Below, one piece after another: positions 1 through 64,000 of a stretch of 64,000 bases of DNA. Within the stretch, counting starts at the first letter, position 1. The number at the start of each line of letters is the position of its first letter. The notes beneath the pieces are model-generated. The model was not told the origin of the DNA and made no database searches. It saw only the letters and a list, made by a program, of their open reading frames with translations. The DNA is from an uncultured Candidatus Rokubacteria bacterium. Its GTDB lineage: Bacteria; Methylomirabilota; Methylomirabilia; Rokubacteriales; DASRDR01. The stretch spans positions 30,726 through 94,725 of the forward strand of contig CAWDVE010000025.1 of NCBI GenBank assembly GCA_963805625.1, written 5' to 3'. A program made the translations under genes and the position numbers.

Positions 1-72
1 TCCGTGCACCTTCTCCCACACGCGGGCGAGCCGCGGATCCGAGATGCGAAGGTCGTCGACGACGCTGCCCAT
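1..72 (-). CDS. 5' end of a gene running off the window; resembles the N-terminus of radical SAM aminofutalosine synthase MqnE
   Basis: Translates as MGSVVDDLRISDPRLARVWEKVHG, with GGAGG upstream. Family guess rests on only 24 aa. Confidence 0.4.
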   Translation of the reverse strand, partial: MGSVVDDLRISDPRLARVWEKVHG

Positions 73-115
73 ACTCGCCTCCACCGGACTCGGGTAGAGC
101 CTCCGTCTCTGGAAA

Positions 116-161
116 ACCGACCAGTCGGTCGGTGAGATTGTAGCATTCGCCATGGTATAGT
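116..161. promoter_or_regulatory. Divergent promoter region with a palindromic TetR-like operator
   Basis: ACCGACC-AGTC-GGTCGGT inverted repeat (116-133). Extended -10 TGGTATAGT on + (153-161) and TGCTACAAT on - (137-145). Confidence 0.55.
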
Positions 162-206
162 GCGGGTCGATCGACGGAGGATTTTGATCGCCTCGGGAGG
201 ACGCCC

Positions 207-659
207 ATGTCGGAGCCGAGCCGCCAGTACTTCGAGGACATCCAGGTGGGCGACGAGTACCTGTCTCCGGGTCGCACCATCACCGAGGCGGACATCGTCG
301 CGTTCGCGGGGCTGTCGGGAGACTACAATGTCCTCCACACGGACGCCGAGTTCATGAAGAGCTCCATCTTCGGCGAGCGCATCGCCCATGGACTCCTGGG
401 GCTCTCGATCTCGTCGGGCCTCGGCGCGCGGGCCGTCGCGCGCCCCTTCGCCACGCTCGCCTTCCTGGGGCTTCGTTGGCGATTCAAGGGGCCGATCAAG
501 ATCGGCGACACGATCAAGGTCCGCATGAAGGTCACCGACAAGAAGGAGACCTCGAAGCCCGACCGCGGGATCGTCACGATCCAGCGCGCCGTTCTCAACC
601 AGCGGGGAGAGCTTGTCCAGGAGGGGGACACGGAGCTCATGATCGAGCGCCGGAAGTAG
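207..659 (+). CDS. MaoC/PaaZ-type hotdog-fold (R)-enoyl-CoA hydratase
   Basis: YFEDI..G...SPGRTITEADI..FAGLSGDYNVLH..IAHG motif; GGAGG RBS. Confidence 0.9.
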   Translation: MSEPSRQYFEDIQVGDEYLSPGRTITEADIVAFAGLSGDYNVLHTDAEFMKSSIFGERIAHGLLGLSISSGLGARAVARPFATLAFLGLRWRFKGPIKIGDTIKVRMKVTDKKETSKPDRGIVTIQRAVLNQRGELVQEGDTELMIERRK

Positions 660-668
660 CGGCGGCCG

Positions 669-1097
669 ATGCCGCGCTACTTCGAGGACCTCGAGGTCGG
701 CGACGGGTTTGAGTCCCCGGGCCGCACGATCACCGAGGCCGACGTCGTGAGCTTCGCCGCGATCTCCGGCGACCAGGAGATCCTCGATTTCACGACGGGC
801 GAGGCGGGCCTCCCGCCCTTGGTGCCGGAGCTCCTGATCATGGTCATGAGCTCCGGGCTGGGCTTCCGGGCCCCTGCCGAGACGCCCCAGGTTCTCGCCT
901 TCATGGTGTTCGATCTCCACAACCGCCTTCCCGTGCGTGTCGGGGACACCATTCGGTGTCGCATCCGCGTGGCGGGGAAGCGGCCGATGAAGGATGGCGG
1001 CGTCATCGTCGAGCAGCGTCAGATCGTGAACCAGCGAGGCGACGTGGTCCAGGAGACGGAGTACAAGCTCCTGGTCGCGCGCCGACCCCGGGAGTGA
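669..1097 (+). CDS. Second MaoC-family hotdog protein, lacking the catalytic His
   Basis: YFEDLEVGD..SPGRTITEADV..SGDQEILD; paralog of the upstream gene. Confidence 0.85.
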   Translation: MPRYFEDLEVGDGFESPGRTITEADVVSFAAISGDQEILDFTTGEAGLPPLVPELLIMVMSSGLGFRAPAETPQVLAFMVFDLHNRLPVRVGDTIRCRIRVAGKRPMKDGGVIVEQRQIVNQRGDVVQETEYKLLVARRPRE

Positions 1098-1184
1098 CGA
1101 TGGGATGAGCCCCCAGGCCGCCACAGGCCGAAGGCCGTGCGACGAATCCCGTCCGATCGCCTCCCGCGGGGCCAGGGTGGCCCA

Positions 1185-1973
1185 GTGAGCGCGGAGCCGC
1201 GCTGGCGCGGGCTCCTCTACCGCGTCTACGCCCGGCGGCTCGAGGCCGAGGTGCGGCGGCGGCCCACGCCCCAGCACGTCGGCATCATCCTCGACGGGAA
1301 CCGGCGCTGGGCGCGGGCGCAGGGGCGGGACCCCGTGGACGCGTACCGGCTCGGGGCGGCGAAGCTCGACGAGGTCCTAGCCTGGTGCGTCGACCTCGGC
1401 ATCCCCGCCGTGACCCTCTGGGCGTGCTCCACCGAGAACCTCGGGCGGGCCCCGGAGGAGCTACGCGGCCTCCTCTCGGTGATCGAGAACAAGCTCAGCG
1501 CGCTCGCCGACGACCCGCGTATCCATCGGCGGCGGATCCGGGTCCGGGCGGTCGGGAAGCTCGACCTCCTACCCGACTCCACGCTGGCGGCCATCCAGCG
1601 CGCCGAGCAGGCCACGGCGGGCTACGCCGACGCCGTGCTCACGTTCGCCCTGGCATACGGCGGTCGCCAGGAGATCGCGGACGCGGTCCGGCGCCTCGTG
1701 CGGGACCGCGCCAAGCAAGGCGGAACGCTCGACGAGATCGTCGACGCCGTGACCCAGGAGGAGATCTCCCGGTACCTGTACGCTCCGGACCTGCCGGACC
1801 CCGACCTGATCATCCGGACCTCCGGCGAGGTCCGCCTGTCGGGCTTCCTCCTGTGGCAGAGCGCGTACAGCGAGTTCTACTTCTGCGACGTCCACTGGCC
1901 GGAGTTCCGCAAGATCGATTTCCTCCGCGCGCTCCGGAGCTACCAGCAGCGGGACCGGCGCTTCGGCGCGTGA
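1185..1973 (+). CDS. uppS: cis-prenyltransferase (UppS family)
   Basis: HVGIILDGNRRWA, STEN, YGGRQEI, PDPDLIIRTSGEVRLSGFLLWQSAYSE, RRFG motifs. Confidence 0.92.
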   Translation: MSAEPRWRGLLYRVYARRLEAEVRRRPTPQHVGIILDGNRRWARAQGRDPVDAYRLGAAKLDEVLAWCVDLGIPAVTLWACSTENLGRAPEELRGLLSVIENKLSALADDPRIHRRRIRVRAVGKLDLLPDSTLAAIQRAEQATAGYADAVLTFALAYGGRQEIADAVRRLVRDRAKQGGTLDEIVDAVTQEEISRYLYAPDLPDPDLIIRTSGEVRLSGFLLWQSAYSEFYFCDVHWPEFRKIDFLRALRSYQQRDRRFGA

Positions 1974-3118
1974 GTCACGGGGCTCCGGGCCCTCGAGCCG
2001 TGCCCCGGATCCTGATCCTGTCCGCTCCATACGGCGCCGGCCACCTGCGCGCCGCGGAGGCGCTGGCCCGGGCTCTCGCGGGCGAGGGTGCGCGCGTCGA
2101 GATCCTCGACCACTTCGTCCGCTTCTTGCCGCCGGCCTTCGTGCGGGCCTCGCTCACGATGTTCTGGGGCATTCTTCGCTGCGCTCCGGGTCTGTGGGGG
2201 CTCGCCTACGAGTTCTCGGCGCGGATCGGTCCCCGGTCGCCCGTCATGGCGGGGATGGACCGGATCGGCGCGTGGGGCTTGCTGCGCCATCTCGAACGAG
2301 AGCGCCCCGACGCCGTCGTGCACCTCCACCCGACGCCCGCCGGAGCCATGGCGTGGCTCCGTGCCCGCGGCGAGACGGCGGTGCCGCACGGGATCGTGTT
2401 CACGGACTTCGCCGCGCATCCGCAGTGGATCCACGCGGGCCTGGAGCGCTACTTCGTGCCCACCGAGGCCGTGCGCGCAGGCGTCGTGGCCCACGGCATC
2501 TCACCGAACCGGGTAGTCGCGAGCGGCCTGCCCGTGGATTCCGCCTTCATGGTCCCGCCGGAGCGGCTGGCGCTCCGGGCGGCGCTCGGGTTGCCGGCGG
2601 ACGTTCCGGTCGTGCTCGTCACCGGCGGCATGCGCGGGCTCCTCCGGGGAGTCGCGGAGGCGTGCGAGGCGCTGGCCTCGCTCGACCGACCATTCATCGC
2701 AATCGCGGTCTGCGGGGACCACCGCCGGCTCGCCGCCCGGCTCCGCCGGCGGCACGAGGGGGACGGGAGGTTCCGGATCCTCGACCGTGTGCCGGACATG
2801 GCGCAGGTGATGGGGGCCGCCGACTTCGTCGTCTCGAAGGCGGGTGCCATGACCTGCGCCGAGGCGCTCGCGCTCGGGCGGCCGCTCCTGCTGCACCGCT
2901 CCCTCCCGGGCCAGGAGCGGGCCAATGAGGACTGCCTGGTCGCGGCGGGGGCGGCGCTCCGCGCGCGAAACGAGCGGGAGCTCCGGCGGTGTCTGGACGC
3001 CCTCCTGGGCGAGCCCGAGCTCCGCGCGGCGCTCGCCGCGATGGCGCGAAGCCTGCGGCGCCCGGATGCGGGACGGATCGTGGCCAAGGAGATGCTCGCC
3101 CTCCTGGGGCGGGAATGA
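1970..3118 (+). CDS. MGDG-synthase/UgtP-like GT28 glycosyltransferase
   Basis: ILSAPYGAGHLRAAEAL, TDFAAHPQW, SKAGAMTCAEAL, PGQERAN; GTG overlaps the uppS stop. Confidence 0.85.
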   Translation: MSHGAPGPRAVPRILILSAPYGAGHLRAAEALARALAGEGARVEILDHFVRFLPPAFVRASLTMFWGILRCAPGLWGLAYEFSARIGPRSPVMAGMDRIGAWGLLRHLERERPDAVVHLHPTPAGAMAWLRARGETAVPHGIVFTDFAAHPQWIHAGLERYFVPTEAVRAGVVAHGISPNRVVASGLPVDSAFMVPPERLALRAALGLPADVPVVLVTGGMRGLLRGVAEACEALASLDRPFIAIAVCGDHRRLAARLRRRHEGDGRFRILDRVPDMAQVMGAADFVVSKAGAMTCAEALALGRPLLLHRSLPGQERANEDCLVAAGAALRARNERELRRCLDALLGEPELRAALAAMARSLRRPDAGRIVAKEMLALLGRE

Positions 3119-3828
3119 CCGTGCGCAGTGGCTGGTGGGCAGCGGGTGCGGGCGCCGCGGTGTGGGCCGCCTACGCCTGGGGAGCGCAGTGCATCCTGCC
3201 CGCGGTCGCCTGGCGGCGCGGGCCGGAGGGCAGACACCAGGTCGCGCTCACCTTCGACGACGGACCCGATCCGGGGGCGACGCCTCGGCTCCTGCGGCTT
3301 CTGGACGCGCGCGATGTCCGGGCCACCTTCTTTCTGATCGGCGAGCGCGCGGTGCGGCATCCGGACGTGGTGCGGGCGATCGCCGCCGCGGGCCACGAGA
3401 TCGGCAACCATACCTGGCGGCACCGTAACGCGTGGCTCCTTCCCCCGGCCGCCGCGGCGCGGGAGATCACCGAGGGAGCGCGCATCCTGGGGGACATCCT
3501 CGGTCGGCCTCCGCACCTCTACCGGCCTCCCTGGGGTATCGTCAACGCGGCAGCCTTGGCCACGGTCCGCCGACTCGGGCTGGTCACGGTCCTCTGGTCC
3601 GTCCAGCACGAAGGTCTCCGTCCTCGGTCTCCGGCCGCCCAGCTCCGCCACGTCGCGGACCGCCTCCACGACGGCGCGATCGTCGACCTTCATGACGCGC
3701 CCGGGCTGCCGGGCGCACCCGAGCGGCTTCTGGCCACGATGCCTGGACTGCTGGACGTCCTGGAAGCGCGCGGGTACGCCGCCGTCTCGGTGGGAGAGCT
3801 TCTCGCCGGGGCGCCGGCCGCCGGGTAG
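3115..3828 (+). CDS. Polysaccharide deacetylase (CE4/NodB)
   Basis: VALTFDDGP, HEIGNHTWRH, YRPPWG, IVDLHD; N-terminal hydrophobic anchor. Confidence 0.9.
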   Translation: MTVRSGWWAAGAGAAVWAAYAWGAQCILPAVAWRRGPEGRHQVALTFDDGPDPGATPRLLRLLDARDVRATFFLIGERAVRHPDVVRAIAAAGHEIGNHTWRHRNAWLLPPAAAAREITEGARILGDILGRPPHLYRPPWGIVNAAALATVRRLGLVTVLWSVQHEGLRPRSPAAQLRHVADRLHDGAIVDLHDAPGLPGAPERLLATMPGLLDVLEARGYAAVSVGELLAGAPAAG

Positions 3829-3974
3829 GTCCAGCAGCCGAGCCGGTCTGCGCGCCCGGGCTTCTTCATGTCCGGCTATCGCGCTCGTCGGATCGGCCCG
3901 CGAAAATTCTTGGGATGTCCACCATCGGCGCCGTAGTCTGACGGTGAGTAACTCAATCTGCGGAGGTGTTCTCG

Positions 3975-4265
3975 ATGGGACGTCGGCTAACGGTGGTGGC
4001 GGTCACGATCTGCCTCGGAGCGAGCGGCGCGTGGGCTCAGAGCCCGGCTCCGAAGAACAGCAGCGACTCGGAGTACACCGACACGGTGTTCGCCACCGAC
4101 CAGCACATGGGGTTCTCGATCCGGACCACCATCGTCCAGTGGCTTGGCGGCATCGACGTCGCCCGGGAGAAAGACGCCAAGGCCGCCGAGAAGGAAGGCT
4201 GGTGGGGCGAGCCCGTGCCGCAGGTCCCCCCGGAGCTGGCGCAGGCGCCGAAGTCCGACCGCTAG
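3975..4265 (+). CDS. Small secreted hypothetical protein
   Basis: GGAGG RBS; signal peptide ending AWA-Q; GC3-rich codons. Confidence 0.65.
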   Translation: MGRRLTVVAVTICLGASGAWAQSPAPKNSSDSEYTDTVFATDQHMGFSIRTTIVQWLGGIDVAREKDAKAAEKEGWWGEPVPQVPPELAQAPKSDR

Positions 4266-4371
4266 TTCCACGTCCCGCCCGCCCCTGGCGCGGCCTCACC
4301 CGCTGACGCCTGCTGTCAGCTGCGCACGGCCCGGCCCACTTCCGGGGTCCGGCGCCGTGCGCTAGAATGCC

Positions 4372-4556
4372 GTCCGCTCCGCCATATCCCATCATGTTCA
4401 GGAGGCGGAGGCCGCCCTGATCCCCGTCGCGCACACGACTGGCGGGGAGTTTCACGCCGCTCCGCGAGTCCCCCCGCGCGAGCGGACCTACTGGGACGCC
4501 TGGGGACGGAAGCGCTAGGTCTTCGGTGCGGGCGCGCCGGAACTCGGCGCGCCCGC
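4372..4556 (+). ncRNA. Candidate structured non-coding RNA, family unknown
   Basis: TAGAAT -10 at 4363-4368; several hand-paired stems; ends in a 12-bp hairpin; no convincing ORF. Confidence 0.35.
4528..4556. terminator. 12-bp GC hairpin between convergent units
   Basis: GCGGGCGCGCCG-GAACT-CGGCGCGCCCGC; no U-tract. Confidence 0.55.
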
Positions 4557-4566
4557 CGGCGTCCCG

Positions 4567-5097
4567 CTAGTCCTGGCCCTTCAGGAGAAGCTTGACGACC
4601 TGAGGCGCCATCGCGCGCGCCCGCTGGTCGAGCTCGGCCTCCGTCAGGTTCGCGATCGGGTGGGGCATGAGCAGAAACCGGTACGCGGGCACGCCCCATT
4701 GCTCGGCCATGGCCCGGCCCGTGAGCTCGAACACATCGGTGACGATCGAGACCGAGGGCACGCCTGCCTTCTCCAGCACGATTCCGTCGAGCACACTGCC
4801 CGACGAGCAGGACCCTCAGTCGCCGATGCCGGCGACCATCACGTCGCAGGTCGCCCGGAGCTCCTGGACGATCTCGTCATGAGCGGGGACGCTCGCGTTG
4901 TGCTTTCGCCACATGCGCGCGTCGGCCGCCCCGTACTCGGCCACCAGGATGTCGCCGATCTTCTGGAGCAGGCGGTCGGAGTTGAACTTCGTGTTCTCGA
5001 CCAGGCCGACACGCTTTCCCGCGAGCGAGCCCGGCCGGGCGACGAACTTGAGCGGCTGCGTCGAGACCTCGACGGTCGGATCCAGGACCTCGATCAT
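4567..5097 (-). CDS. UGSC-family selenoprotein (176 aa, Sec94 at in-frame TGA 4816-4818)
   Basis: Two in-frame ORF pieces join across TGA as ...VAGIGD-U-GSCSSGSVLDG..., giving a UxxC motif. AGGAGG RBS; downstream SECIS-like hairpin. Confidence 0.88.
4785..4805 (-). promoter_or_regulatory. Bacterial SECIS-like hairpin
   Basis: mRNA CGUCGGGCA-GUG-UGCUCGACG: 9-bp stem with one G-U pair and a G-first loop, beginning 10 nt after the UGA. Confidence 0.7.
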
Positions 5098-6134
5098 CGC
5101 TTGACCTCCTTGGTCACGGCCTGGGAGGAGCGCTTGCCGCCCCAGCCCGGGATGTAGCAGGAGAAGGCGCCCGCCCGGCCACCGGCCGCCACGACGAAGA
5201 TGTCGTCGGGAGACTCGACGAGTGGCCGCATTCGCGTCTCGTCGTCCGGCTGGGCGGTTCCGGCCATCTGGTGCGTGCGCTTCAGGTGAGCGTGCGAGTT
5301 CTTCGTGTGCGTGAAGAGGAACTCGCGGATCATCGCCTTGGTCCAGCCGTCCCCGGCGATCGTGCGCATGTGCTCGCCGGCGAGCACGACCACGAACTGC
5401 GGTTGGCCCATCAGGTTCCCGGAGCTCCGCATGTCGTCCGCGAGGGTGGTCAGCACGCCCTCCGCGGTGTTCGAGAGCTGGTTGTAGAACTGCCGGGGCG
5501 CCGCCGCGGCCACGACGGTCACGGCACTCTGGTCCGGACGGAGGCCGCGCTCCACGTGGAGGGGCGGCCAGGGACTCTCGGCCTCGTTCTCGGCGATCAC
5601 GTAGGAGAGCTTGCCCGGGTGCCCGAGCGTGCCCCGGTCGAGGGTGCCGGGCCGGGAGCCGCAGACGTTCCGCATCACGAGACGGACGGCGCGCCCGATC
5701 GTCAGGTTGGCCCGCCACCCGGGCCCGAAGAGGTTGTCGCCGGCGTTGACGTCCAGCTCGCGCGCCACCGGCCCGTTGACGACGATGAGGACCGCGGCCC
5801 CGGCCGTCGAGGTTCCCGGCCCATGGTAGCTCCAGCGCGGGTCTCCGATGCCCTCGATGGCCGCGACGACGACCGGCATGTACTCGGGCCGGCACCCAGC
5901 CATGACGGCGTTGATGGCGACCTTCTCGGCGGTGACGGAGACCGCCCGGTGGGCGACGTAGGTGATCTCGTGGGCGGGGTCGAGGTGGGCGGCCGCGAGC
6001 ATCCGCTCCACTCGCTCCGGGGTGGGGGGGACGACGGGAAGGCCGTCCGTCCATCCCCGCGCAAAGCAGAGCTCGATCGCGTCGGCGTCGTCCGCGGCTC
6101 TGTGGCGTTTCGAGGTCAGCGTGGCCGCGCCCAT
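5094..6134 (-). CDS. Uncharacterised UGSC-associated protein
   Basis: GWTDGLPVVPPTPERV..EKVAINAVMAGC.PEYMPVV..ANLTIGRA..ENE.ESPW; stop overlaps the UGSC start. Confidence 0.85.
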   Translation of the reverse strand: MGAATLTSKRHRAADDADAIELCFARGWTDGLPVVPPTPERVERMLAAAHLDPAHEITYVAHRAVSVTAEKVAINAVMAGCRPEYMPVVVAAIEGIGDPRWSYHGPGTSTAGAAVLIVVNGPVARELDVNAGDNLFGPGWRANLTIGRAVRLVMRNVCGSRPGTLDRGTLGHPGKLSYVIAENEAESPWPPLHVERGLRPDQSAVTVVAAAAPRQFYNQLSNTAEGVLTTLADDMRSSGNLMGQPQFVVVLAGEHMRTIAGDGWTKAMIREFLFTHTKNSHAHLKRTHQMAGTAQPDDETRMRPLVESPDDIFVVAAGGRAGAFSCYIPGWGGKRSSQAVTKEVKR

Positions 6135-6151
6135 CGCGATGGCGCCGGGGG

Positions 6152-6355
6152 TCAGCGGGCCTTCTCGGCCGCCTGGAACCCTACCTTGTTGTGCGTGCCG
6201 TCGCAGAATGGCTTGTTGGCCGAGTGCCCGCACCGGCAGAGGGCGATGGTGTCGCTCGTGAGAGTGAACTCCTTGCCTTCCGCGTCGATCAGGTGAACCG
6301 GACCCTTCACGAGGTACGGGCCGTTCATGCGGGTCGTGATGCTCGGCTTCTCCAC
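6152..6355 (-). CDS. CDGSH-type [2Fe-2S] domain protein
   Basis: NGPYLVKG..ALCRCGHSANKPFCDGTH; AAGGAGG RBS before GTG. Confidence 0.9.
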   Translation of the reverse strand: MEKPSITTRMNGPYLVKGPVHLIDAEGKEFTLTSDTIALCRCGHSANKPFCDGTHNKVGFQAAEKAR

Positions 6356-6420
6356 GTCACGCCTCCTTGGCACGGCCCGGAGGGGGCCTGGGGTCGGTTT
6401 GGCCACGAGTCTCATCGGAC

Positions 6421-6450
6421 AGGATGGAGAGTTTCCACGCCGCCTGTCAA
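6421..6450 (-). promoter_or_regulatory. Putative sigma70 promoter of the CDGSH-UGSC operon
   Basis: TTGACA-18 nt-CATCCT on the minus strand. Confidence 0.45.
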
Positions 6451-6505
6451 TTGGATGGTGGGAGCTCGGGTTGAGGTTCCGCGCGACAGCGGCGACCGCC
6501 GCCGT

Positions 6506-7708
6506 TCAGCGAGGCAGGGCACCGAGCCCCCCGACGGCCGCGCCCCCGGCCACGAGCCACGCGGAATTGAGCCGTGTCGCCAGCAGGATGGCGGCGGCCG
6601 CCAGGGCAAGGGCGGTCGTGAGCCAGTCCACGAGGGCGGCGCGCCCCAGCTCCCAGGTGACCGTTGCCATCAGCGCCACCGAGGCGGCATTCGCGCCGTC
6701 GAGGAATGCGCCGGCCCAGGGTGATCGTCTGAGCCGCGGGATGAACGGGCTCGACAGCGCCACGAACACGAAGGACGGCAGGAAGATTCCCACGGTTGCC
6801 ACGATCGCGCCCGGCACCCGGGCGACGAGGTAACCGATGAAGGTCGCGGTGGTGAGAACGGGCCCGGGGGTGAACTGGCCGACCGCGACGGCGTCCAGCA
6901 ACTGTGCGTCGGTGAGCCAGTGGGTCCGCTCGACCAGGTCCGGCCGGAGGAACGCCAGGAGGACGTAGCCGCTCCCGAAGAGGATCGAGCCGACCTTGAG
7001 GAAGATGAGCGCGAGCTGCGGGAGGATGGCGTTCCCGCTCGCCGGTGTGCCGGCGAGCGGGGCGAGCCCGGCCGTGCTCGAGAGACCGAGGCCGAAGAGC
7101 CCTCCTCCCGGGGCCAGCGTCCGGGTGCCTCCCGTCCTCACCACGCTGCGGAGGAGAGGCAAGCCGAGCGCCGCGGCGAACAGGAGCACGACCTCGTTGG
7201 CGCCCCGAAGGGCGAGGACGAGGACCGCCAGCGCGACGGCGGCGACGATCGGGGTGGCGATGGCCTTCCGGGCGAGGCTCCACACGGCCTGGACCACGAC
7301 GGCGATGATCACCGGTTTGACGCCGTAGAGGATCCACCCGGCCTCGGGAAGACGTCCGTAGCGGGCGTACGCGATCGCCAGGGCGAGCGTGATCAGCATC
7401 GCCGGCAGGATGAAGCACGCACCGCCCGCGACGAGACCCGGCCAGCCCGCGCGCACGAACCCGATGTGAATCGCCATCTCCGTCGAATTCGGACCGGGGA
7501 TGAGATTGGTCGCTCCGAGGAGATCGAGGAACTGCGCGCGAGTGAGCCACTGCCTCCGCCGGACGACCTCATCCTCCATCAGCGCGATGTGGGCGGCCGG
7601 GCCGCCGAAGCCGATCACGCCGAGCTTGAGGAAGAGGCGCGCCACCTCTCCGGCGCTGCCCCGCGGCGCGGGAGTTCCAGCGAGCGGTTCGGTGACCTCG
7701 TCGCGCAT
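6506..7708 (-). CDS. chrA: Chromate efflux transporter (long CHR family)
   Basis: FLKLGVIGFGGPAAHIA, LIPGPNSTE, FGSGYVL, GQFTPGP. Confidence 0.92.
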   Translation of the reverse strand: MRDEVTEPLAGTPAPRGSAGEVARLFLKLGVIGFGGPAAHIALMEDEVVRRRQWLTRAQFLDLLGATNLIPGPNSTEMAIHIGFVRAGWPGLVAGGACFILPAMLITLALAIAYARYGRLPEAGWILYGVKPVIIAVVVQAVWSLARKAIATPIVAAVALAVLVLALRGANEVVLLFAAALGLPLLRSVVRTGGTRTLAPGGGLFGLGLSSTAGLAPLAGTPASGNAILPQLALIFLKVGSILFGSGYVLLAFLRPDLVERTHWLTDAQLLDAVAVGQFTPGPVLTTATFIGYLVARVPGAIVATVGIFLPSFVFVALSSPFIPRLRRSPWAGAFLDGANAASVALMATVTWELGRAALVDWLTTALALAAAAILLATRLNSAWLVAGGAAVGGLGALPR

Positions 7709-7753
7709 CGGGGCTCTCCTGCGGCGGAGTATACTCGGACCGGAGGCGCCCGC

Positions 7754-8449
7754 ATGAGAGGGGATGTGAAGCAGGCGCGCGGGCGCGCGCCGGGAGACGG
7801 CAGGGGTGACGGGGGCCTCTCGCCCACGCTGGTCGCGTGGCTCGCCGAGGAGCCGCTTCACGGTCGCGCCGTGCTGGATGTCGGGACTGGAACCGGCCGC
7901 CTCGCCCTCCACCTCGCCGCCCGGGCCCGGCGCGTGCTCGGGATCGACACCGATGCGGGCGCGCTCGTCGAGGCGCAACGTCACGCGCGTCTGGCAGGGC
8001 TCGGCAACGTCCTCTTCGTGGTGGCGGACGCCGAGCAAGTCGACTACCGGGCGTTCGGCCAGCCCGACCTCGTGGTCGCGCACCTCTGCATGTCCGACGC
8101 GATCGTCGCCCGGGCCGGAGCCAGCCTTCCGCCGGGTGGCGTCCTTGCCTTCGCGGCATTCCACACCGACCAGTGGCGGGAGACGGGCCGCGTGTCGCGC
8201 TTCGCCTACGGGGCCGACCGGGCTCGCGCCGTGCTGGGCGACGCCGGCCTGCGCGTCGAGCGCCTCGAGGTGGAGGCCGAGATCGCCCGCTTCTCGTCGG
8301 CGGCGGAGGCCCTGGCCGGGGTCGCCGGTCTGCGCTCCCGATGGGAGGCTGACGGGCGCTGGGCGGCCTGGGAGCGATTCGTCGCCGAGGGCGGCCGGAC
8401 ACTCACCCAGAGCCGGCTGGTCGTCCTCGCGCGGCGCGATGCGGTCTGA
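7754..8449 (+). CDS. Class I SAM-dependent methyltransferase
   Basis: VLDVGTGTGRLA..VLGID..ADAE; GGAGG RBS. Confidence 0.85.
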   Translation: MRGDVKQARGRAPGDGRGDGGLSPTLVAWLAEEPLHGRAVLDVGTGTGRLALHLAARARRVLGIDTDAGALVEAQRHARLAGLGNVLFVVADAEQVDYRAFGQPDLVVAHLCMSDAIVARAGASLPPGGVLAFAAFHTDQWRETGRVSRFAYGADRARAVLGDAGLRVERLEVEAEIARFSSAAEALAGVAGLRSRWEADGRWAAWERFVAEGGRTLTQSRLVVLARRDAV

Positions 8450-8456
8450 CCGCGCC

Positions 8457-9590
8457 ATGACACCGGCGGCGCTTGCGGCGCGCGTCAAGGAAACCGGGCG
8501 CGGGCTCGGTTTCGACCTCGTCGCGGTCGGGCCGGCGAGCCCACCGGATCACGTGGCGGCCTTCCAGGGATGGCTCGACGCGGGCCATGCCGGAACCATG
8601 GCCTACCTCGAGCGGGGTCGGGACAAGCGGGTCGACCCTGGGCGGGTCCTGTCGGGCGCGCGGTCGGTGGTCGCGTGCGCCCTCGGATACTTTCAGGGCC
8701 CGGCGGAGGAAGGTCCATCTGGGGTGGCGCGGTACGCCTGGGGCGAGGACTACCACGCCGTCATCGAGCCCCGGCTCCGGACGCTTGCCGACACGATCCT
8801 CGAACTGGCGCCGGGGACGGTGGCGCGGGCTTACGTGGACACCGGTCCGCTCCTCGAGCGGGATCTCGCCGCACGGGCCGGCCTGGGATGGGTCGGGAAG
8901 AACACGATGCTGCTGCACCCGGACCTCGGCTCCTTCTTCTTCATCGGCGTGGTGCTGACCACGGCGGAGATCGAGCCCGATGCCCCCTTGCCAGACCGCT
9001 GCGGCAGTTGCACGCGCTGTCTGGACGCGTGCCCCACGGAGGCTTTCGTCCATCCCTACGTCCTGGACGCCCGGCGCTGCATCGCGTACCTGACGATCGA
9101 GCACCGGGGACCGATCCCGCCTGAGCTCAGGTCGGGCATCGGCAGGTGGACCTTTGGCTGCGACGTGTGCCAGGACGTCTGCCCGTGGAACCGCCGCGCC
9201 CCACTCACCGGTGAGGCGGCGTTCGGGCCGCGCCGGCATCCGCCGCTCGCCGAGCTCCTCGCTCTCGGTGAGGCGGCCTACCTCGAGGGTTTCCGCGGGA
9301 GCCCGGTCAAGCGGGCGCGGCGAGAGGGGCTTGCCCGCAATGCCGCGATCGCGCTCGGCAACGGGGGGACGGCTGGCGACGTTCCGGCGCTGCGCGAGGC
9401 GCTGGGCCACGCCGAGCCGACCGTTCGCGGCCACGCCGCCTGGGCCCTCGGCCGCATCGGCGGAGCGGCGGCGTGCCGGGCGCTCCTCGCCGCGCGGACA
9501 CAGGAGGCCGATGCCGACGTGCTCGAGGAGATCGAGCGTGCGGTTGCTGAGATGTCCCCGGCGGGCACTTCGAAGGGGGTGTCCGTATGA
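8457..9590 (+). CDS. queG: Epoxyqueuosine reductase
   Basis: ARYAWGEDYH, VDTGPLLER, CGSCTRCLDACPT, FGCDVCQDVCPWN, C-terminal HEAT repeat. Confidence 0.93.
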   Translation: MTPAALAARVKETGRGLGFDLVAVGPASPPDHVAAFQGWLDAGHAGTMAYLERGRDKRVDPGRVLSGARSVVACALGYFQGPAEEGPSGVARYAWGEDYHAVIEPRLRTLADTILELAPGTVARAYVDTGPLLERDLAARAGLGWVGKNTMLLHPDLGSFFFIGVVLTTAEIEPDAPLPDRCGSCTRCLDACPTEAFVHPYVLDARRCIAYLTIEHRGPIPPELRSGIGRWTFGCDVCQDVCPWNRRAPLTGEAAFGPRRHPPLAELLALGEAAYLEGFRGSPVKRARREGLARNAAIALGNGGTAGDVPALREALGHAEPTVRGHAAWALGRIGGAAACRALLAARTQEADADVLEEIERAVAEMSPAGTSKGVSV

Positions 9591-10183
9591 CGATCGATCC
9601 GACCCGCGACGCACTGGTCGTGGTGGATCTCCAGAACGACTTCTGCCCGGGCGGGGCGCTCGGGGTCCGGGGTGGGGACGCGATCATACCCGTCCTCAAC
9701 CGGTATCTCGAGCGATTCGGAAGGGCCGGCGCGCCCGTGTTCCTGACGCGCGACTGGCACCCACCGGTGACCCGGCACTTCCGGGCCTATGGGGGAGTCT
9801 GGCCGCCGCACTGTGTCCAGGGCACTCGGGGCGCCGAGTTCCATCCGGGTCTCACGCCGCCCGCCGGCGCGGTGGTCGTCTCCAAGGGGATGGATCCCGA
9901 GCAGGATGCCTACTCCACCTTCCAGGCGGAGGACCGATCGGGCCGGCCGTTTTCGGCTGTACTCGCGGGGCGGGGTATCCGCCGGCTCTACGTCGGCGGG
10001 CTGGCCACGGACTACTGCGTCCGCGCGAGCGCCCTCGACGCGCTGCGGGAGGGGTTCGAGGTCGTTGTTCTCACGGATGCGATCGGCGCGGTCGAGCTCG
10101 AGCCTGGGGACGGAGCCCGGGCGATCGACGAGATGCGGGGGGCGGGCACAAGATTCGCCACGGCGAATGATCTCGGGATCTGA
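9587..10183 (+). CDS. pncA: Nicotinamidase/pyrazinamidase
   Basis: VVDLQNDFCPGGAL, TRDWHP, WPPHCVQGT, GLATDYCV. Confidence 0.92.
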   Translation: MTIDPTRDALVVVDLQNDFCPGGALGVRGGDAIIPVLNRYLERFGRAGAPVFLTRDWHPPVTRHFRAYGGVWPPHCVQGTRGAEFHPGLTPPAGAVVVSKGMDPEQDAYSTFQAEDRSGRPFSAVLAGRGIRRLYVGGLATDYCVRASALDALREGFEVVVLTDAIGAVELEPGDGARAIDEMRGAGTRFATANDLGI

Positions 10184-10258
10184 CGTGCGTGCTAACATGA
10201 ACTCGAGCATGCGGAATCGATTCATTCCTCGTCGATCGGCGTCTCGGGGAAGGTCGGC

Positions 10259-10804
10259 GTGGCGATCCTGAAGGTGGCCCGGCTGGGCCATCCGGTGCTC
10301 CGGCGGGTCGCCGAGCCCGTCCCCCGGGCGGAGATCGGGCGCCCGGAGACGCAGCGTCTCATCGACGACATGATCGAGACGATGCACGAGTACATCGGTG
10401 TCGGTCTCGCGGCACCCCAGGTTCACATCTCGCGGCAGATCGCCGTCCTCGAGTGCGATGCGCACCCGCGCCACCCCGACATGGAGCGCATCCCGCTGAT
10501 GGTGATCATCAACCCGGTGTTGACGCCGGTCTCCGACGAGACGAACTCCGACTGGGAGGGCTGCCTTTCCATCCCGGATTTCCGCGGGGCCACCCCGCGG
10601 TACACGGCGATGCGGCTGGAGGCCTACGGTCGGAATGGCGAGCGCATCGATCTGGTCGCCAAGGACTTCTTCGCGCGGGTCCTCCAGCACGAGACGGACC
10701 ACCTGAACGGGAAGGTCTACCTCGACCGGATGGGCGACCTTACGACTCTCTGCCATTTGCAGGAATGGTCCCGTTACTGGCTCGATCGCGGGGAGCCGGA
10801 ATGA
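10259..10804 (+). CDS. def: Peptide deformylase
   Basis: GVGLAAPQ, EGCLSIP, QHETDHLNG. Confidence 0.95.
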   Translation: MAILKVARLGHPVLRRVAEPVPRAEIGRPETQRLIDDMIETMHEYIGVGLAAPQVHISRQIAVLECDAHPRHPDMERIPLMVIINPVLTPVSDETNSDWEGCLSIPDFRGATPRYTAMRLEAYGRNGERIDLVAKDFFARVLQHETDHLNGKVYLDRMGDLTTLCHLQEWSRYWLDRGEPE

Positions 10805-11199
10805 GCGCCGGCGATCCGGTGCGGACCGTCGTCGCCCACGTCCGGGACCTGCTGTTCTCGAGCCGGATCGCGGAGACCGCGCGACGTCTCGGATATCCAT
10901 TCCAGGCCGCTCGGTCGCTCGACGACCTGCGCGTCGCGCTGGCGGGGCGCCCGAGCCTCGTCATGCTCGACCTCACGGCCTCTGGCCTCGATATGGACGC
11001 CGCTCTCCGGGAGATCGAGGCCGCGGGGCGTCCGGCGCCCGTGCTCGGCTGGACGACCCACGCTCTCTGGAAGACGACCAAGCCCCTCCACGAGCGATGC
11101 GACCGCGTGGTGACCCGCGAGACGCTGACCGGCGAGCTGCCGGAGCTGCTGCGGGGGTACGTGGAGACAGGGAGCGCACCGGGCGCGGGTACACCGTGA
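10801..11199 (+). CDS. Atypical receiver-like (CheY-fold) protein
   Basis: VVAHVRDLLFSSRI..PSLVMLDL..PVLGW pattern; coupled to the def stop. Confidence 0.6.
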   Translation: MSAGDPVRTVVAHVRDLLFSSRIAETARRLGYPFQAARSLDDLRVALAGRPSLVMLDLTASGLDMDAALREIEAAGRPAPVLGWTTHALWKTTKPLHERCDRVVTRETLTGELPELLRGYVETGSAPGAGTP

Positions 11200-11213
11200 C
11201 GGGAGGGGCGGGC

Positions 11214-11873
11214 ATGGACGCGGAATCCTTCGTCCGGGATCTGGATGCGAAGAACCAGGAGCTGCTGCGGCGTCTCGCTCCCGAGTCGACGCTGAAGCCC
11301 GAGGTCGAGGGTGACCTCACCGTGGTGAACCTGCTCAAGGTCGCGCTGAAGAACGAGATCGAGGCGACCGAGAGCGCGGCGCGCTGGCTGACGACGACGC
11401 CCGAGATCGACGTCAAGCTGGCGCTCGCCCGCCAGGTCGGGGACGAGGCCAAGCACTACCGGTTGATCGCCGATCGGCTGCAGGAGCTGGGTTTCGATGC
11501 CCATGGATTCGACCCGCTCGCGAAGGGCTACGGGTCCCTGTTCCAGTATCTCGACGGACTCCGGACCACGGTGGAGCGCGTGGCAGCCGGGCAGTTCACC
11601 CGGGAGGCCATCGCGGTGGTGAAGAACCGGCAGTTCATCGAGTTCTGCGAGACCGCGCGCGACGAGGCGACGGCACGGCTTTACCGAGACATCATCGAAC
11701 CCGACGAGCGTCACCATCACGAGCTAGGTCGGCGCCTCTTGCTGCGTTACGCGACGACGCCGGAGACGCAGGAGGCGGCGCGGCGCGCCGCGACGCGAAC
11801 GCTCGAGCTGGCCGAGGAGCTGCAAGGCGCGGCACTCCGGACCGGAGGCATCCACCACGCCCCCGGCTGCTGA
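11214..11873 (+). CDS. Ferritin-like diiron-carboxylate protein
   Basis: NEIEA..DEAKH..REAIA..DERHH ligand spacing. Confidence 0.8.
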   Translation: MDAESFVRDLDAKNQELLRRLAPESTLKPEVEGDLTVVNLLKVALKNEIEATESAARWLTTTPEIDVKLALARQVGDEAKHYRLIADRLQELGFDAHGFDPLAKGYGSLFQYLDGLRTTVERVAAGQFTREAIAVVKNRQFIEFCETARDEATARLYRDIIEPDERHHHELGRRLLLRYATTPETQEAARRAATRTLELAEELQGAALRTGGIHHAPGC

Positions 11874-11901
11874 CCGACGCCGAACGAGGGAGGTGCGAAG
11901 G

Positions 11902-12570
11902 ATGATCCAGAGGCGTTTCAAGGGATCCGGGGCGCTGGCTGCCGTGACGATGGCCATCGCGATGATCGCGCTGGGCGGGTGCGGGAAGAAACCGCTGCCG
12001 CCCCTGTCGGCGATCGTCGACGCCCCGTACATCAGACCTGGCTCCTCTTGGACCTACAAGGTCGAGGACTCGGCCTGGAACGCGCCCCAGATGGTCACGC
12101 TCACGTTCATGAAAGACGACGTGTACAAGAACGCCGGCGTCCTGGCCTTCGCTGCCGGGAACGAGACCATCCTGTACGACCGCGACCTGAACTTCGTGGC
12201 GGTCGCCTCTGACGGGCGGATCCTCCGCGAGGCCTCGCCGTCGCTCCGGTCGTACGACTTCCCGTTCCACGTGGGCAAGGAGTGGCGCTCGGTGTTCACG
12301 TTCCAGGACAACCAGAAGGGGCTGTCGTGGACCCCGGTCGAGGTGTTCTGGCGCGTCAAGGAGTACGACGAGATCAGTGTGCCGGCCGGCAAGTTCCGCG
12401 CCTTCCTCATCGAGAGCGAACCCAGCACGAACTGGGGAATCCGCAAGGAGCAGGTCTGGTATGCTCCCCAGGTGAAGCAGCTGGTGAAACGGGTGAGGGA
12501 GCGGACCTCGGCGCACTACGAGGGGAAGGGCAAGGATACCTGGGAGCTCGTGCAGTACACGCTGAAGTAG
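11902..12570 (+). CDS. Lipoprotein (DUF3108-like 'VPAGxF..WYAP' family)
   Basis: Lipobox LGGC; ISVPAGKFRAF..QVWYAPQV. Confidence 0.7.
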   Translation: MIQRRFKGSGALAAVTMAIAMIALGGCGKKPLPPLSAIVDAPYIRPGSSWTYKVEDSAWNAPQMVTLTFMKDDVYKNAGVLAFAAGNETILYDRDLNFVAVASDGRILREASPSLRSYDFPFHVGKEWRSVFTFQDNQKGLSWTPVEVFWRVKEYDEISVPAGKFRAFLIESEPSTNWGIRKEQVWYAPQVKQLVKRVRERTSAHYEGKGKDTWELVQYTLK

Positions 12571-12586
12571 GCTCGGAGGGGCGATC

Positions 12587-13537
12587 ATGACGGTGGTGAC
12601 GCAGCGACCGACGTATGCCGCGGTGCCGGGGTGGGGGAAGCTTCCCGACGGCTGGAGCTTTGTGGAGGCGACGGCCGTCGGCGTCGACTCGAAGGACAAC
12701 GTCTACGTCTACAATCGCGGGGCCCACCCCGTGATCATCTTCGACCGGCAGGGCAAGTTCCTCCGCTCGTGGGGCGAGGGGATGACCAGCCGGGCCCACG
12801 GCATCACGATCGGTCCGGACGACACCGTCTGGCTGACCGACGACGGCAACCACACGATCCGGCAGTACACCGCCGACGGGAAGCTCCTCCTGTCGATCGG
12901 CGATCCCGACAAGCCGTCGCCGCCCCACAGCGGGAAGCCATTCAACCGGCCCACCCACGTCGCGCTCTCGCCGCAGACCGGGGACGTCTACATCTCGGAC
13001 GGGTACGGGAACTCCCGCGTGCACAAGTACGATCCGAAGGGCCGGCTGCTCTTCTCGTGGGGCGAGCCGGGCACCGATCCGGGGTGCTTCAACATTCCGC
13101 ACAACATCGCCACGGACTCCGAGGGCCTCGTGTACGTGGCGGACCGGGAGAACCATCGCGTCCAGGTGTTCGACGGGAAGGGGCACTACCAGTACCAGAT
13201 CAACAACCTGCACCGGGCCTGCGCGCTCTACATCGACCGCGCGAACGGCGGGCGGATCTTCGTCGGCGAGCTACCCTCGCACCTCCCGGTCAACGCGGCG
13301 GTGCCGAACATCGGGGCCCGGGTGAGCGTGCTCACCCTCAAGGGCGATCTTCTCGCGCGAGTGGGCGGGAAGTTCTGGGGCGAGGGGCCGGGCGAGTTCA
13401 TCGCCCCGCACGGCGTCGTCATGGATTCGCATGGGGATTTCTACGTCGCCGAGGTCGCGTTCACGGCCAAGGGCCGCCACGAGACCCCGCCACGGGAGAT
13501 CCGAAGCCTCCAGAAGTTCGCGCTCGCCCGCGGCTAG
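12587..13537 (+). CDS. NHL-repeat protein, peptidyl-alpha-hydroxyglycine lyase-like
   Basis: FNRPTHVA, YISDGYGNSRVHKY, FNIPHNIA, VYVADRENHRVQVFD. Confidence 0.88.
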   Translation: MTVVTQRPTYAAVPGWGKLPDGWSFVEATAVGVDSKDNVYVYNRGAHPVIIFDRQGKFLRSWGEGMTSRAHGITIGPDDTVWLTDDGNHTIRQYTADGKLLLSIGDPDKPSPPHSGKPFNRPTHVALSPQTGDVYISDGYGNSRVHKYDPKGRLLFSWGEPGTDPGCFNIPHNIATDSEGLVYVADRENHRVQVFDGKGHYQYQINNLHRACALYIDRANGGRIFVGELPSHLPVNAAVPNIGARVSVLTLKGDLLARVGGKFWGEGPGEFIAPHGVVMDSHGDFYVAEVAFTAKGRHETPPREIRSLQKFALARG

Positions 13538-13593
13538 ACCGCACCGCATCCTCGTTTCTCGCCGGCCGCTCGTCCGGCCGGCGGGAGACCGTG

Positions 13594-13962
13594 CTATCGC
13601 CCGAGTTCCTCGAGGAGCGCGTCCGCTGCCCGACGGACCTGCGTCGCGAGATCCGGCTCGCTCGCGGCGTCCAGTCGGTCGGCCACGGCCAGGACGTGCT
13701 CGAGGTCACCCGCATCCTGGGCATGATGGAAGGCCAAGAGGTACGCCTTCCCGGCTGTCAGGGGCTGGCCGTCCAGAGTGCCCGTTAACTGACCGGCTGC
13801 CAGCTCGTCCCCCGTCCGGACCACCGTCGTCCAGACCTCCGCCATCTGTCCTTCCCGGCGCGGCGCCCTCGCCGTAACGCTGAGCCCGATCGCTATCGTG
13901 AGCGCCGCCACGACGAGCCACCCCGGCCTTCGGGCCGCGAACCCTGATCCACGGTCCGCCAT
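13594..13962 (-). CDS. Hypothetical exported or membrane-anchored protein
   Basis: GAAGGAGG RBS; N-terminal hydrophobic stretch; sigma54-type promoter upstream. Confidence 0.55.
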   Translation of the reverse strand: MADRGSGFAARRPGWLVVAALTIAIGLSVTARAPRREGQMAEVWTTVVRTGDELAAGQLTGTLDGQPLTAGKAYLLAFHHAQDAGDLEHVLAVADRLDAASEPDLATQVRRAADALLEELGR

Positions 13963-14008
13963 GCGCCATGCCCTCCTTCGTGGGTCGAGCCCCACGCGTG
14001 ACGAGGAG

Positions 14009-14024
14009 AGCAAAGGCAATGCCT
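14009..14024 (-). promoter_or_regulatory. Putative sigma54 (-24/-12) promoter
   Basis: AGGCATTGCCTTTGCT = GG-N10-GC with TTGC. Confidence 0.55.
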
Positions 14025-14624
14025 GAGGCCAGGTCGTGTAACTGAGCGCGAGACAAGGCCGATCCAGCACCGACCCGTAGCGGCGATAGTACGGGGTCGG
14101 CCTTTTCGGATACAGGATGAGTGAGCGAGAGGCGGTCCGCCCAGGTCCATGAATGGGCGGCGCCTTCCGCGCGAGCGACGAATCATGACCGGTCCATGCA
14201 CTCTTCTCAAAATCCAAAATCACGTTGCGCATCGTCGCTGCGGTCTCGATCCGAAGGGGATTCCACCTGTCTCGGCTGAGGCTGTCTCGGCCAGCGTAGT
14301 GGCCGGCGGGCGGGCCGCCGGACCGCAATCGCGGGTCCGTCCGCCACTGCGCCGAGAGGGCTGCGGCGACGAGCCGCGACTCCACCCCCAGCGGGGGCCT
14401 TCCGCTGCGCTGGCCGGGATCGGTCGGAAGGTTGCCGGGAGAGCCCACGCCTTGACGCCGTCGACGGGCAGGGCGTAGCGTCCAAAGTAGACGGCCGTCC
14501 GCGGACCGTCCGGACCGGAGGCTCTCATGGGCCTGGGATTGGCCGGACAACCGACTGGCGCCCTCGTTGTCCGTGGTTACGACCACGGAACGACGAGGGC
14601 CTTCGTGTCTTCAGGGGGGACGTC

Positions 14625-15152
14625 ATGATCGATCAGGCCGAGACGACGACTCTCGGTTCGGGACAGCCGGAAGCCGGCACGGGGGATAGGCTCTACCAGG
14701 AGGGGTTCGTGGCGGGAGTCATCGGCGCCGCCACGATCGCCGTGTGGTTCCTCATCCTCGACAGCCTCGCCGGGCAACCCCTCCGGACGCCGTCGATCCT
14801 GGGCACCGCGATCTTCCGCAATGGTGCCGGAACGGCGGCGACGGAAGTCGCGTCCGTCTCGCTCGAGATGGTGGTCCTGTACACGTGGGTCCACGGGCTC
14901 GTGTTCTGCGTCATCGGCGGTATCGCCGCGCGGCTCCTCTCGGTGGCCGAGCGACGGCCGAACGCGGGCTTCGGGATCCTCCTGCTGTTCGTCGTCTTCG
15001 AGTTCGGGTTCCTCGTGCTCACGCTCCTGTTCGCGGAGCCGGTCCTGCACGCCCTGACCTGGCTCGCGATCCTGGTGGGGAACCTGCTCGCCGCGGCTGC
15101 GATGGGCGCCTACTTCTGGCGCCGCCACCCGGATCTCCAGATCTCTCCCTGA
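14625..15152 (+). CDS. Hypothetical 4-TM membrane protein
   Basis: Four hydrophobic segments; G-rich RBS; GC3-rich codons. Confidence 0.75.
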   Translation: MIDQAETTTLGSGQPEAGTGDRLYQEGFVAGVIGAATIAVWFLILDSLAGQPLRTPSILGTAIFRNGAGTAATEVASVSLEMVVLYTWVHGLVFCVIGGIAARLLSVAERRPNAGFGILLLFVVFEFGFLVLTLLFAEPVLHALTWLAILVGNLLAAAAMGAYFWRRHPDLQISP

Positions 15153-16140
15153 GTCCGGCCACGACGGTCGCGTCCGCTGGCGGCATCGGGAGAGACTGGA
15201 GCTCGTCGGGTGTCACCCAACGATAAGGCTGGCCCTCGCGGGATCTGATGCGCCCATCGGTGAGCTGGCACCGGAAGAAGTGGAGAAGAACGCGCCGATC
15301 CGGATATGTCCACGGGACGACGGCCGTCCGCGCGCCCACCCGGACTCGGACCCCCAGCTCCTCGTCGAGCTCGCGGGCCAGGCACGCCTCGAGCGACTCG
15401 CCGAACTCGCGCTTCCCTCCGGGGAACTCCCAGAGCCCCCCGAGATGTTTCGCCGGGTCGCGCTGCGTCACGAGGAGGCGTCCAGCGCGCTCGACGACCG
15501 CCGCGGTCACCTCCATCACGGGGAAGCCGGCGCGTGCGGCCAGCTCTCCGAAGAGTGCGAGGAGCGAGGCGCGGTAGGTGGGCCACGCACCGGGGTGTCG
15601 GCTCGCGTTCGCTGGATGGAGGAGGACCACCACCTCCCGCCCGCCCGCTCGGTAGCGCCGCCCGTGGTCATCCGGAAGACGCACGGGCTGATCCAGCACC
15701 GCGCGCGCGGCGACGGCGCCCACGGCCACCACGACCTCCGGGCGGAGCGCCTCGAGCTCGGCGGCGAGGAACGGCTGGCATCGTCGAGCCTCGCTCGCGA
15801 GCGGGCTGCGGTTTCCCCGGCTGCTGCTCCGGCGCGTCCCGATCGCGGGCCAGCACTTGACGGCGTTGGTCAGATAGAAGAGGTCCTCGAGGTCGAGCCC
15901 GAGACGCCGGATCTCGCGGCGCAGAAGCATCCCGCCGGCGCCGGTCCACTGTCGGCCGTTCTCGATGCTGGCGATTCCCGGAGCCTCGCCGACGAGGGCG
16001 AACCGAGCGTCGCGCCGACCGAGGGCGCCCGCCGGGAACTTCCGCCAGCCGCGCATCGTCGGGCACGCGCGGCACGCGGCGACCCGGCGGAGCGCTCGCG
16101 GGAGCGAGGGTGGCGGCGGCGACGCCTTTCGCCGCGTCAG
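15019..16140 (-). CDS. Fusion of a family-4-like uracil-DNA glycosylase (4Fe-4S) and a MutT-type Nudix hydrolase
   Basis: CRAC..GEAPG..TNAVKC..RC..LHPA, then WEFPGGKREFGESLEACLARELDEELG. Start uncertain (CTG at 16140). Confidence 0.78.
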   Translation of the reverse strand: MTRRKASPPPPSLPRALRRVAACRACPTMRGWRKFPAGALGRRDARFALVGEAPGIASIENGRQWTGAGGMLLRREIRRLGLDLEDLFYLTNAVKCWPAIGTRRSSSRGNRSPLASEARRCQPFLAAELEALRPEVVVAVGAVAARAVLDQPVRLPDDHGRRYRAGGREVVVLLHPANASRHPGAWPTYRASLLALFGELAARAGFPVMEVTAAVVERAGRLLVTQRDPAKHLGGLWEFPGGKREFGESLEACLARELDEELGVRVRVGARTAVVPWTYPDRRVLLHFFRCQLTDGRIRSREGQPYRWVTPDELQSLPMPPADATVVAGLRERSGDPGGGARSRRPSQPRRAGSPPGSRARSGRAGPAPRTGA

Positions 16141-16829
16141 CTGGCGTCCCAGGGGTACGCGCGGCAGAAGCGCCGCATCGGGCAGGGGAGGCAGAGGGGC
16201 TTCCTCGCGGTGCACCAGGTCGCCCCGAAGTCCATGAGGGCCTGGTTGAAGTCGTACACGCGCACCCGCGGGAGGATCCGCTCGGCCAGCGCCCACAGAG
16301 CCGCCGTCGCAACGCGGCGGCCGTCCTCGCCGTGGAAGACGCGGCCGAGGACGCGCCGGACGTTGGTGTCGAGGATGGGGGCGCGCGCCCCGTAAGCGAA
16401 CGACCTCACCGCTCCCGCCGTGTACCGTCCGATTCCCTTCATCGCGCGGAGGGCCTTGTCGTCGACCGGGAGGCGGCCACCGTAGCGCGCGACCGTCTCT
16501 TGCGCGATGCCGTGGAGGTGCACCGGTCGGATGTTGTACCCGAGGGGGTACCATGTGCGCATGACGTCGGCGACGTCCGCCGTGGCGAGCGCCTCGAGCG
16601 TCGGGTAGCGGCCGAGGAACTCCTGGTACTTCGGAATGACGCGGTCCACCTGTGTCTGCTGGAGCATGATTTCCGAGACCAGCACGTGGTAGGGGTCGCG
16701 TGTCCGGCGCCAGGGCAGGTCGCGCTGGTGGCGGGCGTACCAGCGCAGGAGGCCCCCACGGAAGCGCCGGACCGCCCGGGTGTCGGGGGTCGCTGGGGCC
16801 GGGCGCCGGCCGGGGGGCTTTCGTGGCAC
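16137..16829 (-). CDS. mutY: A/G-specific adenine glycosylase, short form without the C-terminal domain
   Basis: RDLPWRRTRDPYHVLVSEIMLQQTQV, GIGRYTA, LDTNV, CTARKPLCLPCPMRRFC; TATAAT 7 nt before GTG. Confidence 0.9.
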   Translation of the reverse strand: MPRKPPGRRPAPATPDTRAVRRFRGGLLRWYARHQRDLPWRRTRDPYHVLVSEIMLQQTQVDRVIPKYQEFLGRYPTLEALATADVADVMRTWYPLGYNIRPVHLHGIAQETVARYGGRLPVDDKALRAMKGIGRYTAGAVRSFAYGARAPILDTNVRRVLGRVFHGEDGRRVATAALWALAERILPRVRVYDFNQALMDFGATWCTARKPLCLPCPMRRFCRAYPWDAS

Positions 16830-17126
16830 GAGGCCGATTATATCGAGCGGCCCGGTCCCGGGGACCGAGCGAGGGAGAGTGTGACGCCGGCGCGACAGCC
16901 GGGCTCGCGCGGATCTTCCGGAGGACCCATCTCGCAGTAGTGACGCGCGCCCCAGCCTGACGGCGAACGCTCCCACCTCCGGGCCGGCCGCGTCCCGCAT
17001 GGCGGCATGATCGGGCTTCGCTCGTCCTCGGGCAAGCGCTGGTGTCGAGGCGCACATCTTCCGGCGGCGGTTCCGGCGGTACAGCGCGGGGGCCGGTATA
17101 ATGCAGGCGCAGCGGATGAGCGAAAC

Positions 17127-18212
17127 ATGAGCGAGCGACTCCCCCTCCATGATGTCCACGAGCGCCTCGGCGCGCGCTGCGTCGCGGTCGACGGGCTTCT
17201 TGTTCCGCGCGACTACGGGGATCCGACCGCCGAACACAAGGCCGTGCGCGAGCGGGCGGGCCTGATCGACCGCTCCGAGCGCGGGAAGATCGAGGTCACC
17301 GGGAAGGACCGCGCGACCTTCCTCCATGGGCTCGTCTCGAGCGACGTCAAGGGTCTCGCTCCCGGACAGGGCTGCGAGACGGCCCTCCTCGACGTCCACG
17401 GGAAGGTGACTGCGCTCCTCGCGGTCCACTGCCTGTCCGACCGCCTCGTGCTCGAGACGGACCGCCAGCTGGCCGGGCCGCTCCTGGCTGCGATCGACCG
17501 CTATCTCTTCTCCGAGCGGGTCGAGCTAGAGGACGTGACGCCCGCGTGGGGGATCCTCACCGCAGCGGGTCCGACCGCCCGCAAGACCGTGGAGCAGGCA
17601 GTCGGCGCGGCCCTCCCCGACCTCTCCCGCTGGCAGCACGTGGTCATGCCCTGGGAGGGGATGGAGATCCGCGTCGTCCGAACGGACGAGACCGGGGAGG
17701 AAGGCTACGACCTCTGGGCGTCCACGGGTGGGCTTGAACAGCTCTGGGAGCGGCTCCGGGAGTCGGGCGCCCGCCCGGTCGGGCGCGCGGCGTGGGATGT
17801 GCTGCGGGTGGAGGCGGGGGTCGTCCGCTACGGCGTGGACGTTGACGCGGCGACGCTCCTCCTGGAAGCGCCCCTTCCCGAGTCCTACTCCCTCAACAAG
17901 GGCTGCTATCTCGGCCAGGAGGTCATCGCGCGGATCACCTACCGGGGCCACGTGAACCGGAAGATCGTGGGCTTCCGCTTCGCGGGGGCGCGGCTGCCGC
18001 CCGCCGGGGCGCCGGTCCTGGTCGAGGGGAAAGAAGTCGGGCGGATCACGAGCGCCGTCCTCTCGCCAGCCCTCGGGATCGGGCTGGCCCTCGGGTTCGT
18101 GCGCAGGGAGCACCACGAGCCCGGGACGCGGGTCGAGGTGCAGGATGGAGGCGAGTTGCTCTCGGCCGAGGTCGCGGCGCTGCCGTTCTACCGGCGGACC
18201 GCGTCGGCGTGA
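17127..18212 (+). CDS. Folate-binding YgfZ/GcvT-family protein
   Basis: [12 protein letters not shown] (YgfZ signature); GcvT-like N- and C-termini. Confidence 0.88.
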
Positions 18213-20338
18213 GCCAGACGACGCCCCACGGCCAGGGCGGGGGCCGAACGCCCAACCGCCTGGCGGGCGAGACGAGCCCGTACCTCCTTCAGCACCAGTA
18301 CAACCCGGTCGACTGGTACCCCTGGGGTCCGGAGGCGTTCGAGCGGGCGCGACGCGAGGACCGGCCGCTCCTGCTTTCCGTCGGCTACTCGGCCTGTCAC
18401 TGGTGTCACGTCATGGAGCGAGAGTCGTTCGAGGATCCCGCGATCGCGGGGCTGATGAACGAGCGCTTCGTCAACATCAAGGTCGACCGCGAGGAGCGCC
18501 CGGACGTCGACTCGATCTACATGCAGGCCGTCCAGTCGATGACGGGCCACGGTGGCTGGCCGATGACGGTCTTCCTTACGCCCGACGGCGTCCCGTTCTA
18601 TGGGGGCACCTACTTCCCTCCGGGGGACCGACATGGGATGCCTGGATTTCCCCGGGTGCTCGAGGCGGTGGCCGAGTACTACCGCGACCGGCGTGGCGAG
18701 GCGACCCAGGTCGGGCGTGAGCTGCTCGATCGACTCCGTCAAGCGGAGCGCGTCCGGGCGGGCGGGGACCTGCTCAGCCCTTCGGTGCTCGACGCCGCCT
18801 ACCAGGGGATTCGGAGCGAGTTCGACGCCCGCTACGGAGGGCTCGGCCGGGCGCCCAAGTTCCCGCAGCCGATGGCGTTCGACTTCCTCCTCCGCTACTG
18901 GCGCCGGCGAGACGTCCCGGATGCGCTCCAGATGGTTCGCCAGACCCTCACGCGCATGGCCAGGGGCGGCATCTACGACCAGCTGGGAGGCGGCTTTCAC
19001 CGCTACTCGGTCGACCAGGTCTGGCTGGTGCCCCATTTCGAGAAGATGCTCTACGACCAGGCCCAGCTGGCGCTCCTCTACCTTCAGGCCTGGCAGGCGA
19101 CGGGCGATCCCGAGTACCGTCGCGTGACCGAGGAGACGCTCGACTACGTCGTCCGCGAGATGACTCACCCCGAGGGCGGCTTCTACTCCACGCAGGACGC
19201 GGACTCGGAAGGGGAGGAGGGGAAGTTCTTCCTCTGGGACCCGGCGGAGATCGAAGCGCTGCTCGACGCCGAGACCGCCCGCGTGGCCCTCCACTACTGG
19301 GGTGTGGCCGACGGACCCAACTTCGAGGGCCGGAGCATCCTCCATGTACCGCGCGATCCCGACGAGGTGGCGGCCGCGCTCGGGCTCACGCCGGACAGGG
19401 TCTCAGAGCTCCTTCGCCGGGCTCGCGCCATGCTCTTCGCGCACCGAGAGAGCCGGATCAAGCCCGGCCGGGACGAGAAGGTGCTGTCAGGCTGGAATGG
19501 CATGATGCTCCGGGCCTTCGCCGAGGCGTCCGGCGCCCTGGGGCGGCCGGACTACCTCGAGGCGGCCGAGCGGAACGCCGGGTTCCTCCTGTCCGCCCTG
19601 GTCCAGGACGGCCGGCTCCTCCGGACCTGGAAGGACGGCCGGGCGAAGCTCCTCGGGTACCTGGAGGACCACGCGATGGTGGTCGACGGACTCCTCGCGC
19701 TCCACGAGGTGACGCTCGACCAGCGGTGGCTCGGCGCAGCGCGCAGGCTGGCCGGCGCGATGGTGGACCTCTTCTGGGACCCGGAGGCGGAGGGGTTCTT
19801 CGACACGGGGCGGGATCACGAGACCCTCGTCGTCCGGCCGCGGAGCCTCTTCGACTCGGCGGTTCCCTGCGGCTCGTCGGTGGCAGCTGATGTCCTGCTT
19901 CGTCTCGCGGTTCTGACCGGGGACGCGGATCTCGAGCAGCGCGGCGTGGCAACCATCCGATCGGTCGCACCCCTCATGGGTCGGTACCCCTCGGGCTTCG
20001 GGCGATTCCTGGCGGCGCTGGATTTCCATCTCGGATCTCCCGTCGAGGTGGCCGTCGTGTGGGCGGGGGACGAGCCTCCCGCCGAGCGGGAGCGGCTCCT
20101 CGCGCCCCTCCTGGCGGAGGTCTTCCGCCGCTACCTCCCCAACCGGGTCCTCACCGGGGGCGTGGAGGGATCCGGAGGGGACCTGCCCCTCCTCGCCGGC
20201 AAGCGGGCCCGTGCCGGCCGGCCGACGGCCTACGTCTGCGAGAGATACGCGTGCCAGGCGCCCACCACCGAGCCGGCGGAGCTCGGTGGCCAGCTCGATG
20301 GGCGCGGCGGCCGGCCAGCTCCGGCGCCGGTCCGTTGA
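18209..20338 (+). CDS. Thioredoxin-domain YyaL/SSP411 (DUF255) protein
   Basis: [38 protein letters not shown]. Confidence 0.92.
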
Positions 20339-20453
20339 TGCGGGCCGGCCCTAGGGACTAGCCCCGGCCGCCCAGTTGATGCGGGCCTGCCGCGGGGCTA
20401 TAGTCTGGGCACCTTTCCCAGCTACCCCAACTACCCAAGGAGGGGATACACCT

Positions 20454-22059
20454 ATGCGCTTCACGCGAGCCGTGCTTCTGGTGACGGCCGTCCTGCTGCT
20501 CGGTGCGGCGGGACCGGCCCTGGCCCAGACCTTCATCTTCGGCGGCCAGGGGGAGCCGGTCCAGTTCGACCCGGCCGTCATCACCGACGGGATCACCGCC
20601 AAGGTCACGCGCCAGATCTACGACACCCTCTACGAGTTCAAGCCGGGCACGACCCTGGTCCAGCCGGGGCTCGCCGAGAAGGCCGAGGCCTCGGCCGACG
20701 GCAAGACGTGGACGCTCGAGCTTCGCAAGAACGTGAAGTTCCACGACGGCGAGCCGTTCGACGCCAAGGCCGTAGTCTGGAACTTCGAGCGTTGGATGAA
20801 CACGAAGAACCCGCAGCATGAGAACCAGCTCAAGGCGGGCCAGACCTTCGAGTACTTCGAGGGCCAGTTCGACGGCTTTGACGACAAGTCGGTCATCGAG
20901 AAGGTCGAGGCGACCGGCAGCCACACCGTGAAGTTCACACTCCGGCAGCCCCAGGCGCCGTTCCTTCAGAACATCGCCATGTTCCCCTTCGGCATCGCCA
21001 GCCCGAAAGCCGTCGAGAAGTGGGGCACGGAGTTCGGGAAGCACCCGGTGGGAACGGGCGCCTTCAAGTTCGTCGAGTGGAAGGCGAACCAGGAGGTCGT
21101 GCTCGAGGCGAACCCGGACTACTGGGGGAAGAAAGCAAGCATCAAGCGGGCCATCGTCCGCAACATCAAGGACAACTCCCAGCGGGTGGCCGCGCTCAAG
21201 GCCGGTGAGGTGCACGGGATCGAGGGGATCAACCCCGACGACCTCAAGGTTCTGCGGGCCGATTCGAACCTCCAGGTGCTGCTCCGCCCGACCAACACGA
21301 CTGGCTACGTCGCCTTCAACTACAAGGTGAAGGAGTTTCAGGACAAGCGCGTCCGCGAGGCGGTCGCCCATGCGATCAACAAGAAAGCGATCGTCGACGC
21401 GCTCTACGGCGGCACCGGGCTCGTGGCAACCCAGTTCCAGCCGCCGCCGCTCTGGGGCTACAACAAGGAGCTGAAGGACTACGAGTACAGCACGGCCAAG
21501 GCTCAGGACCTCCTGAAGCAGGCGGGATTCCCCAACGGCTTCAGCGAGATCACCTGGGACGACGGCAAGAAGGAGCCGCTCGTCTTCTGGTACATGTCCC
21601 GCTCGCGTCCGTACTTCCCGAACCCCAAGGAGATCGGGGAGGCTATCGCGGCCGACCTCGCGAAGGTCGGGATCAAGGGCCAGCTCCAGACCGTGGAGTG
21701 GGCAAACTACCTCGACAAGCGGAAGAACGGCCAGCTCCCGCTCTACATGCTCGGGTGGACCGGTGACAATGGCGATCCCGACAACTTCCTCTGCTACTTC
21801 TTCTGTCCGGACAAGCCGTCGCGCGAGGGGTTCCATTCGAACCCGCCGCTCTCGGACCTGCTGAAGCGCGCCGCGACGCTGACGACCCAGACGGAGCGCG
21901 CGAAGCTCTACCGCCAGGCCGAGCAGATGATCCACGATAACGTCTCGCGGGTGTTCGTCGCCAACAACGAGCCCCCCCTCGCCTTCTCGAAGAAGGTGAA
22001 GGGCTACGTGCCGAGCCCGTTGGACGACGAGCGGTTCAACACCATCAACGATCCAGTAA
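20454..22059 (+). CDS. Peptide ABC transporter substrate-binding protein, copy 1 (DppA-like)
   Basis: Family 5 SBP motifs (LRKNVKFHDG, PVGTGAFKF, GWTGDNGDPDNF). An extra A near 22047 hides the likely end ..FNTITIQ*. Confidence 0.88.
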
Positions 22060-22092
22060 CACGCGGAGACCCTGTCGGAGGACGGGGAGTCG

Positions 22093-23097
22093 GTGCGGAG
22101 TTACGCCATTCGGCGCAGCCTCACCGTCATACCCGTCCTCCTCGGGGTCTCGATCCTCGTCTTCAGCTTCGTTCATCTGATCCCCGGTGACCCCGCGGTC
22201 ACCATGCTCGGCGAGCGCGCGACGCCCGAGAAGGTCGCCGAGGTCCGAAAACGACTCGGCCTGGACCGCCCGATCCCCGAGCAGTATTTCCTCTACATCA
22301 GCAAGGCCATTCGGGGGGATCTGGGCGTCTCCATCGTCCGCGGCGACCCGGTGTTCACCGACATCCTCCGTCGATTCCCCGCGACCGTTGAGCTGGCGGT
22401 CGCTGCCATCGTCCTCGCCGTCCTGTTCGGGATCCCCGTCGGCATCGTCTCCGCCGTCTGGCGGAAGTCCCTGATCGACAGCCTCTCCCGCCTGCTCGCG
22501 CTGACCGGGGTCTCGATGCCGATCTTCTGGCTGGGCGTGATGCTGGCCTGGGTGTTCGCCGTCGAGCTCCACTGGCTGCCCACGGGAGCCCGGCTCGACA
22601 GCGTGGCCGACTACGAGCCGTGGACCCACTTCGTCCTGATCGACGCGGTGCTTCAGCGCAACTGGGCCATGATTCCGGACGCGCTGCGGCATCTGGTGCT
22701 GCCCGCGGTGGCCCTCGCCACGATTCCTCTCGCCGTCATCGCCCGGATGATGCGGGCGAGCATGCTCGAGATCCTCTCGCGCGACTATATCCGCACGGCG
22801 GATGCCAAGGGCCTCTCGCGAGCGGCCGTGGTCCTGCGCCACGGGCTCCGGAATGCGCTCCTGCCGGTGCTCACCGTGGTGGGCCTTCAGGTCGGCTCGC
22901 TCCTGGCGGGGGCGATCCTCACCGAGACGATCTTCTCCTGGCCGGGGATCGGGCGCTGGGTGTACGAGTCGATCGAGTCGCGCGACTACCCGATCGTCCA
23001 GGGGGCGAGCCTCTTCATCGGAGTCATCGTGGTCGTGGTGAACCTCTTCACGGACCTCCTCTACGCCGCGGTCGATCCGCGGATCAAGTACGACTGA
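22093..23097 (+). CDS. Peptide ABC transporter permease, copy 1 (DppB-like)
   Basis: LIPGDP, FPATVELA, DYIRTADAKGL, RDYPIVQ, DPRIKY. Confidence 0.92.
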   Translation: MRSYAIRRSLTVIPVLLGVSILVFSFVHLIPGDPAVTMLGERATPEKVAEVRKRLGLDRPIPEQYFLYISKAIRGDLGVSIVRGDPVFTDILRRFPATVELAVAAIVLAVLFGIPVGIVSAVWRKSLIDSLSRLLALTGVSMPIFWLGVMLAWVFAVELHWLPTGARLDSVADYEPWTHFVLIDAVLQRNWAMIPDALRHLVLPAVALATIPLAVIARMMRASMLEILSRDYIRTADAKGLSRAAVVLRHGLRNALLPVLTVVGLQVGSLLAGAILTETIFSWPGIGRWVYESIESRDYPIVQGASLFIGVIVVVVNLFTDLLYAAVDPRIKYD

Positions 23098-24004
23098 TGG
23101 GCGCCACGACTGAAGCTGCGGCCCTCGATCCGGTCGTGGTCCCCGCCGCGCGCGGCCAGAGCCCGGCGGCGGCGGCCTGGCGCCGGCTCCTGTCGAGCCC
23201 GGTGGCGCGAGTGGGCCTGGTGATCGTGTGCGTGTTCGTCCTGGCCGCGGCCCTTGCCCCCTTCCTCCACCACTACGACCCCAAGACGGATTCGAGTCTG
23301 GGTGAGCGGCTCAGGCCGCCCGGTGTCGAGCACCCCTTCGGCACGGACTCTCTCGGACGAGACATCCTGGTGAGGGTCATTCATGCGGCGCGGGTGTCGC
23401 TCGGCCTGGGAATCAGCTCAGTGGTCGTGGCGGCCGTGATCGGGTCGCTGCTTGGCCTCTTGGCCGGTTATTCCGGCCGGACGTCGGACCTCGTCATCAT
23501 GTTCTGCATGGACATCCTGCTGGCTTTCCCGGGACGCTCCTGGCCATCGCCATCGTGGCGATGATCGGCCCCGGCCTCCGGAACTCGCTCCTGGCGATCA
23601 GCACGGTCGCGATCCCCATCTACGCGCGGATTGCCCGCGGAGCGGTGCTCGAGCTTCGCGAGCTGGAGTTCGTCACGGCGGCGAGAGCTCTCGGTGGCAG
23701 CGGTCCGCACGTGGTCATGCGCCACATCTTCCCGAACACGCTGCCGCCACTCATCGTCCAGACGACCCTGGCGATCGCGTTCGCCATCCTGGAGGCGGCC
23801 GCGCTGGGGTTCCTCGGTCTCGGCGCTCAGCCGCCGACCCCGGAGTGGGGCGCGATGCTGTCCGACTCGTACAAGTACTTCACGAGCGGCGCCTGGTGGG
23901 TGTTCTTCTTCCCCGGCGTGGCCATCATGCTGTCGGTCCTGGGGTTCAACCTGCTCGGCGACGGTCTGCGCGATGCCCTGGACCCAAGGCTGCGCTCGGA
24001 CTAG
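23097..24004 (+). CDS. Peptide ABC transporter permease, copy 1 (DppC-like), frameshift near 23530
   Basis: HPFGTDSLGRDI, then in another frame FLGLGAQPPTPEWG..GDGLRDALDP; a C is missing in a C-run relative to copy 2. Confidence 0.85.
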
Positions 24005-24154
24005 TTTCGCTCAACCCCGGCGTCCATTCCTGACGGCCCGCGGGACCGTGTCCGGCAGGGGGGCCGCTTGCCCCGGGCCCGTCCGTTGAAGCCAGTTGGC
24101 CGGAGGACTATAGTCTGGCCACCGCTTCCAACCATCGAACAAGGAGGAACACCT

Positions 24155-25756
24155 ATGCGTCTTGCGCGCGCAATGCTCCTGCTGACCACGGTTCTGGTCT
24201 TGGGCGCGGTGGGCCCGGCTCGAGCTCAGACGTTCGTGTTCGGGGCCGAGGGTGAGCCCGTCAGTTTCGACCCCGCGATCATCACCGACGGCGTTTCGCA
24301 GCGGGTCACGACGCAGGTCTACGACAACCTGGTCCGGTACAAGGGCGCGACGACCGACGTCGAGCCCGCGCTGGCCGAGAAGTGGGATACCTCGGCGGAC
24401 GGCAAGGTTTGGACGCTCTACATCCGCCAGAACGTGAAGTTTCACGACGGTGAGCCACTCGACGCCAAGGCGGTGGTCTGGAACATCGAGCGCTGGTGGA
24501 AGGCAAGTCACCCTCAGCACGAGAACCAGCTGAAGGCCGGGCAGACGTTCGAGTACTGGGAGGGACAGTTCGACGGCTTCGACGACAAGTCGATCGTCTC
24601 CAAGGTGGAGGCGCTGGACTCGCACACCGTTCGCGTCACGCTGAAGCAGCCACAGGCGCCGTTCCTGTCCAATCTGGCGATGCTTCAGCTTCGGCATTGC
24701 CAGCCCCAAGGCGGTGGAGAAATGGGGCACGGAGTACGGGAAGCACCCGGTGGGGACGGGGGCCTTCAAGTTCGTCGAGTGGAAGGCAAACCAGGAGGTC
24801 GTGCTGGAGGCGAATCCCGACTACTGGGGAGTGAAGGCGAAGGTGAAGCGGGTGGTCGTGCGGAACATCAAGGACAACTCGCAGCGGCTGGCCGCTCTGA
24901 AGGCGGGTGAGATTCACGGGATGTACGGCCTCAACCCGGACGATATCAAGGTGGTCAAGAGCGATCCAAATCTCTAGATGCTGCCGCGGCCGACGAACAA
25001 CACCGGCTACGTGGCGTTCAACTACAAGGTGAAGGAGTTCCTGGACAAGCGGATCCGCCAGGCAATCGCCCACGCGATCAACAAGAAGGCGATCGTCGAC
25101 GCACTCTACGGCGGGACCGGGCTGGTGGCGACGCAGTTCCAGCCGCCGGCGCTGTGGGGCTACAACAAGGAGCTGAAGGACTTCGAGTACAGCCAGGAGA
25201 AGGCCCAAGACTTGCTGAAGCAGGCCGGGTTCCCGAACGGCTTCACCGAGATCACCTGGGAGGACGGCAAGAAGGAGCCGTTGGTGTTCTGGTACATGCC
25301 GGTGTCCCGGCCTTACTTCCCGAACCCGAAGGAGATCGGCGAGGCGATCGCGGCGGACCTGGCCAAGGTCGGCATCAAGGCCCAGCTCCAGACGGTCGAC
25401 TGGGCCGTCTACCTTGACAAGCGGAAGAATGGGCAGCTGCCGATCTACATGCTTGGGTGGACCGGTGACAACGGTGATCCGGACAACTTCGTCTGCTACT
25501 TCTTCTGCTCCGGGCTCGTCCCGGGAGGGATTCTATTCCAACCTGCCCTGGCCGACGTTCTGAAGCGGGCCGCCGTGCTGACCCAGCAGGATGAGCGCGC
25601 GGCGCTATACCGCCAGGCCGAGCAGATGATCCACGATGACGTGGCCCGGATCTTCATCGCGAACAACGAACCCCCGCTGGCGTTCTCGAAGAAGGTGAAG
25701 GGCTACGTGACGAACCCGACTGGGACGAGCCCTTCAACACCGTCTCGATGCAGTAG
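24155..25756 (+). pseudogene. DppA-like SBP, copy 2 (TAG at 24975 plus several frameshifts; real or sequencing error)
   Basis: Colinear with copy 1 across three ORF fragments; ends ..FNTVSMQ*. Confidence 0.8.
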
Positions 25757-25781
25757 TTCCGACCCGGCGGCGGACGGGGCG

Positions 25782-26786
25782 GTGAGGGACGTCGCGATGC
25801 GGCGTTCCCTCACCGTCACCCCGTCCTCTTCGGGATCTCGATCCTCGTCTTCGGCTTCATCCACCTGATCCCGGGCGACCCCGCCGTCACCATGCTCGGC
25901 GAGCGCGCGACGCCCGAGAAGGTCGCCGACGTCCGGGCGCGGCTCGGCCTGGACCGTCCGCTCCACGAGCAGTACCTCATCTACATCGGCAAGGTCATTC
26001 GCGGGGATCTGGGCGTCTCGATCGTCCGCGGCGACCCCGTGTTCGCCGACATCCTCCGCCGGTTCCCCGCGACGGTGGAGCTGGCGCTGGCCGCCATCGT
26101 CTCGCCATCCTGTTCGGGATTCCCGATCGGCATCGTCTCCGCCGTCTGGCGCAAATCGTTGATCGACAGCCTCTCCCGCGTGCTGCGCGCTGACCGGCGT
26201 CTCGATGCCGATCTTCTGGCTGGGCGTGATGCTCGCCTGGGTCTTCGGCGTCGAGCTCCACTGGCTGCCCACCGGCGCCCGGCTCGACAGCGTGGCCGAC
26301 TACGAGCCGTGGACGCACTTCGTCCTGCTCGACGCGGTCCTCCAGCGCAACTGGGCGATGATCCCGGACGCGCTGCGGCACCTGGTGCTGCCGGCGGTCG
26401 CGCTCGCCACGATCCCGCTCGCGGTGATCGCCCGGATGACGCGGGCGAGCATGCTCGAGGTCCTCTCGCGCGACTAGATCCGACAGCGGAAACCAAGGGC
26501 CTGGCCCGGGCGGCCGTGGTCCTGCGCCACGGGCTCCGGAACGCGCTCCTGCCGGTGCTGACGGTGGTGGGCCTTCAGGTCGGCTCGCTCCTGGCAGGGG
26601 CGATCCTCACCGAGACCATCTTCTCCTGGCCGGGAATCGGCCGCTGGGTGTACGAGTCGATCGAGTCGCGCGACTACCCGATCGTCCAGGGCGCGAGCCT
26701 CTTCATCGGCGTCATCGTGGTCGTGGTGAACCTGTTCACGGACCTCCTCTACGCCGACGGTCGATCCGCGGATCAAGTACGACTGA
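25782..26786 (+). pseudogene. DppB-like permease, copy 2 (multiple indels, TAG at 26475)
   Basis: Near-identical peptide blocks to 22093-23097, split over frames. Confidence 0.8.
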
Positions 26787-27690
26787 TGGGCGTGACGACG
26801 CAGGCTGCGACCTCGAGCCGGTCGCGGTCCCCGCTGCGCGCGGCCAGAGCCCGGCGGCGGCGGCCTGGCGCCGGCTCCTGTCGAGCCCGGTGGCGCGAGT
26901 GGGCCTGGTGATCGTGTGCGTGTTCGTCCTGGTCGCGGTCCTCGCCCCGTTCGTCCATCACTACGATCCCAAGACGGACTCGAGCCTGACCGAGCGGCTT
27001 CGAGCCGCCCAGCGGGGCGCACCCCTTCGGCACGGACTCGCTCGGGCGCGACATCCTGGTGAGGGTCATGCACGCGGCGCGGGTGTCGCTCGGCCTGGGG
27101 ATCAGCTCGGTGATCGTGGCGGCTGCGATCGGGTCCTGCTCGGCCTCCTGGCCGGCTACGTCGGGCGGACGTCGGACCTCGTCATCATGTTCTGCATGGA
27201 CATCCTGCTGGCCTTCCCCGGGACGCTCCTGGCCATCGCCATCGTGGCCATGATCGGCCCGGGTCTGCGGAACTCGCTCCTGGCGATCAGCATGGTCGCG
27301 ATCCCGATCTACGCGCGGATCGCCCGGGGGGCGGTGCTCGAGCTTCGCGAGCTGGAGTTCGTCACGGCGGCGAGGGCTCTCGGGGGCAGCGGCCCGCACG
27401 TGGTCCTGCGCCACATCTTCCCGAACACGCTGCCGCCGCTCATCGTCCAGACGACGCTGGCGATCGCGTTCGCGATCCTGGAGGCGGCCGCGCTGGGGTT
27501 CCTCGGTCTCGGCGCCCAGCCGCCGACCCCGGAGTGGGGCGCGATGCTGGCCGACTCGTACAAGTACTTCACGAGCGGCGCCTGGTGGGTGTTCTTCTTC
27601 CCGGGGGCCGCCATCATGCTGTCGGTCCTGGGTTCAACCTGCTCGACGACCGTCTCCGCGATGCCCTGTACCGGGCTCCGTTCGGATTAG
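26786..27690 (+). pseudogene. DppC-like permease, copy 2 (multiple indels)
   Basis: Near-identical peptide blocks to 23097-24004. Confidence 0.8.
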
Positions 27691-27703
27691 CCTCGACCGA
27701 TCC

Positions 27704-28420
27704 CGGCGTCCGTTCCTGACCGCCCGCTGGGTCAACGTCGCCCTGCTTTCCTATCCCGTGCCGGACGAGGTTCTCGCGCCGCGGCTGCCGCCCGGCCTGG
27801 CTCTCGACCGCTGGGAAGGCCGCGGCTTCGTGAGCCTCGTGGCCTTTGACTTCCTCGACACGCGCGTCGCGGGCGTACCCTGGCCTGGATTCACGCGATT
27901 CCCCGAGGTCAATCTGCGCTTCTACGTCCGGGAAGGGGACCGACGCGGCGTCGTCTTCATCAGCGAGCTGGTGCCGAGCCGGCTCGTGGCGCTCCTGGCC
28001 CGCCACCTCTACAACGAGCCGTACCGGGTAGCGCGGCTCCACAGCACCACCTGGGCGGAGCGTGACCGGATCCGAGTGGCCCACGAGTTCGTCTGGGGAG
28101 GCCGGCGGCAGCGCCTCGCGGTCGAGGCACGGTGCCCCGCCGAGCCCACCGCCGAGACTGGGCCGACTCACTTCTTCAAGGAGCACGCGTGGGGGTACGG
28201 GACCGACCGGCGTGGCGACCCGCTCCGGTACGCGGTCGACCACCCCCGCTGGCGCGTCTACCCCGACGCAGTGGCGCGTGTCGACCTGGACTTCCGGGCC
28301 GTGTACGGGCCCGAGTGGGGCTTCCTGACCGGTCTCGTGCCCGAGCTGGTGGTCCTTGCGGAAGGGTCGGCGGTGGCCGTCTACCGGGGCGAGCGACTGC
28401 GAACGGGGCAGCCAACGTAG
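27704..28420 (+). CDS. DUF2071/YqjF family protein (start codon unclear)
   Basis: RPFLTARWVNVAL in frame upstream of GTG 27758; VSLVAF..FPEVNLRFYV..GVVFISE..YAVDHPRW. Confidence 0.8.
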   Translation, partial: RRPFLTARWVNVALLSYPVPDEVLAPRLPPGLALDRWEGRGFVSLVAFDFLDTRVAGVPWPGFTRFPEVNLRFYVREGDRRGVVFISELVPSRLVALLARHLYNEPYRVARLHSTTWAERDRIRVAHEFVWGGRRQRLAVEARCPAEPTAETGPTHFFKEHAWGYGTDRRGDPLRYAVDHPRWRVYPDAVARVDLDFRAVYGPEWGFLTGLVPELVVLAEGSAVAVYRGERLRTGQPT

Positions 28421-28504
28421 CCGGCGCCACCCCGGCGCCGGTATAGTAGACTCGACGACCGCGCCGCCCCCGGCGCGGTTCGCGCTTCGGAGGAGAGCGG
28501 GAGA

Positions 28505-29266
28505 ATGTGGGACGAGCCACTGGTGATCGCGACGCGGTCCTTCCGCTCGCGACTCGTCGTGGGGGCCGAGCGCTACCCCTCGGCGGAGATCATGCGGCGG
28601 AGCCACGACGCCGCGGGCGCGGAGCTCGTGACCCTGGTGGTCCCGGACCTGGACCTCGCGAGTCCGGGAGGCTCGCTCCTGACGTCGATCGACCAGGGGC
28701 GCTTCACCCTGGTCGCGACCACCACCGGGTGCCGGACGGCAGATGAGGCGGTGCGTACGGCCTACCTCGCTCGGGAGTCGGGGCTCGGAGACTTCGTGAA
28801 GATCGACGTGGTCGGGGATTCGCGGACCGAGATGCCGGATCTCCCGGCGGTTCTCGAGGCGACCCGCACCCTGTCGCGGGACGGGTTCGTCGCGCTGCCG
28901 GTGGCGGGCGAGGATCCCGTCGCCGCGCGGCGGCTGGAGGAGGCGGGCGCGGCAGCCATCCTGCTCCAGCCCGCGCCGGCTGGGTCGGGGCTCGGAATCC
29001 GCAACCCCTACGCCATCCGCCTGGTCCTGGACACCGCGACCGTGCCGGTCATCGTGGCCGCCGGGATCGGCACGGCCTCGGACGCGGCGGTCGCCATGGA
29101 GCTGGGCTGCCACGCCGTGCTGGTGGGTACGGCCATCGCCGAGGCACGTGACCCGGAGGTCATGGCCGAGGCGATGCGCCATGCGGTGGAGGCGGGGCGC
29201 GCTGCCTACAAGGCCGGGCGCATCGCCCGGCGCCTCCATCGGAACGCGTTCGGCTCCCCGGATTGA
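28505..29266 (+). CDS. thiG: Divergent thiazole synthase-like protein
   Basis: F.SRL.VG, TTGCRTADEAVRTA, GSGLGIRNP, GIGTASDAAVAMELG, AVEAGR.AY.AGRI. Confidence 0.8.
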   Translation: MWDEPLVIATRSFRSRLVVGAERYPSAEIMRRSHDAAGAELVTLVVPDLDLASPGGSLLTSIDQGRFTLVATTTGCRTADEAVRTAYLARESGLGDFVKIDVVGDSRTEMPDLPAVLEATRTLSRDGFVALPVAGEDPVAARRLEEAGAAAILLQPAPAGSGLGIRNPYAIRLVLDTATVPVIVAAGIGTASDAAVAMELGCHAVLVGTAIAEARDPEVMAEAMRHAVEAGRAAYKAGRIARRLHRNAFGSPD

Positions 29267-29306
29267 GTCTGCCCCTGCAGGTCCTCATCGTCGCGCTCCG
29301 GCTCAC

Positions 29307-29519
29307 GTGAGCCGGCCTGACGCCGTCGTCGTCGGGACGGGTGCGATCGGGGCTGCCTGCGCGTACGAGCTCGCGTGCGCCGGGCTCCGCGTCACGGTGG
29401 TCGAGCGCGCGGAGCCTGGGGCGGAGGCCTCGGGCGCGTCGGCCGGAATCCTGTCGGTCCCGGATCCCTCCCGTCGTGATCCCGTCGCCACCCTCGGCCG
29501 GCTGAGCCGCGACCTCTGA
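29307..29519 (+). pseudogene. thiO: Truncated glycine oxidase (ThiO-like) N-terminus
   Basis: VVVGTGAIGAACAYEL..VTVVER..EASGASAGIL FAD-binding motif; stops after 70 aa; lies next to thiG. Confidence 0.7.
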
Positions 29520-29872
29520 AGCCGGGGGCCTTCTTTGCGCTTACCGAACATGGCTTGGGTCCGAGGGGGAATCCGCACTACCCCGTGCCCTGGTCGATGG
29601 ACGGAAGCGGCGTCTACCTGCTCACGCCGTCCGAGACTCGAGCCGTTTTGGAGCAGATCGGCTTCGAGGCCATCCTCATCGAGGATACCGGAGCCAAGTA
29701 CCTCGCCGGATACAGAGCGGCGATTGAAAGAGCCGAAAAGGGGGTTGTGCCGCCGCTCGGAATCCACATACTCTTCGGCGAGACCGCGTTGGAGAAGACA
29801 CGCAACGCCGCGCGTAACATAGATGAGGGTCGCACACACCCCATACAGTTGATCTGCCGCAAGCGACGATGA
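29516..29872 (+). pseudogene. C-terminal fragment of a class I SAM methyltransferase
   Basis: Frame reads LKPGAFFALTEH..PHYPVPW..; no N-terminal motif I; lower GC than the flanks. Confidence 0.6.
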
Positions 29873-30049
29873 TTGCACTGGGTACAGCCCGGTCGGCCGG
29901 GCGCGATCCTGGGCCTCTCTCTGGATGTGAACGTCACAAGTCGCACGCCGGCCGGACAGGCAAGACTGTTTGGTCGAGCGGTGCCCCTCATGGCCCGCGT
30001 CGGCGCTCCGGCCGGACGGTTGGCGCGGGGGCGGTGATAGGATGCCCTC

Positions 30050-30901
30050 GTGTACGGCACGCCGCCTGCGCCGTATCCTCGCCGCGTCGTCTGCCTGACC
30101 TCGGAGACGACCGAGATTGCGTTCGCGATCGGGGCGGGGGACCGCGTCGTCGGTGTGCCCGGCACCGCCCGGCGGCCGCCGGCAGCCCGCCAGCTCCCGA
30201 AGGTGGGCGGGTTCACCACGTTTCGCCTGGAGCGGATCGTCGACCTCGCCCCCGATCTCGTCCTCGCGTTCTCCGACCTGCAGGCGGATGTCGTGCGCGA
30301 GCTGGTCCAGGCCGGGATCCCCGTGCTGGCGCTGAACCAGCGGAGCCTTACCGAGATCTTCCAGGCCATCCTCGTGATCGGCGGCGCGCTCGGGTGCGAG
30401 GCGGCGGCCCGCGGCGTCGTCGTGGACATCCAGGACGAGATCCGGCAGGTGCGGGAGTTCTCGAGTGTCTGGCCGGACCGGCCGCGCGTGTACTTCGAGG
30501 AGTGGGGAGATCCGCCGATCTCGGGGATCCGCTGGGTGTCGGAGCTGATCGAGGTCGCCGGCGGCCAGGACGTCTTCCCTGAGCTTCGGGACCGCCGGGA
30601 CGCCCGGGGGAGAGTGGTGGATCCGGCCGAGGTGGTCCGGCGCAACCCGGAGATCATCGTCGCCTCGTGGTGCGGGAAGCCGGTCGACGTCGAGGCCATC
30701 CGACGCCGGCCAGGGTGGAGCGGGATCTCGGCCGTCCGGACTGGCCGAGTCCACGCCCTGCCGTCTGGAGACCTGCTTTCCCCGGGTCCCTCGGTGGTCC
30801 GGGGGCTCCGGGCTCTCCACGAGCTCGTCCAGGCCTGTGTTGCTGGGGAGGCTCCGGACACCGCCTCGATCTCAACTGACGACTCTGATGATGGACAGTA
30901 A
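30050..30901 (+). CDS. Cobalamin/Fe-siderophore-type substrate-binding protein (BtuF-like, no signal peptide)
   Basis: PRRVVCLTSETTE..PDLVLAFSDLQ..RPRVYFEEW..SWCGK. Confidence 0.85.
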   Translation: MYGTPPAPYPRRVVCLTSETTEIAFAIGAGDRVVGVPGTARRPPAARQLPKVGGFTTFRLERIVDLAPDLVLAFSDLQADVVRELVQAGIPVLALNQRSLTEIFQAILVIGGALGCEAAARGVVVDIQDEIRQVREFSSVWPDRPRVYFEEWGDPPISGIRWVSELIEVAGGQDVFPELRDRRDARGRVVDPAEVVRRNPEIIVASWCGKPVDVEAIRRRPGWSGISAVRTGRVHALPSGDLLSPGPSVVRGLRALHELVQACVAGEAPDTASISTDDSDDGQ

Positions 30902-31017
30902 CTAAATAATTACATGGGATAAATCTGACCCTTCTTGTCACCCGATCCCGGGTCGACCCGTATGGTACGATGAGGGTGCTCCCAGCCTTTCCGGACACCC
31001 CGACCCGGGAGACTTTC

Positions 31018-32466
31018 ATGACGACGACTGCCCCCCCTGCCCGTCCCGAGCGCTTCTTCGCCGACCGGTTCGGTCTTACCCAGTCCCGGTTGGAGGCCCT
31101 CGTGGGGTCCGCGGCCAGCAGGGTGGACTACGCCGACGTCTTCATCGAGTACCAGGTGGCGGAGGAGCTCGTCCTCGAAGACGGGGTCGTCAAGCGGGCC
31201 TCGCGAACCATCAGCCAGGGCGGTGGTATCCGGGCCCAGGCTGGGGTGCGCACGGGCTACGCGTACACGGACGACCTCGATATCCGCCACCTCGAGGTGG
31301 CGGCGCGCCAGGCCCAGGCCATCGCCGAGCATCCCGGTGAGTCGGGCCCGGTCGCCGTCCACGGGAGCCCGCGGCCGCACGACCTCTATCATCTCGCCCA
31401 AGCGCCGGTGGAGGCGGACCTCACGGCCAAGGTGGCGCTGCTGGGCCAGGTGGATCGTCTCGCGCGGGCCCAGGATCCTCGGATCCGGCAGGTCATCGCC
31501 ACGCTCACCTCGCTCGAGCAGATGGTCCTCATCGCCACGTCGGCCAACTGGCAGCTGGCGGACGTGCGGCCCCTGACCCGACTGAACGTGACCGTGGTCG
31601 TCGAGGACGGCGGACGCCGCGAGGTGGGCAGCTTCGGCGGGGGCGGTCGCGTGCCGTTCGATTACTTCGTCGACGGAGAGCGCTGGGCTCGCTTCGCCCG
31701 AGAGGCGGCGCGCCAGGCCCTCGTCAAGCTGAGCGCCGTCGCGGCGCCGGCAGGGACGATGACGGTCGTGCTCGGACCCGGCTGGCCCGGGATCCTCCTC
31801 CACGAGGCGATCGGTCACGGGCTCGAGGGGGACTTTAACCGGAAGGGCGTCTCTGCCTTTACCGGGCGAGTGGGCGAGCGGGTCGCCTCCGATCTCGTCA
31901 CGGTCGTCGACGATGGGACGATGCCCAACCGGCGGGGCTCGCTCAACGTCGATGACGAGGGGACGCCCACCAGCCGGACCGTCCTGATCGAGAACGGCGT
32001 GCTGCGCGGGTACATGCAGGACCGGCTCAACGCGCGCCTTCTGGGGACCGGGCTCACGGGCAACGGCCGGCGAGAGTCCTTCCAGCACCCGCCGATGCCG
32101 CGCATGACGAACACGTTCATGCTGGCCGGCGAGGAGCCTCCGGAGGATATCGTTCGCTCGGTGTCGCACGGGCTCTACGCGGTCGCGTTCGGCGGCGGGC
32201 AGGTGGACATCACGAGCGGGAAGTTCGTCTTCTCCGCGAGCGAGGCCTACCTGATCGAGGACGGCCGTGTCACCGCGCCGGTCAGGGGAGCCACGCTCAT
32301 CGGCTCGGGGCCTGATGCCCTCACCCGGGTGAGCCGCGTCGGTCACGACCTCGCCCTCGACGAGGGGGTGGGCACGTGCGGGAAAGACGGGCAGTCCGTG
32401 CCGGTGGGCGTGGGCTTGCCGACGATCCGCATCGACGGCATCACCGTCGGCGGAACCGAGATCTAG
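31018..32466 (+). CDS. tldD: Metalloprotease TldD
   Basis: GWPGILLHEAIGHGLEGDFNRKG, PRMTNT, GTCGKDGQSVPVGVG. Confidence 0.95.
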   Translation: MTTTAPPARPERFFADRFGLTQSRLEALVGSAASRVDYADVFIEYQVAEELVLEDGVVKRASRTISQGGGIRAQAGVRTGYAYTDDLDIRHLEVAARQAQAIAEHPGESGPVAVHGSPRPHDLYHLAQAPVEADLTAKVALLGQVDRLARAQDPRIRQVIATLTSLEQMVLIATSANWQLADVRPLTRLNVTVVVEDGGRREVGSFGGGGRVPFDYFVDGERWARFAREAARQALVKLSAVAAPAGTMTVVLGPGWPGILLHEAIGHGLEGDFNRKGVSAFTGRVGERVASDLVTVVDDGTMPNRRGSLNVDDEGTPTSRTVLIENGVLRGYMQDRLNARLLGTGLTGNGRRESFQHPPMPRMTNTFMLAGEEPPEDIVRSVSHGLYAVAFGGGQVDITSGKFVFSASEAYLIEDGRVTAPVRGATLIGSGPDALTRVSRVGHDLALDEGVGTCGKDGQSVPVGVGLPTIRIDGITVGGTEI

Positions 32467-32469
32467 CTG

Positions 32470-33846
32470 GTGGCCGGGCAAGTCCTCACCACCGGGGCCG
32501 AGGCAGAGATGCTTGATCGGCTGGAGGGCCTTCTGCGCCGTGCCCGTGCCGGCGGGGCTGTCGAGGCCGATGCCTTCATGGTGGAGGAAGAGCTCCAGAC
32601 CGTGCAGGTTCGGCTGGGAACCGTGGAGTCCCTCAAGCACGCCCGCGAGAACCGCTGCTCGCTCCGGATCTTCACCGAGTCCGGCTCCGCATCGGCGACG
32701 ACCTCGGACCTTTCGCCGGGCGCACTCGCGCGGCTCGTCGACGAGAGCATGCGGCTGGCGCAGGTGACCCGGCGCGACGAGCACTCCGGGCTACCGGCCA
32801 GGGAGGCGCTCGCGCGCGAGGTGCCGGATCTCCAGCTCTGGGATGCCGAAGGCCACGCGATGGGGGTCGAGGAGAAGATCGACTGGGCCCGCCGGGCCGA
32901 GGCGGCCGCCCTCGAGAGCGACGCGCGCGTGCGGAACTCCGAGGGAGCCGAGTTCTACGACCGCCAGGGTCGAGTCGCTTACGCTTCGAGCGGCGGATTC
33001 GCCGGGAGCTTCCGGGTCTCGTCGTTTGCCCTGTCAGTGACACCAGTCGCCTCGGACAACGGTGACATGGAGCGCGATTACTGGTACACGTCGGCGCGGC
33101 ATCTCGCCGACCTGGAGTCCCCGGAGAAGATCGGGCGGGAGGCGGCGCGCCGGGCCGTGCGCCGGCTCGGGGGCCGCAAGGGCCAGACGACGGAGGTTCC
33201 GGTCATCTTCGATCCCGAGACGGCTGCGAGCCTGATCCGGGGCCTGGCGGTGGCCGCGTCGGGGCCGAGCCTCTACCGCGGCACCTCGTTCCTCATCGGG
33301 CAGCGCGGGAAGACGGTCGCCTCGCCCCGGGTCACGATCGTCGACGACCCCATGATGCCCCAGGGGCTCGGATCCCGGCCGTTCGACGGCGAGGGCCTGC
33401 CGAGCCGGCGGACGGTGCTGGTGGATCGGGGAGTTCTCTCGAGCTACCTCCTCGACACCTACAGCGCTCGGCGGCTCGGCCTCGCGGCGACAGGGCATGC
33501 CGCCCGCGAGGACGGGGGCGGCGTGACGGTGGGCTACACGAACCTCTACCTCGAGCCCGGGTCCTGGGCGCCCGAGGAGATCCTTCGGTCCGTCGACCGG
33601 GGGCTCTACGTCACGGAGCTGATCGGATTCGGGGTCAACTTCGTGACAGGGGACTACTCGCGGGGCGCTGTCGGATTCTGGGTGGAGGGGGGCGAACTTG
33701 CGTACCCCGTCGAGGAGATCACCATCGCCGGTAACCTGCAGCAGATGATGCAGGACGTCGAGATGGTGGGGCGAGACCTTGCGTTCCGAGATCAGACCGC
33801 GGCGCCCACGCTGAAGATCTCTCGACTGACCGTCGCCGGTCAGTAG
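32470..33846 (+). CDS. pmbA: TldE/PmbA partner subunit
   Basis: MERDYWY, GSRPFDGEG, TGDYSRGA.GFW, EITIAGNL. Confidence 0.92.
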   Translation: MAGQVLTTGAEAEMLDRLEGLLRRARAGGAVEADAFMVEEELQTVQVRLGTVESLKHARENRCSLRIFTESGSASATTSDLSPGALARLVDESMRLAQVTRRDEHSGLPAREALAREVPDLQLWDAEGHAMGVEEKIDWARRAEAAALESDARVRNSEGAEFYDRQGRVAYASSGGFAGSFRVSSFALSVTPVASDNGDMERDYWYTSARHLADLESPEKIGREAARRAVRRLGGRKGQTTEVPVIFDPETAASLIRGLAVAASGPSLYRGTSFLIGQRGKTVASPRVTIVDDPMMPQGLGSRPFDGEGLPSRRTVLVDRGVLSSYLLDTYSARRLGLAATGHAAREDGGGVTVGYTNLYLEPGSWAPEEILRSVDRGLYVTELIGFGVNFVTGDYSRGAVGFWVEGGELAYPVEEITIAGNLQQMMQDVEMVGRDLAFRDQTAAPTLKISRLTVAGQ

Positions 33847-33867
33847 GCGAGACCGCCCCGGGTCAGG

Positions 33868-34251
33868 ATGGGAGTGCTGCCGCTCCGGATCGTGGTGGGG
33901 CTCGTGTTCGTCGTTCACGGTGCCCAGAAGCTCTTCGTTTTCGGGCTTGCGGACACCGCCGGGTTCCTCGGTAGTCTCGGGATTCCGCTGCCGACGGTCG
34001 CGGCCGCGGCTCTGATCGCGGTCGAGCTTCTGGGAGGCCTCGCCCTGCTTCTCGGGGCCGGCACGCGAATCGTCGCCGCCGTCCTGGCGGCCGACATGCT
34101 CGTGGCGATCCTGACCGTCCACGTGCGCGGCGGATTCTTCGTCCCGGACGGGATCGAGTTCGTGCTCACCCTGCTCGGCGCGTGCCTCGCGCTGGTGGGG
34201 CTGGGCGCGGGCCCGTGCTCGGTCGACGGGGCGAGAGGGCGAGAGAGCTAG
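33868..34251 (+). CDS. DoxX family membrane protein
   Basis: LRIVVGLVFVVHGAQKLF..ELLGG..GIEF..GAGPCSVD. Confidence 0.88.
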   Translation: MGVLPLRIVVGLVFVVHGAQKLFVFGLADTAGFLGSLGIPLPTVAAAALIAVELLGGLALLLGAGTRIVAAVLAADMLVAILTVHVRGGFFVPDGIEFVLTLLGACLALVGLGAGPCSVDGARGRES

Positions 34252-34279
34252 AAGACCGGGGCGCCAGAGAGCCCCGCGC

Positions 34280-35077
34280 TCAGCTGCGCGACTGGCGGAG
34301 TCCTTCGGCCGCGTCCTCGTAGCCGGGCTGGAGCGCGAGCGCCCGCTCGAAGGCCGCGCGCGCCCGCCGGCGGTCGCCCAACCGGAGGTGGCACCAGCCA
34401 AGGCCGTTGTAGAGGCCCGGCCCCTCGGGCGCGGCCCGCAGGGCGCGCTCGAACGCGTCGACAGCCTCCGTGTATCGCCCGACGTAGTAGAGGCTCCAGG
34501 CCAGCCGGGCGCGAGCGGCGGCTGCCTCCCGTACCTCAAGGCCGGCGATGGTCGTCATGCCGCGGAGCGCGCGCTCGAGCGGCGGGATCGCCGCCTCGTA
34601 GCGCCCCAACTCGAAGAGCGCAGTGCCCAGGCCGATCAGCGCGTCCCCGTGGTCGGGCGAGAGGTCGAGCGCCGACTGGAACGCCTCCATCGCGAGGTGG
34701 TAGCGCCCGAGCCTCAGACGGCTCCACCCCAGACCGTCGTAGAGCCCGTCCCAGGAGGGCTGTCGTCTGAGCCCGGCCTTGAAGGCGATGGCGGCGGCGC
34801 GGTACTCGCCGAGGTGGTAGTGGGCCCATCCGAGGAGCGCGCGGGCCTCGTCGTGTCCCTCGTCGAGGGCCACGGCGTCCAGGAGACGGGCGCGCGCGGT
34901 CGCGTACTCGCGCGCCTCGTAGAATGCTCGGCCCTGCCGGAACAGGGCCTGGGACTGCATGCCCCGCCGGAGGTCGCCAAGCGCGCCCTGGGCCGGCGCC
35001 AGCACCGGCAAGACGAGGAGGAGCAGGGCTACGAGCGCCGCGCCGGCCCGCGCGCGCCCGCTAGGGTCGGGGCGCAC
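34280..35077 (-). CDS. Exported tetratricopeptide-repeat protein
   Basis: Signal-like LVALLLLVLPVLAPA; about 6 TPRs (LGWAHYHLGEY, GLGWSRLRLGRY, GLGTALFELGRY). Confidence 0.8.
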   Translation of the reverse strand: MRPDPSGRARAGAALVALLLLVLPVLAPAQGALGDLRRGMQSQALFRQGRAFYEAREYATARARLLDAVALDEGHDEARALLGWAHYHLGEYRAAAIAFKAGLRRQPSWDGLYDGLGWSRLRLGRYHLAMEAFQSALDLSPDHGDALIGLGTALFELGRYEAAIPPLERALRGMTTIAGLEVREAAAARARLAWSLYYVGRYTEAVDAFERALRAAPEGPGLYNGLGWCHLRLGDRRRARAAFERALALQPGYEDAAEGLRQSRS

Positions 35078-36062
35078 CGGATCGCTCTGGGCGGTCCGCC
35101 GCTTCCTCCGCGGCCTCGCGGGCCAGCTGAGCGAGGTCCGTGGCCCGCTGGGCAGCCTGCGTCGCAGCGGTGCGCGCCTCGGGGCCCGAGCGGCTGGCCG
35201 CCGCCTGGGCGTCTCGGGCCGCCTCGGCTGCGTTCCGGGCGGCGCGCGCGGCGGAGGTTGCAGCGTCCTGGGCGCCAGCGGCGACGGCGGCGCCATGCGG
35301 GCCGCTCGAGCGCTCCGCGGCCTGTCGACCCGCTTCGAGCGCGGCCTGGTTGGCCGAGCGCGCAGCATCCCGGGCGGCTTCGGCAGCAGTCGCCGCCGAG
35401 GCTCGCGCGTCAGGGCCACCAGGACCGCTGCCAGGACCAGGTCCGGATATGCCGGGTCCTCGGCCGCCACCGGTCGTCGAAGGGCCTCGGCTGGGGTCCG
35501 ACGACGTGGCGCTGGAGGTCTGGCCGGCGCCTCCGCCATGCCCGGACGGTCCGCTCCGATCGCCGAGGTCAGGCCCACCTCGACCGGAGCGTCCTCGGGA
35601 TCCGTGTCCCCCGAACTCGGCGCTCGCGGGATCGCGCCCGCCCGGCCCTGATCCCCTGCCGGAGCCCCCCCCGCCGCCCGTGCCCGAACCGCCACTTTCC
35701 GAGCTACCGCCGGAAGAGTCGGAGCTTCCGCCGCCCTTTCCCGAGCCGCCGCCCTTCCCGGAGCCTCCGCCTTCCGACTCGCTGCCGCCCTTGCCCGAAC
35801 CGCCCCCTTTCCCGGAGCCCCCACCTTCCGATCCGCCGCCCTTGCCCGACCCCCCGGAGCCCGACCCGCCACTGCCGCTTCCTGAGCCACCGCCGGAGCC
35901 TCCGCTGCCACTGCCTCCCGACCCGCCGGAGCCGGATCCTCTACCGTCCGCGATCGCGGTCCCGCTGCCCGTCGAGGAGGAGTTCCAAGGCAGTGTCGTC
36001 ATGCTCAGGACGACTGGAATTGCGGCCGAGACGGCCAGCAGCCGGCGGAGGTAGCGCTTCAT
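35061..36062 (-). CDS. Secreted Gly/Ser-rich low-complexity protein with an Ala-rich helical C-terminus
   Basis: GGGAG RBS; signal peptide; GGGSGK repeats with varied synonymous codons. Confidence 0.75.
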   Translation of the reverse strand: MKRYLRRLLAVSAAIPVVLSMTTLPWNSSSTGSGTAIADGRGSGSGGSGGSGSGGSGGGSGSGSGGSGSGGSGKGGGSEGGGSGKGGGSGKGGSESEGGGSGKGGGSGKGGGSSDSSGGSSESGGSGTGGGGGSGRGSGPGGRDPASAEFGGHGSRGRSGRGGPDLGDRSGPSGHGGGAGQTSSATSSDPSRGPSTTGGGRGPGISGPGPGSGPGGPDARASAATAAEAARDAARSANQAALEAGRQAAERSSGPHGAAVAAGAQDAATSAARAARNAAEAARDAQAAASRSGPEARTAATQAAQRATDLAQLAREAAEEAADRPERSGAPRP

Positions 36063-36112
36063 GGATACTCCCTTCGAGGTCGGCGAATCGTCACGCACGG
36101 CCTCCTCACCCC

Positions 36113-36128
36113 AGCAACCAGCATGCCC
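36113..36128 (-). promoter_or_regulatory. sigma54 (-24/-12) promoter
   Basis: GGGCATGCTGGTTGCT = GG-N10-GC, between the bEBP gene and the Gly-rich gene. Confidence 0.7.
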
Positions 36129-36243
36129 ACGGGAGAACAAGAGGGTAGGCTCGTCCGACGCATCTGGGAAGGCCTTCGCCCGGGCCCCTGTGGGAGTTCC
36201 GGTCCCGGCAGGGGGGATACGCCCCTGGGCGGGGAAATGCCCA

Positions 36244-37647
36244 TCACTCCGACGCCCGGTCGGGCGCCAGGCGGAACTTCTCGATCCGGTACCGCAGGGT
36301 CTCCCGGCTCAGGCTGAGCAGCTCGGCGGCCCGCGCTCGATTCCATCCGGCGTACCGGAGCGCCTGCTCGATGAGACCCCGCTCGACCGCCTCCAGCTCG
36401 ATCGGCCCGCGCGAGAAGTCCACCGCCACGCCGTCCGGGGTTGCCGCCACGGGCGTGGCTTGTGCGGGGCCGAGGCCGAGGATCTCGGGCCCGAGGGCAC
36501 GACCCGGGTGGAGCAGCGCCGCGCGCTCGACGACGTGGGTCAGCTCGCGCACGTTGCCGGGCCACGGGTAGGCCACCAGCGCGTCGCGCGCGGCCGGAGC
36601 CCAGCGCGTCTCGGCGAGGCCATACCGCTCACGGACGCGCTCGAGGGCGTGCTGGGCGAGGAGCCAGATGTCCTCCGCCCGTCCCCTGAGCGGCGGCATC
36701 TCCACCGTGAGGACCCGCAGCCGATAGAGGAGGTCGACACGGAACGTTCCCTCGCGCACCGCCGGCTCGAGATCGCGATTGGTGGCGGCGATGATGCGGA
36801 CGTCGACGCGCCGAGGTGTCAGCGCGCCGAGGCGCCGCACCGAGCGGTCCTCGATGGCCTTCAGGAGTTTGGCCTGAAGCGTCACGTCCATGAGCCCGAT
36901 CTCGTCGAGAAGGAAGGTGCCCCCGTCGGCTGCCTCGAAGAGCCCGGGCTTGCTGGTCCGGGCGTCCGTGTACGCGCCCTTCTCGAACCCGAAGAGCTCG
37001 CCCTCCAGGAGGGCGTTCGGGATCGCGGCGCAGTTGATCTCGACGAACGGGCCGGAGGCGCGGGGGCCGGCCGCGTGGATGGCGCGCGCGGCCAGCTCTT
37101 TCCCGGTCCCGGTCTCGCCGGTCACGAGCACCGTGGGACCCGCCTCTCCGAGGCGGTCGGCGGCCGCCACCTGGAGGATGCGCTGGCGCACCGCCTCCAT
37201 GACCGGGGAGACCCCGAGCAGGCTCGCGACCGGCGCGCTGTGTCCGGCACGCTGGCGAAGGTACGCGAGCTCGCCCCGCGCGCGCTCAGCGTCCCACGCC
37301 CGCTGGATCACGAGCCATAGCTCCTCGAGGTCGAGGGGCTTGGCGACGTAGTCGAAGGCGCCCTGCTTCATGGCCGTCACGGCGCCCTGGATGCTCGAGT
37401 GCGCCGTCATCACGATTACCACGGTCTCCGGCCGCTCGCGCCGGATTGCTGCCAGCGCGGCGAGCCCGTCCATCCCCGGAAGCTGGAGGTCGACCAGCGC
37501 GACGTCCGGGGCCAGTTCGCCGAGCGCCGCGAGGCCGGCCTCCGCCGTCCCGAAGGAGCGGGCGTCGACGCCCTGGCGCCGGAGGAACGCCTCGATGGCG
37601 GCTGCCAACCCTGCCTCGTCGTCGACGACCATCACGCTCCGAACCAC
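36244..37647 (-). CDS. NtrC-family sigma54-dependent response regulator
   Basis: REC domain (VVDDE, DLQLPGMDG), GETGTGKE, GAYTDA, WPGNVREL, Fis HTH. Confidence 0.93.
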   Translation of the reverse strand: MVRSVMVVDDEAGLAAAIEAFLRRQGVDARSFGTAEAGLAALGELAPDVALVDLQLPGMDGLAALAAIRRERPETVVIVMTAHSSIQGAVTAMKQGAFDYVAKPLDLEELWLVIQRAWDAERARGELAYLRQRAGHSAPVASLLGVSPVMEAVRQRILQVAAADRLGEAGPTVLVTGETGTGKELAARAIHAAGPRASGPFVEINCAAIPNALLEGELFGFEKGAYTDARTSKPGLFEAADGGTFLLDEIGLMDVTLQAKLLKAIEDRSVRRLGALTPRRVDVRIIAATNRDLEPAVREGTFRVDLLYRLRVLTVEMPPLRGRAEDIWLLAQHALERVRERYGLAETRWAPAARDALVAYPWPGNVRELTHVVERAALLHPGRALGPEILGLGPAQATPVAATPDGVAVDFSRGPIELEAVERGLIEQALRYAGWNRARAAELLSLSRETLRYRIEKFRLAPDRASE

Positions 37648-37657
37648 GGTGTTCCCT

Positions 37658-39037
37658 TCAGGCGTCGGCCCGCGGCAAGGCGATCGTCGCGCGCGTGCCG
37701 CTGCTGCCGCTCTCGAGCGTGAGCCGGGCCCCGGTCGCCTCGAGGAGCTTCCTTGCGAGCGCGAGGCCGAGTCCGGTGCCGCCGGGCTTCGTCGTGAAGA
37801 ACGGCTCGAAGGCGCGCGCCAGCGCCGCGGAGGACATGCCGGGCCCCGTGTCCTCCACCCGTAGCTCGATGTCGTCCGCGCCCGGGACTGCGGTGAGCCG
37901 GAGCGCGCCGCCGGCGGGCATGGCGTCGAGCGCGTTGCCGGCGAGACAGAGGAGTGCCTCCTCGAAGCGGGCCGGGTCGAGACGGACCTTGGCGAGATCG
38001 GAGGGGATGTCGACATCGACGCGCACCCCCTGCGCGGCGCTCCGGTCGCGCACGAGTGCCATCGCCGACCGGACGGCGGCGTCGAGCGCCGTGGGAACCG
38101 ACCGCGGCTCGACCGGGCGGCCCAGGTGGAGGAGCGCGCGCATGCGGTCCCGCAGGCGGTCGGTGTCGGCGACGATCTGGCGGAGCTGGTCCCGGACGGG
38201 CCCCTCGGCGTCGAGGAGCGCGACCTGAGCCGAAGCGCGGATGGCGGCGAGGGGATTGCCGAGCCCGTGGGCCACGGCTGCCGTGACCTCGCCAAACGCC
38301 GCGAGGCGCTCGGTCACCACGAGCTGGTCCTGGAGGGCGCGGAGCTCCGTGTTGGCCCGCTCGAGCTCCTCGGCCCGACGGGCGAGCGCGGCGTGCTGGG
38401 TGCGGAGCGTCCGCGACGCGCGCCACACGATCCCGTAGAGCGCGAGATAGAGGAGGGCACCCGACGCCGCGGCCAGGCCCCACAGGATTGTCTGAGCCCG
38501 ACGGACGCCGGCGACCACACGGCTCGCGTCGACGTAGGCTTCGACGGCCCCGGCCACCCGACCCTCACCGGGAAAGGCGACCGGCACGTAGAGCTCGACT
38601 CGCTCGCGACCAGCCTGGGTGCCGGACTCGAGCGTCGCCTCGGTCCGCCCCGCGAGCGCGGCGCGGACCGCGGCGGTCGAGCCATGGGGCCGGAAGGCCC
38701 GCTCGGCGTCGCTCCACAGGGGCCGAGCGTCGGGGCCGTACACGACGAGCCGCAGGACCTCGGGGAGGCGGCGCACCTGGCGGGTGAACTCCTCCAGCCG
38801 GTCCTGGGAGTCGGGCGGAGGGACGGACCGCCCCACGCCGAAGTCCTGGGGTTGCAGATGATCGTGTGCGGCGGCCCGGACGAACGCGCCCGTCGATGTC
38901 CACTCGCGCTCGAGGATCGCCTGCTCGACGAAGTGAGCGAGCGTCAGGCCCACGACCAGGGTGCTGCCGCCGATCGTGAGGAGACTCAGGACGGCGAACT
39001 GCCGGGTGGGGCTCGGAGAGCCGCCGCGGTCGTCCAT
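37658..39037 (-). CDS. Membrane sensor histidine kinase
   Basis: Two TM segments; AHGLGNPL, NALDA, VEDTGPGM, FEPFFTTK, GTGLGL. Confidence 0.92.
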   Translation of the reverse strand: MDDRGGSPSPTRQFAVLSLLTIGGSTLVVGLTLAHFVEQAILEREWTSTGAFVRAAAHDHLQPQDFGVGRSVPPPDSQDRLEEFTRQVRRLPEVLRLVVYGPDARPLWSDAERAFRPHGSTAAVRAALAGRTEATLESGTQAGRERVELYVPVAFPGEGRVAGAVEAYVDASRVVAGVRRAQTILWGLAAASGALLYLALYGIVWRASRTLRTQHAALARRAEELERANTELRALQDQLVVTERLAAFGEVTAAVAHGLGNPLAAIRASAQVALLDAEGPVRDQLRQIVADTDRLRDRMRALLHLGRPVEPRSVPTALDAAVRSAMALVRDRSAAQGVRVDVDIPSDLAKVRLDPARFEEALLCLAGNALDAMPAGGALRLTAVPGADDIELRVEDTGPGMSSAALARAFEPFFTTKPGGTGLGLALARKLLEATGARLTLESGSSGTRATIALPRADA

Positions 39038-39135
39038 GCCGAACCCATCGTACCGCCCGTTCCCCGCAGCAGTCACATGATTGCGGGCGGCCGGCTTGAC
39101 CCTCGATTCGGCCGCGTGCTATCACCGCCCGCGTA

Positions 39136-39366
39136 ATGCGCTGGCGGCCGCCGCGCCTCGGACACGCGCACGAAGCCTGGCCCGGGTTCACGATCAGCGG
39201 CATCGTGATCCTGGCGGCGGCTGTCATTGCCGACGCATTCGGGGAGCCGCCCCGCGGCGGGCCGCGGCTCCATGTGGGGCTCGCGCTCGGAGTCGCGGTG
39301 CTGATTCTGGGCTACGTGATGCGTCGCTTCGAGCGGCGTGACAGGGGAGACGGCAATGCGCCATGA
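39136..39366 (+). CDS. Small 2-TM hypothetical protein
   Basis: Two hydrophobic segments; abuts the next gene. Confidence 0.45.
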   Translation: MRWRPPRLGHAHEAWPGFTISGIVILAAAVIADAFGEPPRGGPRLHVGLALGVAVLILGYVMRRFERRDRGDGNAP

Positions 39367-40114
39367 CCTCCTGCTGACCGGCGGCCACGTGATCGACCCC
39401 GCCTCGGGGGTGGATGGCCGGCGCGACGTCGCGTTCGCGTCGGGCCGGGTGGCGGCGGTCGAGACCGCGATTCCGCGCGAGACGGCGCGGGAGGTGGTGG
39501 ATGTGTCGGGGGCTTACGTGGCGCCGGGACTCGTGGACCTCCACGCGCACGCGTTCATCGCGGGTCACGACCTGGGGATCGAGACCGATCCGGTTTGCGC
39601 CTCGACCGGGGTGACCACGCTCTGCGACGCTGGCAGCACCGGCGCGGCGAACTTCGCCGGGCTCCGTGAGTACGTAATGGCGCGGGCCGAGACGCGGGTG
39701 CTCGGGTTCCTCCACATCGCTGCCATCGGTCTGAGTCACCTCGGGATCGGGGAGCACTGCTACCTCGACTACTCGGACCCGGACCTGGCCGCGGGCGTGG
39801 CCCGCGAGCACCGGGACGTGGTGCTCGTCCGCGACCTCCCAACGACGCTCTCGAAGTTCCTGAGCCTCGGGATGCCGCTCGCCGGCGTCGTCCGTGCGGC
39901 GACAGCGGCGCCGGCTAGGGCACTCGGCCGGAGCGGGGACCTCGGGTCGCTCGCGCCGGGCGCGGCGGGCGATGCGGCGGTGTTCGGGCTCGAGGAGGGG
40001 CGGTTCCCCTATCAGGACGCCGACGGCAATGTCCTGGAGGGCCCGCAGCGCTGGGCTCCCCGGCTCATGGTGCGAGCCGGCCGCGTCTGGTGGCGGCGCT
40101 GGCCGCAGGGCTGA
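39356..40114 (+). pseudogene. Amidohydrolase (dihydroorotase/deacetylase-like) with an apparent large in-frame internal deletion
   Basis: PGLVDLHAH, GVTTLCDAGS, then a jump from HRDVVL to VRDLPTTLSKFL near 39827; only 252 aa. Confidence 0.65.
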
Positions 40115-40138
40115 TGGGTCGGCCCCGGCCGACGCCCC

Positions 40139-40933
40139 TCAGCCGCGCGTGATCCAGAGGAGGAGCACTCCCAGCACGATCCGGTAGACCACGAACACGA
40201 GGAGCGTGCGTCGCTGGAGGTAGCTCACGAGGAACCGGATCGCCGCGAGCCCCGCCACGAACGAGGTGGCGACGCCGAGCGCGATCACACCGAGCCCGTG
40301 CCCGGTCGATCCCGCGCGGACCAGGCTGGAGGCCTCGAGAAGCCCGGCCGCCGCCGTGATGGGAAGACCCAGGAAGAAGGCGAAGCGGGCGGCGGTCGCG
40401 CGGTCGAGGCCCGCGAACAGCCCGGCCGAGAGCGTGATTCCCGACCGCGACGTTCCGGGGATGAGGGCGAGGGGCTGCGCGAAGCCGACGACGAGCGCCC
40501 GTCCGATGCCCACCTCGCGAAGGTCGTGGACACGGTTCCGTGCGGCGCGGCGATCCGCCCACCAGAGGACCAGGGCCCAGAGAATCGTCGACGCCGCGAC
40601 CACCGTCACGGAGCGGAGCCGGGACTCGATCACCCGCTGGAAGGCGAGCCCCGCGAGCCCGGCCGGGAGGGAGCCCAGCACGACGCCCGTGGCGAGGCGG
40701 CGGTCGGCGGGCCGGCCCTCCAGGATTCCCGCCGTCAGCTGTCGGAGGTCTCCGGTGAAGTAGATGAGGAGGGCGAGGACCGTCCCGAGGTGGACCGCGG
40801 CGTCGAAGGCAAGGCCCTGGTCCGGCCAGCCGAGGAGCATGGGGACGAGGATCAGGTGGCCCGACGACGAGACCGGCAGGAACTCCGTGGCACCCTGGAC
40901 GACCCCCAGGACGATCGCGTGGAGAGGCGTCAT
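40139..40933 (-). CDS. uppP: Undecaprenyl-diphosphatase
   Basis: QGATEFLPVSSSGHL, HLGT, PGTSRSG. Confidence 0.94.
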   Translation of the reverse strand: MTPLHAIVLGVVQGATEFLPVSSSGHLILVPMLLGWPDQGLAFDAAVHLGTVLALLIYFTGDLRQLTAGILEGRPADRRLATGVVLGSLPAGLAGLAFQRVIESRLRSVTVVAASTILWALVLWWADRRAARNRVHDLREVGIGRALVVGFAQPLALIPGTSRSGITLSAGLFAGLDRATAARFAFFLGLPITAAAGLLEASSLVRAGSTGHGLGVIALGVATSFVAGLAAIRFLVSYLQRRTLLVFVVYRIVLGVLLLWITRG

Positions 40934-40957
40934 GTGCGGCAGGGGCGGACCCCGCCG

Positions 40958-41782
40958 CTACCCCACGACATCCTCGCCGCCGTCGACCCCGAGGACGTTG
41001 CCCGTCATCCAGTAGGTGGCGGAATGAGAGAAGGCGACGATCGCCCGGGCGACGTCCTCGGTGGTGGTGAGGCGCCCCGCAGGGTTGCGGGCGAGAGCGC
41101 CGGCCTTGATCCGGTCTGAGCCGGGGATCTTCTGGAGCGCGGGAGTATCGGTGACGCCGGCGCGGATGGCGTTGACCGTGATGCTGCGGGGCGCCAGCTC
41201 CATCGCGAGCTGGCGCACGTGGGACTCGAGCGCCGCCTTGGCGCCCGATACCGGCCCGTAGTTCGGTAGGACGCGGGTGCCGCCGCCGCTCGTCATCGCG
41301 AGGATCCGGCCGCCGGGACCCATGAGGCCCCGGAACACCACGTCCTGCGTCCAGTAAACCAGGCTGTGGGCCATGACGTCGAGCGTCATGTCCATCTGGT
41401 CCTTCGTCACGGCCTCCTTCGGGTTGTCGGCCACGAACGGCCGGAGCGAGCCGAACGCGAGGGAGTGCAGCAGCACGCGGAGCCGGCCGCGCTCGCCGCG
41501 CGCGTCCAGCTCCCGCTCGACCGCGTCCAGCACCTCTGCTCGCTGGGCCGGATCCGCCGCGTTGGCGTTGAAGAAGAGGGCCTGTCCGCCTCGCCGCCGC
41601 ACCTCGGCCGCGATCCGCTCCGCGTTCGGAAGCGTCGCCTTGCGGTCCAGGTGGACACCGGCCACCGACATCCCCGCTTCGGCGAGCGCGAGCGTGGTGG
41701 CCTCGCCGAACCCGGAGGAGGCGCCGAGGATCAGCGCCCAGCCGGACAGACGGATCGGGGAGTCGTCGGGACCATGGGCCAT
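40958..41782 (-). CDS. SDR oxidoreductase, FabL-like enoyl-ACP reductase
   Basis: LILGASSGFG, YGPVSGAKAALE, VNAIRAGVTDT. Confidence 0.8.
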   Translation of the reverse strand: MAHGPDDSPIRLSGWALILGASSGFGEATTLALAEAGMSVAGVHLDRKATLPNAERIAAEVRRRGGQALFFNANAADPAQRAEVLDAVERELDARGERGRLRVLLHSLAFGSLRPFVADNPKEAVTKDQMDMTLDVMAHSLVYWTQDVVFRGLMGPGGRILAMTSGGGTRVLPNYGPVSGAKAALESHVRQLAMELAPRSITVNAIRAGVTDTPALQKIPGSDRIKAGALARNPAGRLTTTEDVARAIVAFSHSATYWMTGNVLGVDGGEDVVG

Positions 41783-41972
41783 CAGCGCGCCTCCGCGCGG
41801 CTTGGGAATGGACGTCGCCGCGCCGCTATTCTAGCGCACGCGGCTCGCGGCTCACAGACGTGGGAACTCCGGCGACGGGCCTCGCGTTGAGCCGCGCTCG
41901 CCCCCGTGTTACGCTCCGCTCGGGCCGCGCGGAGCGCGTGGCCGCGACCCGCCACCCGATCCAGGAGGCCCT

Positions 41973-43142
41973 GTGAGCAGCGTCAAGACCGACATCCAGC
42001 ACGCCCTCGACGGCCTGGCCGGCGAGCTCGAGGGGCTGTCCCGGAAGATCCACGACCACCCCGAGCTGGGCTACCAGGAGGTGCAGGCCTCAGGCTGGCT
42101 GTGCGCGTTCCTCGAGGCCAAGGGGTTCGAGGTCGAGCGCGGCGTCGGCGGGGTCCCGACCGCGTTCCGTGCGACCGTGAAGGGAGCCGGCGACGGCCCC
42201 ACGGTTGCGATCATGTGCGAGTACGACGCGCTGCCCAGCATCGGGCACGCGTGCGGGCACAATATCATCGCGACGTCGGGGGCGGGCGCCGGCGCGGCCC
42301 TGGCGGCCGTGCGCTCCCGGCTTCCCGCCGGCCGGGTCCAGGTGATCGGCACGCCCGCCGAGGAGGGTGGCGGCGGCAAGGTGAAGCTCCTCCGCGCCGG
42401 CGTGTTCGAGGGTGTGGACTGCGCGATGATGATCCACGGCTTCGACCGGACCATCCTCCACCAGGATCTCCTCGGGATCGTGCGGACCGACTTCGAGTAC
42501 GCCGGCAAGGCGGCCCACGCCGCGGCCGACCCCTGGGTCGGGGTCAACGCGCTCGACGCCTGCATCCAGACGTTCAACGCGGTGAGCATGCTGCGCCAGC
42601 AGGTGAGACCGGACTGCCGTATCCACGGCATCATCGTGAATGGTGGGGCCGCGGCAAATATCATCCCCGAGTACGCGAAAGCGACGTTCTACGTCCGGGC
42701 GCCGCGGATCGACACGATGTGGGAGCTCCACCGGCGCGTGCTCGCCTGCGCGGAGGGGGCGGCCCGCGCCACGGGCGCGACGCTGACCGTCACCCAGCAC
42801 GAGATGGTCTACGAGCCGCTCAAGCGGAACCAGACCCTCCTGGACCTCTTCGCCGCGAACATGCGTGGCGCGGGGCTCGTCGAGGGAGAGGCCGTCCCCG
42901 ACCGGCTGGGCTCCTCCGATGTTGGCAACGTGAGCCAGGCTCTCCCGACGATCCAGCCGATGGTGGCCATCGCGCCGACCGGGATGGCGATCCACACCCG
43001 CGACTTCGTCGACGCCGCGATCGAGCCCCTGGCCCACGGCGGCATGCTCGCGGCGGCGAAGACGATGGCTCTGACCACCTACGATCTCCTGGCGGATCCG
43101 GCGCGCGTGCGCGCGGCCAAGGAGGAGTTCGCCCGCGGCTGA
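41973..43142 (+). CDS. M20 family amidohydrolase (PM20D2/AbgB-like)
   Basis: EYDALPSIGHACGHN, GTPAEEGGGGK, GSSDVGNVS. Confidence 0.9.
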   Translation: MSSVKTDIQHALDGLAGELEGLSRKIHDHPELGYQEVQASGWLCAFLEAKGFEVERGVGGVPTAFRATVKGAGDGPTVAIMCEYDALPSIGHACGHNIIATSGAGAGAALAAVRSRLPAGRVQVIGTPAEEGGGGKVKLLRAGVFEGVDCAMMIHGFDRTILHQDLLGIVRTDFEYAGKAAHAAADPWVGVNALDACIQTFNAVSMLRQQVRPDCRIHGIIVNGGAAANIIPEYAKATFYVRAPRIDTMWELHRRVLACAEGAARATGATLTVTQHEMVYEPLKRNQTLLDLFAANMRGAGLVEGEAVPDRLGSSDVGNVSQALPTIQPMVAIAPTGMAIHTRDFVDAAIEPLAHGGMLAAAKTMALTTYDLLADPARVRAAKEEFARG

Positions 43143-43166
43143 GGCGCGGCGCGTACCGGGCCGGTG

Positions 43167-43895
43167 ATGGCGAAAACGGCCGGGATCATCCTCATCGGCA
43201 ACGAGATCCTGTCGGGGAAGGTCGCCGATCAGAACGCGCTCTACCTGTGCCGCGAGTTCCGTCAACTCGGGGTCGACGTCCAGAAAGTCGCGATCATCCC
43301 CGACGAGGTCGATCTGATCGCCCGCGAGGTCGCCGAGTTCTCCCGGGCGTACGACTGGGTGTTCACCTCCGGTGGCGTGGGCCCGACCCACGACGACGTC
43401 ACGATCGAGGGGGTGGCGCGCGCGTTCGGACGCCGGGTCGTGCGCGACCCGGGTCTCGCGGCGGCGCTCGAGGAGGTCTACCAGGCGCGGATCAACGACG
43501 CGCGGCTCAAGATGGCGGAGGTGCCGGAGGGCGCCCAGCTCCTGGCCTCGGACCATCTCATCGTTCCCGTGGTGGTGGTGGGCAATGTCCACGTGTTCCC
43601 GGGCGTTCCCGAGATCTTCCGCCGCAAGTTCGACGCGATCAAGGAGCGGTTCCGCGAGCGCCCCTATCTCTTGCGGGTCGTCTACTTCGGGGTGGGGGAG
43701 GGAACCCTCGCCGAGCATCTGAATGCCATGCTGCGCAGCTTCCCCGACCTCATGTGCGGCTCGTACCCCGAGTTCACGAACCCCGAGTACAAGGTGCGCG
43801 TGACCCTCGAGTCGAAGGAGCCCGAGTACCTGGAAGCGGCGCTCCAGGACCTCCTCGCCCGGCTGCCGGCCGACGCCGTCGTTCGGGTCCAGTAG
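43167..43895 (+). CDS. CinA N-terminal/molybdopterin-binding domain protein
   Basis: IGNEILSGKVADQN, SGGVGPTHDDVT, PGVP. Confidence 0.88.
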   Translation: MAKTAGIILIGNEILSGKVADQNALYLCREFRQLGVDVQKVAIIPDEVDLIAREVAEFSRAYDWVFTSGGVGPTHDDVTIEGVARAFGRRVVRDPGLAAALEEVYQARINDARLKMAEVPEGAQLLASDHLIVPVVVVGNVHVFPGVPEIFRRKFDAIKERFRERPYLLRVVYFGVGEGTLAEHLNAMLRSFPDLMCGSYPEFTNPEYKVRVTLESKEPEYLEAALQDLLARLPADAVVRVQ

Positions 43896-43913
43896 CGCGC
43901 GCCGGACGGCCTG

Positions 43914-44726
43914 TCACTGACGCTCGAGATGGGCCGCCAGGAACGCGGCCCACGCCTCCCAGTACGCTTCGCCGCCGACCTCGTGGGCGTCGTTGTGGTG
44001 GGCGCCCGGGATCGTGACGAATGCCTTGGGCTCGGACGCGGCATCGAAGACCGCGCGCCCCTGCCGGTACGGAACCACCTCGTCGGCGTCGCCGTGGAGC
44101 ACCAGGAGGGGCGTCGCGGCCCGGCCGATCATCCCCAGGGTGTCGTAGCGGGTGCGGATGAGCCAGCCTGCCCCGGGCATGGTGGCGCTGGCCATGGCCT
44201 GCACGGACGCGAACGGCGCCTCGAGGACGAGCGCCGCCGGCGGGTCCTCCGTCGCGAGCAGCGTGGCGACGGCGGCGCCGAGCGAGACGCCGAGGTAGAC
44301 CACCGGCCCGGGGTCGCGCTCCCGGAGCCAGGCGTTCATCGCCCGCGCGTCGGCGTACGTGCCCGCCTCGCTCGGGACCCCCTCGCTCCGTCCGTACCCT
44401 CGATAGTCGAAGATCAGGATCGAGAGGCCAAGCCGGTTGTGGAAGGCCTCGAGCTTCCGGAGCCGATGCGAGATGTTCCCGGCGTTGCCGTGGCAGTAGA
44501 GGATGGTCGCCGGGCGCGGTCCAGGCACGAGCCAGCCATGGATCTTGACGCCGTCCTCGGCGGTGACCTCCACGTCCTCGTACGCGAGCCCGAGCGCGGC
44601 CGGCGTGCCCTCGAGGGTCGTCGCGGGGTGATAGATGAAGCTGCGCTCGAGCGCCGTGCCGCAGCCCGAGAGGAGGGCCAGGACCGAGGCGAGAACGGGC
44701 CCCACGATGCGGGCGCGCCCCTTCAG
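43914..44726 (-). CDS. Alpha/beta hydrolase lipoprotein (ABHD13/17-like)
   Basis: Lipobox LSGC; HGNAGNI, DYRGYG, GVSLG, HGDADEVV, GAHHN; start CTG 44726 or GTG 44705. Confidence 0.85.
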   Translation of the reverse strand: MKGRARIVGPVLASVLALLSGCGTALERSFIYHPATTLEGTPAALGLAYEDVEVTAEDGVKIHGWLVPGPRPATILYCHGNAGNISHRLRKLEAFHNRLGLSILIFDYRGYGRSEGVPSEAGTYADARAMNAWLRERDPGPVVYLGVSLGAAVATLLATEDPPAALVLEAPFASVQAMASATMPGAGWLIRTRYDTLGMIGRAATPLLVLHGDADEVVPYRQGRAVFDAASEPKAFVTIPGAHHNDAHEVGGEAYWEAWAAFLAAHLERQ

Positions 44727-45154
44727 GCGGTCTCCGGCCCGGGATCCTGCGGCGCCAGGATATGAGAGGCGTGGTGGTGGACGAGGCGCCATTGCGCGGC
44801 ATGTCGCTCGAAGAGGTTCGTCGCGAGGATGGCGGTGATCGACAGGCTCCCGCGCGTCTCCGCGATGATGTTCTCCGTGCAATGGACCCATGCGAGTTCT
44901 CCGCGCACCTCCACGCGGACGTCCGTGATGGTGAACCGCATCTCGGTCGTGCTCTCGAAGATGGCCGACCAGGAGCGGCGCACTTCCTCCCAGCCGTGGA
45001 GGCGGTTCCACCCGGGGTGCACGCATGCGACGTGGTCGCCGCGCGCCCAGACCTGGTCCATCTCGGCAAGGTCGAGGCTCTCGAAGGCCCGGTAGAAGCG
45101 CTCGTTCGCGTCGCGGACGGCTGCCCGGTCGTGCCGGCCGGCGTCGTCCGTCAC
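44723..45154 (-). CDS. SnoaL/NTF2-like protein
   Basis: ANERFYRAFE..CVHPGW..ATNLF..WRLVHHHAS. Confidence 0.88.
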   Translation of the reverse strand: MTDDAGRHDRAAVRDANERFYRAFESLDLAEMDQVWARGDHVACVHPGWNRLHGWEEVRRSWSAIFESTTEMRFTITDVRVEVRGELAWVHCTENIIAETRGSLSITAILATNLFERHAAQWRLVHHHASHILAPQDPGPETA

Positions 45155-45166
45155 AGCGGCCCTCGC

Positions 45167-45541
45167 TCAGGCGCCGGCGGCGTCGTCCGCGTCCTCGGGG
45201 AGCGCGCTCACGATGACCCGGTCGCCCTCGAGCCGCACGCCGAGTGGCCAGAGAGCCGCGCCGCCGCACGGGCCCCCCGCGCAGTGGCCGCTGTCCGGCT
45301 CGAAGAGCGCGCCGTGCGTGGCGCAGATGAGCAGCCGGCCGTCGTCGCTGAAGAACTCGTTCGGCCACCAGTCGAGCGGGGTGCCCGCATGCGCGCAACG
45401 GTTGATGTAGGCGTGGTAGCGGCCCTCGAAGTTGACCACGAACCCCTCGACCTTCGCCCCGCGCCAGCTTAGCGGGAACTTCGCCGACGAGCCGGGAGGG
45501 ACGTCCGCGATGGGGGCGGACCACTCCTGCCGGTCGCTCAT
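45167..45541 (-). CDS. Rieske [2Fe-2S] ferredoxin
   Basis: NRCAH..ICATHGALF..GPC. Confidence 0.9.
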   Translation of the reverse strand: MSDRQEWSAPIADVPPGSSAKFPLSWRGAKVEGFVVNFEGRYHAYINRCAHAGTPLDWWPNEFFSDDGRLLICATHGALFEPDSGHCAGGPCGGAALWPLGVRLEGDRVIVSALPEDADDAAGA

Positions 45542-45565
45542 GGAGCGTATGATACGATGAATCGC

Positions 45566-46513
45566 GTGACGACGACCGGACCTGCGGTCGAAGTCCGCGA
45601 CCTCAGCAAGACGTTTCGCACCGGGTGGCCCCGACGGCGGTTGCAGCCCGCCCTCCGGGGTGTCTCGTTCGTCGTCCCGCGCGGCGCGATCTTCGGGGTC
45701 CTGGGGCCGAATGGCGCCGGCAAGACCACCCTGCTCTCGATCCTGGCCACACTTCTCCTGCCGGATCGCGGTGAGGCGCGAGTCCTCGGCCTCGACGTGA
45801 TCCGCGACGCCCATCGGGTGCGCGAGCGCATCAATCTCTCCTCCGGCAGCGCCTCCTTCCTGTGGAGCCTCACGCCGCGCGAGATCCTCGACGTCGCCGC
45901 GCGGAGCTACGGGCTCGACGGAGGCGTTCGCCGACCGCGGGTGGCCGCCCTACTCGAGCAGTTCGAACTGGCGGCGCATTCCGGGGTGCCCTACAACGAG
46001 CTGTCGACGGGGCTCAAGCAGCGGCTCGCGCTGGCCAAGGCCTTCGTCAATGACCCGGAGCTTCTGATCCTGGACGAGCCGACCGTCGGGCTCGACCCTG
46101 ACATCTCGGTGCGCATCCGGGAACAGATCGCCGCGCTCCGCCGGTCTCGCCGCATGACCATCCTCCTGTCGACGCACTACATGCGCGAGGCGGAGCAGCT
46201 CTGCGACGAGGTCGTGTTCCTCCGCGAGGGCCGGATCCTCGCGAGCGGCGACCCCGGCACCCTGAAGCGCGAGGTGCTGCTCGGTGACCGGGTCGAGCTC
46301 GTCGCGGAAGGGGACGCCTGGCGCGGCCTGGCCGGGCTGCCCGGGGTGCTGGCCTGCACGACCGCCGACGGCCGCATCCGGGTGATCGTGGATGACGCGC
46401 GGAAGCGCCTGCCGGAGATCTTCCGCCATCTCCACGAGCGCGGGGTCCCGGTGAGCGACGTGACGGTGACCGAGCCGACGCTGGAGTCGGTCTTCATCGA
46501 GCTCGCGCGATGA
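45566..46513 (+). CDS. ABC exporter ATP-binding protein (DrrA-like)
   Basis: GPNGAGKTT, LSTG, LILDEPT, STH; TGATACGAT 7 nt before GTG 45566. Confidence 0.9.
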   Translation: MTTTGPAVEVRDLSKTFRTGWPRRRLQPALRGVSFVVPRGAIFGVLGPNGAGKTTLLSILATLLLPDRGEARVLGLDVIRDAHRVRERINLSSGSASFLWSLTPREILDVAARSYGLDGGVRRPRVAALLEQFELAAHSGVPYNELSTGLKQRLALAKAFVNDPELLILDEPTVGLDPDISVRIREQIAALRRSRRMTILLSTHYMREAEQLCDEVVFLREGRILASGDPGTLKREVLLGDRVELVAEGDAWRGLAGLPGVLACTTADGRIRVIVDDARKRLPEIFRHLHERGVPVSDVTVTEPTLESVFIELAR

Positions 46514-47352
46514 GCAGCCTGGCCACGCCGGCCGCCCTGCTCGACTGGTCCGTCGGCGCGTCCGTCCGGCGCGAGCTCGTGAAGGTGTCCGCCTTCTTCC
46601 TCCGCAACTGGCGGATGACCTACCGCAACGCGTTCACGGTCTTCGAGATCGTCTTCTGGCCAATCGTGAACCTCCTGTCGGTCGGGCTCCTGATCACCTT
46701 CCTCGCCGCGGAACCAGGAACGGTCGTGTTCGTGCTCGTGGGGACGTTCGCGCTTTCGACCGTCCAGGTCTGCCAGCTGGACGTGGCGTATGCGGCCCTC
46801 TTCGACATGTGGGCGAAGAGCATCAAGCATCAGCTCGTCGCTCCCATCCGGCCCTGGCACCTCGTGCTGGGGTCGTGGCTGATGGGGCTGGTGCGCGGGA
46901 CGGCAGTGTTCGCGCTCCAGGCGATCGTGAGCCACTGGGTGTTCGGCGTGAACGTGCTCGCGCATGGCCTGGCGCCCGCCGCGGCGCTCCTGGCCGGCCT
47001 GCTCCTCTCGGCGGCCGGCGTCGGTCTGCTCGTGTCGACCCTCCTCATGCTCTTCGGACTGCGGGCGGAGGTGTCGGCCTGGTCGGGCGTGAGCCTGGTG
47101 CTCCTGCTGTGTGGCGTCTACTACCCCGTCTCCGTCCTACCCGCGCCGCTCCAGGTGGTGGCCGCGGGGGTGCCGCTCACCCACTTCCTCGAGGCGTTCC
47201 GCGCGCACCTGGGGTACGCGCCGGTCTTCACGGCGCCGCTCCTTCGCGGCTACGGACTCGCCGTCCTCTACGTAGCGGGCGGCTACGCGCTCTTCGCGTG
47301 GGCCATACACCGGGCGCGGCGGACCGGGATGCTGCTCAAGCTCTCGGACTGA
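46510..47352 (+). CDS. ABC-2 type permease
   Basis: Six TM segments; GVYYPVSVLP..PLTH. Confidence 0.88.
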   Translation: MSSLATPAALLDWSVGASVRRELVKVSAFFLRNWRMTYRNAFTVFEIVFWPIVNLLSVGLLITFLAAEPGTVVFVLVGTFALSTVQVCQLDVAYAALFDMWAKSIKHQLVAPIRPWHLVLGSWLMGLVRGTAVFALQAIVSHWVFGVNVLAHGLAPAAALLAGLLLSAAGVGLLVSTLLMLFGLRAEVSAWSGVSLVLLLCGVYYPVSVLPAPLQVVAAGVPLTHFLEAFRAHLGYAPVFTAPLLRGYGLAVLYVAGGYALFAWAIHRARRTGMLLKLSD

Positions 47353-47362
47353 GCGGCGCCGG

Positions 47363-47755
47363 ATGAGAGTGGTCCGGGCGACAGGCTGGCTCGTGGCCCT
47401 GAGTGGGCTCCTCCTGGCCCTCGTGCCCGCGCCCCCTGCCGAAGGCGAGATGCTCCGGCGGTACTCGGGCCGCGTCATGGAGATCGACCTCGGCCGCGGC
47501 GTCATTGTGGTCGAGGAGCTCGGTCGGCGCGGGCTCCCGATCCGGCACCAGGTGCGCATCGAGGAGGAGACGCCCGTGGTGGCCGCGAGCCGGCTCCGTC
47601 TCGGGGACATGCGAGGGCAGAGCGCCTTCGGCGAGATGCCGGTGTCGCTCGTGGACGTCCTGGTCGGCGACTTCGTGGTCGTCGAGGGCGAGGATCTGGA
47701 GGGTCAGACCGTGGCTCGCCGGCTCACGATCGTGGAGACTCGCCGGAGGCCCTAG
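47363..47755 (+). CDS. Secreted hypothetical OB-fold-like protein
   Basis: Signal peptide; G.V..ID...G..LVGDFVVVEG..VARRL. Confidence 0.65.
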   Translation: MRVVRATGWLVALSGLLLALVPAPPAEGEMLRRYSGRVMEIDLGRGVIVVEELGRRGLPIRHQVRIEEETPVVAASRLRLGDMRGQSAFGEMPVSLVDVLVGDFVVVEGEDLEGQTVARRLTIVETRRRP

Positions 47756-47801
47756 CCTCGCCGCCCGCCGTCCCGCGTCGGGATCGAAGAGGAGGCGGTA
47801 C

Positions 47802-48839
47802 ATGACCGGACCCGAGCAGCCGCCAGCCATGTGGAGGCCTACGGGTGTGCCGGTGCCTGCGGGCGCCGGCTCGCTCTCCCGCCGGGCGTGGTTCGCCCGG
47901 GTAACAGGGCTCGGGATAGGGGTGGTGTCCGCCCGATCCCTCGAAGCAGCCGCCCCGCCTCCGGTGGGCCTGGCTCGAGGCGCCACAATGGCGGCCGCGG
48001 CTCGAGCGGCCGTCCGGCTGGCGGGCGGGCTCGACTTCATCCAGCCGGGGCAGACGGTGCTGGTGAAGCCCAACATCTGCTGCCCCCGGCCCCATCCCGC
48101 GACGACGAGCCCCGAGGTCCTGTCGGCGGTGCTGGAGTTGGTCCGGGCGCAGAAGGCCGGGCGCCTGGTCGTGGGCGACCAGACCTTTTACGTCCAGAAC
48201 ACCGTGGCCAACATGCGCCGGGCGGGCCTGGAAGAGGCAGTGCGTGCCCACGGCGCGGAGTTCGTGGCGTTCGACGATCTTCCCCGCCGGCACCTCCGTC
48301 CCCCGGCGGCGCGGCACTGGCCTGACGGGTACCGGATTCCCGCGATGCTCGATCAGGTGCACCACGTCGTGAACCTCGCCTGCGTGAAGACGCATTTCCT
48401 CGCCCGGTACACGATGGCGATGAAGAACGCCATCGGAGTGATCGACGCGGACAGTCGACGGTACTATCACCGCATCAGGGCGGAGCAGGGGTACGACGCC
48501 TTCGCCGCCCTGATCGCGGAGATGAGCCTCGCCTTCCGACCGTCGCTCAACATCCTGGACGGCACCTCGGCCTTCGTCAGCGGGGGACCAGCGGACGGTC
48601 GCGTGGTTCACCCCCGCCTCGTGATCGCCTCGCGGGACCTGCTCGCCACGGACGTTACGGGGCTTGCCGTACTGCGTCACCACGGCACCGACGCCTCGAT
48701 CCAGGATCAGTCGCCGTGGAGCCAGCCCAAGATTCGGTATGGGGTGGCGCTGGGCCTCGGCGTGAAGGGGCCGAACGAGCTCGATCTCCGCTCCGAGGGG
48801 ATCCAGGAGATCGCCGCCATCAGGCGCCTGACGGCCTGA
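47802..48839 (+). CDS. DUF362 domain protein with a Tat-like signal
   Basis: SRRAWF; VLVKPN, TTSP, NLACVKTH, TMAMKN..G, LNILDG. Confidence 0.85.
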   Translation: MTGPEQPPAMWRPTGVPVPAGAGSLSRRAWFARVTGLGIGVVSARSLEAAAPPPVGLARGATMAAAARAAVRLAGGLDFIQPGQTVLVKPNICCPRPHPATTSPEVLSAVLELVRAQKAGRLVVGDQTFYVQNTVANMRRAGLEEAVRAHGAEFVAFDDLPRRHLRPPAARHWPDGYRIPAMLDQVHHVVNLACVKTHFLARYTMAMKNAIGVIDADSRRYYHRIRAEQGYDAFAALIAEMSLAFRPSLNILDGTSAFVSGGPADGRVVHPRLVIASRDLLATDVTGLAVLRHHGTDASIQDQSPWSQPKIRYGVALGLGVKGPNELDLRSEGIQEIAAIRRLTA

Positions 48840-48852
48840 CGGGGGGCGGCGC

Positions 48853-49113
48853 TCAGCGCTGTCCTGGTCGCGCCAGCAGCGCCCAGAGCACCCAGGGGAC
48901 GGTGGCCGCCGCGGCGGCGAGCACGACGGCCTCTGCCACGATGCCGGAGGCGATCTGGCCACGGCGCCAGAGCTCCCAGAGGACCGTCCAGTCGCCGGGA
49001 TGCGCTGACAGATTGAGGGGTCCGTACGCCGCGTTCATCCGGAGGAAGAACCCCCCGCAGAAGGCAGCGACGCTTCCGGCCGCCGCGAGCCCGGCTCTCC
49101 ACCGTTGCGTCAC
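48853..49113 (-). CDS. Small 2-TM hypothetical protein
   Basis: GTGA overlap with the SDR stop; two hydrophobic segments. Confidence 0.55.
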   Translation of the reverse strand: MTQRWRAGLAAAGSVAAFCGGFFLRMNAAYGPLNLSAHPGDWTVLWELWRRGQIASGIVAEAVVLAAAAATVPWVLWALLARPGQR

Positions 49114-49958
49114 CGAGGATCCCCGGGCGCCCTCGCGTTGGATGGCGCCCGCCGCAGGACGCGCCTGCCGACGAAGGAGAGAAAGACGGCCCCGATCTCC
49201 GGGAGTACGCCGACCAGCCGGAGCCCGAGGTCGTTGAGGCGGCCGATCACCACGCGGCGCTGGCCACGGACCACCGCCCGGACGATGCGCCGCGCCACCC
49301 GCTCCGGGGGCACGGGCCGCTGGAAGAGATACCGCGACAGCACATCGGGCGGGTAGGCGTTCGCCTCGAAGAATGCGGTCCGGGTGCTTCCGGGCAGCAC
49401 CAGCAGCACCCTGACGCCGAGCGGCTCGACCTCGGCTCTCAGCGATCCGGCAAACCCGTTCACGGCATGCTTGCTGGCACAGTACGCCCCGGTGTACGGG
49501 AAGGGGAGCACGCCGAAGCCGGATGACACGAACACGATCGTGCCCTGCCGGCGCTCGAGCATTGCCGGGAGAAACACCTTGGTGCAGTGGACCGCGCCGA
49601 AGAAGTTGACCTCGAACACCGCCCGGATCCGCTCGAGGGAGAGGTCGACCACGGGCGCCCAGTGCCCGATGCCCGCGTTGTTGACCACAATGTCCGGTGT
49701 CCCGGCCTCCCGGCGCACCCGCTCGGCCATCGCGATGACCGCCTCCGGGTCCGAGACGTCGCAGGGGAGCACGAGAGGGGGATGGCCGCCACCGCCGGCC
49801 CGGGAGACCTCCTCGGCCGCGGCCCGGAGCCGCGACTCCGAGCGGGAGACGAGGATCACCCTTGCGCCGGCTCTGGCCAGCGCCGTCGTCGTGGCGCGCC
49901 CGATGCCGGAGGAGGCGCCAGTCACCACCGCCACGCGGCCCGCGAGGGAGTCCTTCAC
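49110..49958 (-). CDS. Classical SDR oxidoreductase
   Basis: TGASSGIG, NNAG, YCASK. Confidence 0.92.
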   Translation of the reverse strand: MKDSLAGRVAVVTGASSGIGRATTTALARAGARVILVSRSESRLRAAAEEVSRAGGGGHPPLVLPCDVSDPEAVIAMAERVRREAGTPDIVVNNAGIGHWAPVVDLSLERIRAVFEVNFFGAVHCTKVFLPAMLERRQGTIVFVSSGFGVLPFPYTGAYCASKHAVNGFAGSLRAEVEPLGVRVLLVLPGSTRTAFFEANAYPPDVLSRYLFQRPVPPERVARRIVRAVVRGQRRVVIGRLNDLGLRLVGVLPEIGAVFLSFVGRRVLRRAPSNARAPGDPR

Positions 49959-50092
49959 TCGTGTAGCGGTGCTACTTGGTGACCAGCCACGCCCGCACCA
50001 GACTCGGTGAGGATCGTCTCCTCGATCGTGCCGGGATATGCGCGCTTGAGGTCTTCGAGAAGATGCAGCAGATCGGCCCGCGTCTCGCCCAT
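49955..50092 (-). pseudogene. Short ORF resembling a truncated GHKL-ATPase N-terminus
   Basis: MGETRADLLHLLEDLKRAYPGTIEETILTE..; breaks off where the N-box is expected; family recalled, not searched. Confidence 0.35.
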
Positions 50093-50105
50093 CGGTGGGA
50101 TCGCG

Positions 50106-50250
50106 CTAGAGCGTCTCCACGAAGCCGGCGATCTCGTCGACCTGGAGGCCGGCGACGGCGATGGATGGGGCGTACACGACTTCGTCCCCTCCCCAGACGG
50201 TCGTGCCCTTGACCTCTCGCGTCACGCCGAGGACACCCTCGGGGTCGCGG
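50106..50250 (-). pseudogene. Gene remnant resembling a TldD/PmbA-family C-terminus
   Basis: ..VLGVTREVKGTTVWGGDEVVYAPSIAVAGLQVDEIAGFVETL* in a GC3-rich frame with no upstream body. Confidence 0.3.
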
Positions 50251-50307
50251 GCCCTGGACGTCCCGGAGTGGGCCGGGCATGTCTGTCGCGTGGAGGCAAG
50301 GCGACGG

Positions 50308-50655
50308 TCAGTCGAGCTCCAGGGCGGCCTTGAGCGCGTGGTCGATCTGGGCGAGGAGGTCAGCCGGCAGAAGACCCACGCGCTCGGTCAGCTTCGCGCG
50401 GTCGAGAGTCGTCACCTGGTGGCACAGGGCGACGCTCGGTCGCCTGAGCCTCGCCGATCCGGCGGGTAGCGGCACGGTGGTTGGTGCTCGTCTCGCTTGC
50501 GCTTCGGAGGTCGAGATCGGCACGATGATGACCGAGCGCCACGAGGGCGTCAGGTTGAACCCGTCGTTCGAGACAACGACCACGGGTCGCCGGCCGCGCT
50601 GCTCGGAACCCGAGCGCGGGCTCAGGTCTGCCCAAAACACCTCCCCCCGTTTCAC
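50308..50655 (-). CDS. Type II toxin, PemK/MazF family
   Basis: MKRGEVFWADL.P..GSEQ.G.RPVVVVSND..Q..TLD. Confidence 0.92.
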   Translation of the reverse strand: MKRGEVFWADLSPRSGSEQRGRRPVVVVSNDGFNLTPSWRSVIIVPISTSEAQARRAPTTVPLPAGSARLRRPSVALCHQVTTLDRAKLTERVGLLPADLLAQIDHALKAALELD

Positions 50656-50939
50656 CGGGTCCGGGTCCGCTGCCCCCTGGTCCTGGGCTGAGGGCGCAAG
50701 GCTTCGAGTGCTGCTGCCTCGAGGTCGGGATCGAGGTCCTCACGGCTGCCTGCAGCTCCCGCGGCATAGTCTGCGATCGTTTCCCTCACGGCCGCCTTTC
50801 GCTGGTGGCGCAGCCAGCTCTCGATGGCATACCGGGCGACGGCAGTGGCTGGACGGTTGGCGCGCGCCGCCACATCCTTGAGACGACGGTACAGCGGCTC
50901 GGGGAGCGGGAGATGAAAGTTTCGAACTGGCTTCGTCAT
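50652..50939 (-). CDS. Putative RHH-type antitoxin
   Basis: FHLPLPEPLYRRLK..A..ATAVARYAI; acidic tail; GTGA overlap with the toxin. Confidence 0.75.
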   Translation of the reverse strand: MTKPVRNFHLPLPEPLYRRLKDVAARANRPATAVARYAIESWLRHQRKAAVRETIADYAAGAAGSREDLDPDLEAAALEALRPQPRTRGQRTRTR

Positions 50940-51056
50940 GCCACGGATCATGCCACGAGTTCATGGCAGCAACAAGAGGCCGTGTGAGCGAGCGGGCCGG
51001 ACCGACCCCTGCCCGTGCGGCAGCAGCAAGATCATGTGGTGGCAGCCCCGTGCCTC

Positions 51057-51275
51057 TCAGGTGCGCCGGCGCTTCCGCCGATCCATCGCCGCACCCCATG
51101 CGGAAAGGAAGGCCGTCAGGAAGCCGTGCTCCTTCGCCGACTCCACGGCCAGCGGGGCGAGGGCGAGCGCGACGGCGACCGCGAGGTGGTAGCCCTCGGA
51201 ACGGGAGGCCGCAGCGCGGCGGTAGGCCGGGTGCGTCTCGTTGATCCACACGGTTGACTCGATCAGCCGCAGTTC
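51057..51275 (-). pseudogene. 3' end of a GC-rich gene cut at the compositional junction
   Basis: ..LRLIESTVWINETHPAYRRAAASRSEGYHLA..*; the frame runs into AT-rich DNA with no 5' body. Confidence 0.6.
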
Positions 51276-51346
51276 CTGCTTAGGCGTTGCTGATGGGAGG
51301 GGGTGGGGGGATTAATATAATGTGTTGAGTTTTCAATAGTGGATAT

Positions 51347-52162
51347 ATGAGAAACGATCTTCAAACGGGAGTAACCGAAAAACTCGATTCTTATGTTTAC
51401 ATTTATGTTGATCCGGAAACAGAGAAACCATTCTACATCGGAAAAGGCACTGGAGATCGCTTTTTAGCACATCTTGATGTTCAGCCTGGGACTGCAAAAG
51501 GTGATAAAATCAATGAAATCAAAGGCCAAGGTAAAGAACCAAGAATAGATTTCTTACGATGGGGTCTCTCGGAAGCCGAAGCAAACCTGGTAGAGGCCGC
51601 AGCAATCGACCTCATTGGCAAAGAAAATCTTGTTAATCTAAAATCTGGTCACCACCCTAGCCACGGTAGATCCAACTCAGATGACTTCAGTACAAAACGC
51701 ACGTCTAAACCAGAAAATACACCTGGACCTGAGATAGATTCTGAACCAAAAGGCCATGGTCGTATCACATCAAAAGATCTCATCACTATGGTTGCTGCGG
51801 AAAAAGTGACGGTGGACGATGCAGCTATACTTATCACGATTAATAAACTCTATCGCAGTAACATGTCCCCGCTGGCACTCAAAGAAGCTACTCGTGGCAT
51901 TTGGGTTCTAGATCCGCGTAGAGCCAACAAAGCCAAATATGCCATGGCCGTTTTCCAAGGTGTCGTTCGTGAAGTTTACCTTATAAAAGAATGGCATAAA
52001 TCCGGAACCCTAACGTATAAGACCCGAGATGATGTTTTCGATCCCGATCGATGGGAATTTTCTGGCGAGGTTGCTCCAGAAAAGATCCGTGAAAAATATA
52101 TCGACAAGTTTGTCGGGAAAGGTCGTCAAAATCCTATTCACTATGTCAATGTACCTCGATAA
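51347..52162 (+). CDS. GIY-YIG (LEM-3-like) nuclease domain protein
   Basis: YVYIYVDP....PFYIGKG.GDR..H..E..LVEAAAIDL..LVN; C-terminal ATRGIW. Confidence 0.82.
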   Translation: MRNDLQTGVTEKLDSYVYIYVDPETEKPFYIGKGTGDRFLAHLDVQPGTAKGDKINEIKGQGKEPRIDFLRWGLSEAEANLVEAAAIDLIGKENLVNLKSGHHPSHGRSNSDDFSTKRTSKPENTPGPEIDSEPKGHGRITSKDLITMVAAEKVTVDDAAILITINKLYRSNMSPLALKEATRGIWVLDPRRANKAKYAMAVFQGVVREVYLIKEWHKSGTLTYKTRDDVFDPDRWEFSGEVAPEKIREKYIDKFVGKGRQNPIHYVNVPR

Positions 52163-52410
52163 TTCGTCGTCATTTTTTGCAGATAATCCCTTTTGCTTTT
52201 ATCCCTAACTACATCCACGGAAACAAGGATTTATCCTACTCACTCCCGCTCTTGCACCATTGGGCTGAGTAATACTCCGTAGGATTGGGGATTAGGCGTT
52301 GCTGAAGGGGAAGGGAGTGAATGAAAAGAAGAGGAAGCAGTTTTTCGACATTGTCAATCTCAACAGGTTTAACGTCACCGGGTACAAGATCATTAACCGT
52401 CAGGGTTGTT

Positions 52411-52705
52411 ATGGGCGTCTTCAGGTACGACAATAAATATGCTGCACCGTCAAAGGAGCAGCGGGAACGATATATGAAGGGGGAGAGTGAGGAACATCGT
52501 TTCGGGCCGGATGGACAGAATCGTTCTCGTGCTCTATCCTGAAGCAGCATACATAAAAGACGACATTGATGGCGTCCGGATCCTCTTCACCGGTTTCAAA
52601 GATAAACAGAAAGTTACCGAAGAGGTGAGGAGACTGGTGGAGTATCATCAGCAGAAAGACAACCGCACAGAATCATTTACAAGCGGAAGCGAGATGAAGG
52701 AATAA
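52411..52705 (+). CDS. Small hypothetical protein (frameshift near 52515)
   Basis: MGVFRYDNKYAAP..FGPDG continues in another frame as RIVLVLYPEAAY.. Confidence 0.5.
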
Positions 52706-52748
52706 ATAGAGTTAATCGATAATCTTTCATCAGAACCCGGTGTTTTCC

Positions 52749-55700
52749 ATGACACAGACTTCAGAAAACCCGTATCGAAATAACAATCTTTTTTCAAATT
52801 ACTATCTTGAAAAATATCTTCCAGAAAGTCTGGAGTGGAAGAAAAAAGATCATATTGCAGCATTTGAACAGATCAAAAAAATTTATTCCCGTGAATCTGC
52901 ATCCATAAAAACCCTGAATGAAAAACAACTTGAGAACCATTTTTTTAATGAGATATTCTCAATTCTGGGTTTTGTTTACGAAGTAACAGAACCAACCCAT
53001 GCAAGGAATTTTCCCGATTATGCATTTTTCTTTGACCGGAACGGTCGCGATGATGCTCATAAGAATAAGGAGACCATTCCTTTTTTTACAAATGCAGTAG
53101 CTATCGGGGAAGTCAAACAATGGAAAGTGGACCTGGATAAAGTCAGTAAGAACGAGTATAATATTTCAGAAAACCCGAGTCTCCAGATTTGGACATATCT
53201 TGAAGATACAGAGCAGAAATGGGGGATTTTCTCCAATGGCAGAATCTGGCGACTCTACTGCAAAGAGCGGCGCCGAGATAATTATCTCGAAATTGATCTT
53301 TCACGGTTGATTGAATCAAATGATATCGACACCTTCAGGTTTTTCTACTATTTCTTCCGGAAAGATGCATTTGTTAAATCAAAAGAGGGGCAGGCATTTC
53401 TTGATCGTGTCCTGAATGAATCAAAGACTATGCACAAAAAATCGGGGATGACCTGAAAGACAATGTGTATCGGGCGATGAAGAAGGATCGCTGAGGGGTT
53501 TGTTAATCAAAAATCTAATCATCTTGATAGTCGCGATACGGCAACTCTTGCCCGCGTGCAGAATAATACGATGATCCTGTTATACCGGTTCCTTTTCCTG
53601 CTCTATGCTGAAGGGAAAGGATTGCTGGATCTCCATGATCAACGCTACCGGGAATATTACAGACTTTCATCATATCAAGCACTATATTGCAGAAACACAG
53701 GATGGACCGGTGAATCAGCGGTTTGATACCGTTAAGTCTTCCATCCAGTCAGATCTTAAAGACCTGTTCAAACTCGTTGATCAAGGAAGTGAATCTTTTG
53801 GAATCCCGAAAACGGAGTATTATATCCCCGCTTACAACGGCGGATTATTTGATCCGGACGAACACCCGGATCTTGAACATTGGGAGATTGGTGACAAGTA
53901 TCTTGCTGATGCCATCGATCTCCTTTCCCGGAGTAAGCCTAAAGAGGGACATCGCGATTTTGTAGATTATTCAACACTTGAAAATCCGGAATCTCGGTAG
54001 CATTTACGAGGGATTGCTGGAATACAAACTTAAAATAGCAGAATCGGATCTTGTCGTGAGCGACGGCGGATGGGCAACCCTTGATGAATATAACGCAAAC
54101 CGGAAGCAGAAGAAAACAATAACGGATTTTTCTGAAAATGACCGGGTGAATGCAGGGCATCTTTATCTCACGACTGACAAAGGTGAGCGGAAATCTTCCG
54201 GTTCTTACTATACACCGGACTATATTGTGAATTACATCGTGAAGAACACGATTGGACCGGTTGTTGAACAGAAATGGAAGGATGCACAGGAGAAGGGTGA
54301 GAGTTGCATTGATGCGACCCTCTCGATCAACGTTCTTGATCCTGCAATGGGAAGCGGTCACTTCCTTGTCGGTGCTGTGGATTTCCTTTCACAAAAACTT
54401 CTTGAGGCTGTTCAGAAGGATTTCGAAGCAGGAAAGATCGCGGATACCGCACCCTATACGAATGACTGGGCACGACGGGATGTTGTATCGCATTGCATTT
54501 ACGGCGTCGATCTGAACGAACTTGCCGTGGAGCTGGCAAAAGTCGGGCTCTGGTTAACCACGATCAGCAGGGATAAGCCGCTTTCATTCCTTGACCACCG
54601 GTCTGAAGCAGGGGAACAGTCTGATAGGGGCACGGCTTACCAACCTCCGGTATTATCCGGGAAAGGAACCAAAGGAGAGAAATCAGACCGAACTGCCGAC
54701 CTCCATATCACCCAGGTTTATCGGACATATTCTCGCCAAGATCGCAGAACTCGACGCTATCGAGGACAACCGACTGGAAGATATCATTCGGAAGGAGAAA
54801 GCGTTTGAGGAATTCAAGCAGTTACCGGAATACCAGAAGGCAAAAGGGCTCGCCAATGTTTACACAGCAACGTATTTTGGAAATGTGATTATTCCGACAG
54901 AAAAGAAATCTTCAGAAGCGTTGTATCAGGATCTTGTCTGGGCAATTGCCGGTGATGAGAAAGAGTGGCAATCCAAAACATGGTATCCGTGGTTTAAACA
55001 AGCCTCTATTGTTGCGCAGGAAAAATCATTCTTCCACTGGGAACTGGAATTCCCGGAAATATTCTTCGATGCAGGGAAACTCCGTGAGAATCCGGGTTGG
55101 GATGCGGTTATCGGGAATCCCCCATACGCGAATGCGTGGGCGATGACTGATCTTGATGAGACAAGCCGTAATGCCATCGCGTTTTTGAATCCCCATAGAG
55201 AATTTTTATCCGGCCATTGGGATTTGTATATACCCTTCGTATCCATTGCTTTGCAGTTCATGAAAGCAGGAGGGTACCATTCATTTATCTTACCAGACGC
55301 AGTAGGTCGTGAAAAATATGCAACTCGATGAGACTATCAATTATCCATAACCTTTCACTCATTCGCTGGACACAATATGACGATGAAAATGTATTCGAGG
55401 ATGCTTCACGCCATTGTTCAATCTATGTAATTCTTAAAAAGCCACCAGCAGAGAATCATAAAATAATCTATGAAAAACCACCCCGGATGAGCGAACCTCC
55501 TCAGATCTTCTATATGAAGTGCCGCTATCGAAATGGCTAGTAGGAACCACAAGTCAATTCCGGGCCAAAAGTTGTTGAAGGTGGGGCATCGAAAATAATC
55601 GAAAAAATTGATACCAATTCTGTTCATCTTGGACAATTTTGTTATGTGCAAGTAGGGGCTACTGTTCACAGTAAGGATAAAGTTTCATTTAAAAAAGCAG

Positions 55701-56711
55701 ATGTAGTTACGAAGAAGCCTATAGGTAATGCGAAACGATTTTTCGATGGCAAAACCCTTCATCGCTACGAAATAGATCTTGATGGAAGGTTCCTTGATTA
55801 CAAACCCGATCTGATGTACGGACCACGTGTTCCTGAACTTTTTGAGAATCCAAAGATTCTTGTTCGTGATGTAACAGATAAAAATGAAAAAATTGTCGTC
55901 GCATATGATCCAGATGGGCTTTATTGTGATCATCTGGTTACTTGTGTAACGCCATATGAGAATGTAGAAGGCACCGGGGCACAAACTGAATTTGAAGGAT
56001 TTCCACATCTGAATGACAATATTCCCAGTCTTTTGTATACATTAGGAGTAGTTGCGAGTTCTCTCATTTCATGGTCCTTTAAAGAAGTGTTTGCAACTGG
56101 GACATTACAAGGTTCATATTCCCATACGTATCCAAAGCAAGTTCGTGCTTTTCCTATCCATCACATCATCTTCACTACCCCAGCAGAACGCCGTTCATCT
56201 CTCGTAAATGAAGCGAAGGATCTGTACCAATTCATTCATCCAGAGCACCAATATGCAACCGATCCTCGCATTTGTGGATACACGACTTGCCGCCCAACCT
56301 GAAGAATCCGATGTCGTCCATGATCTCCTTGCATTCCTTGCAGAACAAATGGTTGAGATGAATAAAGAAAAGAATGCAGAGATCAAGAAATTCCTGACTT
56401 TTATTGAGAGCGAAATAAGTAACTCCATTGATACATTATCGAACAAGACACTGATTCAGGAATATTACGCAAATGATTTCACAAAATTTGTCGATGTGCT
56501 CGTGAAGAATAAGAGTAAGATTAAGGACGGGTATAATCCCAAGAGCCGGGCACATCATGAGACCTTAAAAGACTGGTTCGATAGTTCGGTTGCCAAATTG
56601 AAACCACTCATGGAGAAGATTGAGGCGACGGATGCCCTCATTGATCAGATCGTGTACAAATTGTACGGGCTGACAAATGAGGAAATTAAAATAGTTGAGG
56701 GAAATGGGTGA
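52749..56711 (+). CDS. Type IIG (Eco57I-like) fused restriction-modification enzyme, split by about 6-7 frameshifts
   Basis: PDYA..GEVK nuclease; YNGGLF, GSIYEGLL, GSYYTP, LDPAMGSGHFL, FHWELEFPE, IGNPPY, TaqI-C-like TRD, IDQIVYKLYGLT. Confidence 0.88.
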
Positions 56712-56717
56712 GAGGAG

Positions 56718-57707
56718 ATGGGAGATGGTTCTAATCCGAATTCTGAAAAACATGAAAAAAATGAAACCACACGGGTGATGCTCCAAATTTACCACGAGCG
56801 AGGCAACCACCTTGCGAATATGCTAATTGCACTTAATGGGTTCATGGTCGCGTTTATTGCAGGCTTGCTGACGTTCGTTGGAAGTTCTGCTTTATTTTCT
56901 CCAAAATGTGTGAACATTAGTGGACAAATTCTTGTTGAGCCATCAAGTTGTATTAATCCATGGCCAATCTTTATCGCAATAAATATCGCGATCATCGTCC
57001 TGATTATCTGGCGGTTCTATTCTCATTATATTGATGATGATATCGTAAAGGGTTACAGGAAACTTATCTATTTAGAACATGATCTGGAAGTGAGTCGCAA
57101 GGTTTCATTACTATCAAATTTAGAGAAAGATGATGGTAGTCCTGGGCTTGCTAGATTGAAGATCTATGCAGAAATTGAATCTAGTGGACAATGTGATGAC
57201 CAAAAATTTGAAAGAAAAATGAAAATTATTGACGAATTGATTAAAAAGAAAAAAATGGGGTATCGAGGTCATTTTTGGTTCAATTTTTTGACAGTTTCTT
57301 TAATTACGGCATTATTACTAATTGAAGTATGGTTCATAAGTATCACTAAAACGATTCTAGATTCTAATCAATTATTTTATTTTGGATTATTTGGTTTAGC
57401 ATTAATCATCATTTTATCATTTTATTGTGGAATGAAAAGACGTCTAAGTTTTTTATCTATAGATAATAAAATTCGTTTAAAAAATTGTTTATTTACTATA
57501 TTCATTGTTGTTTGTTTATTACTTACAATCGTATCCTTTGTTTATCCAAAATTCACCGATTCGTTTCGATTCGATATAATTTCATCATTTTTCGTTATTA
57601 AAAACATTGTATTTTTTATCATGGTTGGAATTCTCATTTATTGTTATATTCATAAAGATCCTCTTGATGAAGATATAACTCAAGTAAAAGTGGAGACAAA
57701 TAAATGA
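56718..57707 (+). CDS. Very AT-rich multi-TM hypothetical protein
   Basis: 329-aa intact ORF; GAGGAG RBS; about 6 hydrophobic segments. Confidence 0.7.
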   Translation: MGDGSNPNSEKHEKNETTRVMLQIYHERGNHLANMLIALNGFMVAFIAGLLTFVGSSALFSPKCVNISGQILVEPSSCINPWPIFIAINIAIIVLIIWRFYSHYIDDDIVKGYRKLIYLEHDLEVSRKVSLLSNLEKDDGSPGLARLKIYAEIESSGQCDDQKFERKMKIIDELIKKKKMGYRGHFWFNFLTVSLITALLLIEVWFISITKTILDSNQLFYFGLFGLALIIILSFYCGMKRRLSFLSIDNKIRLKNCLFTIFIVVCLLLTIVSFVYPKFTDSFRFDIISSFFVIKNIVFFIMVGILIYCYIHKDPLDEDITQVKVETNK

Positions 57708-57859
57708 CTTACCTCTCGTAAAAAAATAGAGACCAAAGCAATATCACACTACGGCCGCATGGTTGCGTTCGTCACACAGATGCCTTAGCCCGATAAAAAT
57801 TGCAGGGTTTGAGGTTCGAATTGATGTACCGGCGACGAAATCAGCCTGTATAATTGGGA

Positions 57860-58354
57860 TTATTTAAGATTCCAATTCCAGTTATTTTGGGTGAATTCGA
57901 TTTTTATATGTTTGAGATCCGGATCTTCCTCGTATTCTCGTTGATTTTTCTCATTCATTTTCCAGCCTTCGGTCTTATTCATTGGATTTGAACGATATTT
58001 TTTGTCATAGTGTTCCAAGGAAAGGAGATAGATATCGGCAAATTGTGAAGTTTCTACATACACTCCAATCCAAGGCTCACATGCAAAGGCTTCACACGCG
58101 TCTTTTAGTTTTTGTCGGTCATTTTTGGTATTCCGAAAAACAAAAACGTTATCTTTTTCCGTTCCTTCGTTTCTCGTTCGGGATTTAACCGTTATTCCAA
58201 TTCGTTGATTCTTTTTTTTGTTGAACGCGATGATATCGATACCCGTATGATCCACTAACGCAACCTCAAACCCTGATCGCGATAACCAATTTCCTATAAG
58301 CTGTTCACCGAAGTTTCCGATTATTTTCGAATGCCTTGAACTTTTCTCTATCAT
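57860..58354 (-). CDS. PD-(D/E)xK nuclease (restriction-endonuclease/Hjc-like)
   Basis: GNFGEQL...L...GF.V....GIDIIA......GITVKSR. Confidence 0.75.
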   Translation of the reverse strand: MIEKSSRHSKIIGNFGEQLIGNWLSRSGFEVALVDHTGIDIIAFNKKKNQRIGITVKSRTRNEGTEKDNVFVFRNTKNDRQKLKDACEAFACEPWIGVYVETSQFADIYLLSLEHYDKKYRSNPMNKTEGWKMNEKNQREYEEDPDLKHIKIEFTQNNWNWNLK

Positions 58355-58384
58355 AATCACTTCTCGACCAATTTATGAAATGAA

Positions 58385-59296
58385 TTATTCCTCGATAAAA
58401 TAATCTTCATCGAGCCTGTTCACGACATAACGGGATTCTTCAGCAACACCAACACCGTTATCGATCATCAGTTGCGTTAATTGTTCACCATCAATAAGGA
58501 CGATTTTTTTCTCAATCCTTTTCACGTAGTCCTGTGCATCCGCCGTGAATTTCGAGGTTGTGATAAAAACTCCTTTCCGGGATCGGTTTCCTTCGAGACT
58601 TCCAACAAAAGCCTGAATGTCAGGTCTTCCCACAGGATTTTGCCATCTTTTCGCCTGGATATGAACGACATCGAGACCTAGTTTGTCCTCTTTTATTACT
58701 CCGTCGATGCCATCATCACCGGTCCTGCCAATGGCCTGACCTGCATCAATCCTTGAACCACCATATCCTAATTTTAAAAGCAGATCGACGACAAGTGTTT
58801 CAAAAAATGCTGGAGAACTCTGTTTAACCCGTTCAAGAAGATCATGCGATAATTGCCTTCTTAACTCCTGATAACTCGACTCCAGTGATTCCTGGGGTGT
58901 CGATATCCTGTCGCATTCGGCAGGAAGACCTTTTTCCTCAATCGTCTCGTTCCTGAAATCCCTGAAATCAAGATACTCCTGGAATTTTTCCAGATATTTC
59001 ATGTTGATTCTTTCCGGCTTCTCTTTCAGGACATCCAGACCCCGTGAGGTGATGATGTATTTACCTCGTGAAGGTCTGTTCAGCAACCCGGATTTCTTCA
59101 AATAGATTATTGCCCAGCCGACGCGGTTATTGAATCTGAATTGTCTGCCACTCGGGAGAAGCTCGTTGATCTCTTCATCGGTAAGTTTTAATTTTGTCTT
59201 CAAATGGCCGAGAGCGTCCTGCGATCCATGTTCAAGTTTATCGCCGTAAAACTCCAGAACTGGTAACATCAGACTTTGAAAATCCGGTATTGGCAT
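58385..59296 (-). CDS. mrr: Mrr type IV restriction endonuclease
   Basis: MPIPDFQSLMLP, FFETLVVDLL..LGYG, GDDGIDG, IQAKRW, GVFITTS, LIDGEQL. Confidence 0.93.
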   Translation of the reverse strand: MPIPDFQSLMLPVLEFYGDKLEHGSQDALGHLKTKLKLTDEEINELLPSGRQFRFNNRVGWAIIYLKKSGLLNRPSRGKYIITSRGLDVLKEKPERINMKYLEKFQEYLDFRDFRNETIEEKGLPAECDRISTPQESLESSYQELRRQLSHDLLERVKQSSPAFFETLVVDLLLKLGYGGSRIDAGQAIGRTGDDGIDGVIKEDKLGLDVVHIQAKRWQNPVGRPDIQAFVGSLEGNRSRKGVFITTSKFTADAQDYVKRIEKKIVLIDGEQLTQLMIDNGVGVAEESRYVVNRLDEDYFIEE

Positions 59297-59900
59297 ACTA
59301 TCACTGATTCTGCTTTAATCTGCATTACGATAAAAGGGTTAGTTTAACTAAAAATGTCCGCCCACGTTTTTACACTCCTTATATTTCCTCTTTCTTTCCA
59401 ACATCAAAGTTGCATTTTACCTCCCGCCCGCTCCCGTAAAACATCCCAAAAAAGAATTATTTGAACCTGCCCGGCAAGAACCGGCAAACGAGATTTATAC
59501 AGGCACCATAAACGAAGTGATTCACTGGCTATAGGGAAAAGGGCTGGTGTGGTTCCCGCCCATCTGCCCCTGTGTCCCCGAAGGGACATACCACTATCTG
59601 CGTGCTGGAGATAAACCGGTTTCGTTTTTCGGGTTAAACTCCTGACATCACACTCCCATCCCCGTAATTGTCCCCACAATCTGCTGAGCTGCCACCGGAT
59701 CCACAATTCCGGGACCTGACAAACCACTCATTGCTAATGAGTAACTTTTACCAATTCTGCTAATTAGTAATTAGTATGGTATCCATTGAGCTCCTGCGGC
59801 AACTCGTTATCCAGCAAAAAAGCCAGATCGAATAATTTGTTTCTTTACCCCTACAAGCTGATAATTTTTTAAAAAAAGAGCGAGGCACCTTCCGGGCGGC

Positions 59901-60038
59901 TCACTTGAGTTTTTTCTCGAGCTTCTTGAGTTTCTTCTTCGCGCTTTCGTTCCCCGCAGCCGCCTGCTTCGAGAGCTCTTCTGCTTTGACCTTCTTTGCC
60001 TGGTTCAGTTTCACCAGCTGTTTCTTACTCGTTGGCAT
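59901..60038 (-). CDS. 45-aa Lys-rich small protein (not in the ORF track)
   Basis: MPTSKKQLVKLNQAKKVKAEELSKQAAAGNESAKKKLKKLEKKLK; AGGTGA RBS; T7 tract downstream. Confidence 0.75.
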   Translation of the reverse strand: MPTSKKQLVKLNQAKKVKAEELSKQAAAGNESAKKKLKKLEKKLK

Positions 60039-60371
60039 ACAATCACCTGGCTTTCGCCGTTGACTGAATCATGTTTGCTTGTTTCCCTCTTAAAATATCC
60101 CTTTGGCGTTGTTTAACGCTCCCGCCGGAGGAACATTTTTGTTCCTTCAAAAAACACGGGTGAAATGCCCGGATTCGGCCGGGCCGCTTTTACATCTCTC
60201 CGTTTTGAGCTCGAATCGGTTTATAATAAAACCCCTTTACCTATCCGAGTCCACGCAATCTGTCAAAGGGGCCCCTGCGACATTCAGGAAAAAACGAACA
60301 GGAGGTAATCACAGCATGAAAACCATCATGAAAATATCACCGGACCAGGGTACTAAAACGAGGCACATCCC

Positions 60372-60743
60372 ATGAGCCGCGGTCCCCGCCCCCACCGGGC
60401 GCTGGCAGAAGCGATCCCGATTGCAAAGGAGCGTGGCATTGTCCAGCTGACGCAGAGCGTGCCGGAGAGGATCTTCGACATCGCGATCGTATCGAAGGTC
60501 CCGGTCACGTTCACCCGGGTCATGTTCGCGCCGGAGATTTTCGCGACCCCCCGGCAGCTCGGTGACGATTTCAACGAGGAGATCGCCCAGCTCCGGATCA
60601 TCGCCCGGGATAAGGCCATCACGGCCGAGCTCTGGCTCCGGTCAAAGCAAGGGACATGGCGGTTCTTCCTGGTCACCCCGGACTCGCTGGTCGAGATCGA
60701 CCGCGGGGGGGACCGGCTCGTGTCGGGACAGGTCCTTGCATGA
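60372..60743 (+). CDS. Hypothetical protein, degenerate PD-(D/E)xK-like ('RGPRP..AL..A..IA..RG' type)
   Basis: FDIAI..ELWLRSK.GTWRFF.V; recalled as a multicopy Methanomicrobiales family, not searched. Confidence 0.65.
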   Translation: MSRGPRPHRALAEAIPIAKERGIVQLTQSVPERIFDIAIVSKVPVTFTRVMFAPEIFATPRQLGDDFNEEIAQLRIIARDKAITAELWLRSKQGTWRFFLVTPDSLVEIDRGGDRLVSGQVLA

Positions 60744-60801
60744 ACAAACAGGATTGCCGTCGGAGAGAATGGTTTAGCACGGTCCTGAGGACACCTGCAA
60801 A

Positions 60802-61002
60802 AATTCTGGTACATCCAGGACCGGAAAAGGCCCGGTTGTACCTCTTTTCCCCCGGCACCCCTTTTTTCGGGGAATAATTCACAAAAAAGCGGAACCGGGC
60901 CGGAATAATCAGGGGTTCTCCGGCGGGAATAAATGAGGCGTATTTAGCGATGTTACAGGGTCAGAAAGGGGGAGGGATCGTATTTCAGGATGTGAAGGTT
61001 CT
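60802..61002 (+). repeat. Dispersed ~200-bp intergenic repeat, copy A
   Basis: Shares AATTCTGGTACATC, AGGCCCGGTTGTACCTCTTTTCCC, GCGGAACCGGGCCGGAATAAT, GGTTCTCCGGCGGGAAT and TATTTAGCGATGTTACAGGGTCA with copy B. Confidence 0.88.
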
Positions 61003-61128
61003 TCCGGGTGACCCTGACGGCCAGGAGGGATCTGACGGAAAGGAAATCCCCCGTTATGGGATCGGAGCAGACGAGCGGTTAAGGGGCCGGTGAAAATTTT
61101 TTAAAGAAATACCTGGTTACCTTGCCAT

Positions 61129-61503
61129 TTACTCAAGTATTTTCCAGAAAGAATCCTTGCGCGTGATCTTCCCTTGAGAGAACTCAAGCAGGTCAACCCC
61201 CCGCACTTCGATGTGCTGCCCTGACACTGATGTGCCGGTAAGTGTCCATTCAGAGACTCCAAAATCACCACAGATCCAATGCTGATCGTCTCCGTAATGC
61301 ACATCCGGAATCCCCTCAAATCGTTTTGCCAGTCCTGCCCGGACCTCGTTTTTCCCGACATATCGATCGCCACGAGGCCTGGTACCTCTTGGCATATAGA
61401 AAACACAATCATCCGCGAAATAGTTCATAATGGAATCCAGATCGTGGCGATTGAACGCTTCCAGGAATCCCTTCAATAATTCATAGGTCACTTGCCCGGG
61501 CAT
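61129..61503 (-). CDS. SnoaL/NTF2-like protein
   Basis: FLEAFNRHDLD..FADDCVF..SEWTLTGT..VRGVD..KDSFWK; GGAGG RBS. Confidence 0.88.
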   Translation of the reverse strand: MPGQVTYELLKGFLEAFNRHDLDSIMNYFADDCVFYMPRGTRPRGDRYVGKNEVRAGLAKRFEGIPDVHYGDDQHWICGDFGVSEWTLTGTSVSGQHIEVRGVDLLEFSQGKITRKDSFWKILE

Positions 61504-61601
61504 GGGAGAACCTCCATTTGCGATGCCTGATTGAGAAAATATTGGCTATGTTTAAAATAATTTTCGATTCCGAGTGCTTAAAGAGAATAATAATTGCATC
61601 T

Positions 61602-61829
61602 CTACGGGATACGAAAAAATATGTTTGAGTTACGATAATACCATCCAGTAGTCTGACCTGCTCCAGACCTGTGGCTTATCCGGTTTCCGGATTTACGGAT
61701 ATGGATACACTTCCCATCCCTCCACACAACACATTCAGTTTTGAGGCATGGGGTTAATGCGATCGGTATATCACGGTGATACATCAATTCACGAATATCA
61801 TTTTTCTTCACACACCGGTACGATTCCAT
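61602..61829 (-). CDS. Small Cys-containing hypothetical protein
   Basis: C..CLKTECVVWRDGKC pattern. Confidence 0.4.
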   Translation of the reverse strand: MESYRCVKKNDIRELMYHRDIPIALTPCLKTECVVWRDGKCIHIRKSGNRISHRSGAGQTTGWYYRNSNIFFRIP

Positions 61830-62091
61830 GAACCATCAAGCGGAGATTGAAGATATCGATAATTGTCCGGTGAAGAGCGAAAGTGCAATCAGGACTGTTA
61901 CAGAACGCGAATATGATTGTCGTTCAATGCAGATGCAATGTGACTGACTAATTCGCATTAAACCAAATTACACATCCGGTTCAGGAATACGGTTAGAACC
62001 CGGTATGCCCTGCTCCCGTTTTCGATTTTTTAAATTACACACAGTTTACGGTGCACAATACAATTAATAAGCCGGAATCAGATTACCAAGT

Positions 62092-62878
62092 ATGACGCAG
62101 AAGGAGTTTTATGGGGTCAATATAAAGATCTGGCTGACCCTTGTCCTTGCAGCTTCCATCTCCGGATTGCTGCTCATCCCTTACTCACTTGAATTTGCAG
62201 GGCTTAGCCTTTCCTCCTCTCCCTGAATTTCTCGTACTTGCCCTGCTTGCGTTCATTCAATATGCCGTGATGTTTGGCCTGCTTGCGTTCCTTGGCCTGT
62301 GGATATCAAAGAAAATCGGGTTAGAGCCGACTCCTGTGCTGTCGGGGAAAACACGGCTGAAAGAGCACCTGACCCTATCTGTCGTCTCTGGAATTGCCGC
62401 AGGGGTGGGCATCGTGCTCCTTGACCTGCTCCTGGATTTCATGTTCGTCTTTCCTGATATCGGGCCCGGGACGGGAAATCCAGGTGCATTTGTGGGGTTT
62501 CTTGCCTCCTTCTACGGGGGCATAGCAGAAGAGGTGCTCCTGAGGCTCTTCTTTGTTCCATTCCTGTGTCTGCTCATACTAGGGGCCATGAAGCTGCTGG
62601 GATATGCAAAATCATGGAAGCATACGGACACCATAGTATGGGTTTCGGTGGTAATCGCTGCAATCGTATTTGGTCTTGCCCACCTCCCCGGAACTGCGGT
62701 TATCATGCCTATCACATTCGCAGTTATCGTAAGAGCAGTCCTTCTGAATGGCATTGGAGGTGTGGTCTTTGGCTGGCTGTTCTTCAGAAAAGGGCTGGAA
62801 TTTGCCATGATCTCCCATTTTTCACTGGACATTGTACTCCACGTTTTCCTCCCTCTGATAGGATATTCGATCCTTTGA
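62092..62878 (+). CDS. CPBP/Abi (CAAX) intramembrane metalloprotease (frameshift near 62200)
   Basis: GGIAEEVLLR, FGLAHLP, GLEFAMISHF; N-terminus MTQKEFYGVNIKIWL in another frame. Confidence 0.85.
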
Positions 62879-63162
62879 ATCGCACTCGAAAGAAGATATA
62901 TGGGTCGGGGATTAGATGCGCTCTTAAAAGCGCCCGGCCCGGTGGACACGATCCGGTCCTCCGGATGTTTGATGAAGGCGGGATTATGCGAAAGAGCGAA
63001 AAGGCATGGCTCAGGAAGGACGTACATGGAGTATCCCGCGAGATCCGGGAAATAAAAAAACAGATTCTCTGATTTTTCCTCTGACAGGGAATCACTTCAC
63101 GAACCTGGCAGGAGTTTATCATCCGTGGGTCTGGATATTGCCCTCCTGAAACCCCCTGCGAG

Positions 63163-63364
63163 AATTCTGGTACATCAGGGCCCGCAGCAGGCCCGGTTGT
63201 ACCTCTTTTCCCTCAACCCCCGGATTCTGGAGGTCATAATTCACAAAAATGCGGAACCGGGCCGGAATAATTGCAGGTTCTCCGGCGGGAATGGATGAGG
63301 TCATATTTAGCGATGTTACAGGGTCAAAAGGGGAGGGGATATGTTTAGGGATGTGGAGGGTTCT
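63163..63364 (+). repeat. Dispersed ~200-bp intergenic repeat, copy B
   Basis: Direct, diverged copy of 60802-61002. Confidence 0.88.
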
Positions 63365-63468
63365 GGCAGGAGGTTTTTTCCCCGCGAACTCCTCCCGCCC
63401 GGAAAAATGCTCCAAAGGAATGCCATGTATCTTGAGTGGCCGGACTTTACGGATTGAAAAATGGAACA

Positions 63469-64000
63469 TTATTTCCGGATTTTCCTGACGAACCATGCAA
63501 TGTTCTCGCCCAGTTGTTTCATTGTGGCGATCCCTTCCTTATCGGATTCAACATCTCCGGGCATGAAGCCCTTCGCATTATTCCAGTAACTGGAATCCTG
63601 TACAGAACATCCCGCTGATGGTGAAATAATGGTTGATCGTATCAACGGCACAGACTGCGCCAGATCTCCGGTCGACCGCAACCGCTGCACCGAGTGTTTT
63701 CTGCCGGAAGATATCCCCGTTCATCTTTGCAACAAAGAATGCACGATCCATGAAAGCCTTTATTTCCGGTGTGACACCAGCAAAATACGTGGGTGTCCCG
63801 ATAATGATCGCGTCCGCATCAATCATTTTCAGGATACTCCTGTTCACAATGTCATCGTCCAGCGCGCACTGCCGGTTGAGGGTCTCAAGACATACCCCGC
63901 AGACCGTGCACGGGTGGATGTTCTCACCGCCGATCTGGATGATTTCCTGGAACCTATTTCTGGGACGTTCGATCTCATCGAGAATGTGCTGGAGGAGACG
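63469..64000 (-). CDS. Iron-sulfur flavoprotein (Isf)/flavodoxin family, 5' end outside the window, frameshifted
   Basis: CTVCGVCLETLNRQC (Cx2Cx2Cx7C), ADAIIIGTPTYF, KAFMDR, SSYWN..D.EG..TM..LGENIAW. Confidence 0.88.

Follow-up and report, generated by a model that had tools for sequence, protein, structure and literature searches.

A predicted two-subunit selenoenzyme of Rokubacteria that pairs a UGSC selenoprotein with a large partner on the selenoprotein-B reductase theme

The model that we put forward combines two proteins encoded side by side in a Candidatus Rokubacteria genome: a 346-residue large protein and a small selenoprotein of the UGSC family, which would together form a widespread, uncharacterised two-subunit selenoenzyme built on the theme of the selenoprotein-B reductases. 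A CDGSH mini-protein encoded just upstream of them appears in this model as a family-specific neighbour. The locus lies in the window, by which we mean the whole stretch of 64,000 nucleotides that was analysed, and a preliminary description had presented its three genes as a candidate undescribed redox system.

To call the system undescribed goes too far. A 'UGSC-containing protein' and its fusion to a domain named 'Unknown_1' have been in print since 2008 (Zhang and Gladyshev, PMC2398784). UGSC proteins make up 8.2% of the marine selenoprotein genes of one survey (PMC9402790), and a 2026 review (PMC13188914) still lists them among the uncharacterised families. In the open literature searched, which includes PMC1976440 and PMC7539508, we found neither a function for UGSC nor a link to GrdB, nor any account that treats the pair as an enzyme. 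The family and its fusion are thus already published, and it is the pair as an enzyme, with its link to GrdB/PrdB, that we did not find there.

The locus and its UGSC selenoprotein

The three genes are co-directional, all on the minus strand (Table 1), and the 17-nt gap between the CDGSH and large genes, the ATGA overlap between the large and UGSC genes and the Sec codon, all noted in the preliminary description, were verified in the sequence. The TTGACA promoter claimed there is a mixed case: the hexamer is present and, by eye, is followed by CATnCT in 14 of the 18 upstream regions of the window's family (family f1), but a scan with the consensus promoter returned 0 sites, because the -10 box CATCCT matches only three of six positions. 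The recurrence of the two boxes among the relatives makes it likely that a single promoter drives the CDGSH, large and UGSC genes, and by eye the large gene has no Shine-Dalgarno sequence of its own. Contigs from RNA libraries cover all three genes, most of them carrying the sequence of relatives and indicating neither the strand nor a single transcript, and the cover is nil in the flanking gaps 4287-4547 and 6462-6548 in all four runs. A chromate transporter gene lies upstream of the locus, with the promoter in between; several genomes of the family carry other genes at that place.

Table 1. Features of the CDGSH/large-subunit/UGSC locus (coordinates of the window)
Feature	Position	Strand	Details
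-35-like hexamer TTGACA	6450-6445	minus	read from the sequence
-10-like hexamer CATCCT	6426-6421	minus	18-nt spacer, 3/6 consensus
CDGSH gene	6355-6152	minus	GTG start, AGGAGG 6 nt upstream, 67 aa
CDGSH/large intergenic gap	6151-6135	minus	17 nt
Large-subunit gene ('Unknown_1')	6134-5094	minus	346 aa; motifs quoted in the preliminary description present
ATGA overlap, large gene/UGSC gene	5097-5094	minus	read from the sequence
UGSC selenoprotein gene	5097-4567	minus	176 aa, U94-G-S-C97
Sec codon TGA	4818-4816	minus	in-frame, gives D-U-G-S-C
SECIS-like hairpin	4784-4806	minus	+10 to +32 after UGA, 10-bp stem, loop GUG at +20

When it is read through the TGA, the small protein matches NF041046 with 145.4 bits, where 125 are required and neither half alone reaches that value, and PF24696 with 205.7 bits, where 25 are required; these profile scores place the small subunit fully within the UGSC family (NF041046/PF24696). 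The position of the Sec codon is occupied by Cys in 74 of the 76 top-listed homologues (P0124-P0199), the two others having a Trp or lacking the motif, and the TGA is kept in all 27 adjacent UGSC orthologues among the 30 closest loci. The folding energy of the SECIS-like hairpin is modest (z of -1.98 for a 37-nt piece and of -0.8 to -0.9 for longer pieces), but in a set of 126 distinct Sec-containing UGSC sequences at least 111 fold a loop with G at +20. In 38 orthologues, which are kin, the nine codons from +4 to +12 hardly change (each is the same in 37-38 of the 38, AGT and GGA among them), while codons +1 and +2 vary. The genome has the machinery for selenocysteine (tRNA-Sec, selA, selD and selB), its selB being split over two frames by a break at a homopolymer run that is likely an assembly indel. 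The apical-G hairpin, the Cys homologues and the Sec genes together indicate that the TGA would be read as selenocysteine.

The structure model of the selenoprotein (pLDDT 92.6) is a five-stranded alpha/beta domain with alternating strands and helices, in which U94 stands at the start of the helix that follows strand 3. Its fold matches are generic flavodoxin- or Rossmann-like proteins, the best of them (Z 10.6) a designed protein, and we predict a flavodoxin-like fold. The 2008 description (PMC2398784) had guessed a thioredoxin-like fold; we reject it, since U94 follows strand 3 and not strand 1 and the top matches are flavodoxin/Rossmann-like. A UGSC profile, which fused rows had stretched to 542 positions, gave no match in the PDB, and the ESM Atlas gave no usable named match for a Cys-type UGSC.

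The resemblance of the C-terminal half to GrdB/PrdB, already suspected in the preliminary description, was borne out by the alignment of profiles. With 89 UGSC rows against a GrdB/PrdB family of only 11 rows, hhalign aligned the UGSC protein to the C-terminal domains of GrdB (glycine/sarcosine/betaine reductase) and PrdB (D-proline reductase), the PF07355 proteins, over 143 columns with a probability of 92.9% and an E-value of 3.8e-7 (89.1% in another run). When the UxxC was masked, the E-value was 6.8e-5 and the score 35.8, whereas none of 30 shuffles scored above 21.2. Both families carry UxxC(xxC) in the same place, followed by a helix, an LE-x-GIP strand and an HP motif, and both work with a larger partner; the GrdB-type UxxCxxC occurs in 26 of 60 paired UGSC proteins. 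The kinship is nevertheless distant. Against 64,846 ORFs of the genome, the best non-UGSC match of the UGSC profile is a GrdB-type ORF, with an E-value of 0.063; the reverse search with the GrdB/PrdB profile does not place UGSC among its top 14 matches; PF07355 does not match the UGSC protein at E 0.1; and a tree sets UGSC and GrdB/PrdB on separate branches (100/100). UGSC is thus likely a distant homologue of the GrdB/PrdB catalytic domain and not a member of PF07355. A sequence search for a solved GrdB or PrdB structure found none, and therefore none could turn up in the fold searches with UGSC.

The large subunit and its partnership with UGSC

The 346-residue protein matches no Pfam or NCBIfam family. 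Its central segment matches by eye the AVMAGCRPEYMP...NG region of the alignment that Fig. S1A of PMC2398784 gives for Unknown_1, and at the level of sequence we identify it as the 'Unknown_1' domain of Zhang and Gladyshev (2008). Both halves of our pair are therefore shared with the 2008 family; the difference is that the partner, there described in a fusion, is here usually a separate adjacent gene, and that it belongs to a family with matches in 5,465 clusters at 50% identity and as many as 14 in a single genome of the order. Its closest named homologues are found in Rokubacteria/Methylomirabilota. The protein is present in 123 of the 151 genomes of a phylum sample that includes the unpublished G029, G058 and G101, among them every one of the 105 further members of the order. 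Six residues are conserved in more than 90% of the family (D30, C81, T110, N143, R148 and E182, T110 in 91%).

Its model is of high quality (pLDDT 95.9) and yet leaves the protein without a clear solved fold. The best structural match (Z 6.3) is confined to the sub-domain 214-330; searches of PDB sequences with the protein alone or as a profile returned only short matches to the HisF barrel, taken as chance; the ESM Atlas offered only unnamed or 'thioredoxin family' clusters, with recognition below the reliable mark; and no internal repeat was found between the two halves. For neither subunit was a close solved sequence relative found.

The longest structural match is the alpha subunit of class I fumarate hydratase (PF05681; PDB 7xky, 6mso), which covers 183 residues between positions 84 and 346 of the model with a Z of 5.3 and an rmsd of 5.2, and which is also the top Foldseek match (E 3.3e-4, TM 0.31-0.35). 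One could accordingly imagine a non-redox lyase or isomerase, in which the large subunit would be a remote relative of fumarase alpha, UGSC would give Fe-S ligands or a transient Michael nucleophile, and CDGSH, NifU-like and ferredoxin-thioredoxin-reductase (FTR) proteins would deliver clusters. Such an enzyme would agree with the NifU-like fusions described below and with the MmgE/PrpD, aconitase and aconitase X genes that adjoin the pair at several loci. We consider it quite unlikely. The resemblance, at a Z of about 5 and 8-10% identity, is within the range of chance arrangements; against a fumarase-alpha profile of 32 sequences, drawn from 47 loci with the exclusion of three that belong to unpublished genomes, the large subunit scores an E-value of 0.37, no better than shuffles, and PF05681 does not match, so that the kinship is unsupported at the profile level. 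The three-Cys cluster motif is not evident. The family has only two well-conserved Cys, of which one (column 179) is a Val in the window's protein. Finally, the trxB linkage reported in the next section implies a net reduction.

The pairing itself is documented on several levels. UGSC lies directly downstream of the large gene in 27 of the 30 closest loci. Of 79 wider loci from many phyla, 62 have a UGSC somewhere in the flanking sequence fetched (up to 6 kb), these being the best 79 of 609 confirmed in a scan of 4 of the 64 parts of the collection. In the remaining 17 no UGSC was nearby; where the large gene stands alone, a UGSC was found elsewhere in the genome in all five genomes tested. 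A set of 60 tight pairs includes both gene orders and nine in-frame fusions, and 38 of the 150 best representatives carry a UGSC sequence in the same chain as the large subunit; some of the five cases of C-terminal UGSC fusion may be read-through. The nucleophile is missing from some fusions, as in Sporomusa, where the motif reads D-M-G-T-S. The genome studied here has four large/UGSC pairs, all with Sec and one of them fused, and a fifth UGSC-like match that is a remnant interrupted by an insertion element; five genomes checked hold 8 to 13 UGSC matches each. The distances of paired large and UGSC proteins are correlated (Mantel rho 0.57), which we do not count as evidence, because kin share such a correlation.

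The complex was folded on a natural Cys-type stand-in, the pair L148, in place of the window's own Sec pair; its large subunit is 42% identical to the 346-residue protein, and its UGSC is 28% identical to P0124, which of the Cys relatives listed is the one closest to the UGSC of the window. It scored 0.78, whereas the best of three controls scored 0.00. Roughly, and with their own alignments, 116 of 157 solved pairs reach that mark, as do 2 of 215 mismatched ones; the runs agreed on at least 91% of contacts, with a partner pLDDT of at least 86. The interface brings residues 97-99 of UGSC, 97 being the Sec position, against residues 101-103 of the partner, 103 corresponding to T110 here, and the N-terminal strand of UGSC packs on the N-terminal region of the partner; the equivalent of C81 is not among the interface residues named. 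The large subunit and UGSC are thus predicted to form a heterodimer with the Sec-equivalent residue at its interface. The two-subunit Sec enzyme anticipated in the preliminary description gains support from the fusions, the co-occurrence and this predicted interface.

The CDGSH gene and the wider neighbourhood

The upstream protein is an ordinary prokaryotic CDGSH protein (PF09360, E 8e-22, 77.7 against a cut-off of 29.5 bits) with an intact C-x-C-x9-C-D-G-T-H motif providing three Cys and one His as ligands, and only its position in family f1 sets it apart. It is found in 56 of the 61 genomes of an order sample that includes the unpublished G029 and G058, mostly in one copy. The preliminary description had made it the third component, and one may conceive of a three-part system in which CDGSH is the required donor of electrons or clusters to the pair. 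It precedes the large gene, with a 17-nt gap under one promoter, in 17 of the 18 f1 genomes, which span several genera, and contigs from the RNA libraries of two studies bridge the junction between the CDGSH and large genes, although this does not imply a single transcript; co-transcription with the pair in family f1 is likely. The f1 genomes are, however, kin, and in the sister family (f2) CDGSH is located elsewhere, the linkage falling to 0 of 12 (the 17/18 and 0/12 counts covering the 30 best loci only). Counted from the side of the large gene, it is linked in 10 of 10 cases in f1 and in 0 of 20 in the sister family. It is likewise absent from all 79 wider loci and, by annotation, from the 12 plasmid loci, and in this genome it stands beside one paralogue only, at none of the three other pairs. 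The linkage is therefore not conserved beyond one family: we hold a required CDGSH donor to be very improbable, and CDGSH is at most an optional accessory, outside the conserved module.

The neighbours of the pair are heterogeneous across loci, and no catabolic neighbour is present at the window's own locus. Of 24 plasmid records with a match, 12 loci were inspected: trxB belongs to the cluster in three, all Cys-type; CoA-linked catabolism aside, a Cys-type operon in the order trxB-trxA-large-UGSC is carried by Arthrobacter sp. ERGS1:01 (AL755_RS00575-00560), and comparable sets occur in Roseovarius THAF8 and Variovorax SRS16; CoA-linked catabolic genes are annotated in seven; and most have organic-acid transporters and regulators of the LysR/IclR type. 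One plasmid pair sits between selA and selB. In this genome a family-III CoA transferase, present in some 15 copies in 7.3 Mb, abuts two of the four pairs. Among the 79 loci of metagenome-assembled genomes (MAGs) trxB was found at none and trxA at two, and dedicated thioredoxin genes are therefore the exception. No members of the GrdA, GrdC or PrdC families were found among the neighbours scanned. The idea that the pair detoxifies arsenic, mercury or chromate, to which the chromate transporter gene of this locus and an ArsC-family gene after one pair might lend some colour, seems to us extremely improbable: the transporter gene lies beyond the promoter and is exchanged in several f1 genomes, and genes for metal handling seldom turn up in the neighbourhoods scanned.

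Among the 150 best representatives, the large subunit is also fused to Trx/AhpC-like domains in six cases (six of 11 N-terminal extensions), joined by a G-C-G/A-S/A linker, to NifU-like CxxC domains in four (by motif, the Pfam support being weak) and to a ferredoxin-thioredoxin-reductase chain in one; with three N-terminal extensions outside the count, every identified fusion partner carries cysteines of redox type. The linker echoes the U-G-S motif.

These dithiol fusions and trxB links would fit equally well a reductase for oxygen or sulfur transfer, formed by the same heterodimer, in which Sec would attack the O or S of a sulfoxide, N-oxide, disulfide or thiosulfonate and not a carbon, by a chemistry akin to that of Msr or peroxiredoxin and recycled by thioredoxin. 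Genes resembling phosphosulfolactate synthase at three unrelated loci point the same way, as do the genes for DsrE, TusA and cysteine desulfurase that accompany the pair in Paracoccus. Such a reductase is nonetheless rather unlikely in our view, for the closest relatives that profiles reveal for UGSC break C-N bonds (PMC13188914), and the CoA-linked neighbours indicate the catabolism of carbon skeletons.

Proposed mechanism and significance

The mechanism that we prefer, with a confidence that falls a little short of even, makes the large subunit and UGSC a two-subunit reductive lyase for substituted organic acids, with Sec as the nucleophile and recycling of the thioredoxin type; we favour it because of the fusions to redox cysteines, the trxB clusters and the CoA-linked catabolic context. 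The displacement chemistry of the selenolate in GrdB and PrdB is established and forms the basis of the analogy. The large subunit would hold the substituted organic acid or its CoA ester, and the selenolate of Sec94 would displace a heteroatom group (C-S, C-N or C-O) next to the carboxyl or thioester. C97 would then resolve the adduct in the manner of GrdB/PrdB, and Trx/TrxB or the fused dithiol domains would re-reduce the selenium-sulfur bond. Judging from the neighbours, the substrates would be organic acids of the catabolic islands, and the many paralogues would differ in substrate.

It is also conceivable, though we think it rather doubtful, that the Stickland selenoprotein-B reductases have a second branch, aerobic and represented by UGSC and Unknown_1, which would be made of a GrdB-like Sec nucleophile and a pyruvoyl-free substrate-binding subunit of new fold. 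Unlike GrdB/PrdB, the pair occurs in aerobes and haloarchaea, and its large partner shows no similarity to GrdE/PrdA: against the GrdE/PrdA-type protein of the same genome, taken as a single sequence, hhalign gives an E-value of 0.55, and PF09338, the family of the GrdE/PrdA pyruvoyl proprotein, does not match it. The Schiff-base step of the Stickland enzymes is therefore without an evident counterpart. The Trx-fused forms, for their part, may have swapped the UGSC subunit for the C-G-S linker.

In conclusion, the CDGSH link contributes little to the significance of this locus. What does contribute is that a partner, a predicted interface, a mechanism of the GrdB/PrdB type and cultured Cys-type operons with trxB bring the function of UGSC within direct experimental reach, with no need for the selenium machinery. 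With the large subunit, the known enzymes would gain a big family that has no name yet and may have a new fold, and its expansion in Rokubacteria bears on the diet of these abundant soil bacteria.

Flanks of the operon and selenoproteins elsewhere in the genome

The features surrounding the operon, and those related to selenocysteine elsewhere in the genome of the window (G000), are listed in the table. The chromate transporter gene keeps its synteny across much of the family to which the window belongs, other genes being found instead in several genomes of this family, and the 99-aa protein on the opposite flank, which has no Pfam match, was found in one relative. The start codon of the gene encoding the large subunit is GTG in other relatives, and the locus of the closest relative (L162, genome G091) carries AGG where the large gene has ATG; translation may here be initiated through coupling to the CDGSH stop codon, or this AGG may be a sequence error.

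The frame break in selB is likely an assembly indel, because Sec codons and SECIS-like hairpins are retained genome-wide in G000. The glycine-reductase-like cluster of this genome combines a GrdB-type Sec protein bearing UxxCxxC and, after it, a gene of the GrdE/PrdA family.

Features flanking the operon and related to selenocysteine in genome G000
Feature	Location	Strand	Remark
99-aa signal-peptide-like protein	window 3966-4265	+	convergent with the operon
Chromate transporter gene	window 6506-7708	-	upstream of the promoter
selB, two frames	G000:C21:223590-225524		outside the window; break at a C/G homopolymer run
Glycine-reductase-like cluster (L034, L194)	G000:C10:1700750-1706255
PrdB-like selenoprotein (L035)	G000:C17:530844-531656		apart from the glycine-reductase-like cluster
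Fifth UGSC gene, remnant	G000:C17:503097-503537		C-terminal end only; adjoins an insertion-element ORF

Tandem arrays and domain fusions

Two or three paralogues of the module formed by the large subunit and the UGSC protein lie in tandem at nine loci (L013, L015, L020, L023, L025, L026, L029, L030 and L114), frequently one fused and one split. The existence of proteins of about 616-741 aa that contain the large domain twice per chain (P0246, P0253, P0258, P0261 and P0286) suggests that this domain dimerises. The fusions of a Trx/AhpC fold to the large subunit (P0314, P0324, P0326, P0345, P0361 and P0376) possess a G-C-G/A-S/A linker, which may stand in for the UGSC nucleophile.

Neighbours of the module at other loci

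Fused forms in two unrelated genera (L250 and L255) are adjoined by aconitase X and DUF126; the Sporomusa fusion is devoid of the Sec/Cys nucleophile. At three loci (L121, L245 and L249), which belong to one alphaproteobacterium, one actinobacterium and one haloarchaeon, phosphosulfolactate-synthase-like genes occur close to the module, and these neighbours provide a lead to sulfo-acid substrates. On a plasmid of Paracoccus ferrooxidans (L248), a pair of the Sec type is flanked by selA and selB; its annotation lists three hypothetical proteins, and it offers a Sec-type test case in a cultured organism.
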